A stretch of 63,205 nt of DNA, filler included, from Reclinomonas americana ATCC 50394 (lineage: Eukaryota), in assembly GCA_048213135.1 (NCBI GenBank). It is 5 parts of 4 records of this genome, joined end to end, with 100 filler letters (N's around TTAATTAATTAA, not from the genome) between each part and the next. Parts side by side here need not be neighbours in the genome. Positions count along the whole stretch, not along the records: positions 57,208 to 61,751 come from PS015470.1; 4 more parts are not named here. The stretch is one strand, 5' to 3'. A program made the position numbers and the translations under genes. Below, in pieces: positions 1 through 63,205 of this stretch. Every line of letters begins with the position of its first letter. The first letter of the stretch is position 1. Under the pieces are notes generated by a model. The model saw only the letters and a program-made list of their open reading frames with translations, was not told the DNA's origin and ran no database searches.

Positions 1-808
1 AAAGTACAGACTGCGCACACGAATTCCTCAGTCAACGAGCACTCACATGATCGATCCACACACACACACACACACACCTATCCCACAGGCCATCAAACTC
101 TCTTGCCGGCAGCGTCCAGTGCGAACACGCGGCAATCTCCTCCGCGGCACCCTCATCGTCAGCCGCCTCCTCCCCACATCCCTTTGACACACGGGGGTTG
201 GCCGAGCGAGAACGCGGGAAAGCCACATAGACAACTCGCAGCGCCTCACCTCCTCATTCAACTGGTACACACTGATGTGCAGCTCCGCCTGCCAGTTGTA
301 CACCGCAGGAACACCGGCACTCTCGGCACTGCCACCGTCGGCACCGACACTGGCCACCCGAAAGCGCTCCACATGTCTCGCCAAGAATGCGTCCTCAGAG
401 AAATCAATCTGCGATCATCACATCCATCGTCACACACACGCACAGAAGGCACAGGTGCAAGCAAGACAACAACACCTCATCGCCCTCGGTGAACACTGGA
501 TGCGAGTGCGACAAGAGCTCCTCTGCGTGTTGAAAGACGGCACTTCGTTTGGCGGTCGATGTTGACAGCAAGCAGATCTCCACTGCCCCACCACAGCGCA
601 CTGCGTGAGTGTGCTGCGAAGAGGAGGAGAGGAGAGGCTGGAGCAAGGCAGAGGCACTTTGTGGTCACCAACCATACACAGGCACTTTGATCGGATCCTC
701 ACATGCCGCCGCCGCCGCCATTTGAGGCGGCCGTGACTGCGAGGATGATGATCGCGACACTGGTGCAGGTGGTGGTGGTGGAAGCGATACGTCGTCGTCG
801 ACTTGCAT
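1..808 (-). CDS. TRIP13: Pachytene checkpoint protein 2 / TRIP13 AAA+ ATPase, 5' part (runs off the window)
   Basis: ATG at 808; spliced exons give KVPVY-VEICLLSTSTAKR...LHISVYQLNEE-EAADDEGAAEEIAACSHWTLPAREFDGLWDS-LYF, matching the TRIP13/Pch2 N-terminal domain; GT-AG introns (e.g. 672-583). Confidence 0.88.
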
Positions 809-979
809 GTGATCAGAGACTTGATATGATTGAAGAAGGACATGAGGACGACTAACAAACGACTCTGCACCTTTTTCATCATCATTATCACTGGTAAACA
901 AAAGGGAGCGACGAAGTAGAGTCAAAGCGTAACTTAAACAGGAACAAAACAAAACAAAAAACCAACTAAAAAGAGATTA

Positions 980-3900
980 CTACAACCGAGTGCCGACAGC
1001 CGCACGACGTGTCGGCGACAAGACCACAGAACTGTGGTGTCTTTGCAGTGGCGACGAGAGCGGCGACACAAGAGCGGGGAGGGGACCGGTGGTGGCCGGT
1101 GGGGACTTGGGAATGGACAGGGGCGGGAGTTGCGGCTGCTTGGGAGTCAGCGGTGCCGACGGCGATGCCGGAATTGCTGCTGCTGCTGCTGCTGCTGTCG
1201 TCGATCTCGACGATGGCAGTGGTGGTGGGTAGCGCGGCGAGCTCACCATGCGGACCTCGCCGTCCGGCAGCAGAATCAGGCTGTTGCGACGCAGCAGCTG
1301 CATTGCGGCCGCTGCAGAGGCACGAGTCGGTGTGGTCGGTTGTGTGCGCTGCGATCGCGAACTGTCGGGCTCCGTCGGCGGCGCCGCCTGCTGCGAGGGC
1401 TCTCCTGTCTCACCGCCACGTATCCACGGACGCATCTTGAACGACAGCTGTCGTGACATGGCAGTGTCGGCCAGGCGCGGAATCGGCGTGTTGCACAGGG
1501 AGGCCGCTGGTGGCTCTGTCATGGCCTCCGAGTAGCTGTCGCTGTCGTCAAACAGCAGTGCATCGTCGTTGTCGAAATCGCAGTCCACGAGCCGCGGTGC
1601 AGCGGCCGCACGCAAGGCCATATTGATATTCGTGCGATCACGACGCGGCGTCACGGCAGTGGACACTGGCGCCGACATGGCGGTCGACATCCACTGTGAG
1701 TGCGCCTTTACCGGCACAGTGGGCGGTGGAGCTGCCGGCGGCAACGAGGGCGTCATGTTTCCGGTCTCCTTGCGCCACCACGTTACTCGCGGCTGGTCTG
1801 CGAAGCCGCGGGCGATCTCGCGAGCCACTCCCCTCACTTTGTCGTCTGTGTCGGGCGTATTCTGGCGGGTGGGCAGTGGCGGGAGCGCCTGTTGCGGAGC
1901 CTTGGAGTGGGAGTCGGTCCGTTTATGCGAGGCGACGCGTGTGGCAGCACGCTGACCGCGCTTGCTGGCCGACGGCATCGGGAACAGCAGTGGCGGGATC
2001 ACGATGCCCACATTCTCCTCCTCGCATTCCTCCTCCTTGCCTCCCTGCACTTGTTGCTGGCGCAGTGCACTCTGCGTCTGCGAGATCATCTGCGTACATG
2101 AACCAGGCAGAGTGAGATACACAGCACACACAACTGACAAGTAGTAATGTGCGATTGTTGCACCACGAACCAGCACCGAGGCCGGCTGTACTTCCCACAT
2201 GCCGGCATTGTTCTCCGTGACCCAAGAGACCACGGTCGACCGTTCGTCCTCGCCGCCCTCTTCGTCGACGGTGGCCGGGGTGACATCGGTCGAAGCTGCG
2301 GAGCTGCTGACCGTGGTCGATCGCGAAGCGGACTCGCTGGCAGCTGCGGTGTTCACATTGATACTGCTGCAGCTGCTGTTCATCGCCATGGCCGCCGCCG
2401 CCGCACCCGCTGCTGCTGCTCGTGGTGTTGTGCTGACTGCCGGTGCGGCAGCGTGGTGTAGCTGCTGATCGAGACCCGGCAAACTGTGGAAGCGCGCCGA
2501 CAATACCGCCTGCTGTCGAATTGCATTTGCCGGTGAGACGCACTCGGACGTGGCCGACGAAGACGATGCGGTCTCATCGACCGGCGCCTCCTCGTCCCTG
2601 TCAGTGAACGCCCTGTCGGNNNNNNNNNNNNNNNNNNNNNNNNNNNNNNNNNNNNNNNNNNNNNNNNNNNNNNNNNNNNNNNNNNNNNNNNNNNNNNNNN
2701 NNNNNNNNNNNNNNNNNNNNNNNNNNNNNNNNNNNNNNNNNNNNNNNNNNNNNNNNNNNNNNNNNNNNNNNNNNNNNNNNNNNNNNNNNNNNNNNNNNNN
2801 NNNNNNNNNNNNNNNNNNNNNNNNNNNNNNNNNNNNNNNNNNNNNNNNNNNNNNNNNNNNNNNNNNNNNNNNNNNNNNNNNNNNNNNNNNNNNNNNNNNN
2901 NNNNNNNNNNNNNNNNNNNNNNNNNNNNNNNNNNNNNNNNNNNNNNNNNNNNNNNNNNNNNNNNNNNNNNNNNNNNNNNNNNNNNNNNNNNNNNNNNNNN
3001 NNNNNNNNNNNNNNNNNNNNNNNNNNNNNNNNNNNNNNNNNNNNNNNNNNNNNNNNNNNNNNNNNNNNNNNNNNNNNNNNNNNNNNNNNNNNNNNNNNNN
3101 NNNNNNNNNNNNNNNNNNNNNNNNNNNNNNNNNNNNNNNNNNNNNNNNNNNNNNNNNNNNNNNNNNNNNNNNNNNNNNNNNNNNNNNNNNNNNNNNNNNN
3201 NNNNNNNNNNNNNNNNNNNNNNNNNNNNNNNNNNNNNNNNNNNNNNNNNNNNNNNNNNNNNNNNNNNNNNNNNNNNNNNNNNNNNNNNNNNNNNNNNNNN
3301 NNNNNNNNNNNNNNNNNNNNNNNNNNNNNNNNNNNNNNNNNNNNNNNNNNNNNNNNNNNNNNNNNNNNNNNNNNNNNNNNNNNNNNNNNNNNNNNNNNNN
3401 NNNNNNNNNNNNNNNNNNNNNNNNNNNNNNNNNNNNNNNNNNNNNNNNNNNNNNNNNNNNNNNNNNNNNNNNNNNNNNNNNNNNNNNNNNNCACTGCGCG
3501 CCGAGAAGCTGGCACACTCGCTCTGCACACTGCGCGTTGGACCGAGAACGGTGGCCAGCGCACCGGCAATGGCGATCGATAGATTCGCTGGTGACGAGCC
3601 CATGCCCGGCTGCAACACTGCCAGGTTCAGCGGCGGAATGGCCACACGACAGCGTGGCACGTGCGTGGAGCCTGCCGACGACAACGGAGACAACCCTTCA
3701 TCGCCGTCGCTGTCCACCGCCACTGAACGACCTGCACCTGTTGCTGCTGCTGCTGCTGCTGCCGCTCCTCCTCCACCACCACAAGAGCCCGCCGACGACA
3801 TGGACCAGAACGCTCGCATACCCGGCCCTTCCGGGAAGCCCGGTGGAGGGGTCGGCGTCGATCGTCGATTGCCACTGTTGCTGCGTGGCCGTCCCGACAC

Positions 3901-5141
3901 CGATTCCGCCGCCAGTCTTCTTCTCTCCTGATCGGTGCTGCGCCTGGGCAGTGCCGCCTCCAGATCGTTCTCCATTCTGNNNNNNNNNNNNNNNNNNNNN
4001 NNNNNNNNNNNNNNNNNNNNNNNNNNNNNNNNNNNNNNNNNNNNNNNNNNNNNNNNNNNNNNNNNNNNNNNNNNNNNNNNNNNNNNNNNNNNNNNNNNNN
4101 NNNNNNNNNNNNNNNNNNNNNNNNNNNNNNNNNNNNNNNNNNNNNNNNNNNNNNNNNNNNNNNNNNNNNNNNNNNNNNNNNNNNNNNNNNNNNNNNNNNN
4201 NNNNNNNNNNNNNNNNNNNNNNNNNNNNNNNNNNNNNNNNNNNNNNNNNNNNNNNNNNNNNNNNNNNNNNNNNNNNNNNNNNNNNNNNNNNNNNNNNNNN
4301 NNNNNNNNNNNNNNNNNNNNNNNNNNNNNNNNNNNNNNNNNNNNNNNNNNNNNNNNNNNNNNNNNNNNNNNNNNNNNNNNNNNNNNNNNNNNNNNNNNNN
4401 NNNNNNNNNNNNNNNNNNNNNNNNNNNNNNNNNNNNNNNNNNNNNNNNNNNNNNNNNNNNNNNNNNNNNNNNNNNNNNNNNNNNNNNNNNNNNNNNNNNN
4501 NNNNNNNNNNNNNNNNNNNNNNNNNNNNNNNNNNNNNNNNNNNNNNNNNNNNNNNNNNNNNNNNNNNNNNNNNNNNNNNNNNNNNNNNNNNNNNNNNNNN
4601 NNNNNNNNNNNNNNNNNNNNNNNNNNNNNNNNNNNNNNNNNNNNNNNNNNNNNNNNNNNNNNNNNNNNNNNNNNNNNNNNNNNNNNNNNNNNNNNNNNNN
4701 NNNNNNNNNNNNNNNNNNNNNNNNNNNNNNNNNNNNNNNNNNNNNNNNNNNNNNNNNNNNNNNNNNNNNNNNNNNNNNNNNNNNNNNNNNNNNNNNNNNN
4801 NNNNNNNNNNNNNNNNNNNNNNNNNNNCTTTCCCCCCCGTGATCGATGGATTGAGCGTCTCCTTCCACACACACACACGATCACGAAAAGACAAGTGTCT
4901 GTCGCAACTTTTGTAGTTGTAGTGACGCATCCGACAGCGATAGCCTGGGCGACTGTACAGGTGCCGACGACACTGCCATGTGTACAATGTGCACGGCTTC
5001 CTCTGTGATGGCCGCCGTCTCGGCCAGTTCTCGCTCCTCTCGCCTTATTCTCCACATCGAGCCGACTTTGATGCCGATGACCAGCACCACAGCCGCACTC
5101 ACCAACACCACACAGGCGATCTCGAGACCGCCGAACCACAT
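980..5141 (-). CDS. Hypothetical single-pass membrane protein with long Pro/Ser/Ala-rich disordered region (spans two gaps)
   Basis: MWFGGLEIACVVLVSAAVVLVIGIKVG hydrophobic N-terminus at 5141; long open low-complexity frames on the minus strand at 3492-3979 and 980-2619; joining across gaps is assumed. Confidence 0.45.
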
Positions 5142-5322
5142 GACGTGTGTGTGTGTGTGAGGCGCGTGCTGTTCAGATTTTTCCTCTCTCCGTCACCAAT
5201 GAAATAAAAACCGCAAAAACGATTTTCCTCCGGTATTTTGCAATATCGATCAATCGAAGGGTGCCTGCCTTCCCAAGTCATTCTCGTCCTCCTCTTTACT
5301 GCTAGCTTTGCTGTTCTTCCGG

Positions 5323-6534
5323 TCACCGAGCGCCCATTCTGTGGAACACGAGCTGGTGATCGGTCTCTTGCGGACCGGGCTTTAGCGACACCATGACGGG
5401 CCGGTTGCGCAGCGACGAGCGCAGCATGACCAGATCGCTGTTGGCGATCTGCGTGCCGTCTCCCTCATGCTCCACTGCCGCAGCGTCGCTGTCGGCTGCA
5501 TTCTCTGCATTATTCGTCGACGTCGTCGTCGTTGTTGTCGATGCAGTCGTCTTTTCCGGTTCAATGCTGGTGTAGTAGCCGGCAATGCTCACCAGCTCCG
5601 GATTGAAGGCAGCCGCGTAGATGCGGCAGTTCAGATTGCCGCGCAGACTACGACACACACACGCACACGCACACACGCACACACACAGGTATGAGGGAAC
5701 TGACACGGAGTGGCAACGGCAGCGATTCGACGTACCCTGCGTGCGCCTGGCCCTCCAGCACGCCGTACACGTGAATGTCGCCGTCGGCCCGCACTTCGCC
5801 GTACGCATGCACGTGGCCAATGACCACCAGGCTGCGGTCCTTGGCGTACACCTCCTGCCCGCCACGCACCGGCTGCGACCACACCAGCGCCTCCAACGGT
5901 GCAGCTTGCACCTGTGCCGGTGGTGGAGGCGGAGGCTGAGGCGTGGCGGGCTGAGAGGACAGCGCTGCAGCTGGCTGATCGCTGCCACTGACAACAACCA
6001 CCGACTGACTGTTTTCGCGCACGAGTGGCAACCGTGCGGCCTGCGCAATCGCCTTGCTGTAGCGCGATGCCTGCGTGACTCCCACCGGCAGCATCTCGCA
6101 CTCCCCACGCAGTGTGTCGGCAATGTGGCGCACAAAGTCGGCTACCTCCTCGCTACTGCTGCTCATCTCTGCAGTGCCGGCCGGTGTCGTGGCATCTGCA
6201 TCGCTCGGTGGTGTGGCCGGTGGTCGATAGTCTCTGTTGACATGCATGTGAGTCAGAGAGGGAGAGAGGACAGGGGAGAAGGGTGTGTGTGTGCACGCAA
6301 CAGGACGACGGGGGAGCCTCGATAGAAGGCAGCAGTGGCACGAATCTGCGTGTGCGAGTGAGAAGTGATGAGCATGCATCATGCAGTCAGCCTGTGAGAG
6401 ACCTTGTCGAGTGCACTGAGGCCATCCTCCCGCGAACTGATGCGCAGTGTGGGCACGAGGAAGGACTTGTTGACGAGCGCCAGCTTGTGATTGCTGCTGA
6501 AGAGAGCGCGACTGACGAGTGCTCTGAGAATCAT
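5323..6534 (-). CDS. minC: Septum site-determining protein MinC homologue with predicted mitochondrial presequence
   Basis: Exons 6534-6403, 6345-6302, 6233-5736, 5647-5323. Product MILRALVSRALFSS...IRATAAFYRGSPVVLD...PVRGGQEVYAKDRSLVVIGHVHAYGEVRADGDIHVYGVLEGQAHAGLRGNLNCRIYAAAFNPELVSIAGYY, matching the MinC C-terminal beta-helix (VRSGQ, ADGxIHVYG, ELVSIAG). Confidence 0.9.
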
Positions 6535-6571
6535 GTTGAGTCGCGAACTGGGACGGAGGACAAGACTTCTT

Positions 6572-8966
<2,395 letters not shown>

Positions 8967-9029
8967 TTCTCTCTCTCTGCCCAATTTTCACCCGTTTTCT
9001 CTCTTTACGCGAGAGAGAGAGAGACAGCG

Positions 9030-10787
9030 ATGCACAACAAACCGAGTGTGCATGGAAAGCATGTGTGGCCTGTGTGCCCACCAATGCCGTCGATGCCGTG
9101 GTGGCGGTGAGCGTGCAGTCAGTGACTTGTCTGTTACTCTCACTCACTCACTCACTCACTCACTCTCATTCTCTCTTTGCGCTCTCTCGCAGTGAGGCAC
9201 TGGCCATTGTCACCATGCTGATGCTGGCCGCTGCCTTCTTCCTCCCACTGGTGCTCTTCTCGTGGCTCGCCTACGCGGTGAGTGGCGATCAGACGACAAT
9301 CACTCTCTCTTCTCTCTCTTGCGCACTCACTCACTCTGCCTCCGCAGTACGGTGTGGTGTGGAGCTCACTGGTGCTTCTGATTCTGATCGTTGTGTCCTC
9401 GGTGATCCCCATGCGAACGTGGCCGGCGTTTCGGAGACTGTCGTTGTGGAAGGTGCGCCTGTACTGCTTTGCTTGATTGGTGCACTGTGCTCTGATGCCG
9501 AGTGAGTGTGTATGTGGGTGGGCAGCTGTGGCGCGAGTACTTTGACTTCCAGGTGGTGCTGGTGAGTGTGGAGTGCGCGGCGCGCGATGATTTATTCCCC
9601 AGTATTCCTTGTTCACTTGTGGTGCATTGCAGCCGGAGGGCTTTGCGCTGGATTCGCAAAAGAGGTCTCTCTCCGTGTGAGTTGTTGTGCGTGCCAATTC
9701 GATTCCTCTCACCACCTGCATGCCAGATACCTCCTCGTGCACATGCCGCATGGAAGTTGCGCTGCGGATTCGTCGTGTGCCACACGCAGCGTGCACGCGC
9801 TATTGAGCTCACACACGCGACTTGTGGTGCAGTCTTTCCCATGGGGCAGTTCCTGGCGTCCACGCACCAGTCGATTGATGTCTTTTCGCCTGTGGTCGGA
9901 CTGGCGGCGTCGGTGGTGCTGCGCTTGCCGATTGTCTCGTGGATCTACCGGTGGCTCGGTCTGATCGAGTCCACGTGGTCGTGCGCTGTCTCGTACCTCA
10001 ATCGCGGCTCCAATGTCGCCGTTGCGTGGCGCACGCGCACTCACGAGGGCCGCGTGTTCCGACTCACTCGCTCGCTGCGGACACAGGTGATCCCCGGTGG
10101 TGTGGCCGAGATGATGATGAGCAGGCCCGACAAGGAGGTGGTGTTCTTTGGCCACCAGGTTGGTGGCGCGTTGTGCCCATCCTCGTCCACCACCACACAC
10201 AGCTTGACCGCTCCTCGTAGGGCTACTTGCGCATGGCTCTCTCGTGCGGCGCCGACATTGTGCCGGTCTATCACTTTGGCAACACACAGCCGTTGGACCG
10301 CTTCCGTTCCGGACGCGGCTGGTGCGCTCACTCTCCTCGTCCTTCCCTTCCCCTCCCACCAGCCTCACCCTCCTCCCTCCGACACAGGATTACGACGATC
10401 TCGCGCACGCTGCGCACAGCACTCATCTTCCCGTTTGGCCGCTGGTACCTGCCCATCCCCCGCCGCTACCCGCTGCGCATGGTGGTGGGCGAGCCGATCC
10501 AAGTGAAGCAGACGCCGGAGCCGACGGCCAAGCAGGTGGAGGAGTTGCGCGATGTGGTGCGCGCACGCATCGAGGAGCTGTACGTGCGACATCGTCATCT
10601 GGTGGGCTGGGACAAGATGGGTCGCGAGCTGATCGTGCGACTCGAAGACAGCCGCCACCGCGGTCACCAACAAGACCAGCGAGAAAAGAGTCAGATGAAC
10701 ATGCGTCATCTGAGCCACGTGAGCTTTGGCGACGGCTCCATGGCAGAGCTGCCAACCAGCGACGACGAGCAGCAAAAGAAAGAATGA
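9030..10787 (+). CDS. Diacylglycerol acyltransferase family 2 (DGAT2/MGAT-like)
   Basis: N-terminal TM helices, LWREYFDF, YLLVHMPHGIFPMG, VIPGGVAEM, GADIVPVYHFGN, FGRWYLPIPRRYPLRMVVGEPI. Confidence 0.9.
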
Positions 10788-11082
10788 AGAGAACGAAAAG
10801 AGAGATGAATGCATGCATATGTAAAACACGATAGTATAGCAGATCGCATTATTTTTTCAAAGGGTTACTGCACCGAGTTGGCGCGAAAGAAAACGATCCG
10901 CCCGACTCACCGTGTCACGGGACAGACANNNNNNNNNNNNNNNNNNNNNNNNNNNNNNNNNNNNNNNNNNNNNNNNNNNNNNNNNNNNNNNNNNNNNNNN
11001 NNNNNNNNNNNNNNNNNNNNNNNNNNNNNNNNNNNNNNNNNNNNNNNNNNNTCTTTTTCTCATGTGCGATGGCGACGTGTAG

Positions 11083-11943
11083 GGCATTCGCTGCACCGAC
11101 AAGGTGGAGGAGGCGTTCGAGGACATTGACTATGCGCTGCTGGTCGGCGCCAAGCCGCGCGGCCCAGGCATGGAGCGCGCTGACTTGCTGAAGGACAACG
11201 GCAAGATCTTTGTGGGCCAAGGCAAGGCTCTGAACAAGTACGCCAAGAAGACCGTCAAGGTCATTGTCGTCGGCAACCCGGCCAACACCAACTGCCTGGT
11301 CGCGGCCGCCAACGCTCCCTCGATCGACCCGCACAACTTTAGCGCCATGACTCGCCTCGACCACAACCGCGCGCTCGCGCAGTTGGCGCTCAAGCTGGGC
11401 TGCAGCGTCACCGACATTGAGAAGTTCTGCATCTGGGGCAACCACTCGCCGACCATGGTGCCGGATCTGTCCAACGCCGTCGTCAAGTCCGAGTCCATCA
11501 TGTCGCAGGTCGACCAGAAGTGGGTCGACTCCGACTTCATCCCCGTCGTGCAGCAGCGTGGTGCCGCCATCATCAAGGCTCGCGGTCTCTCCAGTGCAAT
11601 GAGCGCTGCGTCGGCCTGCATCGATCACATCTACGACTGGGCCAACGGCTCCAAGGGCCAGTGGCAGAGCATGGCTGTGTGGTCTGACGGCACCAAGTAC
11701 GGCGCGCCGGAGGGCATCTACACCTCGTTCCCGGTCATCACCGCCAACCGCGGTGCGTGCACACTCTATATTCAATTTTGAGGGGGGGCTTAGTCTGCTG
11801 TCTGGCTGACTGTGTTTTGGGGGGTGGCGGCAGACTACTCGATTGTGGAGGGCGTGAAGGTGCTGCCTTTCTTCCAGGAGAAGATCGAGAAGTCGATCAA
11901 GGAGCTCCTGTCGGAGCGCGATGCCGTGGCGGAGCTGCTTTAA
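11083..11943 (+). CDS. Malate dehydrogenase, cytosolic/bacterial (MDH1-like) type, 3' part
   Basis: [56 protein letters not shown] at 11941-11943. Confidence 0.95.
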
Positions 11944-12264
11944 AGAGTGCAGCCTCTCTCCCCCCGTCTTTCGCACAATCATCNNNNNNNNNNNNNNNNN
12001 NNNNNNNNNNNNNNNNNNNNNNNNNNNNNNNNNNNNNNNNNNNNNNNNNNNNNNNNNNNNNNNNNNNNNNNNNNNNNNNNNNNNNNNNNNNNNNNNNNNN
12101 NNNNNNNNNNNNNNNNNNNNNNNNNNNNNNNNNNNNNNNNNNNNNNNNNNNNNNNNNNNNNNNNNNNNNNNNNNNNNNNNNNNNNNNNNNNNNNNNNNNN
12201 NNNNNNNNNNNNNNNNNNNNNNNNNNNNNNNNNNNNNNNNNNNNNNNNNNNNNNNNNNNNNNNN

Positions 12265-12527
12265 GTCCGCGCGGTCATACGCCGCCGACACCAGCGCCGA
12301 CACAACATCTAACAGGGAAGAGCGTGTGAGTGAATGAACTGCTCTCGCAGTTGCAATGCATGTGTGTGCATGTGTGTGCGTGTGCGTGTGACTCAACTCT
12401 CCAGGTGCACTGGGCGACCGCCTGCGCTGCCTCCGGGGCCACTGCCGCCGCCACTTGTGCGTTTGCGATCGTCGCCGGATCCTCCGCCACCAAAGAAGCT
12501 GGTGGGTGAGGATGATGACGATGCCAT
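12265..12527 (-). CDS. Gene 5' fragment, possibly the N-terminus of the MROH1-like protein
   Basis: MASSSSSPTSFF...PVHLE spliced (donor GTTGAGT at 12397) to NVVSALVSAAYDRAD, which resembles the MROH1 N-terminal 'L..LLDA..DKD' helix; truncated by gap. Confidence 0.45.
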
Positions 12528-12687
12528 TCTGCGCAAACACACACACACACATACATACACAGAGTGTGAGTGACACAAGGCAGAGAGAGAGAGAGGACTC
12601 CACGCGCTCAACTCTTTGTGTTGCTGCAATCAGTCGACCGACGGGAGTGCAATCATCCGTCTCAACGTTGTTGTGTTTGCGGCGACC

Positions 12688-13458
12688 ATGTTTGCTCGTT
12701 TTGCAGGTGCGTCTCGCTGCTTTCCGCAGTTGCATGCAATGCGTGGTGTGCGCTTGTGTGTGCGCGCGCGCTTGTGTGTGTGTCTCGTTTGCTCATGTTG
12801 GATGTCGCACGCAATGGCCCACTCCACACGCTCAGTCTCGCGAATGGTTTGTGTGCGTGTGTGCGTGAGAGAGCGAGTGAGTATGATTGCATGCGCTCAT
12901 TGTGCTTTTTTGTTTGCAGGCGTTCTCGGCTGCGGCCGCAGTTTCGTTTGCAGAACAGAGAGAGAGAGAGTTGTCTTTCGTTGCGCCATGTCCGCGTGCT
13001 CACTCGTTGTCTTTCGGTGTGCAGCCCAAGCCGCCAGTCAAGGTGGCGATCACTGGTGCCGCTGGTCAGATTGGCTACGCGCTGCTCCCGCGCATTGCCA
13101 GGTGCGTGTGTGTGTGTGAGACAGGAGAGAGTGAGAGTAACGGTGTGTGTTTGGCAACGATGAGAACTCTTGTGCGTGTGTGGCACGTGTGCTGTGCACG
13201 GTCCGCTTGAACGTCCCGTGTGAGTGACGATACCTAATCTTCTCTCTGAGCCTTTCTTTGCTTCTTCGTCTTCGCCTTGCATCTATGCGTGCGTGCCATT
13301 GTGCATCAGTCGCTTACTGCATTGCTTCGTTTTGTAGCGGACAGCTGCTGGGTGCTGACCAGCCGGTCATCCTGCACTGCCTGGAGCGCGCTGAGGCCAT
13401 GAATGCCATGCGCGGTGTCGAGATGGAGGTGCTCGACGGTGCCTACCCGCTGCTCCGC
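12688..13458 (+). CDS. Malate dehydrogenase 5' part with putative mitochondrial presequence
   Basis: Exons 12688-12706, 12836-12846, 12920-12940, 13025-13101, 13338-13458 give [44 protein letters not shown]...GAYPLLR, continuing in frame with GIRCTDK at 11083. Confidence 0.88.
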
Positions 13459-13549
13459 GTTGCGTCTTCCTGTGTCGTCGTCGTCGTCGTCGCTGATCAG
13501 CGTCGNNNNNNNNNNNNNNNNNNNNNNNNNNNNNNNNNNNNNNNNNNNN

Positions 13550-13561
13550 TTAATTAATTAA
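13550..13561. other. Artificial scaffold linker TTAATTAATTAA (stops in all six frames)
   Basis: Identical 12-mer embedded in Ns, also at 30939, 57152 and 61796. Confidence 0.9.
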
Positions 13562-13606
13562 NNNNNNNNNNNNNNNNNNNNNNNNNNNNNNNNNNNNNNN
13601 NNNNNA

Positions 13607-16600
13607 TCTTCGTGCACATGACACGGAGCTGCGCGTTGCTGCTCACTGTGTCAGACAACAGTGAATCTGCCAAAGCCGCAGCGCATCATGGCGCGCCTGC
13701 TGGTTTGTGTGACCTCCTTCCGCTCCGTTCTGTGATTACTGTTATCCTCACTGAACATATGTGTGTGCGATTTGACAGTTTGAGCTGGCATCCCCGAAGC
13801 GACCAGAGAAGGTGGTCGTCCACGCGCTCAACACGCTGCGCGCCGTCGGACCAGTGCTGCACCCGGCCGTGGCCGACATTTGGGATTCGGCGATCCCCGA
13901 CCTGATCAGCTTTTTGGACAGTGGTGCGATGTTGTTGTGTGCTCGCGCTCGCCACGAGATGTCGGTCGTTGATTTCTCGTCAACGCAGCCCTGGAAGACG
14001 AGGCGTTCGACAATGAGCAGTGGGAGAGCCGCATCGACGAGTTTGTATTCGACACCATCCGCGCCATGGCCGACGACGAATGGTCAGCATCGCTGCTCGA
14101 CGCCATGTGCGAGGTCATTGCCGGGTACGACACGGTCCACGATGGCCACTCACTCAAGGTGTGTACTCCGCGCGTCAGAGCTGGTGAGAGTGAGCGCCTC
14201 ATCCTCCTGTGCATGCAGCGATTCGGTTTCCGCGTCATGGGCGCAGTGATGCAGCAATGCAAGAAGCGCCTGGCTGTGCAGCAGACACTGGGTCAGATGA
14301 TTGAGTTGGCTGACCACACCTCGGCACCCGAGCGCGAAGGTCTGTATTTTTTATTTGTGGTTCTACCTGCATTTGCAGCGCTGCTCACGCTTGCGTATTG
14401 TGTTTGTGCTGCGCAGGCGTGGCATTGGGCTTTGGTCTCGCCTCTGTGACCTACATGGATTTCGCGTTTGAGCAGCTTCGGCAGTCGCTGACGCCAATCA
14501 AGCCGCAGAGCACTGGCTTCTTCTCCAAGTTCAAGTTGCGTCCACTTGTACCGTTGCGTTGGCGGTGTTCGACGCTGACGATTTTGGTGCCACAGGTCGG
14601 CCGTGGGTCCGTCGGATGCGCTGAAGGCGCTGATCCTCTTGAGCCTTGGCCAGATTGCCCAGTTCCTGCCGCCACAGTTGCGAAGCGTGCTGGTGATGAT
14701 GCTCCTTTCTCCCCCCAGTGTCCAACTGACGCGTGTGTAGGATGCTCATCTCACGTGTGGACGTGCACATTGTGGAGAAACTGTTGCCGCTGATCTCCGA
14801 ACCCAAGGCCACCGTCGTGCAAAAGGAGGCGGGCTTTATTGGCGTGGAGCTCGTCGCAGCGGCCATGCACATGGAGCGTCTCGTTGCGTGCTCACCCGAG
14901 TCGTCCCGTTCATTTTTGCATGCGCTCATCTCGCACTTGCAGGGGGCGAATTTTGTTCCGCTGAAGCGCCGCGTGGAGATTGTGCAGATGCTCCTCGCGA
15001 TGATGAACCCGAAAGAGCGCCGCCAGGAGCGCGATCCGGAGACTACGCGGCTACGCATCGCTGGTCTCTCTGCACTCGCCACTCTCATGTTGCGTCAGCC
15101 CTCTCTACCGTCTCTCCGTCATCCACGTTTGTATTGCCAACAAGAGTGTGTCGTCACAGCCGCCTCGATCCGCGATGGGATGTGGGTGCCTTGAAGGACA
15201 CTTTTGACGGTGTGGTGGGCTACGCCGAGTTGCCGCCGGAGGTGCTGGCGGCCGCTGGCGATGACGCCGCCAAGAAGCTGTTGGACGCTTGGAATATTTT
15301 GCTCGGCGAGTTGGTGATCCGCTCCGCTGAGGGTGTCACGCAGACACTGCACGTGATGCTGCGATGGCTGGCCGACTCTGTGCGCAAGCCAATCGCACAT
15401 GTGCGTCAGCGCGCTGTCGAGGCTGCCGTGTTCTGCCTGAAGGCGTTCGCCAAGTACTCGGCCGGTGTGCGTACCGCCGATGGCGAGGGCGCGATGACCG
15501 AGATGTCAGCGTGCTTCACCGACGGTCTCGGTTCGCACATTGGTCTGTTCAGTGCCCGCTGCACGGATCCCGACATGAATGTGCGCACGGCCGCTGCCGA
15601 CGCGCTGTACTTGCTCTACCGCATCAATCATTACCTGCGTGAGGGCCCCGGTGTGCCACTGCCTCGCGCTCTCGTGACGATTCAGACGCTCAAGTTGCGT
15701 CACTTTTCTTTCTCTCCGTGATCGAGATTTTATGTTCGTGTACTGACACTGTGCTCTCTCTCTCTCTTGCTGGCTCACAGGAATAGCATGGATGTCGAGG
15801 ACTCGCGTGAGTTGTTCACGATTGCAAAGGAGGTGGCCAATGTCGTCGGCGAGATGGTTCGTCGCAGACGATGCATGTGACTTGTGTGTCCTGTTGTGTA
15901 CTCACAAGATGGCGGCGCCGTTGGCAGACACCCGAGGCTCAACTGCGACCCATGATCGACTCGCTAATGGCCAGCCTCGAAGACAACGAAGTCGATGTGG
16001 CCAACGGCGTGTGTGTTCTCGTCAACGGTCTGGTGTCGTCGCAGACAGACGAGTGTGTATGTGTGTGCTTACGTCGTGTGCAGGCATTCTGCGAATCCGT
16101 GGTGGCGAACTGCGCGACGATGTGTTTACGTTCATCACGGCCTTGGTCAATGTGCTGCCGAACTTGAAGGATCGCGAGCAAACGGTGTGCATCTGCTGCT
16201 GCATGTTTATTATTTGCTTGCGAGGTGCACTCACACAGCAGTAACGCACAGGTGAACGGTGTGCTACACGCGGTTCGTGCCTTGGCGCGCCACCATATCC
16301 AGGCGGTGGCCGATGCCATCTTGTCTTTCCGCAGGCCGCAAGCCGCGTTGCGTCTGAGGGTGGCCTCCATGTTTTTCTCCTCATACTTTGTCCGGTGACT
16401 TATCAAGTGCTTGGTGGTACAGGCACGTCACCAAGGCGATCCAGGTGCTGGCTGGTGACCCCACATTGCAACGGCATCTGGTGTCGCACCTCATCGACAT
16501 TATGAATAACACACAAATGTTTGAGGACTTCCGCCACGTGCCCTCTGCCGAAGCCAAGGTCAGCTGCTCGCTGCTGTCGCTGATGTGTGTGTGTTCTTTG

Positions 16601-18318
16601 TTGACTGAAAAAGCGCGGTTGCAGAAACGACAAGAGACGTCTGGCTCCTACGGAGCCACCACCGCCGGTGTGTGTGTGGCTACGGAGCTGACCGAGCGCG
16701 ACTTCTCGGGCCAAATCTATCCCATTCTCGCGCCTCTGACTGCAACGACATCTCTCGGCGCCATTTGTGAGCTGGAGGAGGCCAACGAAGTGATTGTGTC
16801 GATGCGTGTGCCACTGCTGTGCACTGCCCTGTTGCATCTGGGAATCGCGCACATGTGCAAGGACAAGACGATTGCGACGGACGCGTGCGAGCTGGTGAAG
16901 ACGATTTTGGTGGCGCTCGACGAGGAGAAGGTGATGGAGAAGGCGAACGAGCAAAAGCTCTTTGAAGACCTGGTCGAGTGGGAGAAGTACCTTGATGGGT
17001 CGGGCAAGATTTTGAGGTGTGTTTTGTGGGGAGGTGTGACTGCGTGTATAGAGTCGTCGTGTGTGTTGACTTTTGTGCGTGTGTCACGCGCGCAGTTTGG
17101 TTTGCGAGAGCGTGCTGGCGGAGGAAGAGGCGTCGGGCCTGCTGCGATTCGTGTCGGAGGTGTACGCGTTTGTAAATCCGTACACGAAGCGACCGGAGGA
17201 GGGCCACCGTCTGGCGGCCACCAACATGATTGGCGAGATCATCCTGCACATTGAGAACCACGCCGAGCTCCTGCACAACGCTATCAATGCCATGCTTGCG
17301 CGCATGGGCGACGAGTCGAAACTGGTGCGCATGCGTGCCGTGCGCGGCAGCGGCAACCTCGCCTCAGCACCCACCGAGGAGGTCAATCGATACGCCACCC
17401 CGGTGATCTCGGCGCTGATGGGCTTTATTGAGAGTGAGCATGACGAGTTGGTGCTCGAGTCGCTCGATGCGCTGGCCAAGATCTTTGACAATGTCGAGGA
17501 GCGGCACGCGGGACCGGTGTTGGTCAATGTGTGCTTGCGCCTCAAGCCGGCCTTTGAGAACGTTGCGTGCGGTGCAAAAATTTGTGCGGCCAACCACCGT
17601 GTGTGATACTGACGCGCAACTGTGCTCAGCGCAACGACAAGGTGCGCGCCAACGCCTTTACGCTGTTTGGCGTTTTGCACAACTTTGGTGCCGGCAACGA
17701 TCCGTTCATGGAGCAGTTGAACTTGGCGCTGCCGGCGCTGTTGGTGCACGCCAACGACGAAGTCCGTGAAGTTCGAGGAGTTGCGTTGCGAGAGTGCGAC
17801 AGTGTGCCGGCTGCGATGGCGAACGGGGGGGGGTCTGATGATTGTCATCGTGAGTGCAGGCGGCCAAGCTTGCCATTCGCCACCTGGTGCCGCTGATGGG
17901 ATCACAGACGCTGGTTGATCGATTCAATACCAAGGCATTCGATCCCGACATCCTTCTCGACTATGACGAGTTCATGGGTGAGTATCGTTTGTGTGTGTAC
18001 AGGTGGCCGTGCAGTTTACTCACATTTGCGGTCGCCGACTCAGTGAATGTGGCGCGCGAGCTGGTGGAGTTCTTTGACGTCACGCAGTTGAATTTGCTGC
18101 TCATGAGCCTGGTGAGCTTCTTCCGATCGTCGTGGAACCAGATCCGCTCCAATGCCGCCATCCTGGCCGCCTACCTGCTCTACAATCTGAGCGAGGAGGC
18201 CAAGCGGCGTGTGAACCTGGAGCATGTGTGCTCGTCGCTCATCTCGCTGCTGCGAGAGAATGATTCGAAAGTGCGCGTCAAGTGTGCCAAGGCGCTCAGC
18301 GTGTTGTGGGAATGTTAG
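13607..18318 (+). CDS. Maestro HEAT-like repeat protein (MROH1-like), 5'-truncated, many exons
   Basis: HEAT-like helical exons: EREGVALGFG, ARCTDPDMNVRTAAADAL, DESKLVRMRAVRGSGNLA, VCLRLKPAFE, FRSSWNQIRSNAA, DSKVRVKCAKALSVL; TAG ends at 18318. Confidence 0.8.
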
Positions 18319-18406
18319 GCTGCGCTCGGATTGTGCACAGAGAAATGCGTGTGCGTGCTGAGTGAAAAATACGAACGGCATTGAGGCATGCATGCGCATA
18401 CTTCAC

Positions 18407-21400
18407 TCAGTAGTAATCATAACTGTTCCCCTCGTAACCACGATGTCCTCCCCCTCCTCCGCGGCCACCGCCACCGCCGNNNNNNNNNNNNNNNNNNNNN
18501 NNNNNNNNNNNNNNNNNNNNNNNNNNNNNNNNNNNNNNNNNNNNNNNNNNNNNNNNNNNNNNNNNNNNNNNNNNNNNNNNNNNNNNNNNNNNNNNNNNNN
18601 NNNNNNNNNNNNNNNNNNNNNNNNNNNNNNNNNNNNNNNNNNNNNNNNNNNNNNNNNNNNNNNNNNNNNNNNNNNNNNNNNNNNNNNNNNNNNNNNNNNN
18701 NNNNNNNNNNNNNNNNNNNNNNNNNNNNNNNNNNNNNNNNNNNNNNNNNNNNNNNNNNNNNNNNNNNNNNNNNNNNNNNNNNNNNNNNNNNNNNNNNNNN
18801 NNNNNNNNNNNNNNNNNNNNNNNNNNNNNNNNNNNNNNNNNNNNNNNNNNNNNNNNNNNNNNNNNNNNNNNNNNNNNNNNNNNNNNNNNNNNNNNNNNNN
18901 NNNNNNNNNNNNNNNNNNNNNNNNNNNNNNNNNNNNNNNNNNNNNNNNNNNNNNNNNNNNNNNNNNNNNNNNNNNNNNNNNNNNNNNNNNNNNNNNNNNN
19001 NNNNNNNNNNNNNNNNNNNNNNNNNNNNNNNNNNNNNNNNNNNNNNNNNNNNNNNNNNNNNNNNNNNNNNNNNNNNNNNNNNNNNNNNNNNNNNNNNNNN
19101 NNNNNNNNNNNNNNNNNNNNNNNNNNNNNNNNNNNNNNNNNNNNNNNNNNNNNNNNNNNNNNNNNNNNNNNNNNNNNNNNNNNNNNNNNNNNNNNNNNNN
19201 NNNNNNNNNNNNNNNNNNNNNNNNNNNNNNNNNNNNNNNNNNNNNNNNNNNNNNNNNNNNNNNNNNNNNNNNNNNNNNNNNNNNNNNNNNNNNNNNNNNN
19301 NTTCCGCTGCCGCTGCCCCTGGTGGCCAAGCGTTTGAGAAGCAAGCGCGGCCTGCTTCTGCCGCTGCCCCTGGTAATCAGGCGTCGGAGAAACAGACGCG
19401 GCATGCTTCCGCTGCTGCTGCCCCTGGTAGCCAAGCGTTAGAGAAGCAAGCGCGGCCTGTTTCTGCCGCTGCCCCTGGTAACCAGGCGCCGGAGAAACAA
19501 GCGCGGCCTGCTTCTGCCGCAGCCGCCGCCAGTGGCAATCGTCATCAAAAGAACGAGGACGATTATGATGACCGGCAGCCTTCAGACGACGGTTCTGAGT
19601 ACGAAGACGGCGAGTACTACGACGACGATGGTGAACTGTACGACGACGGCGATGAAGAATACGCTGCGCAGTACGAGGAGTACTGCCGCGTGCTGGACGC
19701 CGGTTGCGTCCATTCTGCAGGCCATTTTCGTCGCTCTCGTCATCCCGTTGACATGTGTTTCATTGGACTGCAGCAAACGAATTCATCCACGCGAGAGCAA
19801 CCCGACTTGGAATGCAGCACGCAGTCCGGCTGTACGAGTTTGGCGATGACTTGAGCGACATCGCCGGTCGTCCGTGCTTGCCACCGGTTCGCGTTGCGCG
19901 GGCGTCTGGCCACCGAGTGCAGCAACGAGGAGGCAACCGAAATCGTGGCGGCGGCGGCGGCGGTCAGGATGCTGGGCGCCGAAATAGAGGTGGTGGCCGT
20001 GGCAACGGAAGACAGCGTAATGGACGGAGAGGAGGAAGAGGAGGAGGACGAGGAGGAGGAGGAGGGGGAAGCGGCGGCCACCAGGGAGGCAGAGATGGGA
20101 ACGAAGGTGTCGGGGGCGGCGATGGATATGCACGACGTCCAAATCGCCGTCGTAACAGGGGCGGAAGGGGCGGTGGCGCTGGCGGTGGAGATAGAGGAGG
20201 ACATGGTGGTGGNNNNNNNNNNNNNNNNNNNNNNNNNNNNNNNNNNNNNNNNNNNNNNNNNNNNNNNNNNNNNNNNNNNNNNNNNNNNNNNNNNNNNNNN
20301 NNNNNNNNNNNNNNNNNNNNNNNNNNNNNNNNNNNNNNNNNNNNNNNNNNNNNNNNNNNNNNNNNNNNNNNNNNNNNNNNNNNNNNNNNNNNNNNNNNNN
20401 NNNNNNNNNNNNNNNNNNNNNNNNNNNNNNNNNNNNNNNNNNNNNNNNNNNNNNNNNNNNNNNNNNNNNNNNNNNNNNNNNNNNNNNNNNNNNNNNNNNN
20501 NNNNNNNNNNNNNNNNNNNNNNNNNNNNNNNNNNNNNNNNNNNNNNNNNNNNNNNNNNNNNNNNNNNNNNNNNNNNNNNNNNNNNNNNNNNNNNNNNNNN
20601 NNNNNNNNNNNNNNNNNNNNNNNNNNNNNNNNNNNNNNNNNNNNNNNNNNNNNNNNNNNNNNNNNNNNNNNNNNNNNNNNNNNNNNNNNNNNNNNNNNNN
20701 NNNNNNNNNNNNNNNNNNNNGCAGGATGCGTCTGTTTCTCCGAGGCGCGACCGTCGCCGGATACAGCCGATTGCTCAGAGGCGGCAGAAGGCTGCTTCGC
20801 CGCCGAGTTCTTTCCCGTCGGAGCAGCCGACGCAGCTCCCTTGTTGGAACCACTATTGCTCGCCGCAGCAGCCTTGTTGTCGGTAGGAGCAGCTGGCTTG
20901 CCTGCGGCACTGCCTTCGACAGCGCCAGAGGGAGCTTTCTTGTCTGCAGCAGCAGTGGGCGCCGAGGCTGCTGGGACCTTTTCGGTTGTTGCCGGTTTTC
21001 CCGGCGCTTTTTCTTTGTCGCCGGCATCAGCACCCAGCTCGCCGTCATCATCTGCACGATCATTAGCACAAAATAACCGAATAACATGCGCGCGTTGTGA
21101 AGACATACCGCCGTACTTCTCGATCCACTGTTGAATCAGACTTCGCAGGGAGAAGTTCGGGATAAGTGTCTTGTTTGGCAGCTCGGCGCCGGTGAGCGGC
21201 GATCGATTTGAGCGACGGAAGTGCCCCTCGATGGCCATCTCTTCTCATCAACACATGCAAATGAGACGGAGAACGCAGGTAAAGAGGAGGCGACTTTCTC
21301 GAACTCAACTCTCATACGTCTGTCCGTCGGCCGCAATGACCTGCATGCACCGTCGCGTTTCGACTGTAAGGCAGGGTCCACACAGACGCACATACAGATT

Positions 21401-23690
21401 CACATCGTGCACGCACCGGATCTCTCATAAATTCGTGGGTAATGGGACAACGGAAGTGCGCCACAATGTCTTCCTTTCCCATCTCAGATGGCGCTGCTGC
21501 CGCGGCTGCCGCTGGTGCTGCCGGGGCAGCTGGCGCTGTGGCGGCAGTTGTGCTCGTCGTCGTTGTGACAGCGGACTGTGTTGGCGCGGCATCGTCCGTG
21601 CTGTCGCTCACATCGCGAATCGAGTAGCGCGTCAGCACTGCCAAATGCAAGCCGTCGTTCAACCAACAGCAAATAGAGAGAGAGAGAAAAAGAGAAGAGG
21701 CAGATTCTCACCTTCCGGGGCCGCTGTGCAGCTCACATACTTGTAGAGGGCACGAATCTGCGGTTTCTTCAGGCCTATCGAGGAGAGATGCGACCAGTTC
21801 TCGAGCAGACCCGACATGTTGAAGATGAACTGAATTCCACAGGAGGGGTGAGACGACAGCTCAACAAAAACACACATGCATAAGAAACGCCACTCAACGT
21901 GCTCCTGGAGGATACGCAATGTATCTTGCACTGGTTTTCCTTGCGGCCATCCGGCGTTCAGCGCCGCCTCCTCGACCAGGTGCTCAATCGACATTTCAAG
22001 AGTCGCGCCGCCAAGGTCACCTCGACCAGCATGGACTGCGTAAAACGAGGCATGAGCTTGCAGTTCCATGTGCGCAGAGCAATTTGACGAACTCGCACTC
22101 ACAGACGAGTTGAGGTTGAGGAGCAACCGCCTGGCCACCAACCAGAACACCATTGTCGTACACGACTGGCCTCTCGACGCCAGTGACCAGATTGAGCAGC
22201 GTTCCTGCTCCGTGTCGACGTCCGGTGTTGAAGGCTCCAATGTATCGTTCCACATTCAAGATCTCCTCGGTGGCCGTGCCGTGCACCTGACCATTGACAA
22301 ACTGGCCACTCAATTGCGACCGACCAGGGACCGTGAGCGTGCCACTGTGTGTGCGTGAGAGACGGCAGGGCCAGCGCGCTAACATGGAAGTTGGTGGAGG
22401 AACGCAACACTCCATGACGTCTGCCGGCACTCCAGCCACCTTCGTATCTGCACCAGTGATACCAACATTCAGTGCTCACACACTCCACAATATGGACAGA
22501 GTGCACGCAGGAAGGCTCACACCTAACGCCGTTGGGTGACGTCAGCACCATGGTTCCTGTCGGCTCGCCCGCAGCCCACCGACCACTGAGCACGTCTCCG
22601 TTCGCAAAGTAGTGCTTGCCCTCCCTGCAACGGACTGGCCGTGAGACTCATCGACGCAAAGGATTCGTGATGGTGGCGATCAACAAACCCGTGCATCTTG
22701 TCCATGTACCACTGGCCCACGTGAACACCGAGGTTGGTATCGCGCCACCTCATTTCGCCGTGCCCGTGACGCAGTCCCGACGCAAACTGACCAGAGAACA
22801 CACCATTCGAGTACACAAACACACCTGTACACATGCGGTGAGTGACAAAGCGTTCACTTCTACACCAACAACAAACGAGCACACTCACCGCGACCCTGAA
22901 TCACTCCATCCTCCCAGCGCCCGCGATAGATTTCGCCATTCGCAAAGTACATCGTACCCTCACCGTGCATCTTGCCACGCACCCACTCGCCCTCGTACAT
23001 GGTATTGCTCTCGTGCCACACGTACGTCCCCTGACCGTGAATCACGCCACCAGACCACTGATGACGACACTGCCTGAGTCGATGTGCTCCTGACACAGAA
23101 TGCGAGACACACACACCTGTCCACGATACGAGCGCAGTGGCGCCACCCACTCAAACACACCCTCGCCATTGTACAGGCCGTTGCGAGAGAGCTGCCCGCG
23201 ATACGACGATCCATCCGGGTACACGGTCAATCGCCATCCCACCGGCAATGCTGCGTTGTCGCTCAGAGAAGAAGAAGAAGAAGACGCAAAGACAGCAAGA
23301 AAAGACAAGCACGCACATCGCGTATCCGACGACGGCAGCGGCGGCAGCGGCTTGTGCTGCGGTGCATCGACCACGCGCGAGAGCAGTCTTCACACACACA
23401 CACACATCATCATCATCAGCATCACTTTTACAAGAGAGTGACACGCCGATCAGACGCAACTCATGGTCGACCTGCAGCTGCGCAAACTCTCTCACCAGCG
23501 ACTCGGTGGCGCCAGACGCTGCCTGACGGTGTAAGTAATCACACACACACTTGGTGCACACACATCATGCTCAACACAACGCACCACCATCCTCAGCACT
23601 CGCCGGCTCACTCTTCTTTCCACCCTTCTGCTGCTGTTGTTGCTGTTGTTGCTGTTGCTGTTGTCGCTGTTGCTTCTTCTCGAAGCCCAT
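18407..23690 (-). CDS. MORN-repeat / U-box protein with Ala-Pro repeat region and Gly/Arg-rich tail (middle contig 19302-20212 appears inverted)
   Basis: ATG 23690 (MGFEKK-polyQ); MORN repeats (YEGEWVRGKMHGEGTMYFANG etc.); U-box FRCPITHEFMRDPV...AADGQTYE..AIEGHF...SPLTG...LIPNFSLRSLIQQW; ASEKQT repeat shared with the + strand contig; last exon GGGGGRGGGGGHRGYEGNSYDYY-TGA at 18407. Confidence 0.75.
19302..19533 (+). repeat. Coding tandem repeat of about 57-60 nt (about 4 copies visible; peptide ASAAAPGxQAxEKQARP)
   Basis: Recurrent ttctgccgctgcccctggt...gagaa(a/g)caagcgcggcctg; truncated by gap. Confidence 0.8.
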
Positions 23691-23748
23691 TCAACAACGA
23701 TGTAAACAGTCAATTTTCGCGCGGATATCTTGCTTGCATCCTTTCCTT

Positions 23749-26185
23749 ATGAGCGTTGATGAGCGACTGCTGGCATCGGCTGCCGACGATGTACGCATAG
23801 GCAACGACGATGATGATGCGGATGACACCGCGCGATTGCTGTTAGGCGATGGCGATGATGGTGGAGATGACACAGTGTACACGTGCGATCAGGTTTGGTG
23901 TTTTGTTGTTTGCTTGCTGTTGCTTGCTTGCTTGCTCATGCGTGTGTGTGTAGGCGATTGATCATATTGGGCTGGGGCGTTTCCACTTTTGGTTGGGCGT
24001 GCTGACGGGCTTTGCGTTTGCGGCGGAGGCCATGGAGATCTTGTTGTTGTCGTTTCTTAGTGTTGCGTTTTTGTCTCTGGTGGCTGTGTTGCGTCACTGC
24101 TGCGTTGCACTCACCGCTCTCTCTTTTTGTGTGTGCGTAGGAGCAAGCGAGGTGTCAGTTTGATTTGCAGAGTTGGCAGACGGTGAGGTCTTGGTTCTCT
24201 GTTGTTGTTGTCGATCGTTTGCTCACGTCCACAGCGACACAGGCGCTGCTGACATCGTGCGTGTTTGGAGGCATGCTCGTCGGTGCACCGTTGTGGGGTG
24301 TTCTCGCCGACAAGTTGCGTTGCTGCACCTCTTCTCTTTCGAGGATATCAGTCGCTCATTGTCTTGCACAGATATGGGCGGTGTGTGTGTGTCTTGCTCG
24401 CCTGCTCGACTGTGGCGTGCCTCTCACTTTGCTGTCTTGTGTGGTAGGCGTATCGGATTCCTCGCGTCGACGGTCTTGGTGGGCGTGTTTGGGCTGGCGA
24501 GCTCGTTCAGTCCATCGTATGTCGTGTTGCTGGTGACACGAGCGATGGTCGGCGTCGGTGTCTCCGGTGTGCCGGTCTCAGTGTTCGTTGTGATCGCAAC
24601 GCGCGGGCACGTGACTCACGGTGCCGTCGCCAGGTGGATTTGTGATCTATTCGCTGGTGGCCGAGTACTTGCCGACGAAGAGACGGGCTAGCATTTTGGC
24701 GTCGTTTGACGTGTTTTGGGCCATTGGTGCGTACGTGGCGACCTCCATTCACAGAGGGGGGCGTATGTTTATTGACGTGGTCGGTGTGCAGGTTCGCTGT
24801 TGTTGGCTGGTCTCGCCTGGGGCATCATCCCGAAGTGGGGCTGGCGAGGCTTGTTGGTGGCCGCCTCCAGTTGCGTGCCCGGTCGCCGTCAGTGCGTTCC
24901 TGCCGAGTGACCTCATGACGTGATGCAGTACCATCGCTGGTCCTCATTCTCCTGTTCCCGTTGCTGCCGGAGAGCCCGCGCTTCTACGTGGTGTCCAACA
25001 AGATCGACAAGGCACGTGCGCAGCTGGAGCGACTTGCGCGCGTCAACCGCATGCAGCTGCCGCGTGGTGAACTGGTGGTGCATGCCTCGGCCATGGCCGA
25101 GCGCGGCTCCTTTGTCGAGCTGTTCCGACCAAAGTATCGCTGGAGCACCATTCCGCTGTGGTTCCTGTGGACAGCCAATGTGGCGTTGTACTATGGTGCG
25201 TCAAGCTGTGTTGGGTGCCGACTCTGTCGCCAGCGTATCGCTCACTTTTTTTTGCGCAGGCGTGGTGCTCATTAGCACTGAGCTGCCGCTGCTGCGACAC
25301 GCCGACTGTGCCAGCATGTCGCACAACTGCGCGCACCAGTTTGATCGCGACGATTTTTTGAATGTGTTTATCTCGTCTGGTACACTGTCGTCGTGCCGTG
25401 TTGCTTGCATGTTCATGCGCAGCGTAGCTGACGCGGTTTCCTCACTGCAGCTGCCGAACTACCCGCGATTATTGTGGTTCTGGTGTTGATCAACAGCATT
25501 GGTCGCAAGGTATGCAAAAGAGAAGTTGTGACGCACCCCTGCAGAAACTCACACTGATTCGTGACGCAGGGCACGCTAAGTGGCACGGTGCGACCATCTG
25601 TGACTTCCTCTGTGATGCCGTCTCCCCACTTGACCGTGTCGTCTCATCCGCCTCGCGTTGCAGATGTTTGGTCTGGTCATCAGCGTCGGCCTGCTGTGCA
25701 ACCCCCACTTGCCGCCCTGGGCCGAGACCACGTTGTTGTTCTTTGCACGAGGTTTTGCGAGTGCCAGCTTCCTGGCGCTCTACGTCTACACACCAGAGGT
25801 GTATCCGACCACGCTGCGTGGCATCTCCATGGGCTCCTGCTCCGCCGCCGGCCGTATCGGTGGCATCGCGTCGCCGTACGTTGCACAAATGCTGCTCGTG
25901 CACTGCCAGTACTGGTCACGGTGGCGACCGCTGGTGGCGTACGGCAGTCTAGCCATTGTCGCGGCCACCATCTCGCTACTGTTGCCGGTGGAGACGCGCG
26001 ACAAGAGCCTGGCCGACGACTCGATCGACGACAACGACGACGACACGCGCTCCGAGATCTCCATGGCGACCCTCACCAAGGGTCCGATCGGCAGTCCACG
26101 CCTCGCAGGCGCACCCGCCAAGCGAAGAACCACAGTGACACCGGCAGGCGCACACGATCTGCACCTTCCGTCCTCACAAATATAA
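23749..26185 (+). CDS. MFS transporter, SVOP / organic cation transporter-like
   Basis: AIDHIGLGRFH, AEAMEILLLSFL, GAPLWGVLADKYGRR, AEYLPTKRR, LPESPRF, YVYTPEVYPTTLRGISMGSCSAAGRIG, LLPVET. Confidence 0.92.
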
Positions 26186-26237
26186 TGTTGTTAACGAAGT
26201 GTTGCCACTGCTGTCCTCTCGCTCTGTTTTTTGTGGG

Positions 26238-27224
26238 ATGTTGGTGAGCACACGGATCGCCGCACTACATCTGTATCGCCGGCTCTTGCGACATGCACAG
26301 GTGTTCCCCGATCAGGTGGCCTCGCGGTGAGTGAGTGAGTGCAGAGACGAGGACAACTCGCACACACACATCTCACTCGTAATGCATGCAGCTTTCTGCG
26401 CGTCCGCACCATGGAGCTCTTCCGTCGCCGTCAGGTCTCACCTCACGCACACACATGCTCTTTATCCAAGGCTCACACACACACGCGCACAGCATGAGCA
26501 GTCGACAAGTCGGATCACAGCGTTCCTCAAGGAGGCCCGACAATCGGAGAGGTGCGGCAGTTGTGTGCGTTCGTGCGTGAGACTGCTGAGCATAGACCGA
26601 CGCCCCCCTTTGTTTGCACGCACAAGGCGAGTGGCCAGGGCTGTGGGCGGCGACTCGGACCACGTTCGTCGCATTCTCGATCTGGCGTACGGAAGAGCGG
26701 GACGAGTGAAGCACATGTTGGCGCAGGTGTGAGCGGTGTCTGTGTTTTGCTCGATCGCTACTCGTGTGCATATTGTGTGTGTGGAACAGGCCGTGAAGCC
26801 GTCGCGTACACCGGCCGCGGCAGCCGAGATGCCGCGCTTGCAGGCGGATTTTCCAGCCAATGGACTGCGCAAGCGCCTCGTTCCGCCCGATGCGCTGCTG
26901 GAGGTCATGGAGGTAAGCATAGAGTCTTGTTCTTGGCTTCCGATCATCCATCCATCGCTCACATCGCTCCTCCAGCAACGAGTGAAGCAGTTCCCTCGCT
27001 GGCGACGCCGGCTGTACCGCGACATTTTTGACGACAGCGTCGTGCACGTGCGGAGAAAGCAGGCGCGCATCAACAGCGCAGCGTACGAGGCGGCCTTGTC
27101 GACAGAACCACCCGTACCACCGCCGCCACCAACAAGACCTGCCAGCAAGTCGACGCCACGAACCACCACTTCCGCAAACACCACCACCAACAGCAACAGG
27201 AAACAAAAGAAAACAACATTATAA
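26238..27224 (+). CDS. LYR-motif (Complex1_LYR-like) protein with C-terminal extension
   Basis: MLVSTRIAALHLYRRLLRHAQVFPDQVASR-FLRVRTMELFRRRQ-HEQSTSRITAFLKEARQ...ILDLAYGRAG; five exons plus a final exon, GT-AG introns. Confidence 0.75.
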
Positions 27225-27227
27225 TCC

Positions 27228-28572
27228 TCACGCCTTGACACACGTAATGGTGGTCACCATGCGCTCGCACTTGGACGGCGACGTGCCGCAATTGTCGCTG
27301 GGGTGGCTCACCGCCTTGTAGTTGACAGTGGTCACCGAGCTTCCACCACCTGCTCCACACGAGTGAGTGAGCCATCTCTCTCTCCGCCCTCCCTCCCGTC
27401 TCTCCCCCACACACCGTCCAGGTTGATGGCATTCACAAAGCCCCTGTCCTTGGCCAACTGCGCAAACTCGTAGAGATCCAGACCCTGATTCAGCGGCTCA
27501 TTGCCGTCCACTTGCAACACGAGGACCTCGCCGGCGGCGTTGTTGCCAATGGCCACACGCGGCGCCTTCATCCACACAAAATCAAACGACGGTTGCTCAA
27601 TCGCCGCACTCTCCTCCACGTAGATGGTGCCGTTGCGGAGCAACCAGGTGACGCCAGTGACCAGCTGCTTGAATTGCATCGACTCGACCTGCGCCGCCGT
27701 CAAATAGCCATACACGAACTCGCCGCTCGCCGTCATGCCCCAGTTGGCGTTGCGCGACTCACGCGCATGCACCACTCGCCCGTCGCTGATGACATTGCCG
27801 AGGCAGTAGCCGCGGTGCACATCGAAAAAGCCGGCATTGGTGGCCGCCACACACCGCCGATCCTCCGCCGTCACCGACGTGCGCGTAAAGCCAGGGCAGC
27901 CATGCAGCGGCTCCTGAATCGAAAAGTGGTTGAGCGGGTCCGGCACACGGATGAGATACGCGTGCACGAGCTGATTGTTGATGACGACGCCAAAGTTGGT
28001 GTACTCGTACGGCGACACCCAGTACGGCCGCTTCTCCGCCGTCATCGGCTGCGCCACGGGAAACGTATCAAAATGCGGCCGCGACAAGCTGCTATCCTTG
28101 CTCGTGCTGGAGCTCGTCTCCATGAACAACTCCAGCAACTCCTCCTCATCGCCGCTGCCGCTGCCACGCAACCTTAATGATCGATTGATTTATCAGTCAG
28201 GGGTCAATGCATTTCCTCGCACACACGCACACAGAGTGCGTCTCCGTCTCTCTTAAGCACACGCACTCGCTCATGCTCCGTCAGTCTCTCCCTGTGTGTG
28301 TGTCTATTGGTGACTCACCGACTCCACGTGTCGACACTTTCATCATCACTGCTCGCCCGCACCGAATTCGCCGATTGCGACACAGAAGGAGGAGGCACGC
28401 GGAGGAGTGCGTCTCCCTGTGGCACTCCAAACTCACCCGGTGGGTACGGCTGTGCGCTGTGCTCTCGCGGCATGCCGCCCTCGCGCTCCTGCTCCAGACC
28501 GCGCACACTCACACACAAGGCGACGAGGATCGCGGTGAGCAGGAGCGCGGTGAGAGTGCCTGCTGCTGCCAT
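27228..28572 (-). CDS. Phosphodiester glycosidase (NAGPA / uncovering enzyme-like) with signal peptide
   Basis: Signal peptide; CVAATNAGFF, CLGNVISDG, LVTGVTWLLRNG, APRVAIG, VDG, AINLDGGGS, PSDNC...CER. Confidence 0.88.
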
Positions 28573-28957
28573 GTGCGTGAAGGCGGAAGCAGAGAGAAAA
28601 AAGTTCCGATGATCTGCTTCGGTCGACTGATTGCGTGTTTTACACACATTGATTGTTTTGAGTTGTCGCGAGAGCAATGTCTCACGGTGCGTGCGTGTGT
28701 GTGTGAAGGCAGTGTTGCTGCATGTGTGTGTGTGTGCGTGTGCGTGCGTGCTCTGTTGGCTGTGGAGGGGGCGAGGGGGGTTGTCCATGCCCAACTTGAA
28801 ATGTTTGTCGCTCTCTCTGTTGTCTCTCACGCGCACTCGTGTGCTTGGTCTTTCTGCGTGTTTGTGAGTCGAGCAAGGGTGTGTACCATGTTGTCTCCTT
28901 GCTGCATGTGCACGTGTGGGGGGAGGGAAAAATTGTCAGTGACTTTTGTTTGAGGAC

Positions 28958-32754
<3,797 letters not shown>

Positions 32755-33031
32755 GCATGTTTGTTTTTTTGGTCGTCGACTTGCAACAAGAGTCGAGAGA
32801 GTGTGTGCGTGCGTGCGTGTGTGTTACAGTTAACAGACTGAGAAAGAGTCACAGAGTCAGAGAAACAGAGAGTGAGAGTGAGAGAGTAAGAGTGAATGAT
32901 GAATGGCGTATAATCGTCGTCTACTCTCACACTAGAGAAAAGAATACATTTTCCCCTCCAGAAAATAACCCCCCTAAAAAAGCGGGCAAGCTTACAGACA
33001 GCTCATCAGCAGCCGTTCATGTGTCGCACGG

Positions 33032-36000
33032 TCACAGCACGTGGCCCGGTCCGTAGGGTCCGTCGTCAAAGGCATACGGCGACGACTCGACATCGGCTCC
33101 TACTGTGAGGGCGTCAATGCAGTGCGCGAGGGGACAGAGGATGCAGAAGGAGAGAAACGAAACTGTATCCGGCGCCATTGCTGCTGCCACCAGCACTCAG
33201 CGCACTGGCCGATGGTGAGCGTGCGGGAGCGGCCGTGATGCGTTTTGAGTCGGCCGTTGGAAGTTGGCCGAACAACTTGATGTCGAGGATCTGGCGCAGT
33301 CGCGTGAGCACCAAGAGCGCACTCAGCCACTGGAGAGAGAGACATGCTGCGCGACCACAAACCTGGAAGCCAGAAACGTCGGAGCCAGGCGACTCGAACT
33401 CGCAGCGCAGCACGCGGCACGCAGTGTGACGAGCGCTCTTGCTGAGTGCGACTTTTTGCTGAGCGCTGGCATCGATCAGACGACCCTGTCCAAACGCCGC
33501 ATACAGACGCTCGCTGCATGACGGAAAAGAGGTGAGCACACACTGGAAACCTAGGATTCTATGAGTTTAAGAAAGCAATGACGCAACGGCGTGTCGGTAG
33601 ACGGCGCCGCAAAGAGGCTGTACGCAGTAGGACCGCGGCCGTCGCCCGGCGTGGTCACCAGCAAATGGTCGAGCACCACATCGCAGGCAAAGGTGAACAC
33701 CACCGAGGTGTTCTCCACGCGGCACGCGGCGAGCCACTCTGGTCGAATCGGCGCAGTCTCCGGTTCAGCACCTGCCAGGAGGAAGAGGAGGGGGATGATG
33801 AGCAAAAACACGGAGGAACAGTAAGCATGCGCATTCGAATGCCACGCAACTCGCATGAGACGCAGAGGCAGCGACGCTCTTCTTGGTCGGCAGCGTCAGC
33901 GGTGCCGAGCCCTTCGGGTAGAATTGCGCGGCGACCTTGTGACGAATGGCACGACGCTGCTCCTCGGGGGTGGGCGGCGCACGGATGCCGCGTTGCGGCC
34001 GCACGCTAATGTCGGGGTCGCGGTAAATGGCCGAGCTTGACGCCAGCGGTGCACCCGAGGCCGCTGCGTGATAGATGCACATGAGGGTGGAAGGAACGCA
34101 GAGAGAATGTCGAAAAAAGGTGTCAGTACACAAACCGGCTTGGAAGCGCTGCTTGGCTGGCGACACTTGCTGGCCGCGTTGCGGGCTGGAAGTGCCGTTG
34201 CTGCTGCCACCGCGTGGCGTTCGGGACCGAGAAGGGCTACCACTGTCGGGCGCCACTCGTGCGGGCGGTGGTGGCGAGCCCTGGCCGCCCAGCGGATCGA
34301 CAACGGTGCCACGCACGACACCCTCTGTGTGTCGGTAGAAATGCGGTGAGCTAGCAACATAAGTGAGGACGACAGGGGGCTCAGACAGACCTTGCGGACC
34401 GGCACCTCGCTGCGGCGAGCTCATGCGGCCGACACTCGTCTTGGTCATGCGCACGGCGGCACGCGACGGCGACAACCGTGACAGGACACCGCTCACTGTG
34501 AGGAGAGTAGGCATGAGTGGTGCGGCAACTGTTAAGCAGAGTGACAGGGGGGTTGTTGACGCACCACCACCCTCGCGGAGTACACGGTGCACTTCCACCA
34601 CTCGCGACGGGAATCGAATGCGCGGGAAGGCAGCTGCACGGATCAGCGTCACCGTGGGATTCGGCGGCAACAGTACAGGTCCCGTGTCTACGGAAAAAAA
34701 GAAGGAGATGCATCAGCAACTTGGCAAGAATTCTCCTCCCTTGCTGGCAAGACGCAACAGAGTTTTGAGTCGACCGTGGGCACACTGCCGTCGAGCGTGA
34801 ATCGGATCTCGAAATCACGCGACACCTTGGCGTCGCCCTCCAGCACCAGAAGGTTGTCCTTTTCCACGTACGTGAGAATCGGCGTCTCGATCACTGCGAC
34901 CGCGTCAGGTAAGGCACACGAGAAGACAGAGAAGAGTGCACGGCGACGGCGGCGGCGGCATCGCAACTGTCGGGCGGCGAAAAGTCGGCAATCTCGCTGC
35001 GGAACATGCCGCGTCCGCACGACATGATGCGAATCACCTGCGGCAGGCGACCAGTGACAAAACCACCCATGTGCGGGCCGTATTCGTCGAGGAACAGTCC
35101 GTTCATGTCGTACTGCGGGCTCCTGCGAGTTGCACATGGTTTCAGCGGTCACCAGGGGGAAGCACGTGGGCGAGTGGAATGATGCGCAACTGCATGGTGG
35201 GCTTGGAGCCGTCCAGCGTGTAGAAAATGTCGCACTCCTGTCCGGGGAGAACGGTGACGAAAAAGGCCTTGGCCAGCGGATCAAAGTGGCCAGAGGGTGT
35301 CGGCGTCTCTGTGTTGAGCGAGTTGAGTCAGTGGGACAAGAGAAAGAGGAGACACTCCCGTGTGCGCACACACACACCTTGCGGAACGTCAAACGCGACG
35401 ATTTCCGAAGCGTACTTGCAACGCGCCAGAGCCACCACCTTGATGACTTGCGGGTACGGCTTGCGCAGCTTGATGGGTCCCGTGTAGCGCGGTGAGACAC
35501 GCGTCGGCTCCTTGCCGTCAATCGTGTACAGGTAGACCACATCGGGCGACACTTGCGACAGTGTGAATGTGCGCGCGTACACGTCAAAGTGTCCCTCTGG
35601 CGGCTTCGTGGTCAAGTACTTGCGCAGCACCGAGTCCTCGTGCTGGAACTCCGCCTCGTACTCCTCGTGCATCATCTGGTGTGGCATGGCACATGAGATG
35701 CGCAAGAGAAAACAAGTGCGTGTGGCCAGACATGACACTCAATCGCAACTGCAGTGTTGGCCTCGCGGGCGTGATGAATGGCCAGCACGGCCTGGCGGAA
35801 GACCTCGGTCACGTGCTTGAGGTTGTTGGAGAAGATCTCAATGTACTTGAGAATGCCGGCCGACTGCGCAAACGAGATGGCGTCGTACGAGGAGACAGTG
35901 TCGGGCGACTGCGACGCCTCGCTGCGGGTCTCGGCATGAGCGCCAATCAGAATCACCGGCACACTCCGGCGCTGCGCGAGTGGAAAGGCCGGTGAGCATC

Positions 36001-36913
36001 GACAACAAGGGAGGGAGGGAGGGAGAGGGAGGAAGGGGAAAGGCGAACCGGAGCCAGGTCGCGGAACTCGCGAATCTCCTTCAAGTAGCGCGCCTTGGCG
36101 GCCTCAAACGAGCGCGGATCACGCAGCGAGAAGACGAGCAGGAAAATGTCGGTGGCCGGGTAATACATGGGCCGCACATCGTCGAAGTCTGCCGTGCACT
36201 CCGGCAGCCACATCTCCAGCGTGCACTGCGAGTGATCCGAGGTGGGCCCGCTCGCCGCATCCTCACCACGATGCGCGTCCTCGTTCGGATCAAACACGCG
36301 ATGCACAATGTCGCACGGCGGCAGCGACAGCTGATCCAGCAGGTTGGGGAAGCGCTGCACGAGTTCCGGCAGCACAAACAGCTGCATCAGCTCCAGCTTG
36401 CCAGAGTGCTCTGCGTGAGGGAGGGGTGAGTGAGAAGGAACAGACTTGGAGAGAGAGGTTTGCATTGCTCACCATCGCCGAGAATGGTGACCTTGAAGAG
36501 CGGGCCACTGCCACCCTGCGGCTCCACCAGCACAGCCGAGTCGTTGAGTGTTGAGTGCTGTGTACGTGATGATGATGAGTGGCATGAGGGCCCTGCAGAG
36601 TGATTGTGCGGTCTCTTTCTCTCTCACACACGCACCAGCTCCACCGACAAACGACGCCGGCGATCGTAGAGGAACTCAATGTCGTCGTCGGTCAAGTCGG
36701 CCAGCTCTGCGTACCGATGCTCCTCAATGTACCCTCGCAGCTCCTCCTCACTCATGTCTGCAGCAGCAGCAGAGTGAGCGAAACACACAATGAGAGAGTG
36801 AGTTGCACACAATTCAGACATGCGTGTGTTCGCGCGCGCGCTCTCTCTGTGTGTGCGTGGTGTACGCAACATGGCAGTGAGGGGACGTCGGAGGTGGACG
36901 AAGGGGCGGCCAT
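33032..36913 (-). CDS. Multidomain protein: degenerate Rho-like GTPase + three Fn3-associated (chitobiase C-terminal-like) repeats + disordered linker + discoidin/galactose-binding-like C-terminus
   Basis: KVTILGDEHSGKL, VRPMYYPATDIFLLVFS..DPRSF, VPVILIG, EVFRQAV; three YT(I/L)DG/FTLDG-x-x-PT motifs; C-terminal beta-strand pattern VVFTF..VVLDHLLV...GPTAYSL...ILDIKLFG. Confidence 0.72.
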
Positions 36914-38063
36914 GGCGTTTTGTGTGTGTGTGGAAAATCTCCGCAGGCGACGAGCAAGCGAAATGCACGATGCGATATCGAATGTGTGAGAAAGAGAGAG
37001 AGAGCGGTGGAGGGTGAGGCTGCGGAAAAGGCGAGCGATGTGCCTTGTGCGCGTGCGACTCTGCGTGTGTGTTTGGTGCACTGGGTCCGCGGAGGTTGGT
37101 TGGTTGAGTGGGACAGTGAATGTGATATCGATATCGGCCGCGAGACGGGCAACCGGGACCAGAGATTCGCGGTGTTAGGCTATGAGTGCGCTTCGTGTTG
37201 ATGAGCATACAGGAGGAGAGGGACGCATTGCAACATAAAGCAAGAGGAAAAGCCGAATTCGGAAATTTCCATTTTCGCAGCGATTGCGACGATATCGCTC
37301 CCCGCGCATCCGACGGCTGGAGCATGCAGCAACAGCAAGCCTTTTTCTTATTCAAACAGCAACATAGCTGCACCATGATGAACCTTGTGGAGGCACCAGA
37401 AACTGAGACGCCACGATTCCTTTCTCTCAGTGTTCACGTGATGTCTGAGTTTCTGGTGCTCACTCAAGATGGTGATCATCATGCAGCTGCTGCTGTTTGG
37501 ATTAGTAAAGTTGTTGTTGTTGTTGTTGTTGTTGTTGTCGGATCCGGATCCGGATCCGAAATTTCTGATGCGCATGCTGGCGTTTTGCAAGAGTAACCAC
37601 GCACGTTGGTGCACGAGTCACACAGATTCGACGCTGTCTCTCGCACCTGAACGCAAAATGCAGCGAAAAGGGAAGGGCATGTGGTGCGTCGACTTCAATT
37701 TCGCACCAATGCATGATCATGTGCGCTCACTCACCCACTCACCCACGCGCACACTCTCGGCCCCCCTCCACCACCTCCCTGGCCTACTCATGACACCGAA
37801 AAGCGAGTCGATACACCAGCCATTTCGAACGAACACATGCATGCAAAAACAAAACGAATTCTTCCGCATTCGTTGAATCTCCCTCCTTCACGAATGACAA
37901 GCATGGCCACTGCCACGACCACAGCCCACCCCCCACCCCTCCACAAAAACACTGTGCGAGTATTGAATATTGACTTCAAAATCGCTGCATGGCGTCGCGA
38001 GCGTCGGTTGCATTCAGGTGCTGTCCAGATCCGGATCCGATCTTTGCGCACACCAACAAAATC

Positions 38064-41000
38064 ATGTCTCGCCCGCACGCCATGGCGGCACACGCCGCTC
38101 TCTTCCTCATCATGTGCGTGGCGACGCTCTCTCTGCTCGCCTCCACGCCCACCGCACACGCACAAGGCACAACGCCTCCCTACGACTACGCGCGCGCCCT
38201 GCAACTCTCCTTCTTCTTCTATCGCGCACAACGCGCCAAGGGCTCCACCGCCAACATCAACTGGCGCGCCGACTGCTACCCCAACGACGGCAACAATGGC
38301 AGCCTCGCGGGGGGCTGGTTTGATGCCGGTGATCAAGTCAAGGTGCGTGTGTGTACAATGTTCTCGCACTCTCTCTCTGTGTGTGTCTCACACACAACGC
38401 ATCTTTTGGTTAGTTCCACTTGCCGCTCGGTTACTCGGCGTCCATGTTGGCATTCAGTGGACTGGAGTTCGGCGCCGGCTACACGGCCACCGGACTGCAC
38501 TCGGCGCTGCAAGCCGAACTGCAATACATCACCTCGTACATTATTGCGGCGTGGGAGGTGTGTTGTTGCCTTTTTGCGCTGCTGCTCTGTAGTTCTGCGA
38601 ATACCGACCGACGTACGTGCAGCCGTCTGTGCCGCGCTTGGCTGGTCAAGTGGGCGACGGCAATGTCGATCACTCATACGTTGCGTGATAGGCATCTTGT
38701 CTTGTTGTGTTGTTGCTCACTGTCTCATGCGCGTCACAGTGGATGGCGTGCGAGGTCCTCACCACGTTTTACACCACCACGCCGCGCCCCACGTACTGGC
38801 TGGTGCGTTCTGTGCTCGTTGCCGGCGCATTCTGTAGCGGAAATTGACACCTGCTGAGCGCAGACACCCACGTGCCCGGGCACGGAGGTGGCCATGGAGT
38901 TTGCCGCTGCACTCGCCGCCTCGGCGCTTTACTTTACTCAGTACGGTATGTGTGTGTGTGTCTCTCTATCTGTGTTGTGCACTCTTCCCTTTGGCCTCAT
39001 TTCGTTGTCGTAGGCGGCGCCACGTCGACGTACATTTCACAACTGCGCACGGTGGCCGCGCAGCTGTACGACTTTGGCTTCAACTACAAGGGCGCGTACT
39101 CGAACTGCATCACCAACGCTGCCGCGTTCTACAACAGCTGGAGCGGCTACCAAGATGAGATCGCCTGGGCCAGTGCCTGGATGTACAAGCTCACTGGCGA
39201 CTCGGCGTACCTGAGCAAGGCGACTGCGGCGTATGGTGTCTCGGACCCTGGTCTCGGCGTCATCTCATGGTACGCAGTCGTCGTCAATGAGCTCACCCCC
39301 TCTCCCTCCATCGTGGCTCACCTTCTGCGTGTCTCCCTCCACCAGGGACAATGTCTCGCAAGGCGCAGGTACTTTCTCCTCCGTCCTCCCTCTCACCCTC
39401 CCACCCCTCTCCCTCACCCATCCTCCCCTTCACCAGCGCTGCTGTTGTTCGACGCCGCCGTGGCCACGGGCAACACGTCGCTTCGCGACACAGTAGTCTC
39501 GCGTCTCAACAACGACATGAACCGCCTGAGCACGTGCTCGGTGGGCATGGGTTGCACGCCCGACGGCCTGATTGTGGTCGACCAGTGGGGCTCGCTTCGC
39601 TACGCCGCCAACGGTGCCGTGATTGCCGAGGCCTGGGCCAAGCGCTGGCCGTCCACAGCCTCCACCGCGCTCGGTGTCTCCTCGTCGCAGATCAACTACA
39701 TCCTCGGCAAGAACAGCGCCGCTCGCTCGTACGTCATTGGCTTCGGCTCAAACTTCCCGCGCAATCCGCACCACCGCACTGGCCACGGCCCGTGGGCGAA
39801 CCAGGCCGGTTGCTGCCCGACTGTCAACGTGCACACCCTGTACGGTGCCCTGGTCGGCGGTCCCTCGTCCACCAACCCAGCGTCCTATGTTGTTGCGTTT
39901 CTGAAAGAGCGAGGAGTGTTAAGGTAAGTTTTTTTGTCGCTGATAAGTGTGTGTGCTTGCAGGATGATCGCACCAACTACGTCACCAACGAAGTGGCAGT
40001 CGACTACAACGCTGGACTCACTGGTGCGCTGGCGGCGCTGAGCGCTCGCTTTGCCGTCTCACCACCGCCGACCATCGCCACCGAGGCCGTGCAAACCGAG
40101 TTTGCGGCGGCGGTGACAGTGCAGCAACAGCAGGCCGGCTCGTTCACCGAATTCAAGATTGTCATTAGCCAGACTACCGCCTGGCCCGCTCGTCGCTTCC
40201 CGCTCGCCTACCGGTGCGCCACCACTCACGTGTGAACTCACCACTGTCGCCACACACTTACCGTGCATTTTGTCGCACAGCTACTTCCTCGACTTGAGCG
40301 ATGTGGCCTCGATGAACCTGGGCGGCACCCCCGCCTCGCACGTGACTGTGAGCACTTCGTACAATCAGGGCAGCGCCACTGTCTCGCCCCTGCAGCTGTG
40401 GTCCGGCAATATTTGTTGCGTTGCTGCGCGTGGGCACGCACGACATGCGCTCTTGCTGCTGACACGACGTTCTTCACCACAGACTTTATCGAGGTGTCCT
40501 ATTCGGCTGCCAACGCACCGTATCCAGGTGGCCAGGGCGTGTACCAGGTGCGACCATCTCCAAACTCTCACCCCTCTCTCTGTTTGTGCTGAAGCAACAC
40601 CTGCGCGCAGGCCGAGGCTCAAATTCGCTTCACCCTCTCCGGCAACGTCACCAACAGCAAGTGGGACCGCACCAAGGATTGGTTTGTCGTGCTGCACTTA
40701 CGATTCCTTGTTTTCTCTCAGGCACACAGCTCACATCACCACTCCAGGTCGTACGCCGGAGGCTCGCATGTGGTCATTTACAACTCGGCACTCGGCCAAA
40801 TCGCCTTTGGCACACAGCCCGACGGCAGCGGTGTGCCACCGCCGACTCCGCTGACATGCCCGAACAACTGCAGCAGCAACGGCACTTGCGACACCACCAC
40901 CGGTCTGTGCACCTGCACCAGCGGCTACACCGGCCTGGACTGCTCTGGTTTGCACGTTGCTCCTTCACGATTACCTCGCTCCTCCTTCTCTCATGATCAC

Positions 41001-44000
41001 GCCTCGTGCACTCGCAGTTGCCCCGCCCAATCCGATTCCCTGCCCGAGCAACTGCAGCGGCCACGGCATGTGCGATACGACTCGCGGCGTGTGCGCCTGC
41101 ACTGGTGGCTACACCGGCACCGACTGCAGCGGTGTGTTTTCTTGTCGCCGTCAGCCATCAACGAATATCTGTCTCACAACCGCCTTTCCACTCAGTGGCC
41201 CCGATTCCGTGCCCGAATAACTGCTCAAGCCACGGCAACTGCGACACGACTCGTGGCGTGTGCACATGCACTGGCGGTTACACTGCCACCGACTGCAGCG
41301 GTTCGCAGCATTGCGTCGCCACACGTGAGCTGTGTTCAGTACCCAACTCATTTTCTGCATTGCGCAGTGGCACCTCCGTTGCCGGCCGACTGTGTCGTAT
41401 TCAACGTCAACGTGTGGGGCGGCGGCAACGGCATGACCATCAATGCGACGGCTCCGACCGCCAAGCTGGTGACTCGTGTGTGTGGAGTCTCTGCAGTTGA
41501 AGGAGTGCTTCGACCAACTGTATATTGTTGTTGTGTGTGTAGGGCTCCGTGATTTCATGGACATGGTCTGGCTCGGTTACGATCAGCAGCACCGACATCT
41601 GGAACGCGACATTGATCAACAGCACGTCCGTGAAGACCATGTACGACAACATGGGCAACTTTGGCTTCAACGCCATTTACGTGCGTCATTCCGCCTGTCA
41701 CTGCGATCCTATTGAACAAAATTGCATTCTGACCATCGTGCTCAGACCGGAACCACTGCGCCGACTGCCTCCAACTTCAAGATCGATGGCGTGTCGTGCG
41801 GTGGTTGCGTATTCATTCTCTTTCTCATTCTTTCCGTCTCTCGCACTCTAGCTGACCTGTCGTGTGCTTCACAGCCTCGATGCCCACCTGCCCCACGTGC
41901 GCGAACGGCGGCTCATGCGACACGGCGACAGGCAAGTGCTCATGCACGAATGGCTTCGATCCGGCCACCAACTGCACCTCCTGCTTGGCCGGACGCTTCG
42001 GCGCCACCTGCAGTGGCACGTGCCCCACCTGCGCCAACGGCGGCAAGTGAGTCGTGTTCTGAATACGTATATACGAAACGTAATCGCTCACGCGCCTCCT
42101 TGCACACCTCGCCTGCAGGTGCACTGATGGCTTGTCGGGCAACGGCACATGCTCGTGCCCCATTGGCTTCAACACCGCCGACAATTGCGCGTCGTGCTTG
42201 CCGGGTCGTTATGGGGCCACCTGCAGTGGCGTCTGCGCGTGCCAGAACGGCGCCAGGTTTGTCGGTTGTGATTTGCCGTCCGTGCATACCAACGTCTTAT
42301 ATCATCGAATGCAGCTGCAACGAGGGTATCACCGGCAACGGATCGTGCACTTGCACCACTGGTTTCTACGGCTCCACGTGCTCGGGACAGTGCTCACAAT
42401 GGTGTGTGACGACAGTGAGTGTGCATGGAGTTCACCGATTGTGACATTCGTCGTGCATTATCAGCCCTGCGAACACTGCGTGCACCTCTGGTGCCAATGG
42501 CGGATGCGTGTGTGCCGCCGGCTTCGCGTCTCCCACTTGCACTAACTGCATTGCTGGCCGCTACGGTCCCACGTGCAGCGGCGTGTGCCCGACTTGCGCC
42601 AACGGTGGCACGTTGCGTCATGATGACCTTACTGCTCTTGTTGGCTTTCAACCTCTGACACGCATTCTTCGTGCAGGTGCCAGAGTGGCACGACCGGTGA
42701 CGGCAAGTGCGCGTGCCCGGCTGGCTTTGACCCGGCGACCAACTGCGCCTCGTGCTTGGCCGGCCGCTACGGCTCGACGTGCAGCGGTACCTGCAACTGC
42801 GTAAATGGCGGAACGTGCGTTGTTCACAGCTTGTTGCGAGTGCTTGCATTTCTCCCGGATTACTGACTGCCTGCTGCAGATGCAATTCTGGCCTGACTGG
42901 CAACGGAACTTGCACATGCCCCACTGGCTTCTACGGTGCCACATGCTCCGGCCTCTGCTCGCAGTGGTGTGTATCGCAGTGCTTTTCTGTTACGTGCGAC
43001 TGTGCTTACCACTGTGCCTTGCAGCCCCGCCAACTCGACCTGCACCTCTGGTGCCACTGGCGGCTGCGTGTGTGCTGCTGGTTTCGCGTCTCCCACTTGC
43101 ACCACCTGCATTGCCGGCCGCTACGGCCCCACATGCACTGGCGTGTGCCCGACCTGCGCCAATGGTGGCACGTTGCGTCGTGATGACCTTACTGCTCTTG
43201 TTGGTCTTCCATATCTGACCCGCATTCTTCGTGCAGGTGCCAGAGTGGCACGACCGGCAGTGGCAAGTGCACGTGTCCTGCTGGCTTTGACCCGGCGACC
43301 AACTGCGCATCGTGCTTGGCCGGCCGCTACGGTTCGACGTGCAGCGGTACCTGCAACTGCGTGAATGGCGGAACGTGCGTTTCTAGCATGCAAACTGGCG
43401 ACCGTGTCACTCTGCATGTTCTCACCGTTTTCGCCACAGCTGCTCATCTGGTCTGACGGGTACTGGTGCATGCACTTGCCCCAACGGCTACTACGGTGCC
43501 ACGTGCTCTGGCCTCTGCTCGCAATGGTGAGTCACAGCAACTCGAGAATGTTGCGTCCACAGAGGCTCATTGCTTGTTGTCATCGGCAGTCCCTCGGGAA
43601 CCACGTGCCAGTCTGGTGCCACTGGAGGCTGCACGAGTTTCGTGTGATGTTGGGGAGCATATGTGTGTGTGGCAAAGATCGTGACGCACTCACTCCACGT
43701 TTTGTACAGCTTCTGGAGGCGCCACCTGTGCCGATGTCACGTGGGCACCTACCTCAACATGGCCTGGTGGACAGACGGTGACGGTGACGATCAAGACCGG
43801 CAAAGTGGTGCGTTTGACGGCGCATGCCCATGTAGGTTTATGTGCATCGCAGCTGAACGATGCATGCGTAGGGAACCAAACTGGGCTGGACATGGAGCTC
43901 TGCTGTCACGTCGCTGCAGACGTGGAGCGTTACCGAGCTGGTGAACGCGACGACCATGAAGACGAAGCCATCGTGAGTTTTTTCCACGTCACCTCTCACC

Positions 44001-57151: not shown

Positions 57152-57163
57152 TTAATTAATTAA
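57152..57163. other. Artificial scaffold linker TTAATTAATTAA
   Basis: Same 12-mer within Ns. Confidence 0.9.
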
Positions 57164-57261
57164 NNNNNNNNNNNNNNNNNNNNNNNNNNNNNNNNNNNNN
57201 NNNNNNNCCCCATGCCCGTCACGTGGCGTGTGCTCACCTCCCCCTCTTTTCCCGTGTGCAG

Positions 57262-58709
57262 TGCTGCAAAAGCTGGGCGGCACGGTCGACGACACGGAGC
57301 TGGTGAATGGCATTGTGTTCAAGCAAAAGGCCAGCCACTCGGCCGGTGGACCCAACCGCATTGAGAACGCCAAGATCGGTCTGATTCAGTTCTGCCTCTC
57401 GGCACCCAAGACCGACGTTGCGTGCTGTTTTGGCAGCAGGGAAGAGACGGAGAGAGTTCTCCAGTGGCTTACATGGATGGTGCTTCGCACAGATGGACAA
57501 CTCGGTGATTGTCAGCGATTACCACCAGATGGACCAGATCATGGCCGACGAGCGCAAGTACCTGCTGCGCCTGGTGCGCCACATCAAGCAGACGGGTGTG
57601 TTTGGCGGAGCTCTCATAATGCTGTCGGCATGGGGGACTATTCTTTTTCCTCATTCACGCACAAACACACACACGCAGGCTGCAATGTGCTGCTGATCCA
57701 GAAGAGCATTCTGCGCGATGCCGTGTCACCGCAGTCGCTGGCCTACCTGGCCAAGGCCGGCATCATGGTGATTCGTGATGTGGATCGTACCGAAATTGAG
57801 TTTATTGCCGAGACTCTCGGCTGCATGCCGGCCGCCAACCTGGCGGGCTTCACCGCCGAGAAGCTCGGTCGCGCCAACCTGGTCGAGGAGGTGCCGACGG
57901 GCGAGGGCAAGATTGTGAAGATCACCGGCACACCCGACGCCAGGACCACCTCCATTCTGGTGCGTGGCTCCAACAAGCTGATTCTGGAGGAGGCCGAGCG
58001 CTCGCTGCACGACGCCCTCTGCGTCGTGCGCAGCCTGGTCAAGCGGAGGTACGTTGCTGTGTTGGGCAGGGAGGGAGAAGGGGTGGGGACAATCTCTTCT
58101 TCTCTTTGTGGCTGTTGACGATGAGATTCTTGCTGACACCTCTTCTGAATAACCGTGAGTGATAATGCAAGTGCTGAAACGCGCCTAAGAGAGAGAAAGA
58201 GAAAGAGCGATTGACCCCACCCTTTTCCCCTAGTCTCTTGTCGTGTGCGATAGTCGTGCTGAGTCTTCTTCGCGATTGCGCAGGTTCCTGATCACTGGCG
58301 GCGGTGCGCCGGAGATGGAGCTGTCGGTGCAGCTGCAAAAGTGGGCCAAGACCCTCCCTGGCATGGACTCGTACTGTGTGCGCGCCTACGCCGAGGTTTG
58401 TGTTTGCGGGAGATTTCATGCAGTGGTTGGTTGCCTACTCACCTCTGTTGCGCACAGGCCTTCGAGGTCATCCCGGTGACACTGGCTGAGAACGCCGGCT
58501 TGCACCCGATTTCGATCCTCACCGAGCTTCGCGCAAGGCACGTGGAGGGCGACAAGGCCGCCGGCATCAACGTGAAGCGTGGCCGTGTGACGAGCATGGT
58601 CGACGAGCACGTGCTGCAGCCGCTGTTGACGAACATCTCGGCCGTCAACCTGGCCACCGAAACCGTGCGCATGATCCTCAAGATCGACGACATTATTGTG
58701 GTGCCTTAA
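57262..58709 (+). CDS. CCT4: T-complex protein 1 subunit delta, 5'-truncated
   Basis: [77 protein letters not shown]. Confidence 0.95.
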
Positions 58710-58871
58710 GAGAGGAGCGTCGGTGAGAGGGAGAGCGACGTCGATGGCAGACGGGGGTGAGAGAGCGAGAGAGCTGAGAGTAAAGACAACGAAAAAAATC
58801 TTTCACACGAAGGTTGATTGTAGTTAGCCAGCTCTACCGCCTTCATTCTTCGTCTCTCGGTCTCTAACTCC

Positions 58872-59606
58872 TCACACATTGTCTCTCAGAAGCACAACAG
58901 CACACAGCACCAGGAGCACGACTGCGACCAGTGGAACGATGGCGAAGCAACCTGCTCCCGTCAATGAGCCACGCTGCAGTACTAATTCAACGGGTGATAC
59001 GGCAGGTGTTACCCCGCACGCAAGCTGAGAAAGCACGTTCAACAGCCGAGTACGAAGCGGTGGACCACGACAGCTCGATTGTGTGGAGCACTGCACGAGA
59101 GGAGGATGCACATCAACATCTCCTGGTGCCCTCACCGCCCACAGCAGCATCCACACCTGCACGATATTGTCTTCCACACCTGGCGGATACTTCCAGTGCC
59201 GAACGAGTAACACGGGCCGTCGAGAAACGACAAAAAGTGCCACGTCGTGGTCGGCTTGCAAGGCGTCTAGGTCACTCTGATCAAGCACGCTTCGTAGGTC
59301 TGACAGCACTTCCTCCAGCTCGGGCGCGCTGCGGCAGCTGGTGAGTGTACTGTCGCCAACGTCAACTTGGAATCGACAAGGCTTCGTCATCGGTGCCATC
59401 AGCAGCTCCCGAGACTGGTAGTCAGCGAGTAGTGTTATCCGTGTTGTCTGCTGCACAAGGAGCATTCGACGAACTCGCGCATCCGAATGCAGACTGAAAA
59501 CCGACAGAAACTGGCGCCACAGCCCAGCTTGCGATATCGGATCCGGATTGCCGCCTCTCGCCAGGTCAGGTAAGTTACCGAGGGGTAACTTCCCTTCACT
59601 GCTCAT
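58872..59606 (-). CDS. Orphan protein (about 244 aa) with C-terminal transmembrane anchor
   Basis: Uninterrupted frame from ATG 59606 (MSSEGKLPL) without the microsatellites typical of local introns; ends CFAIVPLVAVVLLVLCAVVLLRDNV. Confidence 0.6.
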   Translation of the reverse strand: MSSEGKLPLGNLPDLARGGNPDPISQAGLWRQFLSVFSLHSDARVRRMLLVQQTTRITLLADYQSRELLMAPMTKPCRFQVDVGDSTLTSCRSAPELEEVLSDLRSVLDQSDLDALQADHDVALFVVSRRPVLLVRHWKYPPGVEDNIVQVWMLLWAVRAPGDVDVHPPLVQCSTQSSCRGPPLRTRLLNVLSQLACGVTPAVSPVELVLQRGSLTGAGCFAIVPLVAVVLLVLCAVVLLRDNV

Positions 59607-59667
59607 GTTGTATACGTAACATGAGAGCAAACCCCACAGAATGTTGCAAGAGAGCAGCGAGCTCCAC

Positions 59668-61356
59668 TTACTGGAATCGGGCAATGAGACGCTCGGCGCT
59701 GAGGTGATTTCGCACGGATGCAAAGCTGAACATGTAATCCTGCAGTGCCGACGATTCAACCAACAGCTCGTGCGTACTGCACTACAGAGCATGGACTCAA
59801 ACCTTGTCCAGCACCCGGTGCCAGTCGAAAGCGTCGCTCGACAACAGCGGGGGGAGATGAGCCCTCAGTGCCTCCACGAGCACTTGCACGACCCTCAGCC
59901 GAAGACCGGCCAAGGTGGACGCCAGTGACGCCTGTTGAAGTCCAACAACGATCCACCCGTCGTGCATGGCATGTGCGGGATTCAAATAGCCGTTGACCAC
60001 AGCAGCGTACGGCGACTCGGCCTCCGGCACCCACACGGCACCCTCGTACCGCGACGCAAACACGATGCCCTCGTTGCCCGGCAGGAAGAGATTGTTGTCT
60101 TGCCAGTGGTCACACACAAACATCGCTGCCTCGTGCAGTGCCTCGGTGAGAGAGAGCACCGGTGCCATGCTCTGTGCCGCCCACTGTGCTCGCGATCGGC
60201 AACAGCACCCACAGAGTGAGTCGGGAGTTCACGAAAGCATGCGCAGGAGGAGCTGAGCAGTCCGGCATACTTGCCTTGTAGAGCAACGCTTCCAGATGCA
60301 CGCTCTTGAACGGAGTCTTGAGAAGGCCGCCCAGTATCTCGAAGTTCATGCACTTGTTCCAGTGCTTCAGCAGCCGGATCACCTCGCGCACCAGTGGCTG
60401 CTGCGCTCGTGTCGCTTCCAGCTTGTCCGTGTGCTCGGGAGGATGCGTGGGCACCCACCGAATGTAGTGCTCGTTCATAACAGCAGGAAGCCGTGTACGG
60501 CAGTCACTCGGGTGCACAAACACGGGCACGAAGTCTGCGTCGACTTGTANNNNNNNNNNNNNNNNNNNNNNNNNNNNNNNNNNNNNNNNNNNNGTCGCAT
60601 TATTGGAATGTGGTGAATGAAGTGTTTTGTTTTTGTTAACTGGTGACTTGGGCGAGGCTGCTGACCGAGTGAGCGCCAACAGAAGCCTGCGCTGTGGAAC
60701 ACACGGCGCCCACTATACCTTGCATGCCCAGCCGAAGTTCCACAGAAGCTCGACGGCAAACTGGGTCGGAACATCGCCAAACTTGAACACGTGCACGATC
60801 CGGATCCTGACATCAACATGAGACTGCAGAGCACGAGACTGCAGAACAATCCACACACAGACACACATGCATGCACGCGCATGTATGCACACGCGCGCAA
60901 GCACACACAGCACGCACACGCGCTCTCTCGCCACCACGATGGTGATTTCGGAAAAACGCACCTGCAGCGACGCACATGCGATGACAACGGGGAATGCTCG
61001 ACCAAGAAAGGCGTTGAACTCGGCAGCAAAGCGTGCGACACCAGTGGCGTCGCGCTGAAGCACACTCCACACCTCCGACGCGCGTACGAGCCGTGCATCG
61101 TGACAGTGAAATCCAAGTCACACAACGGATTCCCAGTGGGCGAGCGCACCGCTGTTCCCCTGGTCGCAGAGCCAGTGGCGGCGATATCCAGGATCTGGAA
61201 TGGAGGTGGCAACGAAACTCCACAGCGCTCTGCATTCTCGAGCTCCAGCAGCAGCTGCTGTGTGACGACGCGTGCAAAGTGAACGAGGCACAGCCGCTGG
61301 CGTTTTGATGGTGTGATGCGTTTCAGATGGGCGCGCAGAACGGCTTCAGCGCTCAT
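59668..61356 (-). CDS. cGAS/OAS/CD-NTase (SMODS)-like nucleotidyltransferase, intron-containing, one small gap
   Basis: TGSATRGTAV...CDLDFTV (GS...DxD), VDADFVP (third Asp), WVPTHPPEH, VIRLLKHWN, KSVHLEALL, LFLPGN; middle exons uncertain; ends at 59668 if the last intron (59802-59741) is spliced, otherwise at 59797. Confidence 0.8.
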
Positions 61357-61465
61357 TTTACAGTAGAGTTGGCGGGAGAGGCAGTGTCCCCTCTGTCCTG
61401 CAGCGCTCGAAGAGCCGCTTCATATTGTGTCCAATTTCAGAGCGGAAGGGCCCGCCGCCGCCTCC

Positions 61466-61751
61466 ATGGACCCGCCGGCTGTCATCCGCACCGTGACCGC
61501 CTGGCTACGTGAACGCGGTGCGCATCATCGACCGCACACACACACACACACACACGCATCATTCCACAACTCACTCTCATGCATGTTCGGCAGGGGCGAT
61601 CCATGGACTCTTCACGGAACCTGGCGACCAACGCGTCACCAGTGCACTCTTCAAGGCCGTTGCCTGTTGCGTTCCGCGAGCGAGCGCCAGCGCGCGTGTC
61701 TCTCTCTCTCTCTGTGTCTGTACGTGAGTGCATCAGTTGGGAAGGGTCCTC
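61466..61751 (+). CDS. 5' fragment of an unknown gene, divergent from the nucleotidyltransferase
   Basis: ccATGG start MDPPAVIRTVTAWLRER, GT-AG intron, exon GAIHGLFTEPGDQRVTSALFKAVAC, then a GTTGCG donor. Confidence 0.45.
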
Positions 61752-61795
61752 NNNNNNNNNNNNNNNNNNNNNNNNNNNNNNNNNNNNNNNNNNNN

Positions 61796-61807
61796 TTAAT
61801 TAATTAA
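61796..61807. other. Artificial scaffold linker TTAATTAATTAA
   Basis: Same 12-mer within Ns. Confidence 0.9.
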
Positions 61808-61851
61808 NNNNNNNNNNNNNNNNNNNNNNNNNNNNNNNNNNNNNNNNNNNN

Positions 61852-61913
<62 letters not shown>

Positions 61914-62030
61914 ACAACAAAGGGAGAAGAAGCGCATGAAATGAGAAAATGCGCCGAAAGGAACGGAGAAAGGAGGGAGGTAGTGAGTGGCAAGAAAATG
62001 CACGCAGATAATCGTCGAGTGCGACAAACC

Positions 62031-62984
62031 ATCGTAAATTGTCATCGTCTGTGGCTCGCTCACGTGACCCGTGGGATCAGTGGCTGTGATGGTCACTTGC
62101 AGGTTGCCACGCATGGACGTCGCAGACAATACCATCGCATTGTTGGCGATGAGGAGGAACATGTCGGCCAAGGGCGAACTGTCGATCACCGCGAAAGTAA
62201 TCTGCGTTTCCGCATCGTCGTCCGAGGCGGAGAGCACAAAGATCTCGCCGGTGAGATTGTCGCCAGGTGTGTAAGTGTAGTGGTCCAGGGCGATATCCGT
62301 CGGTGCCATGTTTGCTGCGAGACGCACGTGTCAGGAGTCAGGAGCACCTGCAGTTGGTGCAAATAAAGCGAAACCTCAACTGTCAACAACGTCAATCGAG
62401 GCAATCTTCTGATCCTCCGAGTACGGCATCCATGCGGCCACATCAATTGTTGTGTCAAACACGATACCATCGGATGCCCAGTACACCGACACGCCGTCTT
62501 CGCTGAGAAAAAACACCTCCGTGTTGCGGAGAGTGTACGAGTAGTTGGGCGGAGTCAGCTGGCACACGAAGTTGCCGTAGACAGACGGCGAGTGGTATGT
62601 GGCGGGAGTGGGGATGCATCCGATTCCTGCAAAGAGTGGACGAGAAAGAGATAAGGAGACGCACTCACCGAAGGCAAAAGAAACAAACGCACCTTCCTCC
62701 ACGTTAAAAATAACAGTGGTCGCGGGAATGGGTTGGGTTGCGTCATACACCGTCACACGTGGATACAGCGTGCCACCCACTTGATAGTCGATGTTCCAGA
62801 TCAGCTGGTTATTGCCAGGTCCGCCCAATACCAGCTGACCGCCGTACGCATCGATGACGAAAGTTGGTGTGTAGGGTACCGTTGATGTGACCGTTAGAGT
62901 GCACAACACAGCACCGAGGACCGGCGGTGGCACATATGTAGTCGACGGCAGGCACTCGAGTGTAGGCGCTGGAATGTCCACAAC
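62031..62984 (-). CDS. Internal exons of a surface protein with cadherin-like Ig-fold repeats
   Basis: APTDIAL...LSASDDDAETQITFAV...LQVTITATDPTG; upstream repeats with IDY..PRVTVYD; both ends missing. Confidence 0.6.
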
Positions 62985-63040
62985 TGGTGACACAAGAACA
63001 TGTGAGTGCGGGCGAACGCACAGCGTGAAGAAACGCACGC

Positions 63041-63075
<35 letters not shown>

Positions 63076-63084
63076 GAGGAGGAC

Positions 63085-63116
<32 letters not shown>

Positions 63117-63205
63117 GCTAGTCGACGACGACAGTAGAGGAGGAAGAAGAAGAAGGAAGGAACGAAACGAAACGAAACGTAACGGACGGAAGAAGGAAGG
63201 AAGGG

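What the first reader, a model, noticed from the sequence alone, without database searches (positions are those of the whole stretch)
5323..6534. Nuclear-encoded MinC with a mitochondrial-type presequence
Seen: four-exon gene with MinC N-terminal (FYRGSPVVLD) and C-terminal motifs and an Arg/Ser/Leu-rich N-terminus lacking acidic residues. Known: MinC inhibits FtsZ polymerisation in bacteria; mitochondrial FtsZ/MinCDE is retained patchily in some protists and lost in animals, fungi and land-plant mitochondria. Inference: this organism keeps a bacterial-type mitochondrial division system. The conserved RSGQ is RGGQ here and there are low-complexity insertions.
Basis: partly seen in the sequence, partly recalled or inferred. 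Interest (0 to 1): 0.72.

Follow-up and report, generated by a model that had tools for sequence, protein, structure and literature searches.

The report
Mitochondrial-type MinC gene in a protist
This is a real, intron-split nuclear gene for MinC, a bacterial cell-division inhibitor that several protists, including jakobid flagellates, are already known to keep for dividing their mitochondria, so the call is right but the system is not new.

Summary
Confirmed: a four-exon minus-strand gene (6534-5323, three GT-AG introns) gives a 332-aa MinC with both domains (Pfam MinC_C above its cut-off; fold matches E. coli MinC). In the two mixture-model trees it falls with MinC of named non-bacterial sources (Thecamonas, Achlya, Chrysoparadoxa, Mallomonas) at 99/95 and 97/95, although AU tests do not reject a bacterial sister. 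Its N-terminal strand matches Andalucia godoyi mitochondrial MinC by eye. Corrections: the leader is only about 18 residues, since the rest of the acid-free stretch is the MinC domain, and it is not measurably amphipathic. RGG is not odd: P. aeruginosa MinC has it. The real deviations are E. coli R172 to Q and G154 to Y. MinD, FtsZ, transcripts and a cyanobacterial MinC could not be checked here. Jakobid MinCDE-FtsZ is published. New member of a known kind.

The parts
6403..6534 (-). minC exon 1 (codons 1-44): leader plus first strands and helix of the MinC N-domain
   Evidence: alignment to E. coli MinC puts F13 at residue 25 and D34-K35 at the exon end
6481..6534 (-). about 18-residue leader, 3 basic and 0 acidic residues; putative mitochondrial presequence
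   Evidence: amphipathicity not above shuffles; import not tested
6346..6402 (-). intron 1, 57 nt, GT-AG, holds an in-frame stop so it must be removed
6302..6345 (-). exon 2: the FYRGSPVVL part of the N-domain (E. coli F42 equivalent = F51)
6234..6301 (-). intron 2, 68 nt, starts with the GTTGCGT donor that is common in this window
   Evidence: 45 seen against 14.4 expected; also the donor of a CCT4 intron
5736..6233 (-). exon 3: rest of the N-domain, linker, first half of the C-terminal beta-helix
   Evidence: Pfam MinC_C E 1.1e-15; model and Foldseek match to 5xdm and 6riq
6152..6229 (-). Pro/Ala/Ser/Thr-rich insertion in the N-domain (residues 61-86)
   Evidence: pLDDT under 50 in part
5897..6013 (-). 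Pro/Gln/Ala-rich interdomain linker (residues 133-171)
5855..5866 (-). RGGQ, the MinD-binding motif (E. coli R133-S134-G135-Q136)
5747..5755 (-). E219-G220-Q221, where E. coli has R170-G171-R172: loss of the basic pair
5648..5735 (-). intron 3, 88 nt, GT-AG, TG-repeat rich
5323..5647 (-). exon 4: second half of the beta-helix, Thr-rich insertion, terminal strands, stop
   Evidence: Pfam MinC_C positions 51-85; E-INS-i alignment places the last 30 or so residues on the terminal strands
5428..5556 (-). Thr/Ala-rich insertion of about 40 residues (256-298); an in-frame GT..AG of 84 nt (5521-5438) lies in it and may or may not be an intron
6572..8966 (-). upstream neighbour: intron-rich GH1 beta-glucosidase-like gene with a signal-peptide-like start; its stop is 37 nt from the minC ATG

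Best explanation
The gene encodes the MinC subunit of the bacterial-type division system that the mitochondrion inherited from its proteobacterial ancestor and that moved to the nucleus early. Shown here: an intact, spliced two-domain MinC in eukaryotic DNA that groups with other eukaryotic MinC. Inferred: the short basic leader (perhaps with the acid-free first strand) takes it into the mitochondrial matrix; it dimerises through the C-terminal beta-helix, is recruited to the inner membrane by ATP-bound MinD through RGGQ, is displaced by MinE, and its N-domain blocks FtsZ assembly away from the division site, as in bacteria. The host is probably a jakobid (earlier notes name Reclinomonas americana; only partly checked).
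For: Pfam MinC_C over cut-off. Profiles of 203 bacterial-type and 38 eukaryote-type relatives score the spliced protein 161.5 and 167.0 bits and cover both domains. Exon-3 model matches E. coli MinC-C (5xdm, E 3.9e-4, rmsd 0.5 A over 49 columns). Trees: query inside a branch with all eukaryote-type rows at SH 97 (143 rows), 99/95 (50 rows), 97/95 (43 rows, with one unnamed long row); named members are Thecamonas trahens (cluster of P0152), Achlya hypogyna, Chrysoparadoxa australica, Mallomonas annulata. The three best BLAST hits of the N-domain among 377 sequences are eukaryote-type. Proline at E. coli S16: query, 31 of 42 eukaryote-type rows, 13 of 296 others. By eye the N-terminal strand and the FYRGSPVVLD segment match Andalucia godoyi MinC AKB90671.1. 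R133, G135, Q136, E156, G161, G171 and F42 equivalents are kept. Neighbours are eukaryotic genes (GH1, DGAT, MDH, CCT-delta) and share the GTTGCGT donor. MinCDE and FtsZ1/2 are reported for Andalucia and Stygiella.
Against: AU tests (LG+G4, 230 columns) do not reject the query as sister to P. aeruginosa (p 0.135) or to a Rhodanobacteraceae row (p 0.425). With Firmicute/Fusobacterial outgroups the root fell inside the eukaryote-type rows and the query sat next to the unnamed P0035/P0051 and the proteobacteria at SH 84. The C-domain alone hits bacterial and eukaryotic rows equally. The leader shows no amphipathicity above shuffles. R172 is Q and G154 is Y, both nearly invariant elsewhere. The query does not group with the Andalucia-like P0266, though that grouping is not rejected (p 0.49). 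MinD and FtsZ are not shown for this genome.
Confidence: 0.84

Rival explanations
1. Same origin and location, but this MinC has weakened or lost its FtsZ-inhibiting role and is kept mainly as a MinD partner that tunes MinD/MinE cycling, or it has co-evolved with an altered FtsZ tail.
For: R or K at E. coli 172 in 41 of 42 eukaryote-type rows (1 gap) and 294 of 296 others, but Q here; G154 in 39 of 42 and 294 of 296, but Y here; R170 is E. K9 and G10, needed for FtsZ inhibition in E. coli (passages), are V and N. The MinD contact R133 is kept. MinC alters Min oscillation on its own account in E. coli. No FtsZ note exists for this genome.
Against: Loss of K9/G10 is common to eukaryote-type MinC (K or R is not among the six commonest states, which cover 31 of 42 rows) and is seen by eye in Andalucia, which has FtsZ1 and FtsZ2. 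A basic residue stands two places on (K23 = position 11), as in 4 of 4 alphaproteobacterial rows. Two bacterial-type rows also lack R/K at 172, and Aquifex and Thermotoga MinC have V and N there. The link of R172 to FtsZ targeting is recalled; the passage I saw ties R172A only to weak DicB binding. Q differs from R by one base, so an assembly error is not excluded. Missing scan notes are no evidence of absence.
Confidence: 0.1
2. A separate lateral transfer from a proteobacterium (such as the source of the unnamed P0035/P0051) replaced or added to the ancestral gene and later gained introns.
For: P0035 and P0051 share RGGQ and EGxAHAG with the query; P0051 pairs with it at 89/68 in one tree; AU tests do not reject bacterial sisters.
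Against: Both are long branches; P0035/P0051 sit deep among bacterial rows, away from the query. They lack the N-terminal LxPTL strand that the query shares with eukaryotic MinC. Identity to any relative is at most 38% over the aligned columns.
Confidence: 0.04
3. Plastid-targeted MinC of cyanobacterial origin.
For: One Atlas look-alike cluster at 0.86 is mostly cyanobacterial (under 0.9, a lead only). GxAHAG resembles non-proteobacterial MinC.
Against: TIGR01222 scores 65 bits on exon 3 against 30 or less for all PRK00513-type models (that some of these are cyanobacterial is recalled). The extra residue after YA and the ELVSIAG motif are of the proteobacterial kind. Close relatives come from plastid-less Thecamonas and Achlya. 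The five Firmicute/Fusobacterial rows are cut off at SH 100.
Confidence: 0.01
4. Bacterial contaminant, pseudogene or chance reading frame.
For: No transcript evidence; two of the three donors are not of the usual GTRAGT kind.
Against: Three introns restore one frame across conserved motifs, third-position GC is 0.72, there are no stops or shifts in the exons, and the intron style matches the neighbouring CCT-delta gene.
Confidence: 0.01

Closest known systems
Andalucia godoyi mitochondrial MinC, AKB90671.1, 221 aa (Gray et al. 2020, PMC7050145, supplementary file 1; system described by Leger et al. 2015, which I could not read)
   Same: By eye: same first strand (LxPTLR) and same F.RGSP.V.D segment; two-domain layout; nuclear gene; K9/G10 not kept.
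   Different: Andalucia has no intron, no leader before the first strand (targeting score 52), RSGQ and GRAIAG; the window's protein has three introns, an 18-aa leader, RGGQ, EGQAHAG and about 110 more residues in low-complexity insertions.
Other eukaryotic MinC: Thecamonas trahens KNC54903.1 (cluster of P0152), Achlya hypogyna OQR83782.1, Chrysoparadoxa australica CAM9445997.1, Mallomonas annulata EukProt EP01041 protein
   Same: Same supported branch; proline at position 16; basic N-terminal leader.
   Different: At most 38% identity; stramenopile-like rows have leaders of 26-108 residues; all keep R or K at position 172.
Proteobacterial MinC (E. coli, PDB 5xdm; P. aeruginosa, PDB 6riq; TIGR01222)
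   Same: Beta-helix fold, RxG motif (RGG in P. aeruginosa), E156, G161, G171, ELVSIAG, F42.
   Different: No introns or leader, K9-G10 kept, R170/R172 kept, encoded in a minCDE operon.

Membership tests
MinC protein family | C-terminal beta-helix (Pfam PF03775) above the curated cut-off | tested here: met
   57.9 bits against 33.2 on exon 3 alone; fold match to 5xdm and 6riq
MinC protein family | N-terminal domain (Pfam PF05209 kind) | tested here: met
   No Pfam MinC_N hit on single exons, but residues 15-125 score E 3.8e-6 and 7e-7 on own bacterial and eukaryote-type profiles and align with E. coli F13, D34, K35, F42
MinC protein family | TIGR01222 whole-protein cut-off (95.25 bits) | tested here: inconclusive
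   Only single exons could be scanned: 65 bits (exon 3) and 16.7 bits (exon 4)
MinC protein family | RSGQ-type MinD-binding motif | tested here: met
   RGGQ; R, G and Q kept; G variant in 13 of 338 other rows including P. aeruginosa
MinC protein family | Basic residue at E. coli 172 and glycine at 154 | tested here: not met
   Q221 and Y203. Not family-defining across bacteria (Aquifex and Thermotoga differ at 172) but near-invariant in the proteobacterial and eukaryotic rows sampled
MinC protein family | Binds MinD and inhibits FtsZ assembly | not testable with these tools
   needs biochemistry
Mitochondrial FtsZ/MinCDE system of protists | Nuclear, spliceosomal-intron gene in eukaryotic DNA | tested here: met
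Mitochondrial FtsZ/MinCDE system of protists | Groups with eukaryotic mitochondrial-type MinC | tested here: met
   97, 99/95 and 97/95; weaker; AU tests not decisive; only 5 of the eukaryote-type rows have a named eukaryotic source
Mitochondrial FtsZ/MinCDE system of protists | Mitochondrial targeting | tested here: inconclusive
   18-aa basic, acid-free leader; hydrophobic moment not above shuffles; no TargetP or MitoFates here
Mitochondrial FtsZ/MinCDE system of protists | minD, minE and ftsZ in the same genome | not testable with these tools
   No genome held; none among the 222 window ORFs of 120 aa or more scanned; MinE reported by an unchecked note
Plastid or cyanobacterial MinC | Groups with cyanobacterial MinC | tested here: inconclusive
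   No cyanobacterial sequence could be fetched; indirect evidence is against

The most novel reading that the evidence does not exclude
In this lineage the mitochondrial MinC keeps its MinD contact but has lost the basic surface (R170, R172) and other residues that bacterial MinC uses against FtsZ, so it works as a tuner of MinD/MinE cycling, or against a changed or absent FtsZ: an intermediate step in the decay of the ancestral division system inside an otherwise very bacteria-like mitochondrion.
Probability: 0.1. Interest if true: 0.55.

Novelty: new member of a known kind. Interest (0 to 1): 0.2.

Why it matters
It adds one more lineage point, probably a second aerobic jakobid, to the patchy map of the ancestral mitochondrial division system. 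That system is already described for Andalucia, Stygiella and other protists, so the general message is known. The one open point is functional: I saw no test of what mitochondrial MinC does, and this copy carries natural changes at positions that are near-invariant elsewhere, which makes it a useful variant for asking whether organellar MinC still inhibits FtsZ.

Tried and rejected
Own-genome searches for FtsZ and MinE: no genome held. RNA runs: no RNA holder was listed, so no read check of splicing or of the Q221 codon. Word search among longer proteins: 0 of 2155 candidates. Metagenome scan: 2 loci from 529 stretches, at 52% and 40% identity, no close relative seen. Andalucia or other jakobid MinC was not among the 120 listed of 213 hits of the eukaryote-type profile, as far as names show, so it is not in my trees. 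Cyanobacterial MinC: two pattern scans of viral contigs gave 0 hits and 1 unrelated hit, plasmid and phage searches gave none. Origin of P0051: not found in viral contigs; Atlas places it among bacterial MinC clusters. First IQ-TREE run on 143 rows did not finish; the AU test with the two alphaproteobacterial rows was not finished. Rows dropped: 12 near-duplicate or odd rows plus the 5 outgroups; 7 more long rows. Leger et al. 2015 (PNAS) is not held, so I cannot say whether it lists this very gene; its supplements may. Nine paper searches showed no listing about a Reclinomonas MinC, judged from listings and the passages cited. Rejected: splice model B for intron 2 (lower score, loses the conserved Asp); RGGQ as a sign of decay; a 35-residue presequence. 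No complex prediction was run, because the C-domain is split between exons 3 and 4 and MinC-MinD is a textbook pair. Rfam and tRNA scans of the window were blank.

Full report
Observation. The minus strand from 6534 to 5323 carries an ATG and four exons (6534-6403, 6345-6302, 6233-5736, 5647-5323) separated by GT-AG introns of 57, 68 and 88 nt; they give a 332-residue protein with no internal stop. Intron 1 holds an in-frame stop, and its removal restores D-K-I where E. coli MinC has D34-K35-I36. For intron 2 I compared two models: the one that yields FYRGSPVVLD scores 161.5 against 156.5 bits on a profile of 203 bacterial-type MinC and 167.0 against 161.4 on a profile of 38 eukaryote-type MinC. 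Its donor, GTTGCGT, occurs 45 times in the window against 14.4 expected and also opens an intron in a conserved part of the CCT-delta gene, which ties the gene to the surrounding eukaryotic DNA. Third-position GC of the coding sequence is 0.72. No RNA holder was listed, so splicing rests on homology.

Identity. Exon 3 hits Pfam MinC_C at E 1.1e-15 (57.9 bits, cut-off 33.2) and exon 4 continues the model. An AlphaFold2 model of exon 3 (mean pLDDT 81.5) matches E. coli MinC-C (5xdm, E 3.9e-4, rmsd 0.5 A over 49 columns), with P. aeruginosa, Aquifex and Thermotoga MinC in the next five ranks. An unfiltered search of 1.84 billion representatives gave 1140 hits; I used the best 150. The N-domain is not found by Pfam on single exons but scores E 3.8e-6 and 7e-7 on my two profiles. 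Three low-complexity stretches (61-86, 133-171, 256-298) explain the extra length; the last 30 or so residues align with the terminal strands.

Origin. The neighbours are intron-rich eukaryotic genes: GH1 glucosidase, DGAT, malate dehydrogenase, alanyl-tRNA synthetase, CCT-delta. Among the relatives, a set with long basic leaders or a distinctive first strand forms a branch that holds the query: SH 97 in FastTree (26 of 143 rows), 99/95 in a mixture-model tree (query plus 22 of 50 rows) and 97/95 after re-alignment (query, 19 rows and the unnamed long row P0051, of 43; bootstrap not fully settled). Five rows of this set have a named eukaryotic source: Thecamonas trahens (cluster of P0152), Achlya hypogyna, Chrysoparadoxa australica, Mallomonas annulata and an MMETSP transcript; the other rows are labelled by the tree and by their leaders, which is partly circular. 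A proline at E. coli position 16 is in the query, in 31 of 42 eukaryote-type rows and in 13 of 296 others, and the three best hits of the N-domain among 377 sequences are eukaryote-type. Against this: with five Firmicute and Fusobacterial outgroups the root fell among the eukaryote-type rows and the query sat beside P0035/P0051 and the proteobacteria at SH 84; AU tests on 230 columns do not reject a P. aeruginosa sister (p 0.135) or a Rhodanobacteraceae sister (p 0.425); the bacterial sample is mostly Gammaproteobacteria; and no cyanobacterial or plastid MinC could be fetched. A plastid origin is still unlikely: PRK00513-type models score 30 bits or less against 65 for TIGR01222, and plastid-less Thecamonas and Achlya are in the same branch.

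Host. I could not place the host with my own data. Earlier scan notes on other pieces of this genome (AI notes, unchecked) identify GspE and GspDL genes as published Reclinomonas americana proteins, report a four-exon MinE gene, and describe the GTTGCGT donor class. I confirmed only the donor class in this window. By eye, the first strand and the FYRGSPVVLD segment closely match Andalucia godoyi MinC in supplementary file 1 of Gray et al. 2020. An unnamed Andalucia-like protein, P0266, does not group with the query, but the grouping costs only 0.34 log-likelihood units (p 0.49).

Targeting. The first 35 residues have no acidic residue, but the MinC first strand begins near residue 19, so the leader is about 18 residues with three basic and no acidic residues; 69% of shuffles reach its best hydrophobic moment. 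That is compatible with a short presequence and no more. Thecamonas-like rows have leaders of 11-12 residues, and Andalucia MinC has none and a targeting score of 52, so short or cryptic signals are normal in this group.

Mechanism. In bacteria the C-domain dimerises and binds MinD through RSGQ, MinE displaces it, the C-domain contacts the FtsZ tail and the N-domain the H10 helix (passages of PMC6803595, PMC6771821, PMC5548801 and PMC11938149). The query keeps R133, which is needed for MinD binding (passages of bioRxiv 10.64898/2026.10.05.756812), and G135, Q136, E156, G161, G171 and F42. So the most likely working is the standard one, inside the mitochondrial matrix; every step after the sequence is inferred.

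What is unusual. Position 172 is R or K in 41 of 42 eukaryote-type rows and 294 of 296 others but Q here; position 154 is G in 39 of 42 and 294 of 296 but Y here; position 170 is E. K9 and G10, which E. coli MinC needs against FtsZ (passages of PMC4215534 and PMC11938149), are V and N, but that loss is general in the eukaryote-type set. That R172 aims MinC at FtsZ is my recall; the passage I saw (PMC6832061) links R172A to weak DicB binding only. A one-base error at that codon cannot be excluded without reads. These changes allow, but do not show, a MinC with a weakened FtsZ role (about 10%).

Comparison with what is known. Gray et al. 2020 (passages) list FtsZ1, FtsZ2, MinC, MinD and MinE in Andalucia and call the system widespread; Leger et al. 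2016 (passages) report the same set in Stygiella; Horvathova et al. 2021 (passages) and a diplonemid proteome paper (passages) treat it as an established, patchy ancestral trait. Passages of PMC13650779 and PMC6871780 gave background only; PMC7203096 and PMC9161772 had nothing relevant. The source paper, Leger et al. 2015, is not held and is known to me only through these citations and recall; it or its supplement may already list this gene.

Verdict. Real gene, correctly named, new member of a known kind. Partners, import and activity are untested. Interest 0.2; the most novel reading has probability 0.1 and would deserve 0.55.

Noticed in passing
window 6535-6571 (minus): Only 37 nt separate the GH1 stop codon from the minC ATG on the same strand, so the minC promoter or 5' UTR must overlap the GH1 gene, or the two share a transcript. 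The spacer holds a pyrimidine-rich stretch ending in AG that looks like a splice acceptor.
   Followed up: partly
whole window; e.g. 6301 (minus) and 57417 (plus): GTTGCGT occurs 45 times against 14.4 expected and is the donor of minC intron 2 and of a 76-nt CCT-delta intron; earlier notes describe this shifted donor class for the genome.
   Followed up: partly
window 6402 (minus): Intron 1 of minC starts GTCTCT after AAG, a donor with almost no intronic consensus.
   Followed up: no
window 55725-57100: Degenerate tandem array with a period of about 183 bp (2.9 copies called at 56468-56998, more seen by eye), with embedded GT and GA microsatellites, just before a gap and the CCT-delta gene.
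   Followed up: partly
P0035, P0051 (unnamed proteins): Long-branch bacterial-type MinC that share RGGQ and EGxAHAG with the query; their source is unknown and the shared states may be convergent.
   Followed up: partly
eukaryote-type MinC set: Mitochondrial-type MinC mostly lack the E. coli K9-G10 pair and often carry a basic residue at position 11, as do 4 of 4 alphaproteobacterial rows (30 of 296 non-eukaryotic rows have R there).
   Followed up: partly
P0271 (Thecamonas trahens KNC54903.1): The deposited 514-aa model has a long unrelated front and lacks the first MinC strand that its 262-aa cluster mate P0152 has; the gene model is probably wrong at its 5' end.
   Followed up: no
window 35331-36468 (minus): Ras/Roc-like GTPase ORFs directly followed by a CHB_HEX_C_1/Fn3-associated domain ORF on the same strand; possibly one gene with an unusual domain pair.
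   Followed up: no
window 37974-44642 (plus): GH9 cellulase-like gene followed by teneurin-type EGF repeats; GH1 and GH9 enzymes in one window of a protist.
   Followed up: no
window 13506-13605, 30895-30994, 57108-57207, 61752-61851: Pairs of 44-N runs 12 bases apart; the one I read (57108-57207) holds a TTAATTAATTAA linker. These look like assembly joins, so the window may be made of separately joined pieces.
   Followed up: no
DQ115833.1 (hit H91): A 1.5-kb record deposited as cyanophage AS-1 matches a proteobacterial-type MinC at 61% identity; possibly a contaminated record.
   Followed up: no

Follow-up and report, generated by a model that had tools for sequence, protein, structure and literature searches.

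The window, by which we mean the whole stretch of 63,205 nucleotides analysed here, is a chain of unrelated scaffold pieces joined by linkers of the form N44-TTAATTAATTAA-N44, and the genes that concern us share a single piece (57208-61751). On its plus strand lie the 3΄ two-thirds of a CCT4 gene (TCP-1 delta) and, convergent with it, the minus strand carries an intron-containing gene whose product we assign to the CD-NTase type of nucleotidyltransferases (hereafter the NTase gene; Table 1). The piece contains a lone 44-N gap, which falls inside the NTase gene and leaves the exons with the GS loop and the DxD on one side and the third-Asp exon on the other. All the motifs named by the first-pass annotation were found on the minus strand between 61356 and 59668, in the order that it had given. 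The GS loop and all three catalytic Asp residues, two of them in the DxD, are preserved, and in the translation and the alignment to our own HMM they follow one another in order.

Table 1. Features of the NTase gene and of its neighbour, in window positions
Feature	Position	Strand	Basis
Exon 1: start codon, N-terminal helix, GS-x3-GT, catalytic DLD	61105..61356	-	sequence and translation, profile alignment
ATG	61356	-	
LKRITPSKRQR	close to protein start	-	
GSATRGT	61173-61153	-	
DLD	61119-61111	-	
Frame-change segment: 50-nt intron (GTCACG...CAG) or 1-nt indel site, real or assembly error	61055..61104	-	enumerated frame-restoring GT...AG pairs
Short exon: helix following DxD strand, ends at donor CAG/GTGCGT	60962..61054	-	open frame; codon usage best in this frame
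Intron, 123 nt, GTGCGT...CAG, TG/CG microsatellite-rich	60839..60961	-	sequence; style as CCT4 introns
Exon 2: beta strands between DxD and third Asp, ends AAG/GTATAG	60719..60838	-	codon usage
Intron start, then 44-N gap (60550-60593)	60548..60718	-	N runs
Exon 3 (core): third catalytic Asp and the next four motifs	60275..60547	-	PADLOC, NCBIfam, PDB, own HMM
DADFVP; third catalytic Asp is its second D (60535-60533)	60541-60524	-	
WVPTHPPEH	60457-60431	-	
IRLLKHW	60379-60359	-	
KSVHLEAL	60307-60284	-	
Intron, 91 nt, GC-AG type (GCAAGT...CAG)	60184..60274	-	phase analysis
Exon 4: C-terminal lobe with LPGN	59803..60183	-	codon usage; global hhalign
LPGN	60084-60073	-	
Intron, 63 nt, GTTTGA...CAG	59740..59802	-	sequence
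Exon 5 (last in the first-pass model), stop TAA at 59670-59668	59668..59739	-	codon-usage score 0.14
Uncertain extension	58872..59671	-	sequence; in-frame join checked
CCT4 (TCP-1 delta), 3΄ two-thirds, truncated by scaffold start	57261..58709	+	

The NTase gene is not readable straight through: the frame changes within exon 1 as first read (at about 61104-61055), the 44-N gap interrupts the sequence and one intron takes a GC donor. In every exon, the proposed frame is the one with the best codon-usage score, and the usage is like that of the window's other genes. The signal is strongest in exon 4 (0.14 versus -0.63 and -0.85), and exon 2 scores positive in the proposed frame only (0.03 versus -0.69 and -0.95). 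At the frame change, the 50-nt intron and the 1-nt correction give similar scores with our HMM of bacterial CD-NTases (34.1 versus 36.9 bits), and downstream of it codon usage fits the shifted frame better. The 123-nt intron has an alternative acceptor at 60824, which would make it 138 nt long. The AG that can be seen at 60546-60545 does not fit the phase of the donor at 60718, so exon 3 must start within the gap, which would hide both the acceptor and this exon's first codons. The 91-nt intron has a GT alternative (donor at 60232, giving 49 or 61 nt), and the GC donor is favoured because codon usage marks 60274-60233 as non-coding (-0.84 per codon). Depending on how exon 1 is read and on the length hidden by the N gap, 70 to 95 residues separate the DxD from the third Asp, versus about 50 in the bacterial profile.

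The neighbouring gene tells in what kind of genome the NTase gene resides. It matches Pfam Cpn60_TCP1 (4.5e-40), its best PDB matches are to CCT delta (2e-58, versus 1e-22 for epsilon), and it is closest to a jakobid CCT4, with 79.7% identity. Its exon map, drawn by tblastn, contains four GT-AG introns of 56-223 nt, with the donors GTTGCG, GTGTGT, GTACGT and GTTTGT and the acceptors CACAG and CGCAG. The donors GTGCGT, GTATAG and GTTTGA of the NTase gene, its acceptors ending in CAG and its intron lengths of 63-123 nt match this pattern, and the 63-nt intron is like CCT4 intron 4 in both size and ends (56 nt, GTTTGT...CAG). As these intron ends match those of a gene on the same scaffold piece, we consider the NTase gene to be nuclear, which bears out the earlier proposal of a resident gene with spliceosomal-type introns. 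The argument from CCT4 is valid only because the two genes lie on a common piece, as elsewhere the window consists of unrelated scaffolds; exons 3-5 and CCT4 are on one contig without interruption. Scanned for Rfam families and tRNAs, the window gave nothing.

Judged by profile comparison, the core exon is homologous to CBASS cyclases. With exon 3 as the query, the 15 PADLOC models that matched were all CBASS cyclases (oligonucleotide-cyclase), at consistent profile positions and with PDLC00823 as the best (E 1.2e-7). NCBIfam gave two matches only, CBASS_cyclase_a (E 0.0015) and CBASS_cyclase_b (E 0.0022), at 17.7 bits, far under the curated cut-off of 200. In a phmmer search of the PDB, the six matches at E<=10 were all bacterial CD-NTases, weakly matched (E 0.36-1.1) over the third-Asp strand and the W..T.P..H segment. 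The third Asp of DADFVP aligns with the D of 'hvDvVPaf' in our own HMM and with the same strand in 9sa4.

This HMM was built from 23 bacterial CD-NTases (from 18 of 25 places, plus 5 proteins), a diverse set that superseded an earlier narrow profile of 120 proteins with 80-97% identity, which had found exon 3 only. Against the spliced model it scored 36.9 bits (E 1.7e-13 with Z=1), with GS, DxD, third Asp, RllKxW and KS..LE all aligned and in order. Exon 3 alone scored 31.3 bits, and exon 1 scored 9.3 bits (E 4.4e-5 with Z=1), aligned to GSyargT...DiD. When the HMM was run over the 1030 six-frame ORFs of at least 30 aa in the window, the ORF of exon 3 ranked first (E 1.3e-8) and that of the GS/DxD exon second, with a weak match (E 0.11), both on one strand and in profile order. 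The third-ranked ORF (55627-57006, E 0.25) was discarded, being a translated CA/GA microsatellite and no paralogue. In 1000 shuffles of each query, the maxima were 6.6, 3.4 and 3.8 bits, compared with the real scores of 31.3 (exon 3), 9.3 (exon 1) and 36.9 bits (spliced model). Because it came through both the window-wide ranking and the shuffle controls, we consider the motif pattern to be beyond chance. In hhalign, the comparison with the bacterial CD-NTase profile gave a probability of 92.6% (E 6e-8), and the global alignment placed LPGNEG of exon 4 opposite the bacterial 'dP.n' segment. The nearest ESM Atlas clusters of the GS/DxD exon were bacterial SMODS/DncV-like fragments (0.90), and SMODS occurred in 26-34% of the members among its neighbours; we take both as a lead only. 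PADLOC, our own HMM, hhalign and the intact GS, DxD and third Asp together bear out the CD-NTase-type nucleotidyltransferase that had been read from the motifs.

The first-pass annotation also judged two segments to be closer to bacterial CD-NTases than to Mab21/cGAS. The matches put the protein nearer to bacterial CD-NTases than to OAS or Mab21, since those from PADLOC and NCBIfam are CBASS cyclases and those from the PDB bacterial. The annotation's view of the W..T.P..H segment as bacterial in type held as well, as the segment aligns to the bacterial consensus both in the PDB matches and in our own HMM. Two profiles that it had suggested for comparison, scanned with single exons, gave no Pfam match at E<=1: OAS1_C (PF10421) on exons 3 and 4, its region, and Mab-21 (PF03281) on any exon. 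No OAS or cGAS chain appeared among the PDB matches of exon 3 at E<=10. Pfam SMODS, a further profile on its list, gave nothing at E<=1 on single exons. A horizontal acquisition, which it had considered possible, found no support. Identity to the 23 bacterial enzymes is 15-25% over 152 aligned columns, in a tree with the same 23 sequences, unlabelled, the protist protein has a long branch without a settled position, and the collections searched yielded no close relative. A recent transfer is unsupported because the identity is that low.

A significant library match was obtained with one exon only, and four of the six exon pieces were without a detectable match. Scanned as single exons, the six pieces matched no Pfam family at E<=1, SMODS and NTP_transf_2 included, and PADLOC and NCBIfam found nothing outside exon 3. 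Neither exon 1 (Pfam, PADLOC, NCBIfam) nor the short exon after the frame change (Pfam, PADLOC) had a match of its own; exon 4 had no Pfam, PADLOC or usable ESM Atlas match, and its single-sequence fold (mean pLDDT 38.5) was unusable. Exon 1 had three matches in the PDB, none of them an NTase; the best was to a designed repeat protein, none of whose aligned stretches passed individually. For exon 3, a word-based protein search gave 51 candidates and none at E<=0.01, and pattern searches gave 309 matches in metagenome contigs and 4 in viral contigs, none of which was confirmed. Three phmmer matches of exon 3 at E<=0.001 among 1.84 billion representatives were all tandem-repeat proteins and were judged spurious. 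A tblastn search of plasmids (88 records at E<=10) served to fetch a seed and is not evidence; among the best 30 of the 88, two coincided with genes annotated as CBASS cyclases (E 1 and 5), and most of the other listed matches were ABC-transporter genes or stretches without an annotated feature.

Beyond exon 5, the gene may extend in frame to a membrane-anchored tail. The stop TAA overlaps a perfect donor (CCA/GTAAGT at 59671), and a putative intron of 73 nt with its AG at 59599 would join exon 5 in frame to an open frame of 241 codons (59598-58875) that ends in a hydrophobic helix (residues 215-240). This helix is the only confident part of its single-sequence fold (mean pLDDT 38.8), the coding signal is weak and confined to the middle, and there was no Pfam, PADLOC or PDB match. 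Five weak matches in 401 bacterial genomes were rejected, being at chance level (E 5e-4 to 5e-3 per genome), four of them with internal stops. Alternatively, this open frame could be a separate gene or non-coding.

We propose that the NTase gene probably resides in the nuclear genome of a jakobid-like protist, contains four to six short spliceosomal introns and codes for a very divergent bacterial-type CD-NTase. By analogy with this family, the three Asp residues would coordinate two Mg2+ ions, the GS loop would bind the donor NTP, and NTPs would be joined into a cyclic di- or trinucleotide or into a short linear oligonucleotide. As a second messenger, the product may then signal to an effector whose gene lies elsewhere, and the likeliest purpose would be antiviral defence. 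Jakobids are deep-branching free-living flagellates, and we know of no CD-NTase reported from them. We put forward with considerable doubt the stronger proposal that a jakobid has a working bacterial-type cyclic-oligonucleotide synthase, which entered separately from eSMODS, OAS and cGLR, has gained introns since, and may also be spliced to the C-terminal extension that ends in a membrane anchor. If this were true, a CBASS-like sensor and synthase would sit on a membrane in a eukaryote.

Could the gene instead be the decaying relic of a CD-NTase, in which the homology is real but the working enzyme has been lost? Such a pseudogene would account for the frame change inside exon 1, where the only intron that absorbs the shift has a weak donor (GTCACG) and no homopolymer is present to explain an assembly indel, as well as for the GC donor, the weak codon-usage signal of exon 1 (-0.22, the lowest) and the lack of relatives in any collection searched. 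We think it unlikely, however, since none of the five proposed exons contains a stop in its frame, the GS loop and the three catalytic Asp residues are preserved, codon bias is still clearly frame-specific in exons 2-5, and a canonical GT-AG intron of 50 nt, whose donor resembles the certain CCT4 donor GTTGCG, gives an intact reading. Another possibility is that the two sides of the 44-N gap belong to unrelated contigs that were misjoined, or that the sequence is a bacterial contaminant. The window does consist of small scaffolds with many gaps, one of which splits the NTase gene, yet the two sides match consecutive parts of the profile (49-77, then 117-200) on one strand and in the right order, and the contig with the C-terminal side also carries the eukaryotic CCT4. 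Bacterial contamination is ruled out because GT-AG introns lie on both sides of the gap, and we give an artefact of either kind very little probability.

The remaining alternatives accept a resident gene and differ in its family. A fast-evolving, vertically inherited member of the ancient eukaryotic OAS superfamily would be neither eSMODS-like nor horizontal. In the protist gene the DxD and the third Asp are farther apart than in the bacterial profile, at a distance nearer to that of OAS and cGAS, and IRLLKHW presumably resembles a helix of OAS1. The long unplaced branch in the CD-NTase tree is also compatible with such an origin, and a published survey reports OAS-like proteins, with branches inside bacterial clade C, from 8 of 12 supergroups of eukaryotes (PMC10732462). 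Against this, bacterial cyclase models matched where OAS1_C and Mab-21 did not, the PDB matches comprised six bacterial CD-NTases and no OAS or cGAS chain, and the W..T.P..H segment fits the bacterial consensus, so that we regard an OAS origin as improbable. Still less credible to us is an NTase of the Pol-beta fold that plays no part in second-messenger signalling, for example a TUTase, poly(A) polymerase or minimal NTase. GS...DxD alone is common to the whole Pol-beta superfamily, and the Euglenozoa, relatives of the jakobids, have many TUTases; but the significant matches fall after the third Asp, in the CD-NTase-specific region, every PADLOC match is a cyclase, and there is no Pfam match to PAP-associated or NTP_transf_2 domains. 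A divergent bacterial-type CD-NTase remains our preferred reading.

Genes of this kind are already known from a few other protist groups, apparently not from this one. Culbertson and Levin described in 2023 a eukaryotic superfamily of SMODS-type CD-NTases, the eSMODS, which they place in bacterial clade D, with hosts among the Amoebozoa, the choanoflagellates, the Ancyromonadida and one sponge (PMC10732462). Like the eSMODS so described, the protist gene codes for a bacterial-looking CD-NTase and belongs to a microbial eukaryote's nuclear genome, and its function is likely to be the same; it differs in its jakobid-like host, and the Pfam match to SMODS (PF18144) by which eSMODS are defined was not obtained on single exons. 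The supplementary files examined from that study, a set apart from its fasta, tree and hmm files, contain no jakobid genus name (PMC10732462), and none of the papers listed by our literature search brought jakobids together with cGAS, CD-NTase, CBASS or oligoadenylate; nothing relevant was listed on SMODS and horizontal transfer in protists either. Since the eSMODS were described in 2023, the NTase gene would add one very divergent new member to a known kind, perhaps the first to come from jakobids, and it opens no new category. Eukaryotic genes for bacterial-type immunity help to reconstruct the passage of cGAS-like signalling from one domain of life to another. To our knowledge, only one small eukaryotic group of SMODS type is in print, none of whose members has been tested. 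A very divergent, intron-bearing, jakobid-like member would widen the known spread of bacterial-type CD-NTases in eukaryotes, and it would add a second independent test case for their product and their sensing.

Compared with the CD-NTases of bacterial CBASS (PDLC00823/PDLC00769, CBASS_cyclase_a/b; 9sa4, 6p8u and 6p80 CdnC), the protist gene shares the GS loop and the DxD, carries its third Asp on a strand of the 'hvDvVPaf' type, and has the W..T.P..H, RllKxW and KS..LE segments in identical order. It differs in being eukaryotic, in its introns, in its position outside any operon and in the longer stretch between the DxD and the third Asp. No recognisable Cap effector adjoins it, its neighbours being the unmatched open frame 59598-58875, the only one on the same strand, and CCT4. 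With the OAS superfamily, which is widespread in protists according to the survey cited above (PMC10732462), it shares the fold family, the catalytic motifs and the long insert between the DxD and the third Asp, and it differs in lacking an OAS1_C match on the relevant exons and in the bacterial type of its W..T.P..H segment. From the cGAS/cGLR (Mab21) enzymes of animals it is set apart by its non-animal host and by the lack of both a Mab-21 Pfam match and a cGAS match in the PDB; it belongs to the same superfamily, and the same chemistry would be expected of it.

The first-pass annotation had claimed, between 61356 and 59668, an intron-split gene for a CD-NTase-type nucleotidyltransferase (the NTase gene), and every motif that it listed was found on the minus strand, in the same order and at the same positions, in both the sequence and its translation. 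After the start codon the translation begins with a basic N-terminal helix; the motifs and exons of the gene are collected in the table.

Table. Features of the NTase gene, in the direction of transcription (a slash marks the exon/intron boundary).
Feature	Coordinates	Strand	Basis or detail
Exon 1, first part	61356-61105	minus	
GSATRGT	61173-61153	minus	translation
DLD	61119-61111	minus	translation
Change of reading frame, candidate intron or indel	61104-61055	minus	
Exon 1, second part	61054-60962	minus	donor CAG/GTGCGT
Intron	60961-60839	minus	123 nt, TG/CG repeat-rich
Exon 2	60838-60719	minus	donor AAG/GTATAG
Intron continuing into N gap	from 60718	minus	
Exon 3, visible part	60547-60275	minus	
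DADFVP	60541-60524	minus	translation
WVPTHPPEH	60457-60431	minus	translation
IRLLKHW	60379-60359	minus	translation
KSVHLEAL	60307-60284	minus	translation
Intron	60274-60184	minus	91 nt, donor GCAAGT
Exon 4	60183-59803	minus	
LPGN	60084-60073	minus	translation
Intron	59802-59740	minus	63 nt, GTTTGA...CAG
Exon 5, last	59739-59671	minus	
TAA stop	59670-59668	minus	sequence

The window carries 23 runs of N (7462 of its 63205 bases), including four N44-TTAATTAATTAA-N44 linkers at 13550, 30939, 57152 and 61796; it thus strings together separate scaffolds and is not a single chromosome stretch, and gene neighbourhood is informative only inside one scaffold piece. The piece that holds the NTase gene is 57208-61751 (4.5 kb). 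Other pieces carry exons of a GH9 cellulase-type glycosidase (38848-40235, plus strand, 2.9e-48), of a GH1 glycosidase (6379-7209, minus strand, 2e-18) and of a NAGPA-type phosphodiester glycosidase (27332-28189, minus strand, 1.4e-25), together with a teneurin-like EGF repeat ORF (40593-41552, plus strand, 1.6e-6) and a Maestro/HEAT repeat ORF (14741-15721, plus strand, 1.7e-7).

Inside the NTase gene lies a single gap of 44 N (60550-60593), with the GS/DxD exons on one side and the third-Asp exon on the other. We accept the join because the two sides match adjoining stretches of a single protein profile, share a strand and follow each other in the correct order. The AG that can be seen upstream of exon 3 is not in phase, so this exon must start within the gap, which conceals its acceptor. 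Downstream of this exon the GC donor is favoured, as the stretch that the GT alternative would add scores as non-coding by codon usage (-0.84 per codon). For the frame change in exon 1, enumeration of all GT...AG pairs left one usable frame-restoring pair. This would be an intron of 50 nt, GTCACG...CAG, with a donor similar to the certain donor GTTGCG of the neighbouring CCT4 gene; alternatively there is a 1-nt indel, true or due to assembly error. Scored against the family profile, these alternatives reach 34.1 and 36.9 bits, values that do not tell them apart; both the exon map and the intactness of the gene are provisional.

It is possible, if somewhat doubtful, that the protein is longer than the TAA stop implies, through splicing past it into a downstream open frame. 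The stop overlaps a perfect donor, CCA/GTAAGT, at 59671 on the minus strand, and a candidate intron of 73 nt, with its acceptor AG at 59599, would connect the gene in frame with an open frame of 241 codons (59598-58875), the region as a whole being 59671-58872, minus strand. Were the two separate genes, the gap between them would be only about 60 nt, which speaks for an extension; however, the open frame carries only a weak coding signal, limited to its middle, and found no match in Pfam, PADLOC (profile models of defence systems), the PDB or 401 bacterial genomes. Its 3' end encodes a hydrophobic, predicted membrane helix that is the sole confident part of a predicted fold of mean pLDDT 38.8. 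Moreover, long non-coding open frames arise in this GC-rich genome, such as the read-through of exon 1 in frame 1, which is 314 codons long, and a 460-codon frame of translated microsatellite at 55627-57006 likewise indicates that long open frames need not be genes.

Assignment of the NTase protein to the CD-NTase family, as proposed from its motifs, is supported by PADLOC cyclase profiles, by our own HMM with its controls and by hhalign, all of which agree with bacterial CD-NTases. Library scans (Pfam, PADLOC and NCBIfam) were run on single exons, and none of the six pieces matched any Pfam family at E<=1. Exon 3 matched 15 PADLOC families, all described as 'oligonucleotide-cyclase' and at matching profile positions (best E 1.2e-7), and the NCBIfam matches were CBASS_cyclase_a and _b only, with E about 2e-3; their 17.7 bits fall far short of the cut-off of 200. 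In a phmmer search of the PDB, exon 3 matched six sequences (E 0.36 to 1.1), all bacterial CD-NTases with no OAS or cGAS chain among them, and the alignments fall on the third-Asp strand and the W..T.P..H segment. The nearest ESM Atlas clusters of the first exon are bacterial SMODS and DncV-like fragments (0.90), which we take as a lead only.

For the HMM, bacterial CD-NTases were gathered from a plasmid CBASS cyclase as seed. PDLC00823, run against 401 genomes, matched in 22 of them, at 25 places; 18 of these were kept (two with internal stops, four split halves and one fragment were left out) and combined with five further proteins into a set of 23 bacterial sequences. Against the resulting HMM the spliced NTase model reached 36.9 bits (single-sequence E 1.7e-13); on their own, the core exon reached 31.3 and the GS/DxD exon 9.3 bits. 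In the alignment, GS-x3-GT, DxD, the second D of DADFVP, W..T.P..H, RllKxW and KS..LE pair with the bacterial consensus. The core and GS/DxD exons ranked as the top two of 1030 six-frame ORFs of the window, and none of 1000 shuffles of each came near the real scores. Aligned with the 23 sequences by hhalign, the NTase model gave a probability of 92.6% (E 6e-8). The third-ranked ORF (55627-57006, minus strand) is a chance match, and was rejected as a gene because it is purely translated CA/GA microsatellite with HTHT and SLSL runs.

That this is an intron-bearing resident nuclear gene, also claimed at first pass, is borne out by the contig that exons 3 to 5 share with CCT4 and by introns alike in size and ends. 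The CCT4 gene (57261-58709, plus strand, opposite to the NTase gene) is truncated by the scaffold start, so that residues before about 200 are absent and the 3' two-thirds are present. It matches Cpn60_TCP1 in Pfam (4.5e-40), and its best matches among solved structures are all CCT delta (2e-58, against 1e-22 for epsilon and 1e-27 for thermosomes). Searches by tblastn with three CCT4 proteins resolved five exons and four short GT-AG introns of 56 to 223 nt (donors GTTGCG, GTGTGT, GTACGT and GTTTGT; acceptors CACAG or CGCAG), some of them filled by CA repeats. By a codon-usage log-odds score trained on 891 codons of profile-supported exons of the window, the proposed frame is the best in every NTase exon, clearly positive in exons 2 to 5 (0.03 to 0.14, against -0.5 to -1.1 in other frames) and weaker in exon 1 (-0.22). 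The window CCT4 shares 79.7% identity over 330 aligned residues with that of the jakobid Seculamonas ecuadoriensis, against at most 70.6% with 21 others, and a quick tree pairs them as sisters (support 0.94); on the basis of this one protein, the host is probably a jakobid. Jakobids and a few other protists retain the bacterial-type division-site protein MinC for their mitochondria. An ORF with a MinC C-terminal domain lies on a eukaryotic scaffold of the window (5648-6571, minus strand, Pfam E 2.7e-15), which we take to be consistent with a jakobid.

Homology and intact catalytic residues are observed directly in the NTase protein. By analogy with known CD-NTases, its three Asp residues would hold two metal ions and the GS loop would place the donor nucleotide; its product from NTPs would be either cyclic, a di- or trinucleotide, or a short linear oligomer, and would activate an effector encoded elsewhere. 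The insert that separates the DxD from the third Asp is longer than in the bacterial profile, at 70 to 95 residues (the figure varies with how exon 1 is read and with the gap) as opposed to about 50, and we speculate that it could hold a regulatory or ligand-sensing surface.

Judged by its motifs, the protein is of bacterial type. It shares 15 to 25% identity over 152 columns with each of the 23 bacterial CD-NTases and forms a long branch in their tree, without a supported partner; no closer relative was found by word-based protein search, by phmmer over 1.84 billion representatives, or in metagenome or viral contigs. Recent transfer from any sampled bacterial clade is not supported; a horizontal origin, like an antiviral role, both suggested at first pass, is a tentative proposal. 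None of the papers listed in a literature search on jakobids together with cGAS, CD-NTase, CBASS and oligoadenylate mentions 'jakobid'. Six jakobid/Discoba names, Naegleria, 'Euglen' and Heterolobosea are absent from five supplementary files of Culbertson and Levin (PMC10732462), in which the control name Oscarella occurs 14 times. We regard the NTase gene as an apparently unreported, very divergent member of a known enzyme group.

Culbertson and Levin divide eukaryotic CD-NTases into three groups: cGLR, mainly of animals; OAS, in 8 of 12 supergroups; and the small, bacterial-looking eSMODS of Amoebozoa, choanoflagellates, Ancyromonadida and one sponge (PMC10732462). The defining feature of eSMODS is a match to the SMODS domain of Pfam, whereas the NTase exons taken singly gave none. 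Membership is not established, and the likeness between the NTase gene and eSMODS is one of concept.
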